Of a stretch of DNA of 32,000 nucleotides, positions 1-32,000 are shown in pieces (the first letter of the stretch is position 1; every line of letters begins with the position of its first letter). Location of the stretch: positions 1,110,001 to 1,142,000 of the forward strand of contig NZ_AP013043.1 in the NCBI RefSeq assembly GCF_016592615.1, in the 5' to 3' direction. Position numbers and translations under genes: made by a program. Under the pieces are notes generated by a model. The model made no database searches and had not been told where the DNA came from. It worked only from the letters and a program-made list of their open reading frames with translations. This DNA comes from Isorropodon fossajaponicum endosymbiont JTNG4 (GTDB lineage: Bacteria; Pseudomonadota; Gammaproteobacteria; PS1; Pseudothioglobaceae).

Positions 1-1215
1 GGCTATTTAGTGGATGAATTCAAAAAAGACCAAGGTGTTGATTTAACTAATGACCCCATGGCGCTGCAGCGCTTAAAGGAAGCAGCTGAAAAAGCCAAGA
101 TTGAATTGTCTTCTTCTGAACAAACTGACGTCAACTTGCCTTACGTGACTGCAGATGCATCAGGTCCTAAGCACCTTAACATTAAAATCACTCGTGCTAA
201 GTTAGAATCACTAGTTGAAGACCTACTCAAACGTACTATTGAACCATGTAAAACTGCACTTAAAGATGCAGATTTATCTGCAAGTGATATTGATGAAGTT
301 ATCTTAGTAGGTGGTCAAACACGTATGCCTAAAGTAACAAAAATGGTGCAAGACTTCTTTGGTAAAGAACCTAAAAAAGATGTCAACCCTGACGAAGCAG
401 TAGCGATGGGTGCTGCAATTCAAGCAGGTGTATTAAGTGGTGATGTTAAAGACGTATTGTTATTAGATGTAACGCCATTATCTTTAGGCATTGAAACCAT
501 GGGTGGTATTATGACTAAATTAATTGAGAAAAACACAACCATCCCCACCAATGCAAGCCAAATTTTTTCAACCGCAGCTGACAATCAATCCGCAGTAACT
601 GTACATGTGTTACAAGGTGAACGTGATATAGCTAGTGCCAATAAATCATTAGGTCAATTCAACCTTGAAAACATCCCCAATGCACCCAAAGGCCAGCCTC
701 AAGTTGAAGTGACATTTGACATTGATTCTGATGGCATCTTGGATGTCTCTGCCAAAGACAAAAATACTGGTAAAGAGCAATCAATCACCATTAAAGCCTC
801 ATCTGGCTTGAGTGATGAGGAAGTTGAAAAAATGATCAAAGATGCTGAAGCACATGCTGATGAGGATAAAAAATTCCAAGAATTAGTCACCAGTAAGAAC
901 ATGGCAGATTCCTTGATACACTCAACCAAGCAAACTCTAGAAGAGCTAAAAGATGAAGTTTCTGATGATGAAAAATCAGCGATTGAAATGGCCATTACCG
1001 AGCTTGAAAAAGCCGTTAAAGACGATGATAAAGAAGCCATTGATGCCAAGGTTCAAACTTTAAGTGAAAAAGCACAACCATTAGCTGAAAAAGCACAACC
1101 ATTAGCTGAAAAAGCACAAGCCAAAGCAGGTGCTGAAAATACCTCGCAAAAAGAGTCAAACGCTGATGACGATGTGGTTGATGCTGACTTTGAAGAGGTT
1201 AAAGACGATAAATAA
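1..1215 (+). CDS. dnaK: Chaperone DnaK (Hsp70), C-terminal ~405 aa; the 5' end lies upstream of the window
   Basis: Frame 1 is open from nt 1 ([38 protein letters not shown]). It carries Hsp70 substrate-binding and lid motifs ([25 protein letters not shown]) and an acidic C-terminus ([11 protein letters not shown]). dnaJ follows. Confidence 0.97.
1066..1119 (+). repeat. In-frame 21-bp tandem repeat (about 2.6 copies of gaaaaagcacaaccattagct) in the dnaK C-terminal tail
   Basis: Direct reading gives unit 1 at 1066-1086, an identical unit 2 at 1087-1107 and a partial unit at 1108-1119. It encodes [18 protein letters not shown]. Confidence 0.9.
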
Positions 1216-1236
1216 AAGGTTAAAAACCTAACTACT

Positions 1237-1276
1237 AAAACCTTCCTTAAGAGATAGCACTTGAGGAGGGTTTTTT
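1237..1276 (+). terminator. Hairpin plus T-run between dnaK and dnaJ (possible attenuating intrinsic terminator)
   Basis: aaaaccttcctt (1237-1248) pairs with gaggagggtttt (1263-1274), allowing two G-U pairs, around a 14-nt loop. A run of six T follows the last G of the right arm (1271-1276), its first four bases lying within that arm. Confidence 0.45.
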
Positions 1277-1293
1277 AATAATAAGGCAAAAAC

Positions 1294-3689
<2,396 letters not shown>

Positions 3690-3722
3690 ACTCATTACTT
3701 TATATAACAAGTTAGCAACTGA

Positions 3723-5006
3723 TTGGAATCACTCTCAACTTTTTGGCTTAGTATCATCCTTTTTGGACTGATACTAAGTTCTGCATTTTTCTCTAGTGCT
3801 GAAACTTCAATGATGACGATTAATCGCTATCGTCTGAAAGTCTTAAGTAAAAATAATAAAAATGCAAAACGTACCGAGCATTTACTTAATGACTTAGACC
3901 ATCTAATTGGTACAATTCTATTAGGCAACAACTTTGTTAATATTTTTGCCTCTAGTATTACAACCATACTCGCCATTAAACTATGGGGCGAGGGCTCAAT
4001 TGTACTGGCCTCTTTAGCGTTAACTTTTATTATCTTGGTTTTTTCAGAAACAACCCCTAAAACATTTGCCGCTAAAAATCCTGAAAAAATTGCCCTACCA
4101 GCCTCAATTATTATTACAGCGTTAATCAAGTTGTTTAAGCCTTTTGTTTGGCTAATTGCCCAATTGTCAAAGATGATATTAGCATTATTTGGTATGAAAA
4201 ACGAACCACACAACAACCTTATTAGCTCAGAAGAGTTAAAAATGGTGGTGAGTGATGCCAAGCCCATTATTGCTTCTAATTATCAAAAAATGTTGCTTAA
4301 TATTATTGACTTAGAGAAGGTTAAAGTTGAAGATATTATGATTCCTAGACACGAGTTAATTAGTGTTGATATTAACAAGCCTGATGAAATTTTAAAACAA
4401 TTTGAGCGTATACAACACACTAGATTACTCACTTATGATACATCAAGTGATAATATTACTGGCGTATTACACATGCGTGATATTGTAAATTTATACGCCA
4501 AAGGTGATTTTAGCATTGACAATGCATTGGCATTGGTTCGCACGCCTTATTTTGTGCCCGAAGGTACCAGCCTTGCTCACCAATTAGCACATTTTCAACA
4601 ACAAAAAAGACGACTGGGTTTGATTGTGGATGAATATGGAGAAGTGCGTGGCATGATTGTATTAGAAGACATCTTAGAAGAAATTGTAGGGCAATTCACC
4701 TCAAACCAAAATGAAAGTATTGACGAAATTACTAAGCAAAAAGACGGTAGTTACTTGATTGACCCCAGAATTAGTATACGAGAATTAAACAATTTATTAC
4801 AATTAAACTTATCCGTCACTAAAGCAAAAACCCTAAACGGCTTAATTTTAGAAACATTGCAAAGCATTCCTAAGCGTGATATTAGTTTAAAAATTGACAA
4901 TGTATTGATTGAAATTATGCAGATTTCTGAGCAAACTATTAAGCTGGTTAAGTTGACAAAATTAGACCAAAGCCTGTCCCATCCTAACTACCTCAGCTTC
5001 CTTTAA
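3723..5006 (+). CDS. corB: CNNM/DUF21-CBS-CorC_HlyC family transporter (CorB/YfjD-like), TTG start
   Basis: It aligns from residue 1 with E. coli YfjD as I remember it (SAETSMMTINRYRL, PKTFAAKNPEKIA, LEDILEEIVGQFTS). Length 427 aa with several N-terminal TM helices. Confidence 0.9.
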   Translation: MESLSTFWLSIILFGLILSSAFFSSAETSMMTINRYRLKVLSKNNKNAKRTEHLLNDLDHLIGTILLGNNFVNIFASSITTILAIKLWGEGSIVLASLALTFIILVFSETTPKTFAAKNPEKIALPASIIITALIKLFKPFVWLIAQLSKMILALFGMKNEPHNNLISSEELKMVVSDAKPIIASNYQKMLLNIIDLEKVKVEDIMIPRHELISVDINKPDEILKQFERIQHTRLLTYDTSSDNITGVLHMRDIVNLYAKGDFSIDNALALVRTPYFVPEGTSLAHQLAHFQQQKRRLGLIVDEYGEVRGMIVLEDILEEIVGQFTSNQNESIDEITKQKDGSYLIDPRISIRELNNLLQLNLSVTKAKTLNGLILETLQSIPKRDISLKIDNVLIEIMQISEQTIKLVKLTKLDQSLSHPNYLSFL

Positions 5007-5774
5007 AAAAAAATTATTAGTTTGATTTGGCATCAACATAATCACAGTTGAGCCCATATTAAATCGACCCAATTCTTGGCCTTTTTTAAGGCTTATACTG
5101 TCATTTGAATAATCAAAATGTTGAATTTGTTTTTGATAAGGTGGATTAATTTGACCATGCCACACAGTTTGCATTGAACCTACAAAAATAGCACCCACTA
5201 AAACAAACGCGCACAAGCCAAATTCAGTCTCAAAATAGCACACAACACGCTCATTCCTAGCAAATAACCCATCCACATTTTCAGCAGTGGTTTGATTCAC
5301 TGAAAACAAATCACCTGGAATATAACTCATTGAAATTAGTTTGCCATCATAAGGCATATGAATGCGATGATAATCTTTAGGTGATAAATAAATAGTGGTA
5401 AAAAAACCCGTCTTGAATTCAACACTTTTAATGTCATTACCCAGCAACTGCCCAACGCTATATCTATGGTTTTTAGCTTGAATGATTTGAGTATTATTAA
5501 TATTGCCAACTTTCGATACTTTGCCATCCACAGGGCAAACAATCAAGCTGTCAGCAATTTGTCTAGCATCTGGTTTTAATACCCTGGTAAAAAAATCATT
5601 AAAGTGCTGGTAATCTTCAATATTTTCACGCGCTGCTTCGGATAGATTCACCTGATAAGACCTCACAAACCAAGCAATAAACCTATTTTTCAGCCAAACA
5701 GTTTTAATACGTGCAAAACGAAACATTAACTTTGATAGCCAATGCTGAGGGATAACATACTGCCACCAAATCAT
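4962..5774 (-). CDS. psd: Phosphatidylserine decarboxylase proenzyme
   Basis: It has the GST self-cleavage motif (GRFNMGSTVIML), YLSPKDYHRIHMP and a VRMGQALV C-terminus like E. coli KIGQPLA. The start is 6 nt downstream of the proS stop. Confidence 0.93.
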   Translation of the reverse strand: MIWWQYVIPQHWLSKLMFRFARIKTVWLKNRFIAWFVRSYQVNLSEAARENIEDYQHFNDFFTRVLKPDARQIADSLIVCPVDGKVSKVGNINNTQIIQAKNHRYSVGQLLGNDIKSVEFKTGFFTTIYLSPKDYHRIHMPYDGKLISMSYIPGDLFSVNQTTAENVDGLFARNERVVCYFETEFGLCAFVLVGAIFVGSMQTVWHGQINPPYQKQIQHFDYSNDSISLKKGQELGRFNMGSTVIMLMPNQTNNFFLKEAEVVRMGQALV

Positions 5775-5780
5775 AATTTT

Positions 5781-7463
5781 TTATATCAGCTTGGATTGAA
5801 TAAATGACAAGGCATCATCAAATGTCACTTCTATTTTATCTGCTTTATCTCTAGCCTTGTACTCCACATTGCCATTATCAGCATGCGTGTCACTAATCAC
5901 TATTCTGTGTGGAATACCAAGTAGCTCAGAATCAGCAAACATAATACCAGCACGCTCTTTTCTATCATCTAGTAAAGCTTCAATATCTGCCTCAATAAAC
6001 TGCTGATAAAGCTTGTCAGCCAATGCTTTCACACGAGTGGATTTATTATAATTAATGGGCACAATAACAATTTGAAAAGGCGCAATCGCTTGAGGAAAAA
6101 TAATCCCCTTATCGTCATAATTTTGCTCAATAGAAGCTGCAATAATACGCGTCACACCAATGCCATAACAGCCCATTGTGGTTGTGACTGCCTTGCCAGA
6201 CTCTCCAATGACGTTGGCTTTCATAGCACTAGAATATTTAGTACCTAGCTGAAAAATATGCCCCACTTCAATACCACGTTTAATCATCAACTTTCCTTTA
6301 CCATCTGGGGAATCATCTCCTTCTACAGCGTTGCGTAAATCAGCATCAACAAATTCAATACCCTGCCAATTGACACTCGTTAGATGATAATCCCACTCAT
6401 TTGCACCGCAAACAAAATCACACAATACGCTGGCTGAATAATCAATAATCAAATCAATGTCTAAATTTTTAATACCTATAAAACCTTTCTTTAAATTTAA
6501 ATTCTTAATCTCATCCTCTGTTGCAAGCTCAAAATCACCAAATAAATTATGCACTTTGATTTCATTTAACTCATGGTCGCCACGTAATGCTAAAGCTTTA
6601 AAACCACCCTTGATTTTAATAATTAAAATTTTAACACAATCTGATTTCTTAACATTCAAAAATTCAGCAACTTCTTCGATACTGGTTTTCTTCTTGGTTA
6701 GAACTTTTTCCTCAGTCAGTGTGGACTTACAAGTTTTCTCCTGTTTTGAAAAAGCAACTTTTTCGATATTAGCCGCATAATCTGACTCATCTGAGAAACA
6801 AATGACGTCCTCTCCACTTTCTGCCAACACATGAAATTCATGCGAAGCATCTCCACCAATTGAGCCAGAATCTGCCAAAACTGCACGATAATCAAGACCC
6901 AATCGGTCAAAAATATTTGAGTAAGTTTTATGCATCAACTCATAAGTTTGTTGTAAAGAGGCTTGGTCAAGATGGAATGAATAGGCATCTTTCATGATAA
7001 ATTCACGCGAACGCATCACCCCAAAACGAGGACGAATTTCATCTCTAAACTTGGTTTGAATTTGATAAAAATTCGTAGGTAGTTGTTTATAACTACGCAA
7101 ATATTGCGCTGCCAAATGCGTAATGACCTCTTCATGCGTTGGCCCTAGGCAAAATTCACGCTGGTGACGATCGGTAAAACGCAATAACTCAGCACCATAT
7201 TTATCCCATCTGCCAGAAGCTTGCCAAAGTTCTGCAGGCTGAGCAACAGGCATAAGCACTTCTTGGGCGCCTGATTTATTCATTTCTTCTCGAATAATAT
7301 TCTCAACTTTATGCAATACTCTTACCCCCATTGGCAAATATGAGTACAAACCCGATGCCAATTTAGAAATAAGTCCTGCTCGAATCATGAGTTGATGTGA
7401 GATAATTTTCGCATCATTTGGTGCTTCTTTTTGAGTCGAGATTAAAAGCTTCGTTGTTTTCAT
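5781..7463 (-). CDS. proS: Prolyl-tRNA synthetase (bacterial type with editing insertion)
   Basis: 560 aa with class II motifs ([38 protein letters not shown]) and an N-terminal MIRAGLI. Confidence 0.97.
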
Positions 7464-7470
7464 TTATAAT
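7442..7470 (+). promoter_or_regulatory. Candidate sigma70 promoter for the M50 protease gene (TTAAAA-17-TATAAT)
   Basis: TATAAT at 7465-7470 sits in the 34-bp divergent spacer. The -35-like ttaaaa at 7442-7447 lies inside the first codons of proS. The ATG is at 7498. Confidence 0.35.
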
Positions 7471-7497
7471 GACAAGAAAAAATACTCAATTTTACCT

Positions 7498-8127
7498 ATG
7501 CCCGATATTCAAACACTTTTAATTTGGACAATTCCCGTATTATTTGCAATCACTGTGCATGAAACAGCGCATGGCTGGGTTGCCTCAAAACTGGGTGACC
7601 ATAGTGCCAGAATGATGGGCAGACTTACCCTTAACCCTATCAAGCACATTGACCCAGTTGGCACTATTTTAGTGCCTGCATTTTTATACTTTACCTCAGG
7701 GTTTATTTTTGGCTGGGCCAAGCCTGTGCCTGTTAATTTTAATGCACTTAGATCGCCTAAAAAAGACATGCTTTGGGTAGCGATTGCTGGACCTGTGTCA
7801 AATTTCATTATGGCAATTGCATGGCTGATAATAATTTTACTGGCAGTTAATATCGGCTCCCAATTTCTAATTGATATGGGACAAGTTGGTGTTCAAATTA
7901 ACTTGATATTAGCAGTGCTTAATCTATTGCCTTTGCCACCACTTGATGGTGGTCGCGTTGTAAGCTCATTACTACCAAGAAAACTGTCTTATCAATACGA
8001 CCAGTTAGAGCCTTATGGTTTGTATATTTTGTTGGGTTTGTTGTTTTTAGGTGTGTTTCAATGGGTTGTCTTTCCCGTTGTTAAAATCATCCAGCAATTT
8101 ATGTTTAGCGTTACTGGCCTCATTTAA
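7498..8127 (+). CDS. Site-2 protease (peptidase M50) family membrane metalloprotease
   Basis: HExxH in the first TM helix (VHETAHGW), an NLLPLPPLDGG motif and a polytopic membrane profile. Length 209 aa. Confidence 0.85.
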   Translation: MPDIQTLLIWTIPVLFAITVHETAHGWVASKLGDHSARMMGRLTLNPIKHIDPVGTILVPAFLYFTSGFIFGWAKPVPVNFNALRSPKKDMLWVAIAGPVSNFIMAIAWLIIILLAVNIGSQFLIDMGQVGVQINLILAVLNLLPLPPLDGGRVVSSLLPRKLSYQYDQLEPYGLYILLGLLFLGVFQWVVFPVVKIIQQFMFSVTGLI

Positions 8128-9497
8128 GAAGAGCAACTTACTGCGAGCCCTTGCGCCCAATCAGGTGCTTTATGAGTATAAGATGTCATGTCTTGGTGAA
8201 CTTCAAAGGGCTTGCTTAATAAATCAAACAAAATTGCTATTTCAGTATAGTCTTTGTCATCTTCTGCCTTTCGGATTGCCACCTCTGCTAAGTGATTACG
8301 TAAAATATAATTAGGATTTACGCTATTCATCATACTGATTCTATTATGATTATTTTCTTGAGATAGTCGCTTATCATACAACCCAATCCAATCACTAAAA
8401 TCAGCATCAATGACCAATTTATCCACATCAGATAACTGCCTTAATGAATTGGTGTGGTCTTTTTTATGTTGATACAACACGTCAAAAAATTGCGTAATTA
8501 ATGCATGGTCTTGCTTGTCTTTTTCACGCAAGCCAAATTTCTGCCTCATTAATACAGAATATGACTCAACCAAGTAGTTTTGATATTTGTCCAGCACTGA
8601 TTTTGCTTGTTTGGCATTGATTAAACTTGACAAACTATCCGCCAAACGAGATAAATTCCACAAAGCAATATTTGGCTGCTGATCAAAGCCATAACGACCC
8701 TCATGATCAGAATGGTTGCAGATAAATTTAGGATTATAAGTTTCTAAAAAGCCAAATGGCCCATAATCAATCGTTAATCCAAGAATTGATATATTGTCCG
8801 TATTCATCACCCCATGTGCAAAACCCTGTGCTTGCCAATGCGCAATCATAATTGCTGTTTTCTGCACCACTTCATTAAAAAAATCAACATATTGATTTTC
8901 ACCTTGACAATACTGGTAATGATGTTCAATCACAAAATCAGCCAATTGCTTCACTTGAGAAGTTTGACCACGTGAAGCAAACAGTTCAAAATGACCAAAA
9001 CGAATATGACTAGGTGCACAGCGCATAACAATTGCCCCTGTTTCAATACTTTCTCGATAAACCTCGCTATGACTACCAACCAATGTTAGTGCTTCTGTAG
9101 TGGGAATATTTAAGCCTTTCATAGCGATTGAACATAAGTATTCACGAATAGATGAACGCAATACTGCACGACCATCTGCGCCACGCGAATAAGGCGTTTG
9201 TCCTGCACCTTTAAGTGACAGTTCAATGCCTTGTAATTGTCCTATTAAACAAGAACGACCATCACCTAATTGGGGCGCGAAATAACCAAACTGATGCCCT
9301 GCATAAATACTAGCAATGGGTTGAGTGTGTTGGAATTTCTTTTCGCCTGAGGCAATATTTAATAATTCATTATCCTTAATAGACAATTTAAGTCTGTCTT
9401 GTAATGCTTGGTTTTTATGAATTAAAAAAGGTTGTTTTAATGATTGAGTATCAATGTCTGAGAAAAAATCACGACCTAGCGTGGCAAAATCTAGCAC
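8124..9497 (-). CDS. selO: Protein adenylyltransferase SelO (YdiU/UPF0061), GTG start
   Basis: YAGHQFGYFAPQLGDGRSCLIG and HGVMNTDNISILGLTIDYGPFGF are SelO/YdiU signatures. The start codon lies 4 nt after the gatB stop. Confidence 0.92.
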   Translation of the reverse strand: MLDFATLGRDFFSDIDTQSLKQPFLIHKNQALQDRLKLSIKDNELLNIASGEKKFQHTQPIASIYAGHQFGYFAPQLGDGRSCLIGQLQGIELSLKGAGQTPYSRGADGRAVLRSSIREYLCSIAMKGLNIPTTEALTLVGSHSEVYRESIETGAIVMRCAPSHIRFGHFELFASRGQTSQVKQLADFVIEHHYQYCQGENQYVDFFNEVVQKTAIMIAHWQAQGFAHGVMNTDNISILGLTIDYGPFGFLETYNPKFICNHSDHEGRYGFDQQPNIALWNLSRLADSLSSLINAKQAKSVLDKYQNYLVESYSVLMRQKFGLREKDKQDHALITQFFDVLYQHKKDHTNSLRQLSDVDKLVIDADFSDWIGLYDKRLSQENNHNRISMMNSVNPNYILRNHLAEVAIRKAEDDKDYTEIAILFDLLSKPFEVHQDMTSYTHKAPDWAQGLAVSCSS

Positions 9498-9501
9498 GCT
9501 T

Positions 9502-10932
9502 TTAAGACAACTTATCTTTAAGCAGTTCGTTGACTTGTTTAGGATTGGCCTTGCCAGCAGTAAGTTTCATGATTTGACCAACAAAAAAGCCAAAAATCTT
9601 ATCATTGCCCGATTTAAACTGAGCGACTTGTGGCGCATTATTAGCAATCACCTGTTCTACAATTGCTTCAATTTCACCCATATCAGTCATTTGCTTTAAG
9701 CCTTTAGCTTGAATAATTTCATCTGCATTATCTTCGCTATTCCACATGGCTTTAAACACGTCTTTAGCAGCTTTTCCAGAAATGGTATCATCACTAATAC
9801 GACTGATTAATAGTGACAAGGCTTGCGCAGTAATGGGTGAGTTTTGAATATCAATTTGATGCTTATTCAAAGAGGCTGATAATTCACCCATGACCCAGTT
9901 AGCACATAATTTAGCATTGCTAGCATGATGATCAAGCATGGTCTCAAAATAGTCAGCCAAAGGTTTTTGCAAGGTAAGCACATCTGCATCATAGTCACTC
10001 AAGCCTAATTCTGCAACAAACCTTGCTTTTTTCTGGGTGGGTAATTCTGGTAAAGTTTGCCTTATCCTTTCTAATAATTCATCAGAAATCTCAACAGGCA
10101 GTAAATCTGGGTCTGGAAAATAGCGATAATCATTAGCCTCTTCTTTTGAACGCATAGAGCGCGTTTCATGTTTCACCGAATCATACAAACGAGTTTCTTG
10201 CACAATACTACCGCCCTCTTCAAGAATGTCTTGCTGGCGTTCAACTTCCAAATTAATCGCACGTTCTAAAAATTTAAATGAGTTGATATTTTTTAATTCT
10301 GCACGCGTGCCAAGCTTTTTTTGCCCTTTGGGGCGAATAGAGACATTCGCATCACAACGAAATGAGCCTTCTTGCATATTGCCATCACAAATATCAATAT
10401 ATTGCACCAAGGTGTGAATTTTTTTAGCATAGACCACCGCCTCTTTAGCACTGCGCATGTCAGGCTCGGAGACAATTTCAAGTAAAGGCGTGCCTGCACG
10501 GTTTAAGTCAATTGCAGTATCATCATCAAACATATCATGTATAGACTTTCCTGCATCTTCTTCTAAGTGCGCACGTGTAATGCCAACTACCTTGGTTTGC
10601 TCACCAAGCGTGATTTCAATCTTGCCTTCACCCACAATAGGCCAGTCCATTTGTGAAATTTGGTAGCCTTTTGGTAAATCTGGGTAAAAATAATTCTTTC
10701 TATCAAATATATTACGCTGATTAATATGTGCATTAATCGCCACGCCAAATTTGATTGCCTTATTAACCGCTTCAACATTAAGCACAGGCAAAACACCTGG
10801 TAATCCTAAATCAACAGCGCAAGCCTGTGAATTAGGCTTTTGACCATACTGAGTTGAGGCAGCTGAAAAAATCTTAGATTTAGTGTTTAATTGCGCATGA
10901 ATTTCCAAGCCAATAACTGTTTCCCACTCCAT
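9502..10932 (-). CDS. gatB: Asp-tRNA(Asn)/Glu-tRNA(Gln) amidotransferase subunit B
   Basis: [39 protein letters not shown] and a C-terminal GatB/YqeY domain. It sits 1 nt after gatA. Confidence 0.97.
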
Positions 10933-10933
10933 A

Positions 10934-12376
10934 CTAGCACTCCTGTGGCGTTTTTAAATGCCAGTCAGTTTGTAATTGAAATTGATGCGCGATATTAAGC
11001 AGCTTAGATTCTGACCAGTAGTTGCCAATGAGTTGCAACCCTACTGGTAATTTTTGCGCAAAACCTGCTGGAATACTCATACCTGGCAAGCCTGCCAAGT
11101 TGGCGCTGAGTGTGTAAATATCTGCCAAATACATAGAAACCGGGTCTTTTACTGAGCCTAAATCAAATGCAGTTGTGGGGGAAACTGGCCCCATAATCAC
11201 ATCAACCTGCTCAAATACTTTTTTAAAATCATCACTAATCAAGTGGCGCACTTTCTGCGCTTTAAGATAATAAGCGTCATAATAACCTGCTGATAAAGCA
11301 TAAGTACCAATCATAATACGACGCTTAACCTCTTCACCAAAGCCTTCTGAGCGTGAACGCAAATATAAATCCTCTAAGTTTTTCACATTTTTAGCGCGAT
11401 AGCCATATCTAACACCATCTAGGCGCGATAAATTTGATGAACACTCACAAGGGGCGACAATGTAATAAGCGGGAATAGCATGGGTTGAATTAGGTAATGA
11501 CACCTCTTTAACAATCGCACCCATGGCTTCAAACTCTTTAACAGCAACCATAATATTATCAGCCACTTCATCATCTAAACCAGATGAAAAAAACTCCTTT
11601 GGCAATCCAATGGTTAACCCCTTAATCGAATCATTAAGATGGGTCGTATAATCTGGCACTTTTTGCTCAGCACTGGTTGAGTCTTTGTCGTCAAATCCAG
11701 CCATAACATTTAACACAATAGCTGCATCTTGCGCTGTTTTGGTCATCGGCCCTGCCTGATCAAGACTTGATGCATAAGCAATCATGCCATATCTTGATAT
11801 TCGGCCATAAGTAGGTTTAAGACCTGTAATGCCGCATAAACTTGCAGGCTGACGAATAGAGCCACCTGTATCTGTCCCTGTGGCAAAACAACTTAATCCG
11901 CCCGCAACACTCGCCGCTGAACCGCCTGATGATCCTCCTGGTATTTTTAAACGGTTCCATGGATTTTTAACCGTGCCATAAAACGAGTTTTCATTGCTAG
12001 AACCCATGGCAAATTCATCCATATTAGTCTTGCCCAACATCACTAAATCTGCCTGATTAAGTTTTTGACTCACGGTTGCATCATAAGGCGATACAAAAGT
12101 ATCTAGCATTTTAGAACCTGCTGAGGTTTTAACACCCTTGGTACAAAAGATGTCTTTATGGGCGTATGGAATACCTGTTAATATATTTGCATTACCTGAA
12201 GCAATTTTGTTATCTACTGCTTGGGCTTGAACTAATGCTAATTCGTCAGTTACTGTAATAAAAGCATTCAGGTTTGATTGATCAATGCGATTTAAATAGT
12301 GCTGCGTTAATTCAACACAAGAAAAATCTTTATCTTTAAGGCCTTGTGCCAGTTCAACAATGGTTTTAGTGTGCAT
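10934..12376 (-). CDS. gatA: Glutamyl-tRNA(Gln) amidotransferase subunit A
   Basis: Amidase signature [12 protein letters not shown] plus [14 protein letters not shown] place the start at ATG 12376 (MHTKTIVEL), 1 nt after the gatC stop. The track's longer ORF starts at TTG 12385. Confidence 0.95.
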
Positions 12377-12377
12377 A

Positions 12378-12665
12378 TTATTCAATAACAGTAGGCACTA
12401 AATAATAGCCATTGCTGGTTTTTGGCGCAACTGATTGAAATAATACTGACTGGTCTTGCTCAGCAACAATGTCTTCTCTAAGACGTTGAGACATGTGCAG
12501 TGGGTGTGACATTGGCTCAATACCATCAGTCTCAATATTAGCCAGTTGTTCAACCAAACTAAAAATAGCATTTAAATCTTGCGTATTGTCCTTGAGTTGT
12601 GCTTCATTGAGTGACAAACGCGCGAGATAAGTAATTTGACTTACTTGCTCTTCAGATAATGACAC
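12378..12665 (-). CDS. gatC: Glutamyl-tRNA(Gln) amidotransferase subunit C
   Basis: 95 aa with a GatC-like sequence (ITYLARLSL...EEQ...DLNAI...QL) and position immediately upstream of gatA. Confidence 0.92.
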
Positions 12666-12667
12666 AA

Positions 12668-13264
12668 CTACAGCATTGGAATATTATTAAAAATCCTAAG
12701 CGGCTTAGAAAATGAAGAACGCAAAATGTTTAAATCACGTTGCATCCACTGCATAGACTCTTGCATATTTGCCATATTTTTGTTCATCCGCTCTATATTA
12801 ATGAGCATCGGCCCTAAAGAATCCATTTTTAAGCTTATTTGCGTTAAATCTGCTGCAATAGAATCTAAATTATCAAGTTTGCTGGCAATAATATTCATAT
12901 TTTTATTAACTCGCTGAAAGTCTTTTTGCATATAAGCCACAGAAGTAGTCATTTGCCCAACATTATTTGACAAGCTATTAATACTTCTAACCATAGATGA
13001 CATATTGCCACCCATCTCTGGGTCCATTGAGTTAGCTAAACGCGTCATATCCGAGGTAATTGAATAAATAACAACAAAAAATCCCATGATAATAGCGCCA
13101 AACACTGCAAGCGCCGGTAGGAAAAACTTTTCAAACTTAGTGTCAGTACGTCGATCTGCATGCTTTTCAACACTTTCAAGCATTTTTTCTAAATCAGAAA
13201 TACTAGAAGTAATCATTACTTCATCATCTTCAACTTTAAGGTTCTTTTTATTTTTATTCGTCAT
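12668..13264 (-). CDS. Hypothetical single-pass membrane protein, methionine-rich, coiled-coil-like ectodomain
   Basis: An AGGA Shine-Dalgarno overlaps the aroB stop, 4-5 nt before ATG 13264. The stop is 2 nt before the gatC start. There is one TM segment (FFLPALAVFGAIIMGFFVVIYSI). I count about 20 Met in 198 aa. I recognise no family. Confidence 0.7.
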   Translation of the reverse strand: MTNKNKKNLKVEDDEVMITSSISDLEKMLESVEKHADRRTDTKFEKFFLPALAVFGAIIMGFFVVIYSITSDMTRLANSMDPEMGGNMSSMVRSINSLSNNVGQMTTSVAYMQKDFQRVNKNMNIIASKLDNLDSIAADLTQISLKMDSLGPMLINIERMNKNMANMQESMQWMQRDLNILRSSFSKPLRIFNNIPML

Positions 13265-13270
13265 AGTATC

Positions 13271-14350
13271 CTACTGGCAAAATTCATTAATTACTTGATT
13301 TAAAAGCTGATTTTTATAATGATCACAAACAAAAGCATGGCCCAATTCTTTTAATAAAATCAGGCGAATATTGCCATTAATCACTTTCTTATCAACCAAC
13401 ATTGCTTTCATAAAATCAGAAGCACTAATTTTACCAATAATAGAGATAGGTAAATTGGCTTTTTCTAATAAATCTTGAACTTGGGCGACTTGATTGCTGG
13501 ACAAATACCCCTCAAGTTGAGATAGTTTTACTGCCATTAGCATGCCCACTGAAATTGCCTCACCATGCAAAAAAGTGCCATAACCAAGTGTATTTTCAAT
13601 CGCATGGCCAAAAGTGTGCCCGAAGTTCAACAAAGCACGCCTGCCCACTTCTAACTCATCTTGGGCAACAATATTGGCTTTATGCTGGCAAGACTGGTAA
13701 ATTATTTCAGCCATTAAAAGCTTGTTTCTATCCATTAAATCTTTAATGTTTTCTTTCAAAAAATTAAAGAAGTTTGAATGACCTAATAAACCATATTTAA
13801 TCACCTCAGCCATACCTGCTGAGTATTGCTGATTACCCAAAGTATCAAGTGTATCTATATCAATCAGTACGCATTTTGGCTGATGAAAAGCCCCAATCAT
13901 GTTCTTACCAAGTACGTGATTAACACCTGTTTTCCCACCCACGCTAGAATCGACTTGGGACAATAACGTGGTGGGAATTTGAATAAAATTAACGCCACGC
14001 TGATAGCTAGCTGCTGCAAATCCAGTCATATCACCCACCACACCACCACCAAGGGCAATTAATGTGCAACTACGATCAAATCTATTCTCAAGCAGTGCAC
14101 TGAAAATACAATTAAGCGTCTCAAGTGTCTTATATTTTTCACCATCTGGTAAAACCACTTGTGCAAGTTCAAACGATGAAAGCAAATTTTGCACCTTCTC
14201 AAGATACAAGGGTGCCACTGTTGTATTAGTAACAATCATGACTTGCTTGCCACTAATATGTTTTGTTAATAACTCACCTTCTGACAATAAATCTTGACCA
14301 GTATATATAGGGTAAGATTTTTCTTGCAAATCAAGGTTAAGTGTTTTCAT
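13271..14350 (-). CDS. aroB: 3-dehydroquinate synthase
   Basis: LIALGGGVVGDMTGFAAASYQRGVNFIQIPTTLLSQVDSSVGGKTG and HTFGHAIE motifs. Length 359 aa. Its ATG directly abuts the ileS stop. Confidence 0.96.
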   Translation of the reverse strand: MKTLNLDLQEKSYPIYTGQDLLSEGELLTKHISGKQVMIVTNTTVAPLYLEKVQNLLSSFELAQVVLPDGEKYKTLETLNCIFSALLENRFDRSCTLIALGGGVVGDMTGFAAASYQRGVNFIQIPTTLLSQVDSSVGGKTGVNHVLGKNMIGAFHQPKCVLIDIDTLDTLGNQQYSAGMAEVIKYGLLGHSNFFNFLKENIKDLMDRNKLLMAEIIYQSCQHKANIVAQDELEVGRRALLNFGHTFGHAIENTLGYGTFLHGEAISVGMLMAVKLSQLEGYLSSNQVAQVQDLLEKANLPISIIGKISASDFMKAMLVDKKVINGNIRLILLKELGHAFVCDHYKNQLLNQVINEFCQ

Positions 14351-17119
14351 TTAAGCAAATTTCCTTGTTTCACCTTTACCGTCCACATTCTCAACACAAC
14401 GCCCACAAAGTTCTGGGTGTTTAGCATGATTACCCACATCTTCTCTATAATGCCAACAACGTATACACTTTTCATGTTTTGATTTACTCACGTTAATAAA
14501 TACACCTTCTATTGCCTTAATGCAATCATCTTTTTTCTCATTAAGTGGATGAATCCTAACATAAGAAGTAATAAAAACAAATCTTAGCTCATCATCCAAT
14601 TGACTAAGTGCACTAAAAATATCAGTCTCACAATAAATATCAATCTCTGCCTCAAGTGAAGAGCCAATTATCTTTTCACTACGCATACCTTCCATTTGCT
14701 TGCGAATGAATGGACTAATTTCACGCGTGATGTCAATAGCTTTATTCTCATAGCCGAATGTTAAATCTTGATACCAAGATGCTAAAAAAATGCTAGCATT
14801 TTTTTCACTCGGCATATTTTGCCAAATCTCTTCAGCTGTGAATGATAAAACTGGGGCTAGCCAGCGCACCACTGCCTCAGTAATATGGTGCAATGCACTT
14901 TGTGCACTTCTTCTGGCTAAAGAGTTCGCTTGTGTGGTGTATTGTCTATCTTTAATAACATCAAGATAAAAACCACCGAGGTCATTGCTACAAAAATTTA
15001 AAATCAATTGAACCACATGATGAAAATTATATCGTTCATACGCTGTGATAATTTGAGTTTGTAAATCAGCAGTTTTAGCAATAATCCATTTGTCTAAATC
15101 TAGCATCTGTTTATTGTCAAGCAAATGTTCAACAGGGTCAAAACCTTGCATATTTGCCAGCATAAAACGCACAGTATTACGAATACGACGATACGAGTCA
15201 GCGGAACGTTTTAAAATCTCATCACTAACCGTCATTTCACCCGTGTAATCGGTACTGGCAATCCACAATCGTAGAACATCAGCGCCTAAGTTATTGACTA
15301 CTTTTTGAGGACTCATCACATTGCCAAGCGACTTAGACATTTTCTTACCGTCTTTATCAACAACAAAACCATGAGTTAATACGTTTTTGTAAGGTGCTTT
15401 ACCATTAATAGCAACCGAAGAGATAAGTGATGACTGAAACCAACCGCGATGTTGGTCTGAACCCTCTAAATATAAATCTGCCACATTAGATAGCTCTTTT
15501 CTTACCTTTAACACAGCAAAATGACTCACGCCTGAATCAAACCAGACATCAAGTGTATCCGTGATTTTGTCATAGTCATTTGCATCATTGCCAATAAAAT
15601 CTTGAGCGTCAGACTCAAACCAAGCTTCAATACCCTCTTTTTCGATTCTATTTGCAATACTAACAAACAACGCTTGAGTATTTGGATGCAACTCACCTGT
15701 TTGTTTATGTACAAACAAAGTAATCGGCACCCCCCAAAATCTTTGACGAGAAATACACCAATCAGGGCGGTTACCCACCATCAATTCAATGCGTTTTTTG
15801 CCCCAATCTGGTATCCACTGCACTTTTGGAATTTCACTATTGACTATATCTCTAAGACCATTTTGCTGCATAGAGACAAACCACTGAGGGGTTGCTCTAA
15901 AAATAACAGGTGTTTTGTGCCGCCAACAATGTGGATAAGAATGTACTAATGGTTCGTGCTTAACCAATGTGTTGGCTTGTTTAAGAATTTCAATCACACT
16001 AGCGTTGGCTTTAAAAATAAACTGACCACCTAAAAGCTCAGTCTCTTTGAAAAACACACCTTTGGCATCCACTGGACACTCAACAGCTAGATTGTATTTT
16101 AACCCCACAATAAAATCTTCTTGACCGTGTGCAGGTGCCGTATGCACTGCACCTGTACCAGCATCAATGGTTACATGCTCACCTAAAATAGTGGGCACCT
16201 GCTTATCGTAAAATGGGTGTTTTACTTTTAACCCTTCTAACTCACTACCAGAAAAAATCTGCTCGCCGATAGTGGCTTCAACACCATAACGACTAATTGA
16301 ATTCTCTGCCAAGGCTTGGGCAAGTAATAAGCACTCATCACCAATATCAACCAACACATAATTTAGCTCTGGATGGAGTGCTACGGCTTCATTAGCAGGT
16401 AATGTCCAAGGTGTTGTTGTCCAAATAACCACTGAGACTGGCTTATTCGTATTAAAAACTGAATCATCAATAATTCTAAATTTAACATCAATCGCCTCTG
16501 ATTGCTTATCTTTATACTCAACTTCCGCCTCTGCTAAAGCAGAACCACACTCAGTACACCAATGTACGGGTTTATAGCCTTTAGACACATGACCATTTTC
16601 AACAATTTGACCCAAGGCGCGAACAATATCAGCCTCATATTGAAAATCTTTGGTTAAATATGGATTATCCCAATCGCTCAGAATGCCTAAGCGCTGAAAA
16701 TCTTGCTTTTGCTTGGTTACTTGTTGGTCGGCATATTTTCTACATTTTGCCCTAAACGTATTAGCATCAATTTTAACGCCTACTTTGCCGTATTTTTTTT
16801 CAACATTAAGCTCAATCGGCAAGCCGTGGCAATCCCAGCCTGGAACGTACGGCGCATCAAAACCTGACAAAGATTTTGATTTAACAATCATATCTTTCAA
16901 AACTTTATTGACCGCATGACCAATATGAATATCGCCATTTGCATAAGGAGGACCGTCGTGTAAAACAAATTTTGGTTTGTGTTTATTTTGATTACGAATT
17001 TGTTTATAAAGCCCATCATCTTGCCATTTTTTCAAAAACCCACCTTCACGATTGGCAAGATTTGCCTTCATGGCGAATTGAGTGGCTGGAAGATTTAAAC
17101 TGGATTTATAATCAGACAT
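14351..17119 (-). CDS. ileS: Isoleucyl-tRNA synthetase
   Basis: 922 aa with HIGH ([14 protein letters not shown]), KMSKS (KKMSKSLGN) and a C-terminal zinc finger (CIRCWHY...CGRC). Confidence 0.97.
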
Positions 17120-17151
17120 TAATACTTAAAGAAATAAAGATTAAAAGTGCA

Positions 17152-17181
17152 ATTATACGTGATGGCACTGGATTTTGAAAA
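17152..17181 (-). promoter_or_regulatory. Candidate promoter for the ileS array (TTTTCA-18-TATAAT on the minus strand)
   Basis: Minus-strand TATAAT corresponds to plus-strand 17152-17157. The -35-like ttttca corresponds to plus-strand 17176-17181. It lies about 33 nt upstream of the ileS ATG at 17119. Confidence 0.3.
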
Positions 17182-17452
17182 CGATAATCCATCGCTAAAA
17201 GATAAAAATAGCTATTTTTTAAACCGATAGAAAAATTTCAAGTACACGAATAAAACAACACTAAACACAGTGAAAATCATAGCACTCCAAAAAAACACCG
17301 TCTGTATTTAGTTCGTTAATAAGCATTGAAAATTATTTAAAATTAGAATATTTAATTCTTTGCTTGATTCTTTTTTTGATAAATCCAAAAAATAATACTA
17401 ACTAGCGCTGTTAAAACAATCATTACTATGCTCACATAAAAAAATAGGGCTG

Positions 17453-18181
17453 TTATCGTTCTACAGCATCAAGTAATAACTTCACTTGCCCAGGCTTTAA
17501 ATAATCATATTGATTGGCCTTAAGATTATCAGGCAGGCGAATCTCGCCAAAACGAATACGGATAAGGCGTGATACTTTAAACCCTAACGCCTCCCATAAA
17601 CGCCTCACCTCACGCTTTTTCCCTTCTTTAAGTACGACTTTATACCAACGATTAGCACCCTGACCACCACCAAATGTTATTTGGTTAAACTTAGCAAAGC
17701 CATCATCAAGTTTAATACCTTGGGTCAATTTTTTTAAATCCTCATTCTCAACCTGACCCAACACCCTAACCGCATATTCTCTATCAATTTGCGAGCTGGG
17801 ATGCATGAGTTTGTTAGCTAAATCACCATTATTCGTAAAAAGCAACAAGCCAGAAGTGTTCAAATCAAGACGCCCCACCATAACCCAACGTGACTCCTTG
17901 GACAATAAACTATAAACACTTTTTCGCCCTTCATCGTCTTTGTTTGAACAAATAACCCCTGCTTTCTTATTCAAAATAAGCACTTTTGTTTCTTGTTCAA
18001 GATAGCGACTTAAATCAATTTTCCGCCCATCAATCTTAACACGGTCAGTTATTTCAGCCTTGTCGCCAATACTGGCAGTTCTATTATTAACTTCAATACG
18101 TCCTTGCTCAATTAAACGCTCTGCCCAACGACGAGATCCATAACCGGCACTGGCAATAAGTTTTTGTAATCTATCAGCCAT
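17453..18181 (-). CDS. rluB: 23S rRNA pseudouridine synthase RluB (RsuA family)
   Basis: S4 domain (RLQKLIASAGYGSRRWAERLIEQGRIEVN) and a catalytic GRLDLNTSGLLLFTNNGDLANKLMHPS. REYAVRV and REVRRLWEALGFKVSRLIRIRFG closely parallel E. coli RluB. Confidence 0.92.
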   Translation of the reverse strand: MADRLQKLIASAGYGSRRWAERLIEQGRIEVNNRTASIGDKAEITDRVKIDGRKIDLSRYLEQETKVLILNKKAGVICSNKDDEGRKSVYSLLSKESRWVMVGRLDLNTSGLLLFTNNGDLANKLMHPSSQIDREYAVRVLGQVENEDLKKLTQGIKLDDGFAKFNQITFGGGQGANRWYKVVLKEGKKREVRRLWEALGFKVSRLIRIRFGEIRLPDNLKANQYDYLKPGQVKLLLDAVER

Positions 18182-18183
18182 GA

Positions 18184-19383
18184 TTAATAATTAATGCCCA
18201 TCGCTTCTCGAACCTCTATCATGGTTTCTTTAGCAACACTTCTGGCCTTTTCAGAACCTTCAAAAATAATTTGCTTGATAAGCCCTGAGTCTGCCTGGTA
18301 TTTAGTAATGCGTTCTTGCATAGGGGCCAACTCCTCTTCAATGGCATTAATAATAGGCTGTTTACATTCTACACAACCTATTTTCGCCTTAGTACAACCT
18401 TCCACCACCCAATCACAAGTTGATTTGTTTGAATACACTTCGTGCAGCTGCCATACTGGGCATTTTTGTGGATTACCTACATCAGTCAACTTGATTCTAG
18501 CAGGGTCAGTTGGCATTCGCTTAATCTTGGCTTGTATTTGTTCGGCAGTGTCTCGCAAAGAAATTGTATTACCATAAGATTTACTCATTTTTTGACCATC
18601 CAGCCCTGACATTTTTGAAGCTTTGGTTAACAATGGTTCAGGTTCAGGCAAGATAATCTTGCCCACGCCTTCAATATAACCTGAAAGTCGTCCTCTGTCA
18701 CCCAGAGTAATATTTTGTTGTTGTTGTAACAAGGCTTGCGCCTTTATTAAAGCCTCATCATCGCCTGTTTCTTGGTAGGATTTACGTAGCGAGCGATACG
18801 ATTTAGCTTGTTTTTTACCCATTTTACTAATGGCAATTTCAGCCTTTTCTTCAAAATCAACTTCACGACCATAAAGATAATTAAAACGCCTAGCTACTTC
18901 ACGTGTCAGTTCAATGTGTGCAACTTGGTCTTCACCGACTGGCACTAGTCCTGCTTTATAAATTAAAATGTCTGCACTTTGTAATAAAGGGTAACCCAAA
19001 AATCCATAAGTTGCTAAATCTTTAGTGTTTAGCTTAAGTTGTTGATCCTTATATGAAGGCACACGCTCCAGCCAACTTAGAGGCGTTGACATGGAAAGCA
19101 ATAAGTGCAGCTCTGCATGCTCAGGCACTTTGGATTGTACAAAAATCGTTGAAGTGTTTGGATTAATACCGACAGCTAACCAATCAACCACCATTTCCAT
19201 GACGTTAGTATTTAAATCTATCTTATCTGAATAATGTGTGGTAAATGCGTGCCAATCAGCCACAAAAAAGTAAGAATCATACTCATTTTGTAACGCTAGC
19301 CAATTTTTCAAAACGCCATGATAATGACCCAAATGAAGCTGACCCGTAGGTCGCATGCCTGATAAAACTCGTCTGTCTTGCAT
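18184..19383 (-). CDS. trpS: Tryptophanyl-tRNA synthetase (long form, C-terminal Cys cluster)
   Basis: HIGH-type TGQLHLGHYHG, KMSKS (GQKMSKSYGN), 399 aa. It sits 2 nt upstream of rluB. Confidence 0.96.
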   Translation of the reverse strand: MQDRRVLSGMRPTGQLHLGHYHGVLKNWLALQNEYDSYFFVADWHAFTTHYSDKIDLNTNVMEMVVDWLAVGINPNTSTIFVQSKVPEHAELHLLLSMSTPLSWLERVPSYKDQQLKLNTKDLATYGFLGYPLLQSADILIYKAGLVPVGEDQVAHIELTREVARRFNYLYGREVDFEEKAEIAISKMGKKQAKSYRSLRKSYQETGDDEALIKAQALLQQQQNITLGDRGRLSGYIEGVGKIILPEPEPLLTKASKMSGLDGQKMSKSYGNTISLRDTAEQIQAKIKRMPTDPARIKLTDVGNPQKCPVWQLHEVYSNKSTCDWVVEGCTKAKIGCVECKQPIINAIEEELAPMQERITKYQADSGLIKQIIFEGSEKARSVAKETMIEVREAMGINY

Positions 19384-19413
19384 TATATTTTGATTTAAAA
19401 TTAAATGAGTGGA

Positions 19414-20118
19414 TTATACCAAGGCTGAATGCAGCGCTTTATATGTTTGCGCATAGCTAGACAAGCCTTCTAAGACTAAATTTTGATGAAGTTTAACTTG
19501 ATGATGAAGTTTTAATGCAACCATCTTAGCATCGCCACCTGTTAGTACAACAATTAAATCACTATAATGATTCAAATACTGTTCAATTTGTGTATTAATA
19601 GTATTCATCAGCATCTGGCTTGTACCAACTAGCCAACCTTCTTGGGTATTGTTTACAGTTAAGCCTAAAGATAGCTGTTGAGCACTGCTAGAAAATTGAG
19701 CAAAGCTATGTCTTAATGCACTCAAACCAGGCATAATAAGCCCTCCTTGATGTTTACCATTAGCAAGTACTAAGTCAAAAGTCAGTGCACTACCTGCATC
19801 AATAATTAGCAAATTTTGTTTAGGGTAACGCTCAACACTGGCTAGCATCGCCAACCAACGATCAGAGCCCAATGTAGACGGCATTTGATAGCCACATTCT
19901 AAAAATTTAAATGCGCGTTCAGCCTTAATAAAATGCGTATTATTAAGCCCGTCCAATACATGGCAATCACCCACACAACTAACAAAAATTTTATCTGCTT
20001 TTGGTAAGTGAGTTTTATCAAACTCATTAATAAGTATTAAATTGGTTTTATCGTTCAAACGCCATTTGATAGCGGTATTGCCAATATCAACCAATAAATA
20101 TGACTTAGACTGGCACAT
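19414..20118 (-). CDS. coaX: Type III pantothenate kinase
   Basis: YLLVDIGNTAIKW N-terminal phosphate-binding motif and IIDAGSALTFD. I place the start at ATG 20118. The track's ORF begins at GTG 20130. Both overlap the nhaD 3' end. Confidence 0.88.
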   Translation of the reverse strand: MCQSKSYLLVDIGNTAIKWRLNDKTNLILINEFDKTHLPKADKIFVSCVGDCHVLDGLNNTHFIKAERAFKFLECGYQMPSTLGSDRWLAMLASVERYPKQNLLIIDAGSALTFDLVLANGKHQGGLIMPGLSALRHSFAQFSSSAQQLSLGLTVNNTQEGWLVGTSQMLMNTINTQIEQYLNHYSDLIVVLTGGDAKMVALKLHHQVKLHQNLVLEGLSSYAQTYKALHSALV

Positions 20119-21469
20119 CAAACAAAGCACCGTTCATTAATAAATGCGCGCCGATGCTTGCAGCATAACCTAGTGCAATCACACCTGTCCACCTAAGGTG
20201 TGAACCAAACGTATAAAGCCCTTTTGATTGACCCATCAACGCCACACCTGCAGCGGAACCTACTGAAAGCAAACTACCGCCCACCCCTGTTGTGAGTGTT
20301 ACTAATAACCACTGACCTAATGACATATCAGGATTCATGCTTAATACTGCAAACATCACTGGGATATTATCAATAATGGCAGACAACACGCCCACCAAAA
20401 TATTGGCATAAGTTGCCCCTAAAGATAAATACATGATCTCAGAAGTGAGTGCTAAATAACCCATAAAGCCTAGTCCGCCAACACTTAAAATCACCCCAAA
20501 GAAAAATAACAAAGTATCCCACTCTGCATTTGCTACTTTTTTAAACACATCAAATCCATCTTGTTGCAATTTACGCTCAGATTTGCGGATAAAGTAAGCA
20601 ACAATCATAAGATAACTCAAACCCGTCATCATGCCCATTGCTGGTGGTAAATGTAGAAAATTATGAAAACTAACTGCGGTAATAATGGTAATAATAAAGA
20701 GAACAACAATGGTAATACCACCCAATTTAATATCAACTTTACTTTGGCTGCCCGTGGCTATCTCGTTTTTAATAGAAAAATGCATGATAGCGGCTGGCAC
20801 GATAAAATTAATCAATGACGGTACTAACAAACTAAAAAATTGCGAAAACTCAACAATGCCCTTTTGCCATACCATAAGCGTGGTAATATCACCAAATGGA
20901 CTAAACGCACCACCTGCATTGGCAGCCACAACAATATTAATAAAAGCAATGGATACAAAACGTGGATTACTTGCACCTACTGCTAACACGACTGCACCCA
21001 TAATAAGTGCTGTGGTTAAATTATCAGCAATTGGCGAGATAAAGAAAGCCAAAAACCCTGTCAGCCAAAAAAGTTGTCTAAAAGTTAAGCCTTTATTAAC
21101 TAGCCAAACTTTAAGCGCTTCAAATATTTGTCTTTCACGCATGGCCTCGATATAAGTCATTGCCACTAATAAGAATAAAAACAACTCTGAATATTCTAAT
21201 ATATTATGTCTAAGCGCTACTTCAGCGGAATGTGGCAAACCTTGACTGGCGTAGACCCAGCCAATTAACCCCCAAATAACACCCGCCACCAAGATAACAG
21301 GCTTGGATTTTCTAAAATGAGTAAATTCTTCCACCATTACCAGGATATAAGCCAACACAAACAACACGAGTGCTACATAACCTACCCAATGACTGGTTAG
21401 GTCTAAGGTTGTAAGCGGCTCGCTAGTTGCAAAAGCGCTCATAGGTAAAATTATTAGTAACTTAATCAT
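20105..21469 (-). CDS. nhaD: NhaD-type Na+/H+ antiporter (ArsB/NhaD permease superfamily)
   Basis: 454-aa polytopic membrane protein whose length and motifs (SPIADNLTTAL, FSPFGDITTLMVW, IDNIPV) fit the NhaD family. Its ATG overlaps the ygfZ stop by 8 nt. Confidence 0.8.
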   Translation of the reverse strand: MIKLLIILPMSAFATSEPLTTLDLTSHWVGYVALVLFVLAYILVMVEEFTHFRKSKPVILVAGVIWGLIGWVYASQGLPHSAEVALRHNILEYSELFLFLLVAMTYIEAMRERQIFEALKVWLVNKGLTFRQLFWLTGFLAFFISPIADNLTTALIMGAVVLAVGASNPRFVSIAFINIVVAANAGGAFSPFGDITTLMVWQKGIVEFSQFFSLLVPSLINFIVPAAIMHFSIKNEIATGSQSKVDIKLGGITIVVLFIITIITAVSFHNFLHLPPAMGMMTGLSYLMIVAYFIRKSERKLQQDGFDVFKKVANAEWDTLLFFFGVILSVGGLGFMGYLALTSEIMYLSLGATYANILVGVLSAIIDNIPVMFAVLSMNPDMSLGQWLLVTLTTGVGGSLLSVGSAAGVALMGQSKGLYTFGSHLRWTGVIALGYAASIGAHLLMNGALFDVPV

Positions 21470-22124
21470 TTTTAATCCTTGTTAATTTAGCATCGTTACA
21501 TGTAATTTCGCTATCTTGATACTTGACTTCAACCGTTGCTAAATATCTTAATTTGTCAGCTGATTTTACACAACGCACCACAATGCCTGATGCTTTTGCT
21601 GATTTTGAGCCAAGTGCAATCAATTTGTCACCCACGTTAAGCACTTGTCCACATTCAAATAACCGCATAAAACGCTTTGGCTTACCTAAGTAATGCAAAC
21701 GTGCAACCACTTCTTGCCCGGGATAACAGCCCTTTGAAAAACTAACTCCAACTTCATCAATGTCTAAATTTAGCTCTTGTGGTACAAATTTTTCACTAGT
21801 TATTGAATACACTTCGGGATGTTTCATCACATCAATCGGTGGATTAGTATTTAAAGTGGCTTGTTTTATTTCAACATTTGCCATTAATATAAACATATTA
21901 AGACGCTTTAGTACCTTGTTTTGCAAACTGTCAGGAAAATTCAAATAAAAATTACCTTTAACTTTGGTAACCCAAAATAAAGCAATTACCTTACCCTGAT
22001 GCTGACAATAAGCATTTAACTGCCACTCATTCTCTCCAATAGAAGCAATATTATTACTCAACTGTCCTTGCAGAAAACTCTGTGCATCCGCCCCATTTAT
22101 TTTTAAAGTCACTCTATCTTTCAT
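21462..22124 (-). CDS. ygfZ: Folate-binding YgfZ/CAF17 family protein (short form)
   Basis: N-terminal GADAQSFLQGQLSNNI and the family signature KGCYPGQEVVARLHYLGKPKR. Length 220 aa. Confidence 0.85.
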   Translation of the reverse strand: MKDRVTLKINGADAQSFLQGQLSNNIASIGENEWQLNAYCQHQGKVIALFWVTKVKGNFYLNFPDSLQNKVLKRLNMFILMANVEIKQATLNTNPPIDVMKHPEVYSITSEKFVPQELNLDIDEVGVSFSKGCYPGQEVVARLHYLGKPKRFMRLFECGQVLNVGDKLIALGSKSAKASGIVVRCVKSADKLRYLATVEVKYQDSEITCNDAKLTRIKND

Positions 22125-22191
22125 GTTTTTTTATTTTTTGAATTTAACTGCTTGAATTTTATCAGACAGTTAAATTTTAAATTCAAAAAAT

Positions 22192-22230
22192 AAAAAAACC
22201 CTTAGTCTTATTTTAGGACTAAGGGTTTTT
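22192..22230 (-). terminator. Rho-independent terminator downstream of the porin gene (symmetric A-run and T-run)
   Basis: The stem cccttagtc(t) at 22199-22208 pairs with (g)gactaaggg at 22216-22225. It is flanked by A7 (22192-22198) and T5 (22226-22230). On the minus strand the hairpin is followed by tttttttatttttt. Confidence 0.8.
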
Positions 22231-22267
22231 AAGTTAAAGTTAAAGTTAAATTTATGCAACTTTAAGC

Positions 22268-23302
22268 TTAGAACTTAACATCAAGTCTAAGACCTGTGCT
22301 AGTGGCATTAAGGATCTCAACATCAGAACCAGAAACCCTAGCAATGTTAACTGTTAAAGTAGCGCCACTTAAAGAACGACTAACAATTAACTCTGTACCT
22401 GTTGTTCTGCTACTAGCATTAGTGTTTTTAGTAAATATAGCTTTAACTGTATTATCTGCTAACTTAGTACTAACTGCGACACCTAAGATTTTAGTAAAGT
22501 CACCAACATTATAAATAGCTGTTGCTGTACCACCACGAGCGGCTGTACCAATTAACATAGAACCTAATGGTGCCAACTTGTTATTAGCAGAACTAGTATA
22601 TGTAGCGTCATTTTTGATTTGTGCCACATCCCACTTAAAGTTATTTACTTTACCACCAACATGAATTAAAGTTATGTCGTTATCAGTATCTGATGTATCG
22701 TTCCATCGCTCAACTTCAACTAAAATATCGTTAAATGTACCTTTAAGAGTTAAGTCTGTAAAGTCTTTAGGGTTGTGTACTAAACCGACTGTAATCGGAC
22801 CAATTTTACCAGAAACACTTACATCAGTTGTATTGTCACGAGTATCGCTATTAGAGCCGTCAGCAGTAGACATACCTAACTTCCAACCGCCAACTTTAGT
22901 TGATACAGAAAATGCATTTGCCTTGCCTCTACCTAAAGAACGTGCACCTAAACCAATTGTCTCCCAGTAGTCACCAACTTTAATGCTAACAGGACCTGCT
23001 TTAGTTGTAATATATAGACTATCCATGTGAAGACCCCTATCGTTATCTGTTTCTACAGGTAATTCATTTACACGAGTTTGGCTACCACTACGTATAACTG
23101 CAGTAACTTTAGTATCACCAGCAGAGCCAACTACTTTTAAACGAACGCGTTGGTTATCGTTATTATCATTAGTATCAAAATTAACTGATCCAATTGCTTG
23201 TGCAGCAAAAGATACATAAGCATCACCTGTAATTGAAATGTCCGCTGTAGCAGCTACTGACATTGTTGCTGCAACAGCAGCAATTAATAATTGTTTTTTC
23301 AT
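22268..23302 (-). CDS. Outer-membrane porin (beta-barrel)
   Basis: ATG at 23302 is preceded by GGAGA (23307-23311). The signal peptide is MKKQLLIAAVAATMSVAATA. The body shows an alternating beta-strand pattern with Gly/Asn/Asp/Thr-rich loops and a C-terminal ...RLDVKF ending in Phe. The track's 34-codon N-terminal extension runs over the promoter. Confidence 0.85.
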   Translation of the reverse strand: MKKQLLIAAVAATMSVAATADISITGDAYVSFAAQAIGSVNFDTNDNNDNQRVRLKVVGSAGDTKVTAVIRSGSQTRVNELPVETDNDRGLHMDSLYITTKAGPVSIKVGDYWETIGLGARSLGRGKANAFSVSTKVGGWKLGMSTADGSNSDTRDNTTDVSVSGKIGPITVGLVHNPKDFTDLTLKGTFNDILVEVERWNDTSDTDNDITLIHVGGKVNNFKWDVAQIKNDATYTSSANNKLAPLGSMLIGTAARGGTATAIYNVGDFTKILGVAVSTKLADNTVKAIFTKNTNASSRTTGTELIVSRSLSGATLTVNIARVSGSDVEILNATSTGLRLDVKF

Positions 23303-23393
23303 TTTTTGTCTCCAAAAATTTAAAAGTTGTGCCAAAAGAAATTTCCAATCTTTATAGCTTTCGTTACTTTGCATTACTACAAAGATGTGATGA

Positions 23394-23421
23394 ATTATAC
23401 GCATTTGTTTTTAACAGTCAA
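23394..23421 (-). promoter_or_regulatory. Near-consensus sigma70 promoter of the porin gene (TTGACT-16-TATAAT)
   Basis: On the minus strand TTGACT is the reverse complement of 23416-23421, followed by a 16-nt spacer, and TATAAT is the reverse complement of 23394-23399. The predicted 5' UTR to ATG 23302 is about 85 nt. Confidence 0.6.
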
Positions 23422-23427
23422 GTTTTT

Positions 23428-23467
23428 TTGTAAAAAAGATACAAAAATTGTAAAAATACTACAAAAA
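23428..23467. repeat. Two tandem 20-bp A/T-rich repeats immediately upstream of the porin -35 element
   Basis: ttgtaaaaaagatacaaaaa (23428-23447) and ttgtaaaaatactacaaaaa (23448-23467) match at 17 of 20 positions. Each contains ttgta...tacaa inverted half-sites. Confidence 0.8.
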
Positions 23468-23589
23468 TATGAATTTTATTTGTCTTAAAGTGCTTTAAAT
23501 CTTTCTGTAACTAGACTTAAATTCGCTTTGTTAAAAATACAACATCAAGTTAAAATTAAAGAAGTCTTACCCCTTAGTTTTAATCTGGG

Positions 23590-23799
23590 TTACAATTTAC
23601 CAAGAATCATGTTTAACAAACTAAATGTATAAGCAAAAGCACCCGTGCCTGCAATATATAATCCAGTTGTTAATAATTCAATACGAGTCAATCTTCCGTC
23701 TTGATTAGAAATTGCTTCTGCTGCATTTTTTTCTTTTTGCTCGTCTGCGCCTGCTGAAATAATAAGCGCTTCATAAACTTCGGTTATCATTGTACTCAT
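23590..23799 (-). CDS. Small (69 aa) tail-anchored membrane protein, hypothetical
   Basis: An AGGA Shine-Dalgarno lies about 8 nt upstream of ATG 23799. It has a soluble N-terminal helix region (EVYEALIISAGADEQKEKNAAEAIS) and a C-terminal TM segment (LLTTGLYIAGTGAFAYTFSLLNMIL). The N-terminus loosely resembles DUF1640-type proteins, but that is from memory and unverified. Confidence 0.55.
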   Translation of the reverse strand: MSTMITEVYEALIISAGADEQKEKNAAEAISNQDGRLTRIELLTTGLYIAGTGAFAYTFSLLNMILGKL

Positions 23800-23838
23800 C
23801 TGTTATTTCCTTTAAATCTTTTCGTTTAGGGTTATTAC

Positions 23839-23866
23839 AAAAAACCGAGGCTTGCCTCGGTTTTTT
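23839..23866 (-). terminator. Rho-independent terminator after the HemJ/PuuD-N-like gene
   Basis: aaaaaaccgagg-cttg-cctcggtttttt. The GC stem is 23845-23850 with 23855-23860, the loop is 4 nt, and an A6 run and a T6 run flank it. It lies 20 nt downstream of the stop at 23886. Confidence 0.8.
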
Positions 23867-23885
23867 GTAAGTTCTAAGATTTATT

Positions 23886-24473
23886 TTAGTGCCATGCAAG
23901 CATGGTTAATAACATTGGAATGGATAAAATAACATTAACGCTTGATGCTAATGCTGCATTTTTTTTTGCCATTGCAATTTCTTCTGCAGTTGCCTCTTTC
24001 ATGCCTAAAATCTTTTGCTGATTTGGCCAAATGATAAACCAAACATTAAATGCCATTATGGTGCCCATCCATGCGCCGATACCGATAACTTGATAACCTT
24101 GTGCAAAGGTAAATGCGCCAATAATACCGTCCATGCCGCGAGATTGTAGTGCTAATAATATCAAACCTAAAATCCAAGTAGTTACTGCTGCCATGCGAAA
24201 CCACAATAAAGCACGAGGCGCAATATATTTGCTAATGGCTGATGGCCCAGGGCCATCAGTGTCAGCCAGCGCTTGACCTACACCTGGCACTTGAACAAAA
24301 TTAAAGTAATAAAGCAAGCCAATCCAAACAATGCCTGCCAATACATGTAGCCACACACTAAAAGCATAATGCTGATTAATAATGACATCCATACCTACCA
24401 AATAAACCACAATCGCAGTAGTAACAAAACCAAGCGCTATTTTACACTGAACCAAATTAATACAATTAAACAT
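23886..24473 (-). CDS. Polytopic membrane protein of the HemJ/CopD/urate-hydroxylase PuuD N-terminal type (family call tentative)
   Basis: ATG at 24473 is preceded by GGAGAG with 5-nt spacing. The track start at 24494 is a TTG. There are about 5 TM helices and a conserved-looking His motif WLHVLAGIVWIGLLYYFNFVQ. Confidence 0.8.
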   Translation of the reverse strand: MFNCINLVQCKIALGFVTTAIVVYLVGMDVIINQHYAFSVWLHVLAGIVWIGLLYYFNFVQVPGVGQALADTDGPGPSAISKYIAPRALLWFRMAAVTTWILGLILLALQSRGMDGIIGAFTFAQGYQVIGIGAWMGTIMAFNVWFIIWPNQQKILGMKEATAEEIAMAKKNAALASSVNVILSIPMLLTMLAWH

Positions 24474-24552
24474 ATTTCTCTCCGTAGTTATCAAAGTTGA
24501 TTATTATAATAAGGTATTTTTCTTGATGTGTGTTAATTTTTAATCTTTTTAT

Positions 24553-25362
24553 ATGCCTGAACTTCCAGAAGTTGAAATCACTAAGCGTGGGCTTGTACCT
24601 TTAATTATCGGTCAAAAAGTGAGTCGAGTAATATTACATCGAGAAAATTTGCGTTGGATTATACCTAAATATTTGATAACAACATTGGCTAATAAAAAAA
24701 TTAATACAATTGAGCGTCGTGGTAAATACTTATTGATTAGGTTTGAGGTGGGTACGTTAATTATTCATTTAGGTATGAGTGGCTCAATTAAGGTGGTTGA
24801 TATTAAAACACCACTACTCAAGCATGAACATTTTGAATTGCAATTTAATAATAGTACAAGTATGCGCTTAAATGACCCAAGACGTTTTGGTGCAGTGCTG
24901 TTTTCAAAAGACGGTTCACACAAACTACTGGATTCGTTAGGAGTTGAGCCTTTGGAGAAATCATTTAATGATGGATATTTATATCAAAAATCACGAAGCA
25001 AACAGCAAAACATCAAAGCTTTTATTATGGATAGCAAAATCGTAGTTGGTGTGGGTAATATCTATGCTTGTGAGAGTTTGTTTATGGCGGGTATTAATCC
25101 GCAACGCAAGTCTGGCAGTATATCTAAAACTCGGTATAACACTTTAACTCGGTGTATTAAAGACATCTTGACTCAAGCCATTAAGGCAGGTGGCACAACC
25201 TTGCAAGATTTTTCTCAAGTTGATGGCAATCCCGGGTATTTCACCCAGACTTTGTCTGTGTATGGTTGTGAAAATAAGACATGCCATCTTTGCAAGGGTA
25301 AAATAGTTAGAATTGCACAAAACCAACGATCCACATTCTATTGTAAAAAATGTCAGACTTAG
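24553..25362 (+). CDS. mutM: Formamidopyrimidine-DNA glycosylase
   Basis: N-terminal MPELPEVE with the catalytic Pro2/Glu3, an H2TH region and a C-terminal zinc finger (CHLCKGK...YCKKCQ). Length 269 aa. Confidence 0.96.
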   Translation: MPELPEVEITKRGLVPLIIGQKVSRVILHRENLRWIIPKYLITTLANKKINTIERRGKYLLIRFEVGTLIIHLGMSGSIKVVDIKTPLLKHEHFELQFNNSTSMRLNDPRRFGAVLFSKDGSHKLLDSLGVEPLEKSFNDGYLYQKSRSKQQNIKAFIMDSKIVVGVGNIYACESLFMAGINPQRKSGSISKTRYNTLTRCIKDILTQAIKAGGTTLQDFSQVDGNPGYFTQTLSVYGCENKTCHLCKGKIVRIAQNQRSTFYCKKCQT

Positions 25363-25757
25363 ATACGCCACAAGAACTGTTTCAAACAAATTGCTCAACC
25401 AACTCTGAACCATTCGCACTGCAAAATTTAGGCAACTATATGACGCCAGAGTTTAGTGAAAATTGCATTGTCATTATTGACCCTGGCATGCAAATTCATA
25501 ATCGTGCTTACGCTGTTGTACGTTTTGATGGTGAGCTATATTTTCGCCAGTATATTGAGCGTGGCTCAAATAAATTTTTAGTCTGCTTAAATACCCAACA
25601 TGATGATATTGAACTTAAAGGTGAGTTTGAAGTGGTGGGTTGTGTGGTTCAACAAAAACAACGCAAGCAAAAACCACGACATTATTACCACCTTAATCCA
25701 TTTACCAAAGAGATGGATTTTTACGTAAGTGGCAAGCTCAAAGATAAGGAGCAATAA
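25350..25757 (+). CDS. Stand-alone S24 (LexA/UmuD-like) domain protein with both catalytic residues substituted
   Basis: It aligns by eye with the UmuD/LexA C-terminal domain. GNYMTPEF matches GDSMxPxh, IVIIDPG...AYAVVRFDGELYFRQY matches LLIVD...IVIAAVDGEFTVKKL, and FEVVGCVVQ matches VFGVVIHV. There is no HTH domain. Its ATG overlaps the mutM 3' end by 13 nt. Confidence 0.72.
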   Translation: MSDLDTPQELFQTNCSTNSEPFALQNLGNYMTPEFSENCIVIIDPGMQIHNRAYAVVRFDGELYFRQYIERGSNKFLVCLNTQHDDIELKGEFEVVGCVVQQKQRKQKPRHYYHLNPFTKEMDFYVSGKLKDKEQ

Positions 25758-25759
25758 CC

Positions 25760-25978
25760 ATGGAAAAGAAAATACATTTAACGTTTAGCATTGTTATGTC
25801 GCTGTTTATGGTTAGTATCATGTTTTTTATGGTGACTTATCTTAATATTGGCTGGACCGACCAAACCATTGACAAGTGGTTATCTGGTTTTGTTATTGCT
25901 TGGGTTGCTGCCTTTCCACTGTTGTATATTTTTTCGCCAATATTTAAAAAAATTATTATTAAGTCGCTATCCAAATAA
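25760..25978 (+). CDS. Small two-TM membrane protein, DUF2798-like
   Basis: A strong AAGGAG lies 7 nt upstream of ATG 25760, which is 2 nt after the previous stop. The two hydrophobic helices, with a WLSGFVIAWVAAFPL pattern, resemble DUF2798 as I remember it. Confidence 0.62.
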   Translation: MEKKIHLTFSIVMSLFMVSIMFFMVTYLNIGWTDQTIDKWLSGFVIAWVAAFPLLYIFSPIFKKIIIKSLSK

Positions 25979-26678
25979 GGTGCGCCATTCTGCCTGAATT
26001 TACACCGTCTCGTCGATAAGAAAAATAATCTTTTTCCTGTTCAACAGTGCATTGGTTGCCACCACTGATTGTCTTAATACCTAAATCATTAAGGGTAATG
26101 CGTGCAGCTTGATAGATGTCCAGATGATATTTTTCGCCTGTTTGGGTGAGTGCTGTACTCAGTTTTTCATCTTTGACAATAAATTGCTCAAATACTTCCT
26201 TGCCCACTTCAAGATTTTTTGATGAAATCGCTACACCAAAATGTATTAATAAATCACGTTCATCAAACTGTGTGATAAACGACTCAATCATGCCATTTAA
26301 AATCCCTTGCCAACCTGCATGAGCAATGCCAATTTGTGTGCCTGATTGATTAGCGGCAAAAATTGGCAAGCAACCTGCTGTCATCACCACGCAAACCACG
26401 CCTTTTTCACGAGTAATAACAGCATCTGCCTCACAATCATCAGACTGAGCGTCTAAGCAAATATTAGAGTGTGTTTGATTCAGCCATTTTGGCGCACTGG
26501 GTAAATCAAAATGCGTCATCAGTAGTTTACGATTATGGATAACAGCACCTGAGATATCGCCTGTGTGCGTTGCAAGATTAAAATTGCCATAATTGCCAAT
26601 ACTCACGCCGCCTTCTAAGTATCGCGGAGTTGAAAGCAACTTAACATTACTTGGAAAGTTTAGCTTAATTTGCATCAA
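25959..26678 (-). CDS. pgeF: YfiH/PgeF laccase-domain (purine nucleoside phosphorylase / polyphenol oxidase family) protein
   Basis: LNQTHSNICL, EADAVIT, VMTAGCLPIF and IAHAGWQGILNG motifs. It has the conserved position downstream of rluD, with a 14-nt overlap. Confidence 0.9.
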   Translation of the reverse strand: MMQIKLNFPSNVKLLSTPRYLEGGVSIGNYGNFNLATHTGDISGAVIHNRKLLMTHFDLPSAPKWLNQTHSNICLDAQSDDCEADAVITREKGVVCVVMTAGCLPIFAANQSGTQIGIAHAGWQGILNGMIESFITQFDERDLLIHFGVAISSKNLEVGKEVFEQFIVKDEKLSTALTQTGEKYHLDIYQAARITLNDLGIKTISGGNQCTVEQEKDYFSYRRDGVNSGRMAHLIWIAT

Positions 26679-27609
26679 ATTTGACCAATACTTGCAATAA
26701 ATCTTGCATATCTTGCGGTAGTGGCGCTTTGAATGACATTAATTCACCAGATGTTGGGTGCGTGAGGGTGAGTTTTTTAGCATGAAGAGTCTGACGATTG
26801 AAATTTTTAAGTGCGTTTTTTAATTGCTCGTCTGCTTTTTTGGGGAAACGAATTTTGCCACCATACATCGGGTCAGCAATCAGTGGATGTCCAATAAATG
26901 ATAGGTGCACTCGAATTTGGTGAGTGCGCCCTGTTTCTAAAATTGCCTTAACGTGGGTGTGGTGTGCAAAACGCTCAATAACGCGATAATGAGTCAGTGC
27001 ATTTTTACCATCTTCGACCACTGCTTGTCTAATTCTGTCTTTAGGGTCACGCCCTATTGGCTCGTCAACCATACCACCAGAAATCATATGACCATAAACA
27101 ATGGCTGAATATTCTCGTGAAATGCTATGGGTTTGTAATTGCTCAGTTAAATACTTTTGTGCATATTCACTACGCGCAACGACCATTAATCCTGAAGTGT
27201 TTTTGTCCAAACGGTGAACAATACCAGCTCGGTCAAGATTAACCAAAGATGGATCATAATGTAGCAATGCATTGGCAAGCGTTCCTGTCCAATTGCTTGC
27301 ACCAGGGTGTGTGACCAAACCTACTGGCTTATTAACAACAATAATCGCCTCATCTTCATACACCACGTCAATGGCAATATCTTCTGCTAACCATGCATTG
27401 GTTTTTTCAATTTTGATTGATAAGGCAACCACCTCACCACCTAAGACTTTCTCCTTGGGTTTGAAAGTTTTATAATGAATTAAGGCATCGCCAGACTTTA
27501 TCCAGTGGGTAATTTTAGCACGCGAATAATTAGGCAACATTCGCGCCATTGCAGCATCAATACGCTGACCAATGAGGCGATTTGGGATAATAATACTTAA
27601 CAAACTCAT
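26665..27609 (-). CDS. rluD: 23S rRNA pseudouridine(1911/1915/1917) synthase RluD
   Basis: S4-like N-terminus, catalytic HRLDKNTSGLMVVARS, and RTHQIRVHL. Length 314 aa. The rluD-pgeF pairing matches E. coli. Confidence 0.95.
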   Translation of the reverse strand: MSLLSIIIPNRLIGQRIDAAMARMLPNYSRAKITHWIKSGDALIHYKTFKPKEKVLGGEVVALSIKIEKTNAWLAEDIAIDVVYEDEAIIVVNKPVGLVTHPGASNWTGTLANALLHYDPSLVNLDRAGIVHRLDKNTSGLMVVARSEYAQKYLTEQLQTHSISREYSAIVYGHMISGGMVDEPIGRDPKDRIRQAVVEDGKNALTHYRVIERFAHHTHVKAILETGRTHQIRVHLSFIGHPLIADPMYGGKIRFPKKADEQLKNALKNFNRQTLHAKKLTLTHPTSGELMSFKAPLPQDMQDLLQVLVKFDAN

Positions 27610-27641
27610 GTTGATTTAGCACTCACGTGGACATAAAATAG

Positions 27642-27716
27642 CGTCGCGTAAGAGATTTGAACTCCTGTTACTAGGATGAAATCCTAGGGTCCTGGGCCAG
27701 ACTAGACGAACGCGAC
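27642..27716 (-). tRNA. tRNA-Glu(UUC), copy B, no encoded CCA
   Basis: Minus-strand sequence GTCGCGTTCGTCTAGTCTGGCCCAGGACCCTAGGATTTCATCCTAGTAACAGGAGTTCAAATCTCTTACGCGACG. The acceptor stem is GTCGCGT/ACGCGAC, the anticodon stem is CTAGG/CCTAG, the loop ATTTCAT gives anticodon TTC, and the discriminator is G. Confidence 0.9.
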
Positions 27717-27772
27717 AAAGGTATTTTAATTGAGAACTTTAAGTAAATAGACTAAATATTTTGTAAGCAGAC

Positions 27773-27813
27773 AAAAAAATGGCTTTGGCTTTTTTCAAAA
27801 ACCACAAAGCCAT
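27773..27813 (-). terminator. Terminator-like hairpin plus T7 run between the two tRNA-Glu genes
   Basis: On the minus strand atggctttg(tgg)...(cc)aaagccat is followed by ttttttt. The plus-strand arms are 27779-27788 and 27802-27813, and the A-run is 27773-27779. Confidence 0.5.
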
Positions 27814-27822
27814 CTATTAATA

Positions 27823-27897
27823 TGGTATCGCCTAGGAGAGTCGAACTCCTCTTACCAGGATGAAAACCTGGGGTCCTAACCGATAGACGAAGGCGAC
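27823..27897 (-). tRNA. tRNA-Glu(UUC), copy A, CCA encoded
   Basis: Minus-strand sequence GTCGCCTTCGTCTATCGGTTAGGACCCCAGGTTTTCATCCTGGTAAGAGGAGTTCGACTCTCCTAGGCGATACCA. The anticodon stem is CCAGG/CCTGG and the loop TTTTCAT gives anticodon TTC. There is a G1-U72 wobble and the discriminator is A. Confidence 0.9.
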
Positions 27898-27917
27898 ATA
27901 ACATTTTCTTTTGCTTA

Positions 27918-27993
27918 TGGTGGAGCTAAGCGGGATCGAACCGCTGACCCCGACACTGCCAGTGTCGTGCTCTCCCAGCTGAGCTATAGCCCC
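27918..27993 (-). tRNA. tRNA-Ala(GGC), CCA encoded
   Basis: Minus-strand sequence GGGGCTATAGCTCAGCTGGGAGAGCACGACACTGGCAGTGTCGGGGTCAGCGGTTCGATCCCGCTTAGCTCCACCA. The G3-U70 alanine identity pair is present and the loop CTGGCAG gives anticodon GGC. Confidence 0.95.
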
Positions 27994-28035
27994 AAAACAC
28001 CACCAACATTACTGACTTATCAGCAAAAAATATAA

Positions 28036-28063
28036 ATTATAATCTCTAAGTTGAATTAGTCAA
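28036..28063 (-). promoter_or_regulatory. Near-consensus sigma70 promoter for the tRNA-Ala/Glu unit (TTGACT-16-TATAAT)
   Basis: On the minus strand TTGACT is the reverse complement of 28058-28063, followed by a 16-nt spacer, and TATAAT is the reverse complement of 28036-28041. It lies about 40 nt upstream of the tRNA-Ala 5' end at 27993. Confidence 0.55.
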
Positions 28064-28080
28064 GACATAATTGGTAAAAT
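28051..28080 (+). promoter_or_regulatory. Candidate promoter for the MBL-nadD-rsfS unit (TTGAAT-18-TAAAAT)
   Basis: TTGAAT at 28051-28056, TAAAAT at 28075-28080, and the ATG at 28087 only 6 nt after the -10 element. This implies a leaderless or near-leaderless mRNA if the promoter is used. Confidence 0.3.
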
Positions 28081-28086
28081 GATGGC

Positions 28087-28809
28087 ATGGACATACGAAC
28101 TTTTAAAGAAAAAACTTACACACTAGAAATTCTCTACCACATCGGCGCTTTGGAAGACTCTATTCATTTTATCTTTGACCATGTCACAAAAACCTGTGCC
28201 ATTGTTGACCCGGCATGGGACGCACCCTTGTTTATTCAACGAATACGCGATAAAGGTTACACGCTCACCGATATCTGGCTAACGCATTGGCACTTTGACC
28301 ATACCAATGCCGTTGATGAAATTGTAGAGGTAACAGGTGCTAAAATAACAGTAGGTGTTAATGAAGTGCTCTATTTACAGATTGATAGCTTGCCTGAAAC
28401 CGTTGAAAACAACGACACTGTTTTTATTGGTAATACACCCGCTAAAATTATCAACACACCCGGACACAGCGCTGGTGGTATTTGTTATTTGTTAGAAGGG
28501 CATATTATTGCTGGTGATACTTTGTTTGTTTATGGGGCGGGGCATTGTTCATTGCCTGGTGGTAATATTAATGAATTATTTCATTCTATGCAAAAACTCA
28601 AGCACATTGATGATGATATAATGTTACATTGTGGGCATGACTACGGCTCAAAAGTTAACACAACAATGGGTGAGCAAAAACAAGGAAATGCTTTTTTATT
28701 GCTTGATAACGAGGCTGATTTTGTTAATTATGTCAACGGCATGCAACAAGGAAAAATCCCTTATCCTGAGGATGCTGTCACCCAAGCAGAAATTAAGGCT
28801 ATGTTATGA
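28087..28809 (+). CDS. MBL-fold metallo-hydrolase (hydroxyacylglutathione hydrolase/GloB-like)
   Basis: Metal motif THWHFDHTNAV (HxHxDH), downstream PGHSAGG and GDTLF, and HCGHDY. Length 240 aa. Confidence 0.88.
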   Translation: MDIRTFKEKTYTLEILYHIGALEDSIHFIFDHVTKTCAIVDPAWDAPLFIQRIRDKGYTLTDIWLTHWHFDHTNAVDEIVEVTGAKITVGVNEVLYLQIDSLPETVENNDTVFIGNTPAKIINTPGHSAGGICYLLEGHIIAGDTLFVYGAGHCSLPGGNINELFHSMQKLKHIDDDIMLHCGHDYGSKVNTTMGEQKQGNAFLLLDNEADFVNYVNGMQQGKIPYPEDAVTQAEIKAML

Positions 28810-29435
28810 GCATTGCAAAAGAGTCTAAGTTTAAAATGATTGGCTTTTTTGGTGGCTCGTTTGATCCCGTTCATTATGGGCATTTAAAAAATGCTGCTCA
28901 ACTTAAAACCGAGCTTGGATTATCAAAATTATTTTTAATGCCTTGTGCTGAACCTGTACATAAAGAACAACTTGATTTTAGTGTCAATCAACGTATGGAT
29001 ATGTTGCGCTTGGCTGTTAAAGAATTTAACATGCTCTCAATAGACACTAGAGAAGTTGAGCACAATAGAGACTCCTACACCATTGACTCACTCAAGTACA
29101 TTCAATCAGACTATCAAAATGACTCTATTTGTTTAATTATGGGGATGGATAGTTTTAACACGCTGAACAGTTGGAAGGCATATCAAACTTTTTACCAATA
29201 TTGCCACTTAGTAGTCATTGCTAGACCTGGCGCTTTAACACATCAAGAAAAGTATGGTTTTAAATTAACCAGTGCAGTTAGTGATTTAGCAAAACAAAAG
29301 ACTGGGTTTGTCTTTTTTGTAAATAATCAAATGCTTGATATTTCTTCAAGCACTATTCACGGTAAAATATGCAACCATAAAAACTTATCTGGACTATTGC
29401 CAGAATCTCTTATTGATTATATTAATGCCTTATGA
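28806..29435 (+). CDS. nadD: Nicotinate-nucleotide adenylyltransferase
   Basis: GFFGGSFDPVHYGHL (the (H/T)xGH nucleotidyltransferase motif) and an ISSSTIH motif. An ATGA overlap joins it to the upstream gene. Confidence 0.94.
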   Translation: MSIAKESKFKMIGFFGGSFDPVHYGHLKNAAQLKTELGLSKLFLMPCAEPVHKEQLDFSVNQRMDMLRLAVKEFNMLSIDTREVEHNRDSYTIDSLKYIQSDYQNDSICLIMGMDSFNTLNSWKAYQTFYQYCHLVVIARPGALTHQEKYGFKLTSAVSDLAKQKTGFVFFVNNQMLDISSSTIHGKICNHKNLSGLLPESLIDYINAL

Positions 29436-29764
29436 ATTTAGAACAACAATTAAAGACCGTTACTGACACCATTGAAGAATTAAAAGGTGAAGACATCGTC
29501 ACCTTAAAAATTTTAGAACAAAGTGCTGATATTGAAGCCATTGTTATTGCCACAGGTCGATCCGTTCAACATGTGCGTGGCATCGCCAATAATCTTAAAA
29601 TTGAGGCTAAGCGGCTTAACATGAAAATGCTGGGCATTGAAGGCACTGGAACTGGGCATTGGGTATTGATAGACTTAGCAGAAGTTGTGGTTCATGTGAT
29701 GACAGAAAAAACCAGAGAATTTTACAAATTAGAAAAACTTTGGTCAGGATTAGAAAATACCTAA
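29432..29764 (+). CDS. rsfS: Ribosomal silencing factor RsfS (iojap family)
   Basis: 110 aa. It has KGEDIVTLKI, the ADIEAIVIATGRSVQHVRGIAN core and W.L.D...VVVHVM, in the conserved nadD-rsfS-rlmH context. Confidence 0.92.
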   Translation: MNLEQQLKTVTDTIEELKGEDIVTLKILEQSADIEAIVIATGRSVQHVRGIANNLKIEAKRLNMKMLGIEGTGTGHWVLIDLAEVVVHVMTEKTREFYKLEKLWSGLENT

Positions 29765-29765
29765 T

Positions 29766-30238
29766 ATGAAAATAAACCTGATTGTCATTGGTAAAAAAAT
29801 GCCAGACTGGATACAAACAGGCGTTCATCATTATCAAAAGCAATTACCAGCCTCACTTAACTTTAACTTGATTACTCTTGAGGCGCAAAAACGTAAAGGA
29901 AAAAATAGTGAGCACATTAAAGAATTAGAAGGCGAGTTGCTTATTAAAGCTACAAAAGGTTCTAATTTAATCATCGTATTTGATGAATGTGGCAAGCAAC
30001 ACAGCACTAAATCTATGACTCATTTTTTATCAAATTGGCAAAAAAAATGGCGACCATGTTGCTTTGCTAATTAGTGGTGCTGATGGGTTAAGTGAGTCAG
30101 TCAAAAAATATTGCCCATCAATTATAGGGGTTGTCAAATTTAACATTGCCACACGCATTTGCAAGGCTGCTACTAGCGGTAGAACAAATTTATCGCGCCC
30201 ATTCATTACTTACTAATCGCCCTTATCACAGAAAATAA
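29766..30238 (+). pseudogene. rlmH: rlmH (23S rRNA m3-pseudouridine1915 methyltransferase) disrupted by two +1 frameshifts and one nonsense codon
   Basis: RlmH-like translation runs in frame 0 to the A8 run at 30040-30047. It continues in the +1 frame to the A6 run at 30103-30108, then shifts +1 again. TAG at 30125-30127 replaces a conserved Trp. The conserved C-terminus LTLPH...NRPYHRK ends at the stop at 30236-30238. Confidence 0.85.
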
Positions 30239-30260
30239 TACAACAATCAATCGAGGAATT

Positions 30261-30920
30261 ATGAAACTAGAACTGATCAGCTTTAAACTTTGTCCATTTG
30301 CACAACGCGCTATTATTTCACTTAATACGCAAAATCTTGATTTTAAGATGACTTATATTAATCCAATGAACCTGCCTGATTGGTTTAAACAAATTTCACC
30401 AACCGGGCAAGTGCCTTTGTTAAAAGTAGATGATAAAGTGGTGTTTGAATCTTTGGTAATAACCGAATTTATTAATGAAATAAGTAGCCATAGTTTTCAT
30501 CCTAGTGACCTCATTCAAAGGGCTAATAATCGCTCTTGGATTGTATTTTCATCAGGTATTCTTGGTGACTTATTTGGCATTATCACAGCTGATGAGGAAA
30601 AATTTAACCACTCAAAATCAGCATTATTTACCAAATTAGCAAAAATTGAGGCAGTTAAAAACAAAGCTAAATTTTTCAATGGCAATGATTTCAACATGAT
30701 TGATGCCGCTTTTGCACCAATATTTATGCGCCTAAACTGGATTAATGAATTTACCAATAACACTTTATCACTTGATGAGTTTAAACATCTAAGCGCGTGG
30801 AGTAAAGAGCTGTTACAAGTAGATGTGGTTAGAGGTTCAGTGGTTGAGGGGCTGGATGATGCTTATTATTCCAATATTGAAGCGCGTAAAGGTCATCTAT
30901 CAACCCTGCTTATTGACTAA
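30261..30920 (+). CDS. Glutathione S-transferase family protein (Cys-type, CPF active-site motif)
   Basis: Thioredoxin-like N-domain (ISFKLCPFAQRA, GQVPLL, ESLVITEFI), a helical C-domain and a GAGGA Shine-Dalgarno upstream. Confidence 0.87.
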   Translation: MKLELISFKLCPFAQRAIISLNTQNLDFKMTYINPMNLPDWFKQISPTGQVPLLKVDDKVVFESLVITEFINEISSHSFHPSDLIQRANNRSWIVFSSGILGDLFGIITADEEKFNHSKSALFTKLAKIEAVKNKAKFFNGNDFNMIDAAFAPIFMRLNWINEFTNNTLSLDEFKHLSAWSKELLQVDVVRGSVVEGLDDAYYSNIEARKGHLSTLLID

Positions 30921-30946
30921 AGCCTTCCAAATGAGCAAGGCTCTCT

Positions 30947-31294
30947 TTAAAGAATAGACAAAATATTTTCAGGTGGACGACCGATAACAACGCCTTTGCT
31001 TGTTCTTACAATGGGTCGTTCAATTAGTTTTGGAGTTTTGACCATGGCATTAACCAGTTGATTTTCAGTTAAAGCCTTATCATCTAAACCCTGCTCTTTG
31101 TACTCAGGCTCGCCTTTACGCATGAGCGATCTGGCTTCAAGGTTTAAATCGGTTAATAATTGCTTGAGTTCGCTACTGCTGGGTGGATTTTCTAAATATT
31201 TAATTATCTCAAAATCAACATTTTTTTGTTCTAAAATGGCTAACGTTGTTCTTGATTTAGAACATTTTGGATTGTGATAAATGATTGTACTCAT
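30947..31294 (-). CDS. arsC: Arsenate reductase, glutaredoxin-coupled ArsC family
   Basis: MSTIIYHNPKCSKSRTTL, YLENPPSSSELKQLL and LIERPIV parallel R773/E. coli ArsC (MSNITIYHNPACGTSRNTL...YLENPPSRDEL...LINRPIV). The start is set at ATG 31294. The 18-codon upstream extension in the track has no homology support. Confidence 0.9.
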   Translation of the reverse strand: MSTIIYHNPKCSKSRTTLAILEQKNVDFEIIKYLENPPSSSELKQLLTDLNLEARSLMRKGEPEYKEQGLDDKALTENQLVNAMVKTPKLIERPIVRTSKGVVIGRPPENILSIL

Positions 31295-31306
31295 GACTAA
31301 ATAAAT

Positions 31307-31882
31307 ATGACAAAAAATCCCATTATACCTACAAAGCACGTATTTCAATTAGGCAATAAAATTGCCAAATTTGGTTTTATATGTTCGCTATTTTTAGCTT
31401 TGAATATTGCTCAGGCAATCAGCATTGATGACATTGTCAAGTCTGCTAATAACCTATGGCAAGAAGAGAGGAAAATCAAAATGCCTGATTTTTCTCTAAC
31501 CGACCTTAACGGCAATGTGCATACCAATAAATCCACTCAAGGTAAATACTTAGTGGTTAATTTTTGGGCAACTTGGTGTCCGCCTTGTTTAAAAGAAATT
31601 CCAGCTTTTGTTGAGTTTTATGAAAAAAATAAGGACAAAGTTCTTATTCTAGGGCTTGACTATGAACAAGCTGACAAAGCGGCTATTATTGAGTTTACTG
31701 ATACATTTATGGTGAATTATCCTATCATCCTTTTTGATGATAAAAACGGCGCTCAATTCACAAAATTTGGCGAAGTGCTTGGCATGCCAACGACTTATAT
31801 CTATGGACCAAATGGCAACTTGGTTGATTATCAGATGGGCGAAATGGACATGATGGCTTTAGAAAAAACCATTTCAAAGTAA
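31307..31882 (+). CDS. TlpA/ResA-like periplasmic thiol:disulfide oxidoreductase
   Basis: Signal or anchor segment (FGFICSLFLALNIAQA) and the thioredoxin motif FWATWCPPCLKEIP. Length 191 aa. Confidence 0.88.
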   Translation: MTKNPIIPTKHVFQLGNKIAKFGFICSLFLALNIAQAISIDDIVKSANNLWQEERKIKMPDFSLTDLNGNVHTNKSTQGKYLVVNFWATWCPPCLKEIPAFVEFYEKNKDKVLILGLDYEQADKAAIIEFTDTFMVNYPIILFDDKNGAQFTKFGEVLGMPTTYIYGPNGNLVDYQMGEMDMMALEKTISK

Positions 31883-32000
31883 CCAATCTTTAGAATGGTT
31901 ACCATTATCACGCACCAACTTAGGTACTAAATACCCACTTAAGTTATTTTTTAATTGTTGATGTAGTTGAATGGCATAATCATCTTTGACTAAAAAATCT
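31874..32000 (-). CDS. Possible 3' end of an unidentified CDS that begins beyond the window
   Basis: One minus-strand frame is open from the window edge to a stop at 31874-31876 (...DFLVKDDYAIQLHQQLKNNLSGYLVPKLVRDNGNHSKDWLL*). I recognise no family and only 41 codons are visible. Confidence 0.3.
   Translation of the reverse strand, partial: DFLVKDDYAIQLHQQLKNNLSGYLVPKLVRDNGNHSKDWLL

Follow-up and report, generated by a model that had tools for sequence, protein, structure and literature searches.

A methionine-rich coiled-coil membrane protein of SUP05 bacteria and its tentative link to sulfur globules

ORF X, an open reading frame from a clam symbiont that resembles Ruthia and belongs to the SUP05 clade, encodes a methionine-rich coiled-coil protein that may anchor periplasmic sulfur globules to the membrane, or organise them, in sulfur oxidisers that store sulfur, a reading to which we assign a probability of about 0.4 and which draws on gene context, all of it from relatives. 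The gene lies within a 32,000-nucleotide stretch of DNA (the window). Because the protein family is distributed among sulfur oxidisers and its genes adjoin globule-coat genes in distant relatives, we regard ORF X as a candidate component of the machinery for sulfur storage. Globules of sulfur have long been known as bacterial inclusions, and to our knowledge the secreted coat proteins SgpA-D are their only components described so far. The occurrence of family members beside coat genes in lineages as distant as Magnetococcales and Gammaproteobacteria provides a testable candidate for the link between globule and cell. SUP05 bacteria are major players in the sulfur and carbon cycling of oxygen-minimum zones, which lends ecological relevance to components of sulfur storage.

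The reading frame is complete, beginning at an ATG and extending through 198 codons to a stop, and its features are listed in Table 1. A first-pass annotation had reported the frame, its spacing to both neighbours and an AGGA sequence over the aroB stop, and this description stood throughout apart from the orientation, which we correct to the minus strand: 6 nt separate the aroB stop codon (13271-13273) from the ORF X ATG (13262-13264), and gatC begins at a GTG located 2 nt past the ORF X stop. The aroB/ORF X junction contains no terminator-like site, which together with the direct adjacency of the two genes suggests that they are probably co-transcribed. Scans for promoters and terminators yielded none above shuffled expectation. 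Two antisense reading frames, 12726-12917 (+) and 13086-13298 (+), as well as cluster c1 of the related loci, were judged to be shadow ORFs of the periodic coding sequence.

Table 1. Positions in the window of ORF X, its neighbours and the segments of the encoded protein
Feature	Position	Strand	Description
ORF X	12668..13264	-	Predicted bitopic inner-membrane protein with methionine-rich coiled coil; 105 SUP05 homologues
Shine-Dalgarno-like AGGA	13269..13272	-	Overlaps aroB stop; 4 nt before ORF X ATG; minus strand TAGGATACTATG
aroB (3-dehydroquinate synthase)	13271..14350	-	Directly upstream of ORF X; Pfam DHQ_synthase on orthologous neighbours
gatC	12378..12665	-	Directly downstream of ORF X; followed by gatA (10934-12385) and gatB (9502-10932)
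Predicted cytoplasmic N-terminal region, residues 1-46	13127..13264	-	Lys-rich start; conserved amphipathic helix VMITSSISDLEKMLExVE; basic RRTDTKFEK; from conservation in SUP05-level alignment A1 and AlphaFold2 helix 22-36
Predicted TM helix, residues 47-69 (FFLPALAVFGAIIMGFFVVIYSI)	13058..13126	-	P50, F55, F63 and Y67 invariant or nearly so
Predicted juxtamembrane periplasmic signature, residues 70-83 (TSDMTRLANSMDPE)	13016..13057	-	Family motif (S/L)T.DM..LA..MDP.M
Predicted coiled-coil segment 1, residues 84-147	12824..13015	-	About nine unbroken heptads; from heptad layout and AlphaFold2 helix
Predicted hinge or register shift, residues 148-152 (DSLGP)	12809..12823	-	Pro152 nearly invariant
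Predicted coiled-coil segment 2, "methionine zipper", residues 153-185	12710..12808	-	Met at nearly every a/d position
C-terminal tail, residues 186-198 (SKPLRIFNNIPML)	12671..12709	-	Hydrophobic/aromatic; family consensus RPMSFMNSFMPW-COOH; P188 and P196 invariant

Selection on ORF X is strong. Comparisons with Ruthia magnifica and Vesicomyosocius okutanii gave dN/dS values of 0.098-0.101, which equal those of aroB (0.10-0.12) and lie below those of gatC (0.21-0.28), and the relaxed constraint (dN/dS near 1) that the first-pass annotation had named as an argument against its proposal is not what we found. A dN/dS of about 0.1 combined with wide conservation rules out a spurious or relaxed reading frame, and from these comparisons ORF X is a real gene under strong purifying selection. 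The order ileS-aroB-X-gatCA is kept across SUP05, including clam symbionts, free-living Thioglobus and Bathymodiolus symbionts, and the gene is retained in symbiont genomes reduced to 1.0-1.2 Mb.

The composition of the encoded protein is unusual. Methionine accounts for 20 of the 198 residues (10.1%), as had been estimated from the sequence, and for 16 of the 129 residues past the single TM helix (12.4%), which compares with an average of 2.6% among 29 long ORFs of the window (binomial P = 3.7e-7). The ectodomain contains 12.4% Ser and 12.4% Asn, with zero Cys and zero His. The methionine-rich strings SMDPEMGGNMSSM and ERMNKNMANMQESMQWMQ and the internal repeat QRVNKNMNII/ERMNKNMANM, all noted at first pass, are present in ORF X, and the heptad-like pattern noted with them corresponds to a hydrophobic period of 3.45-3.5 residues, so that the earlier picture of a single-pass membrane protein with a methionine-rich heptad ectodomain holds. 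The AlphaFold2 monomer contains a helix at residues 22-36 in the head, a second at 43-78 and one long helix at 85-194, with a pTM of 0.24, and is silent on oligomeric state. Positively charged residues (K+R) average 3.5 before the TM helix vs 1.3 after it, a bias found in 99% of 394 family members. The N-terminal region ranges from 15 to 116 residues among family members, and some relatives carry N-terminal fusions to a TIR domain (P0192) or to a Lys/Ala histone-H1-like region (P0184), which indicates that the N-terminus is cytoplasmic. ORF X is thus predicted to be a type-II (N-in, C-out) inner-membrane protein.

Conservation is distributed along the whole chain. Within the juxtamembrane signature, T70, D72, M73 and L76 are invariant and D81 nearly so in alignment A1, and the signature is kept in the wider family (alignments A2 and A3). 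The core of segment 1 consists of M88, M91, I95, L98, V102, M105, V109, M112, F116, V119, M123, I126, L130, L133, L140 and M147, and that of segment 2 of M153, (I/M)157, M160, M164, M167, M171 and M174, followed by L178, L181 and F185. Family-wide, Met occupies positions 153, 160, 167 and 174 in 77-94% of sequences, and 365 of 395 members end in W, L or F. Across 394 members the heptad core columns are approximately 100% M/L/I/V/F, with Met making up 45% of M+L+I+V, and the median ectodomain Met content is 14.4% in genomes of widely differing G+C. At many core positions Met is exchanged with Leu, Ile or Val, and position 73, for example, is 53% Met and 47% Val/Ile. This free exchange and the placement in the heptad core suggest that the methionines behave as a hydrophobic seam, not as a fixed set of ligands. 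The family thereby defines a sequence device, a heptad coiled coil with a core that is nearly half methionine.

The first-pass annotation could place ORF X in no family, which is right for named or curated families and wrong in a wider sense, since a family of more than 1,600 clusters exists. A phmmer search against 1.8 billion representatives returned 114 matches of the same length and with the same motifs, and a profile search for the family reached 1,662 sequence clusters. The relatives outside SUP05 are about 30% identical to the SUP05 protein, and hhalign joins SUP05 and distant members with a probability of 100% (E = 1e-40) in an alignment of 160 columns that begins at the cytoplasmic helix and runs through to the C-terminus. 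A genome scan based on 12 close sequences produced 219 matches, the best 80 of which fall in Magnetococcales, Chromatiaceae/Chromatiales, Sedimenticolaceae, Thiotrichales/Parabeggiatoa, Ectothiorhodospiraceae, Rhodobium and one Hyphomicrobiales MAG, along with many MAGs named only to class or phylum. We take the named carrier groups to be sulfur oxidisers that deposit sulfur globules. Among the top 120 matches of either profile search there was no member from Allochromatium vinosum, and the A. vinosum globule proteins described in PMC10386293 include no named member of the family. Homologues are not always situated between aroB and gatC, as the wider family occupies quite different contexts and only SUP05 and one related lineage have the aroB-X-gatC order. 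That restriction removes all weight from the earlier analogy with the gene slot of damX, which in any case follows aroK-aroB and precedes dam, in contrast to the ileS-aroB-X-gatCAB order found here without aroK or dam.

We compared ORF X with known families and found none to which it belongs. Pfam and NCBIfam scans of ORF X yielded nothing above a family cut-off, and the same scans of ORF X together with ten distant relatives yielded only sub-threshold coiled-coil noise (DUF948, DUF1664, BLOC1_2, SpiroCoCo, IcmG, SMC). A PDB profile search matched generic coiled coils only, and a Foldseek search of the AlphaFold2 model against PDB gave a best E-value of 6, a lone long helix being uninformative. 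As the first-pass annotation had observed, there is no SPOR-like C-terminus: PF05036 did not match even at E <= 10, the chain ends in a 13-residue hydrophobic tail, and ORF X is therefore not DamX. Labels given in other sources fared no better. The chemoreceptor (MCP) label is contradicted by the lack of PF00015 and HAMP matches, with PDB matches to MCPs representing generic coiled coil (E about 5e-4 over 55-90 residues); the FtsB/DivIC label in some JGI records has no domain match behind it, and ORF X is twice the approximately 100-aa length of those proteins and has a 46-residue cytoplasmic region; and the domain that defines "inclusion membrane protein A" is absent. Pfam SGP (PF17228) did not match ORF X and was found solely in neighbour genes of relatives. 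On DUF948 (PF06103, cut-off 37.2 bits), ORF X scored 13.2 bits and the best relative tested 30.8 bits; a PF06103 label, precomputed and mostly weak, is attached to many relatives, and some databases name relatives DUF948 or YoxC. This likeness is a weak profile similarity over the TM helix and the first ~80 residues, seen in relatives of ORF X, which suggests that a distant kinship with DUF948 is possible. Judged by profile comparison, ORF X is a member of a large unnamed family on the fringe of DUF948/YoxC.

The gene context of relatives provides the proposed link to sulfur globules. In Magnetococcus marinus MC-1, a same-strand cluster encodes, in order, an RND pump, secreted Gly/Tyr/Arg/Trp-rich proteins along with a DUF4412-like protein, two SGP-like proteins, a ParA-like protein and finally Mmc1_3257, which is a family member, and one of the SGP genes scores 64.9 bits on Pfam SGP (cut-off 26.7). 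Three separate MAGs of Gammaproteobacteria also have Pfam SGP matches above the cut-off beside the family gene (L009, 37.4 bits; L056, 44.7 bits; L069, 27.0 bits), and in three further loci (L005, L006, L093) SGP-like ORFs flank the family gene on both sides (signal peptide ...LPLQSANAWGGGGPWGG..GYGYPYYGG). Two independent detectors, jackhmmer and a composition rule, identified SGP-like ORFs in 33-34 of approximately 90 loci, with none in SUP05 loci. The probability that linkage in five independent lineages arose by chance is roughly 2e-5, a rough estimate that assumes that 4 of every 3,500 genes are sgp genes, that 12 genes count as neighbours and that there are 25 lineages. Context is varied, as the family gene follows nirDLGH-nirJ in one gammaproteobacterial group and other loci contain no sulfur gene. 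Pfam scans of the secreted low-complexity neighbours c6, c11, c13, c19 and c22 found nothing.

The coat proteins share features with ORF X. SgpA/B/C (PF17228) and SgpD are extracytoplasmic and have been proposed to be structural, their genes share clusters with ORF X relatives in Magnetococcus and several gammaproteobacteria, and SgpD is likewise predicted to form a coiled coil. The sgpD gene of A. vinosum adjoins a gene for an RND-type, hydrophobe/amphiphile exporter (PMC10386293), which seems to echo the RND pump of the family clusters. Unlike the SGPs, ORF X has no cleavable signal peptide and instead has its N-terminal TM anchor behind a 46-residue cytoplasmic head, is rich in Met/Asn/Ser whereas the SGPs are rich in Gly/Tyr/Trp, and is not known from any globule proteome. 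The SUP05 isolate Ca. Thioglobus autotrophicus has periplasmic sulfur globules and four putative sgp genes (PMC6509183).

A ParA-like gene accompanies many family members. Among the best 80 of the 219 matches, 26 loci, mostly of Magnetococcales and including L050, L053, L056, L063, L066 and L071, have such a gene on the same strand, as the next gene upstream or close to it, and it is also found upstream in MC-1 (L087), Sedimenticola selenatireducens (L089) and a MAG labelled Nitrospirae (L092). The position directly downstream of a small orphan ParA-like gene, which the family gene occupies in many relatives, is the usual one for a cargo adaptor, as for McdB of carboxysomes and TlpT/PpfA of chemoreceptor arrays, and McdB, like the ORF X family, has a coiled coil and ends in an invariant aromatic residue. 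ORF X differs from these adaptors in that it is integral to the membrane and the bulk of the protein lies outside the cytoplasm, and we know of no ParA cargo that is periplasmic. The RND pump of the family clusters is divergent, with multidrug-type models outscoring CusA/CzcA and all scores below cut-off, and this exporter has a long cytoplasmic tail that ends in a conserved RRGIRLK. Neither SGP, ParA-like nor RND genes occur in the 32-kb window or in SUP05 loci.

In ORF X, the 46-residue cytoplasmic head with its amphipathic helix is joined through the TM helix to ~130 residues predicted to extend into the periplasm as two heptad coils of ~64 and ~33 residues, with a conserved Gly-Pro hinge between them. 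Met dominates the buried or amphipathic face of both coil segments, and the hydrophobic/aromatic tail ends the chain. In the globule anchor proposed from gene context, the Met-lined face, being flexible and polarisable, could together with the aromatic tail contact the hydrophobic sulfur core or its coat of Gly/Tyr/Trp-rich SGPs. The TM helix would tether the globule to the cytoplasmic membrane, with the cytoplasmic helix as the cell's handle on it, and in many relatives the upstream orphan ParA-like ATPase, whose linkage is suggestive of active globule positioning, might use this handle in spacing or partitioning globules. The SUP05 gene would have been captured into the housekeeping ileS-aroB-X-gatCAB operon and expressed constitutively. 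Localisation at globules, binding to sulfur or SGPs and interaction with ParA are features that we infer for the family, as is the carry-over of function from relatives of about 30% identity to the SUP05 protein. Against a globule role in SUP05, the neighbours there are housekeeping genes, and the thiotrophic symbionts of Bathymodiolus, which keep ORF X, reportedly do not accumulate sulfur. We also know of no protein that binds elemental sulfur via methionine.

A bolder version, which we consider improbable, is that the family constitutes the transmembrane adaptor of an unrecognised organelle-positioning system, in which the Met zipper would grip globule sulfur or the SGP coat while the ParA-like ATPase moves the cytoplasmic helix on the nucleoid. 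The same ATPase might also act on the RND exporter with the RRGIRLK tail, and the protein of SUP05 and clam symbionts would be a stripped-down, minimal globule anchor within a housekeeping operon. If true, this would be the first ParA-type system to act across the inner membrane on extracytoplasmic cargo, and the zipper would be the first protein to bind zero-valent sulfur through methionine.

Other functions would account for part of this evidence. One alternative with no connection to sulfur, unlikely in our estimation, is a generic strut or tether of the envelope. It would be an oligomeric coil of the inner membrane, up to ~15 nm when extended, that crosses the periplasm like an inverted Lpp or a TolA-type connector and sets or senses spacing, with its hydrophobic/aromatic tail docked into peptidoglycan, the outer membrane or one of its proteins. 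The long unbroken heptads are consistent with a strut, as is the fact that the PDB matches of the ectodomain are all coiled coils (Lpp at E = 0.02-0.07, trimeric autotransporter stalks, viral fusion cores and designed bundles); the C-terminal W, F or L is also found in outer-membrane proteins, and the place of the gene in a housekeeping operon and its retention in reduced genomes would suit a general envelope function. Lpp and TolA domain II are similarly periplasmic heptad coils with Asn/Ser/Asp/Gln at surface positions, and like such connectors ORF X could span a large part of the periplasm. Unlike Lpp, however, ORF X would be anchored by an inner-membrane TM helix instead of an outer-membrane lipid, has neither a lipobox nor a C-terminal Lys for peptidoglycan, and is 2-3 times longer with a core dominated by Met. 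A plain structural coil has no evident need for a core of 45% Met, and a strut leaves unexplained both the restriction to sulfur-oxidiser lineages and the recurrent adjacency of SGP and ParA-like genes. Division or cell organisation is a further candidate, and one that we think highly unlikely: a factor of the DUF948/FacZ, FtsB or DamX type, possibly with a ParA/MinD-like ATPase, would help to place or stabilise the division machinery. In its favour are the sub-threshold DUF948 scores and precomputed labels of relatives, the ParA/MinD-type genes adjacent in relatives, the control of division-site placement by S. aureus FacZ, the sole characterised DUF948 protein (PMC10914604), and the division of Ca. 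T. autotrophicus without FtsZ (PMC6509183). Proteins of DUF948/COG4768 YoxC, FacZ among them, resemble ORF X in size and in layout, with a TM helix at the N-terminus and an oligomeric coiled coil after it. The topologies are opposite, however, with FacZ being N-out with a cytoplasmic coil (PMC10914604) and ORF X predicted to be N-in with a periplasmic coil, and the FacZ tail is basic, disordered and binds GpsB, whereas ORF X has a Met zipper and an aromatic C-terminus. The two proteins also come from different phyla and different gene contexts, ORF X itself scores low on DUF948 with no DivIC/FtsB or SPOR match, and a division role would not explain the restricted distribution or the SGP linkage.

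The methionines themselves had led the first-pass annotation to consider a metal or redox role, and both forms of this idea lose ground on gene context and on the position of Met in the coil core. A periplasmic Cu(I)/Ag(I) binder or copper buffer, with MxxM/MxxxM arrays on one helix face as in CusF, CusB, PcoE, SilE, CopC and Ctr1-type proteins, would fit the dense MxxM/MxxxM spacing, the Met content of at least 90% at several positions, the frequent His beside Met in non-SUP05 members (MGEHM; median of 3 His per ectodomain), an L093 neighbour with an LTXXQ domain and a weak Metal_resist match, and the RND pump encoded in the clusters. In SRP54/Ffh (M-domain), CusF, PcoE, SilE and CueO, clustered Met on one helix face similarly forms a flexible hydrophobic or soft-ligand surface, but these proteins have no sequence or fold match to ORF X, in which Met keeps a strict a/d register and is partly exchangeable with L/I/V. 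Copper and silver genes lie beside none of the approximately 90 loci, HMA, multicopper-oxidase, CopC/D, CusF, cop, cus, pco and sil genes occur in none of the annotated loci, the pump is nearer to multidrug-type models, no metal-binding family matches, and the SUP05 ectodomain is devoid of His and Cys, which together make a copper function a faint prospect. Fainter again is a sacrificial oxidant sink, in which Met exposed at the surface would take up reactive oxygen, chlorine or sulfur species in the periplasm, and a methionine sulfoxide reductase of the same compartment would then restore it. MrpX, a Met-rich peptide associated with YedY/MsrP in perchlorate reducers, serves as the model. The extreme Met content of the periplasmic domain and the life of carriers at oxic-sulfidic interfaces are in keeping with it, as is the precedent of a methionine-rich peptide mentioned in PMC5358917. 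The Met residues of ORF X are, however, periodic core residues and not scattered over the surface, the TM, hinge and C-terminal motifs are conserved far beyond what a sink would need, MsrP/MsrQ-type genes occur in none of the annotated neighbourhoods, and methionine-sulfoxide-reductase genes lie beside none of the ~90 loci.

Literature searches on Rmag_0342, Mmc1_3257, A1AW11, A5CX63 and other members found no paper, and a search joining sulfur globule with methionine-rich returned only an unrelated one. Across the more than 1,600 clusters, labels that include hypothetical, MCP, FtsB, YoxC and IncA need correction. Some genomes encode two paralogues of the family, the functions of which may have diverged.

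X, the 198-aa ORF between aroB and gatC, exists as the first-pass annotation described it, spacings included, with the single correction that it lies on the minus strand, and the methionine-rich strings and internal repeat quoted there are all present. The minus strand at the aroB/X junction reads TAGGATACTATG, which places the aroB stop codon 6 nt from the ATG, with an AGGA overlapping that stop. A terminator scan found no terminator-like site between X and its neighbours, and the best sites in a promoter scan lie 5' of ileS, with promoter and terminator scores not above shuffled expectation. We infer that X is co-transcribed with its neighbours. The ileS-aroB-X-gatCAB block is very compact, as is typical of a reduced genome: ileS and aroB abut with a gap of 0, and gatC overlaps gatA, which is called from a TTG start, by 8 nt. 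Two plus-strand ORFs lie antisense over X, and antisense ORFs over the genes of X and its relatives (the family) recur in many loci of other genomes (ORF cluster c1), spanning several hundred codons in relatives. They are probably shadow ORFs of a periodic, stop-poor coding sequence that could mislead gene callers.

Features of X and its flanks (window positions for DNA features; residue numbers of X for protein features)
Feature	Position	Strand	Detail
X	12668-13264	-	ATG start, 198 aa (ORF call)
aroB stop codon	13271-13273	-	6 nt from X ATG
AGGA		-	overlaps aroB stop, 4 nt 5' of X ATG
gatC start (GTG)	12665	-	2 nt past X stop
gatC/gatA overlap	12378-12385		8 nt
ileS/aroB junction	14350/14351		gap 0
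Antisense ORF	12726-12917	+	over X
Antisense ORF	13086-13298	+	over X
Cytoplasmic region	residues 1-46		Lys-rich start; conserved amphipathic helix VMITSSISDLEKMLE
TM helix	residues 47-69		invariant P50, F55, F63, Y67
Juxtamembrane signature	residues 70-83		invariant T.DM..LA..MDP.M
Heptad segment 1	residues 84-147		about nine heptads, uninterrupted
Gly-Pro hinge			between heptad segments; P152 nearly invariant
Heptad segment 2	residues 153-185		four to five heptads, Met at almost every a/d position
C-terminal tail	last 13 residues		SKPLRIFNNIPML; conserved, P188 and P196 invariant

The closest proteins to X, all hypothetical, are 88-92% identical and belong to Candidatus Ruthia endofausta, R. 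magnifica (Rmag_0342) and Vesicomyosocius okutanii, followed by those of Ca. Thioglobus and the thiotrophic symbionts of Bathymodiolus. These matches assign the window to a vesicomyid-clam symbiont within the SUP05 clade. The order ileS-aroB-X-gatC-gatA is the same in R. magnifica, V. okutanii, free-living Thioglobus, the Bathymodiolus thermophilus symbiont and another SUP05-like genome, and it is kept in a much more distant relative with 45% identical aroB and 43% identical gatC. Homologues occupy the aroB-gatC slot in SUP05 genomes and this one distant relative; elsewhere the family has other contexts. By the Nei-Gojobori method, dN/dS of X is 0.10 against each of two clam symbionts and 0.08 against Thioglobus, while clam-symbiont pairs give 0.10-0.12 for aroB and 0.21-0.28 for gatC. 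The value for X resembles that of aroB and lies below that of gatC. X is conserved and strongly constrained, which contradicts the possibility, raised earlier, of an unconserved ORF with dN/dS near 1. In the B. thermophilus symbiont, gatA and gatB are separated by an AAA_21/AAA_15 ATPase gene (loci L081:7350-8848 and L082:7349-8308); in L081 a DUF3226 gene and a transposase come next. The insert resembles a mobile or defence-type element that has entered an otherwise conserved block.

Methionine accounts for 20 of the 198 residues of X (10.1%) and 16 of the 129 that follow the TM helix (12.4%), against a mean of 2.6% across the 29 long ORFs of the window (binomial P = 3.7e-7 for the excess). 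The ectodomain contains 12.4% Ser, 12.4% Asn and neither Cys nor His. Its hydrophobic residues recur with a period of 3.45-3.5 residues in two heptad segments, which bears out the heptad-like pattern claimed at first reading. We named the second segment, with Met at a/d positions M153, M/I157, M160, M164, M167, M171 and M174, the methionine zipper. AlphaFold2, run with 31 sequences, modelled the cytoplasmic helix at residues 22-36 and a single long helix at 85-194 (pLDDT 76-87); the pTM of 0.24 is as would be expected for a lone protomer of an oligomer.

Scans of X against Pfam and NCBIfam returned only sub-threshold coiled-coil matches (DUF948, 13.2 bits; cut-off 37.2) and no SPOR, MCP or DivIC domain, in agreement with the earlier statement that a SPOR-like C-terminus is missing. 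A PDB profile search returned generic coiled coils only (designed bundles, paramyxovirus phosphoprotein, spike HR1, MCP and Lpp), and Foldseek found no match to the X model. An exhaustive phmmer search of 1.84 billion representatives identified 114 proteins, many of them ~30% identical to X yet matching end-to-end, and hhalign joined the SUP05 and distant alignments with a probability of 100% (E = 1e-40, 160 columns). Although no curated family fits, in line with the first-pass annotation, which could not place X in any family, a large unnamed one exists, comprising 1,662 sequence clusters by profile search. Its members share a cytoplasmic motif (L..LE..L..F...FE.S.RRWE), a TM helix motif (VYP.L..F..L..GF.LIYSLT), a juxtamembrane motif (DM..LA..MDP.M..NM), Met-rich heptads in variable number, a further motif (L.PML.NM..MN) and the C-terminus RPMSFMNSFMPW. 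The matches listed are named hypothetical or carry coiled-coil-driven names (MCP, YoxC/DUF948, FtsB, TolA-binding), and none of them is from A. vinosum; paralogues occur in some genomes. We conclude that X is a bitopic membrane protein with a coiled coil, at the margin of DUF948. We found no published paper on any family member, and neither the methionine-zipper core nor the association with sulfur globules and a ParA-like ATPase appears to have been described so far.

Across 394-395 members, median ectodomain Met content is 14.4%, Met makes up 45% of M+L+I+V, 99% of proteins are Cys-free and 365 proteins end in W, L or F. Because core columns are ~100% M/L/I/V/F, with Met at 74-98% in eight of them and exchanged freely with aliphatics at others, Met behaves in these alignments as a selected hydrophobic-seam residue and not a fixed ligand. 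K+R averages 3.5 in the 15 residues ahead of the TM helix and 1.3 behind it, a bias present in 99% of members. In one distant member (P0192), a TIR domain (85 bits) precedes the TM helix and Met-rich coil, and another (P0184) begins with ~170 residues of Lys/Ala histone-H1-like repeats. Based on the charge bias and these N-terminal fusions, the N-terminus is predicted to be cytoplasmic and the Met-rich coil periplasmic. The fusions also hint at defence-related and nucleoid-binding variants of the family.

One genome was scanned per species, which yielded 219 relatives. About half of the 80 listed are Magnetococcales; the others include Chromatiaceae/Chromatiales, Sedimenticolaceae, Thiotrichales (including Parabeggiatoa), Ectothiorhodospiraceae, Rhodobium orientis, a single MAG of Hyphomicrobiales and many further MAGs whose names go no deeper than class or phylum. 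The named groups are largely sulfur oxidisers with sulfur-globule deposition. Within SUP05, Ca. Thioglobus autotrophicus deposits sulfur globules in the periplasm and has four putative sgp genes (PMC6509183). When ORFs were called in all ~90 loci and clustered, three partners recurred. One is a small orphan ParA-like ATPase that matches CbiA/MipZ (125-136 bits on NCBIfam ParA_partition; cut-off 180); in 26 loci its gene shares the strand of the family gene and lies directly or nearly directly 5' of it, and it is likewise upstream in Sedimenticola selenatireducens and a Nitrospirae-labelled MAG, sometimes with a DUF302 or TPR protein gene between them. Another is a divergent AcrB-type RND pump, with membrane-fusion protein and DUF4412-like lipoprotein genes farther upstream. 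The remaining partner is sulfur-globule protein (SGP) genes. In M. marinus MC-1, nine genes on one strand form a cluster that runs from the RND pump to the family member Mmc1_3257. Between these lie, in order, three secreted proteins rich in Gly/Tyr/Arg/Trp with a DUF4412-like protein interspersed, a pair of SGP-like genes and the ParA-like gene; the 125-aa SGP scores 64.9 bits on Pfam SGP (cut-off 26.7). Three separate gammaproteobacterial MAGs also have a neighbour of the family gene that passes the Pfam SGP cut-off (37.4, 44.7 and 27.0 bits), and in a fourth lineage (L005, L006, L093) the ORFs on either side of the gene are unmistakably SGP-like. Both jackhmmer and an independent composition rule flagged SGP-like ORFs in 33-34 of the ~90 loci and none in SUP05 loci, which have no SGP, ParA or RND neighbour. 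From rough assumed parameters, chance SGP adjacency in five independent lineages has P ~2e-5. The linkage of SGP genes and RND pump resembles that in A. vinosum, where sgpD adjoins a hydrophobe/amphiphile exporter gene (PMC10386293). Context is heterogeneous, and many loci contain nothing sulfur-related.

The most economical reading, to which we give a probability of roughly 40%, makes the family a membrane-anchored part of the sulfur-globule apparatus. What the data show is the architecture, the predicted topology, the conservation and the gene linkage; localisation, binding and coupling to ParA are inferred. The periplasmic, Met-lined amphipathic coiled coil and aromatic tail would suit a hydrophobic sulfur surface or an aromatic-rich SGP coat, the TM helix would tie the complex to the inner membrane, and in many lineages the ParA-like ATPase encoded next to the family gene may engage the conserved cytoplasmic helix. 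In SUP05 the gene would have moved into a housekeeping operon, a position consistent with a constitutive need for it in obligate thiotrophs and with its being kept as genomes shrank; the function would be extended to X from relatives that are ~30% identical. The methionine zipper and the globule/ParA-like link make an old question, how globules are anchored and organised, directly testable.

A generic strut from inner to outer membrane would match the Lpp-like character of the sequence but fits neither the distribution nor the gene linkage of the family, and we consider it unlikely. Binding of Cu(I)/Ag(I) is chemically plausible for Met arrays, which would also suit an oxidant sink, and the first-pass annotation had called a metal, redox or envelope role conceivable. 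Neither function has contextual support and the Met residues are core positions exchangeable with L/I/V; metal binding and an oxidant sink both appear very improbable. A division role of the FacZ or FtsB type is similarly improbable, being at odds with the predicted topology: FacZ of S. aureus, the sole characterised DUF948 protein, has the reverse orientation (PMC10914604).

Several neighbourhoods contain further recurrent genes. In one gammaproteobacterial group (L027, L057, L078, L079 and L074), the heme d1 genes nirDLGH-nirJ (NirJ, 639.7 bits) immediately precede the family gene, and genes for a charged, secreted coiled-coil protein (c15) and a radical-SAM protein lie downstream, a context unrelated to sulfur globules. 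The RND pumps of cluster c3 (L050:52-4053, L087:66-3959, L053:405-4262 and 10 other loci), which lie 5' of the ParA-like and family genes, carry a 250-300-residue low-complexity cytoplasmic C-terminal extension ending in a conserved RRGIRLK, in Magnetococcales and Gammaproteobacteria alike; it could dock onto or stimulate the ParA-like ATPase. Between pump and SGP genes lie secreted, extremely low-complexity proteins rich in Gly/Tyr/Arg/Trp/Pro/Asp (MC-1, L087:3973-7500; Magnetococcales clusters c6, c11, c13, c19 and c22; S. selenatireducens, L089:7574-8488; L071:2482-4361). In some of them GYGREGYGERS is repeated in tandem. None matches a Pfam family, and they are possible additional globule-envelope proteins. 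At L037:2803-4158, the gene immediately 3' of the family gene encodes a class-II DAHP synthase (PF01474, 671.7 bits), and the same holds in L017, L030, L031, L040, L044 and L045, seven Magnetococcales loci in all. Shikimate-pathway genes therefore adjoin the family gene in two very distant lineages, with aroB upstream in SUP05, and SGP coat proteins are Tyr/Trp-rich; the adjacency may be coincidence or co-regulation. One Magnetococcales sub-lineage has, just 3' of the family gene, another ParA/MinD-like gene that is longer than the first (299 aa; AAA_31/CbiA; L029:5972-6871; also L011, L018 and L024).

Follow-up and report, generated by a model that had tools for sequence, protein, structure and literature searches.

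Organization of the Locus

Why should a protein with the fold of a LexA-type peptidase domain, lacking the residues of the catalytic dyad, be encoded across the very end of a base-excision repair gene? In the window (the whole stretch of 32,000 nucleotides that was analyzed), an open reading frame (ORF) of 135 amino acids begins within the last codons of mutM and is followed by an ORF of 72 amino acids. The first-pass annotation described the former as a catalytically dead, UmuD-like protein and suggested that it could be an adaptor of MutM or half of a membrane-tethering pair with the latter. The reading we favor, at a probability of roughly 60%, is that it is an orphan LexA-fold protein that is selectively maintained, non-proteolytic, and not an accessory of MutM. 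The features of the locus are the following.

24553..25362, + strand: mutM/fpg (formamidopyrimidine-DNA glycosylase, 269 aa), upstream gene of the pair
25350..25757, + strand: S24-fold gene (Pfam PF00717), 135 aa, without HTH or catalytic dyad, member of an orphan family
25350..25362, + strand: 13-nt stop-start overlap of mutM and the S24-like gene, from the sequence
25392..25394, + strand: Cys15 codon (TGC), the hallmark Cys 4-5 residues ahead of the EPFAL strand
25437..25439, + strand: Tyr30 codon (TAT), S24 nucleophile Ser position (phmmer alignment to Ser149 of lambda cI)
25545..25547, + strand: Arg66 codon (CGC), general-base Lys position (phmmer alignment to Lys192 of lambda cI)
25650..25754, + strand: basic C-terminal extension, QQKQRKQKPRHYYHLN, then a predicted beta-hairpin and a Lys-rich end
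25746..25751, + strand: AAGGAG Shine-Dalgarno sequence of the DUF2798 ORF, within the last codons of the S24-like gene, from the sequence
25760..25978, + strand: DUF2798 protein (PF11391), 72 aa, two predicted TM helices, probably a clade-specific accessory
25959..26678, - strand: yfiH-type gene (Pfam Cu-oxidase_4, PF02578, 198.7 bits), convergent
26665-27609, - strand: rluD (PseudoU_synth_2, 117.7 bits), next after the yfiH-type gene

MutM was identified by NCBIfam equivalog NF002211 (339.7 bits, cutoff 212) and by Pfam matches to all three Fpg domains (Fapy_DNA_glyco, H2TH, and zf-FPG_IleRS). The sequence shared by the two genes is ATGTCAGACTTAG, and the start ATG of the S24-like gene is formed across the Lys-Cys codons (AAA TGT) of the last zinc-finger Cys of MutM; inspection of the sequence revealed no Shine-Dalgarno sequence upstream of this ATG. 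The S24-like gene stops with TAA at 25755-25757, and the ATG of DUF2798 is found 2 nt on, at 25760. Both junctions, including the AAGGAG, were thus as first annotated. The yfiH-type gene extends 20 nt into the 3' end of DUF2798, closing the transcription unit, and other 4-nt gene overlaps also occur in the window. A promoter and terminator scan of positions 24300-26200 gave no signal exceeding shuffled expectation, with a promoter-like site within mutM (25276-25304) at chance level only. The neighbors of the S24-like gene are housekeeping genes, and Pfam identified no umuC/dinB-type polymerase, lexA, or phage genes among those annotated from 17.4 to 31.9 kb, in agreement with the context reported earlier.

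Fold and Family of the 135-aa Protein

The 135-aa protein matched Pfam Peptidase_S24 (PF00717) with 51.8 bits (gathering cutoff 23.3), but only over profile positions 28-116, whereas canonical relatives consisting of HTH and S24 domains match positions 1-116. No HTH family match was found in the protein with Pfam. The AF2 model (pLDDT 80.7) was superposed by Foldseek on the C-terminal domain (CTD) of lambda cI (1f39; E 9e-6, target-normalised TM 0.80, rmsd 1.5 A) and also matched the CTD of LexA and UmuD'. The proposed S24 fold without HTH was therefore borne out by both profile and structure. A total of 1220 homologues was found, and dN/dS of the S24-like gene ranged from 0.008 to 0.13. On these two grounds the ORF is a real gene under selection and not a chance ORF, and it is conserved, not lost or degraded, in close relatives.

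The protein belongs to an uncharacterised family of HTH-less proteins of approximately 100-135 aa with the LexA/lambda cI C-terminal (peptidase S24) fold. The family ranges over sulfur-oxidising Gammaproteobacteria, including the Thioglobaceae (SUP05) lineage, and its named hosts include Ca. Thioglobus autotrophicus and Sulfurifustis variabilis. The window itself stems from a SUP05/Thioglobaceae bacterium that is closest in character to the clam symbionts Ruthturnera and Ruthia. No account of the family emerged from literature searches on S24/LexA-like/mutM, SUP05/lexA/recA, and Thioglobus/S24.

The family is well delimited by a hallmark Cys, an Arg in place of the general-base Lys, and a basic tail. 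The Cys was present in 396 of 405 unique members and invariant in alignments A1 and A4. It follows a leader that is unconserved and variable in length, with small or polar residues preceding the Cys, and Cys15 was not confidently placed by AF2. The basic tail, which had already been recognized in the single sequence, is conserved family-wide as R[RK]..H[YK].Y, and QQKQRKQ..HYYHLN is invariant across the SUP05 clade. AF2 predicted tail strands at residues 110-115 and 122-130 (pLDDT 70-80). Across the family the tail carries a charge of about +5 and the core about -7; the whole 135-aa protein is acidic (pI ~5.5).

Loss of the Catalytic Dyad and Cleavage Site

Alignment to Ser149 and Lys192 of lambda cI confirmed that the nucleophile position is Tyr and the general-base position is Arg. 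Only one of these substitutions is conserved in relatives. Each of the 485 family rows has Arg at the general-base position, which is Lys in canonical HTH+S24 relatives. The nucleophile position is variable: Ser was found in 0 of 63 Thioglobaceae loci, with Y, M, I, T, F, C, V, or K instead, and is usually present outside Thioglobaceae. A substitute dyad elsewhere in the protein was ruled out, as neither Ser nor Lys was invariant at any position of an alignment of 79 sequences. The stretch ahead of the first core strand is only about 20 residues long and unconserved, and Pfam positions 1-27 were unmatched, so that the cleavage-site region (Ala/Cys-Gly) is missing. Judged from its sequence, the protein cannot be a self-cleaving protein of the LexA/UmuD type in the known sense because the Ser/Lys dyad is missing; the earlier conclusion to this effect stands, and the missing cleavage-site region adds to it.

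Relationship to Known S24 Proteins

On sequence criteria, the family was shown to derive from CI/XRE-type repressors with an HTH and an S24 domain. Its nearest Lys-bearing relatives are proteins of 210-260 aa with HTH_3 or CI-HTH plus S24, and these share the PEF (within G-x-S-M-x-P-E-F), F[KR]Q, and N81 motifs. E34, F35, Q67, and N81 were inherited from canonical repressors and are not newly evolved. The best sequence and structure matches were to CI-type CTDs (1f39/1kca, sequence E ~1e-3), and the best PHROG match was phrog_4, 'transcriptional repressor'. The small phage family phrog_8558, of unknown function, was uninformative. Along this line of descent, the DNA-binding domain and the cleavage-site region were lost and the general-base Lys was replaced by Arg, with the Ser lost as well in the Thioglobaceae lineage. 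In contrast to the repressors, the family has no HTH and no linker/cleavage-site region, has Arg for Lys and a dispensable Ser, has added the hallmark Cys and the basic C-terminal tail, and is encoded among chromosomal housekeeping genes, not in a prophage. A phage, plasmid, or defence origin was rejected, as there were no plasmid matches and no PADLOC matches, and phages gave only ~33% identity to repressor CTDs; the gene is chromosomal, not mobile.

The likeness to UmuD held in part. UmuD', the processed DNA polymerase V subunit, is also an HTH-less S24 beta-domain of similar size, and Foldseek matched 1ay9, 1umu, and 8gmt; however, without a cleavage-site arm the 135-aa protein resembles UmuD' rather than UmuD, and its nearest sequences are CTDs of CI-type repressors. 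UmuD carries the dyad Ser60/Lys97, is cleaved at Cys24-Gly25, and is encoded together with umuC. The 135-aa protein has neither the dyad nor the cleavage site, has no umuC nearby, and scored 19.1 bits against NCBIfam PRK10276 (cutoff 110). LexA shares the fold of the catalytic domain, but the 135-aa protein lacks the winged-helix DNA-binding domain, the Ala-Gly site, and the Lys, and scored 14.4 bits with TIGR00498 (cutoff 110.95). A parallel for the loss of catalytic residues in a clan-SF peptidase fold is SipA/LepA of Streptococcus pyogenes (weak structural match, 4n31), a non-catalytic homologue of signal peptidases (S26) that has been described as indispensable to pilus polymerisation in a non-enzymatic role. 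It is, however, of family S26, encoded in a pilus operon, and without sequence kinship to the 135-aa protein beyond the fold.

Linkage to mutM in Related Genomes

In Thioglobaceae, most loci carrying mutM had a stop-start junction with the S24-like gene, either an overlap of 13 nt or 4 nt (ATGA) or a gap of 1-12 nt, and this junction persisted down to 52-58% MutM identity. The S24-like protein was at least as conserved as MutM of the same genomes (78 vs 68% in L025, 60 vs 58% in L045). A programmed -1 frameshift at the A-run before the ATG, fusing MutM to the S24-like protein, was considered and rejected, as the A-run is not conserved (cccatcATG, caaacaATG, ATGA overlaps, and short gaps were seen) and a fusion would also delete the last zinc-finger Cys of MutM.

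The junction is what a MutM-specific accessory would lead one to expect. According to that explanation, the pseudo-peptidase binds either MutM itself or the DNA that MutM leaves behind (AP sites, nicks, trapped Schiff-base complexes) and modulates base-excision repair, with translational coupling setting the stoichiometry. Outside Thioglobaceae, same-strand mutM was found 57-150 nt upstream in about 10 of 92 loci, and those that were checked all belonged to the nearest sister clade. In L066/L067 mutM is one gene removed from the S24-like gene. In other members of the family the gene comes immediately after xerC, which likewise serves DNA transactions. However, the S24-like gene remained intact where mutM was not. 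mutM was largely deleted in L001, carried a frameshift and a 25-aa deletion in L004, and was frameshifted in L023; L004 is a complete genome, and L001 and L023 are MAGs in which the lesions could be assembly errors. The S24-like gene was under strong purifying selection in L001 and L004 (1 nonsynonymous vs 25 synonymous differences, and dN/dS 0.06), and its dN/dS where mutM had decayed was 0.008-0.07. Moreover, in L042 the S24-like gene and DUF2798 were in another context with no mutM nearby, approximately 80 of the 92 loci outside Thioglobaceae had no mutM within 4 kb, and unrelated genes often overlap in streamlined genomes, as the other overlaps in this window illustrate. A MutM-specific accessory is therefore unlikely, and the adaptor role suggested at first is not upheld.

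The contexts outside Thioglobaceae pointed to no other partner. Some members follow a dapF-DUF484-xerC cluster, with xerC as the gene directly ahead in L068/L069 and a TetR-like gene ahead in L064/L073. Others are flanked by a slyD-like FKBP gene (divergent) and a rhodanese gene (convergent), and others again stand alone. Guilt by association thus gave no common partner for the family as a whole, as its contexts disagree: mutM, an xerC operon that includes a TetR/COQ9-like gene, slyD-like FKBP plus rhodanese, or a solitary gene. The linkage to mutM, conserved within the clade and mostly absent beyond it, is better understood as an operon arrangement inherited in one lineage than as an obligate functional partnership. 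A facultative tie to MutM could still exist, because the junction persists to 52-58% MutM identity and mutM is upstream in about 10 of 92 outside loci.

Proposed Role and Alternatives

By analogy with the behavior of the fold in LexA, cI, and UmuD', and from the charge pattern, the S24-like protein is most likely a non-proteolytic binding module. It would not be a self-cleaving, RecA-triggered switch because HTH, cleavage-site region, and Lys (and Ser in SUP05) have been lost. The acidic beta-core may act as a scaffold, through dimerisation or a peptide groove, and the basic C-terminal tail or hairpin may contact a polyanionic partner, either nucleic acid or an acidic protein surface. In Thioglobaceae, the arrangement seen in the sequence suggests expression of the gene as a second cistron behind mutM, with co-translation by termination-reinitiation and no Shine-Dalgarno sequence of its own. 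Purifying selection was strong even in genomes of ~1 Mb that are losing mutM, as seen here, and from which recA and mutY have reportedly been lost. This retention in shrinking symbiont genomes suggests an important housekeeping role. The pI of ~5.5 is unusual for a DNA binder and weighs against a binding module.

A small DNA-binding regulator or nucleoid-associated protein would be a more specific case, in which the S24 core dimerises as in LexA and cI, two basic C-terminal hairpins replace the HTH as DNA arms, and autoregulation of the mutM operon may follow. Descent from CI-type repressors, the family-wide basic tail, and retention in ~1-Mb symbiont genomes are consistent with this role. We nevertheless regard it as doubtful, given the overall pI with its strongly acidic core, the lack of a recognisable DNA-binding fold, the promoter and terminator scan around the mutM operon, in which nothing exceeded shuffled expectation, and contexts that differ among clades with no common regulon evident.

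A new DNA-repair factor that works without RecA and has a dead LexA-type fold as its frame is quite unlikely. Here the invariant Cys and the conserved groove residues would make up a new functional site for MutM products, at which AP sites or trapped glycosylase-DNA intermediates might, for example, be shielded or processed, while the basic tail keeps the protein on DNA. If true, this would explain the coupling to mutM, the position after xerC in other lineages, and the retention in ~1-Mb symbiont genomes otherwise shedding repair genes.

Most members outside Thioglobaceae keep the Ser, and the Cys hardly varies in the family, so that some chemistry may persist in or around the former active site. 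That the protein is still an enzyme, with a new active site of Cys, Glu20/Glu34, and Arg66 (plus Ser outside SUP05), for example as a trans-acting peptidase or an N-terminally processed protein, is nonetheless very unlikely. The conservation of the Cys behind so variable a leader, and the small or polar residues preceding it, would fit such an enzyme. However, none of the 63 Thioglobaceae loci has the Ser and constraint was still kept, Arg serves poorly as a general base, E34, F35, Q67, and N81 come from canonical repressors, and AF2 did not place the Cys with confidence.

The 72-aa protein matched Pfam DUF2798 (PF11391) with 58.9 bits (gathering cutoff 23.5), and hydropathy revealed two hydrophobic 19-mers, at approximately residues 7-29 and 41-62, which support the two TM helices originally predicted. 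An intact DUF2798 ORF was present in 26 of 63 Thioglobaceae loci and in none outside, and was absent or decayed in the other 37, including the closest relatives (L001, L002, and L004) and all Pseudothioglobus loci. A conserved module of mutM, S24-like gene, and DUF2798 was therefore not recovered, and DUF2798 is likely a dispensable SUP05-specific add-on. It is very improbable that the S24-like protein is tethered to, or regulates, this membrane protein. When present, DUF2798 is always directly downstream on the same strand, 2-15 nt away and here with a strong Shine-Dalgarno sequence, and the two genes stay together in the different context of L042, but loci that lack DUF2798 have practically the same S24 sequence.

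That the protein manages a translesion polymerase as UmuD' does, or is a decoy binding RecA filaments, is highly improbable: the fold resembles UmuD' and the filament-bound LexA, cI, and UmuD, and the UmuD model did match weakly, but that score was far below cutoff, the sequence is closer to CI-type CTDs, no umuC/dinB-type polymerase was found among the Pfam-scanned genes from 17.4 to 31.9 kb, and, in a further departure from LexA, the S24-like gene persists in lineages reported to be without recA. According to one report (PMC3202245), recA is mostly deleted in the vesicomyid symbionts of clade I, with Ca. V. okutanii among them. The S24-like gene was intact in Vesicomyosocius genomes (L008 and L014, placed in clade I by genus name only) and is presumably independent of RecA because that clade has reportedly lost most of recA.

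Automated annotation labels the family 'S24 family peptidase', 'SOS-response transcriptional repressor LexA', or 'phage repressor'. None of these labels can be right, and genome reconstructions of the SUP05/Thioglobaceae, an ecologically important group, and of their clam and mussel symbionts could wrongly infer an SOS system from this gene. The family is a clean natural case of a self-cleaving regulatory domain turned non-catalytic, and public data hold more than 2000 clusters of it.

Organization of the mutM locus

The 135-aa ORF overlapping the 3' end of mutM encodes a protein with the S24 fold (the LexA/lambda cI C-terminal peptidase fold) that is non-self-cleaving and under strong purifying selection. 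In this lineage, the stop-start overlap with mutM sets the gene up for co-expression with it. The ORF listing and sequence gave the following features.

24553-25362, plus strand: mutM, matching the equivalog model in full and carrying the three Fpg domains
25350-25757, plus strand: 135-aa S24-like ORF, starting 13 nt within mutM (ATGTCAGACTTAG)
25746-25751, plus strand: AAGGAG
25755-25757, plus strand: stop codon of the S24-like ORF
25760-25978, plus strand: 72-aa DUF2798 ORF (58.9 bits) with two hydrophobic segments
Convergent to the mutM unit: a yfiH-type gene (Pfam Cu-oxidase_4), then rluD, which close the unit

The first-pass annotation had described mutM, the 135-aa and 72-aa ORFs, the 13-nt overlap, the AAGGAG and an S24 fold without S24 chemistry, and all were confirmed. 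Housekeeping genes (tyrS, coaX, a nadD-like gene, rsfS, rlmH) and tRNAs surround the unit, and no phage, umuC/dinB or lexA genes were present among its annotated surroundings. The closest genomes belong to the SUP05/Thioglobaceae clam symbionts Ca. Ruthturnera and Ca. Ruthia, with S24-like proteins 92-97% identical to that of the window. Two tRNA-Glu(UUC) genes and one tRNA-Ala(GGC) gene cluster at 27641-27993 on the minus strand, downstream of rluD. The rlmH gene (29766-30250, plus strand) is an apparent pseudogene; two breaks shift its frame from 0 to 1 to 2, and no more than positions 1-96 of the SPOUT_MTase profile (154 positions) are covered by the first ORF. This breakage is consistent with reductive evolution of a symbiont-like genome, or else with sequencing errors.

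Fold and catalytic positions

Pfam Peptidase_S24 matched the 135-aa protein at 51.8 bits (cutoff 23.3), and the UmuD and LexA models scored 19 and 14 bits, far below their equivalog cutoffs of about 110. Whereas canonical S24 relatives match Pfam positions 1-116, cleavage region included, the 135-aa protein matched only 28-116; positions 1-27 were unmatched and no counterpart of the Ala/Cys-Gly cleavage region was found in it. The AF2 model (input alignment of 79 sequences; pLDDT 80.7) superposed on the lambda cI CTD (1f39) with a target-normalised TM of 0.80 and an rmsd of 1.5 A, and likewise on LexA CTDs and UmuD', but differed from all of these by an extra C-terminal beta-hairpin. In the phmmer alignment, Tyr30 lies on lambda cI Ser149 and Arg66 on Lys192. 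Profile, model and alignment thus confirm the proposed S24 fold with Tyr and Arg at the Ser and Lys positions. The absence of a true dyad elsewhere was also borne out, as the family has no other invariant Ser or Lys.

A family of small S24-like proteins

There were 1220 close homologues, nearly all from SUP05/Thioglobaceae. Exhaustive search of a representative library plus a profile search added more than 2000 related small proteins (about 100-135 aa) from Acidiferrobacterales (Sulfurifustis), Thiotrichales and further Gammaproteobacteria of marine or sediment origin. The family is marked by a Cys 4-5 residues ahead of the first core strand, E-P-F-A-L (396/405 unique members; window codon 25392-25394), M-x-P-E-F, an F-R-Q motif whose Arg occupies the Lys position in 485 of 485 rows, and residues N81, G97 and Q101. 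Family-wide, a basic C-terminal tail, R-[RK]-x3-H-[YK]-x-Y, is carried on an acidic core (median charges +5 and -7, respectively). The leader preceding the Cys is 3-26 residues long and unconserved, with small or polar residues at its end.

Ser was found at the nucleophile position in 0 of 63 Thioglobaceae loci; the residue is Y in SUP05 proper, M in Pseudothioglobus and scattered I, T, F, C, V or K. Because the position varies in this way, and Ser is usually kept outside Thioglobaceae, the idea that Tyr functionally replaces Ser was abandoned; what stays constant is the change from Lys to Arg. Among sequences that keep the Lys, the nearest are repressors of 210-260 aa (HTH_3 or CI-HTH plus S24). 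Since CI-type repressors have the PEF, F-K-Q and N81 motifs in common with the small proteins, the family looks CI-derived, resembling in sequence a CI-type C-terminal domain minus the HTH and the cleavage region, with Lys changed to Arg.

Linkage to mutM and other contexts

In most mutM-bearing Thioglobaceae loci, mutM lies directly upstream of the S24-like gene, the two overlapping by 13 or 4 nt or lying 1-12 nt apart, with no Shine-Dalgarno sequence at the junction; one locus, L040, departs from this with a gap of 218 nt. The immediate junction persists to 52-58% MutM identity, and in the closest sister clade (G-E-S-M) mutM is also upstream, 57-150 nt or one gene distant. However, the S24-like gene is intact in three loci despite a damaged mutM: a Ruthturnera MAG (L001, 3850-4010; a remnant of 19 N-terminal and 30 C-terminal codons), the complete Ruthia genome CP072533 (L004, 3268-4010; frameshifts and a 25-aa deletion) and a Thiodubiliella MAG (L023, 3205-3318; one frameshift). 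Compared to the window, the S24-like gene has 1 nonsynonymous and 25 synonymous differences in L001 and a dN/dS of 0.06 in L004. The linkage to mutM is therefore real but not obligatory, and the proposal of an obligate MutM adaptor is unsupported. We consider even a facultative role in MutM-related repair unlikely. The DUF2798 and yfiH-type neighbours in L004 gave only partial matches of lower identity.

An intact DUF2798 ORF was present in 26 of 63 Thioglobaceae loci, in each directly downstream of the S24-like gene. The nearest relatives (L001, L002, L004), every Pseudothioglobus locus and every locus outside Thioglobaceae had no DUF2798 or a decayed one; in L003 it was shortened. DUF2798 is thus accessory; the mutM/S24-like/DUF2798 triplet, whose conservation the first-pass annotation had proposed to check, is not generally conserved, and its membrane-tethering pair gained no support.

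Other contexts also occur. The S24-like gene and DUF2798 follow ccmAB and a 206-aa membrane-protein ORF, without mutM, in L042 (3360-4634), and may have relocated as one unit; L042 is a divergent Thioglobaceae-like chromosome with the pair far from mutM and rluD. In other orders, the gene lies downstream of a dapF-DUF484-xerC cluster, directly after xerC in L068 and L069. In two Acidiferrobacterales loci (L064, 4360-5375; L073, 3375-4372) it overlaps a 209-214-aa TetR_N/COQ9-like gene by 4 nt; this pair sits downstream of dapF-DUF484-xerC and an unannotated 283-296-aa protein. Outside Thioglobaceae, some S24-like genes are solitary, and others lie between a divergent slyD-like FKBP gene (37/92 loci) and a convergent rhodanese gene (28/92), fractions that are descriptive only, the metagenome sample being clade-biased and drawn with a Ser-containing pattern.

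Possible function and naming

The S24-like gene is also intact in two Vesicomyosocius loci (L008, L014), with dN/dS of 0.1-0.2. PMC3202245 describes recA as mostly deleted in clade I vesicomyid symbionts, Ca. V. okutanii among them. The S24-like gene may thus be independent of RecA, judged by recA loss in the clade to which the genus name of these two loci assigns them. The protein would most likely act by binding rather than catalysis: its acidic beta-core could be a dimerisation or peptide-groove scaffold, by analogy with LexA, cI and UmuD', and the conserved basic tail/hairpin would touch a polyanionic partner (DNA, RNA or protein).

Literature searches found no published description or curated family for this group, whose members are labelled 'S24 family peptidase', 'LexA' or 'phage repressor' in databases. 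Non-catalytic clan-SF homologues are already known, SipA being a precedent in principle, and the family is therefore not a new category. It has clear limits, is under strong constraint and is wrongly annotated; its hallmarks are unexplained, and its mechanism is so far a proposal. IMG/JGI auto-names HTH-less, Lys-less members 'SOS-response transcriptional repressor LexA' or 'DNA polymerase V', names that could yield false inferences of SOS systems in SUP05 genomes.
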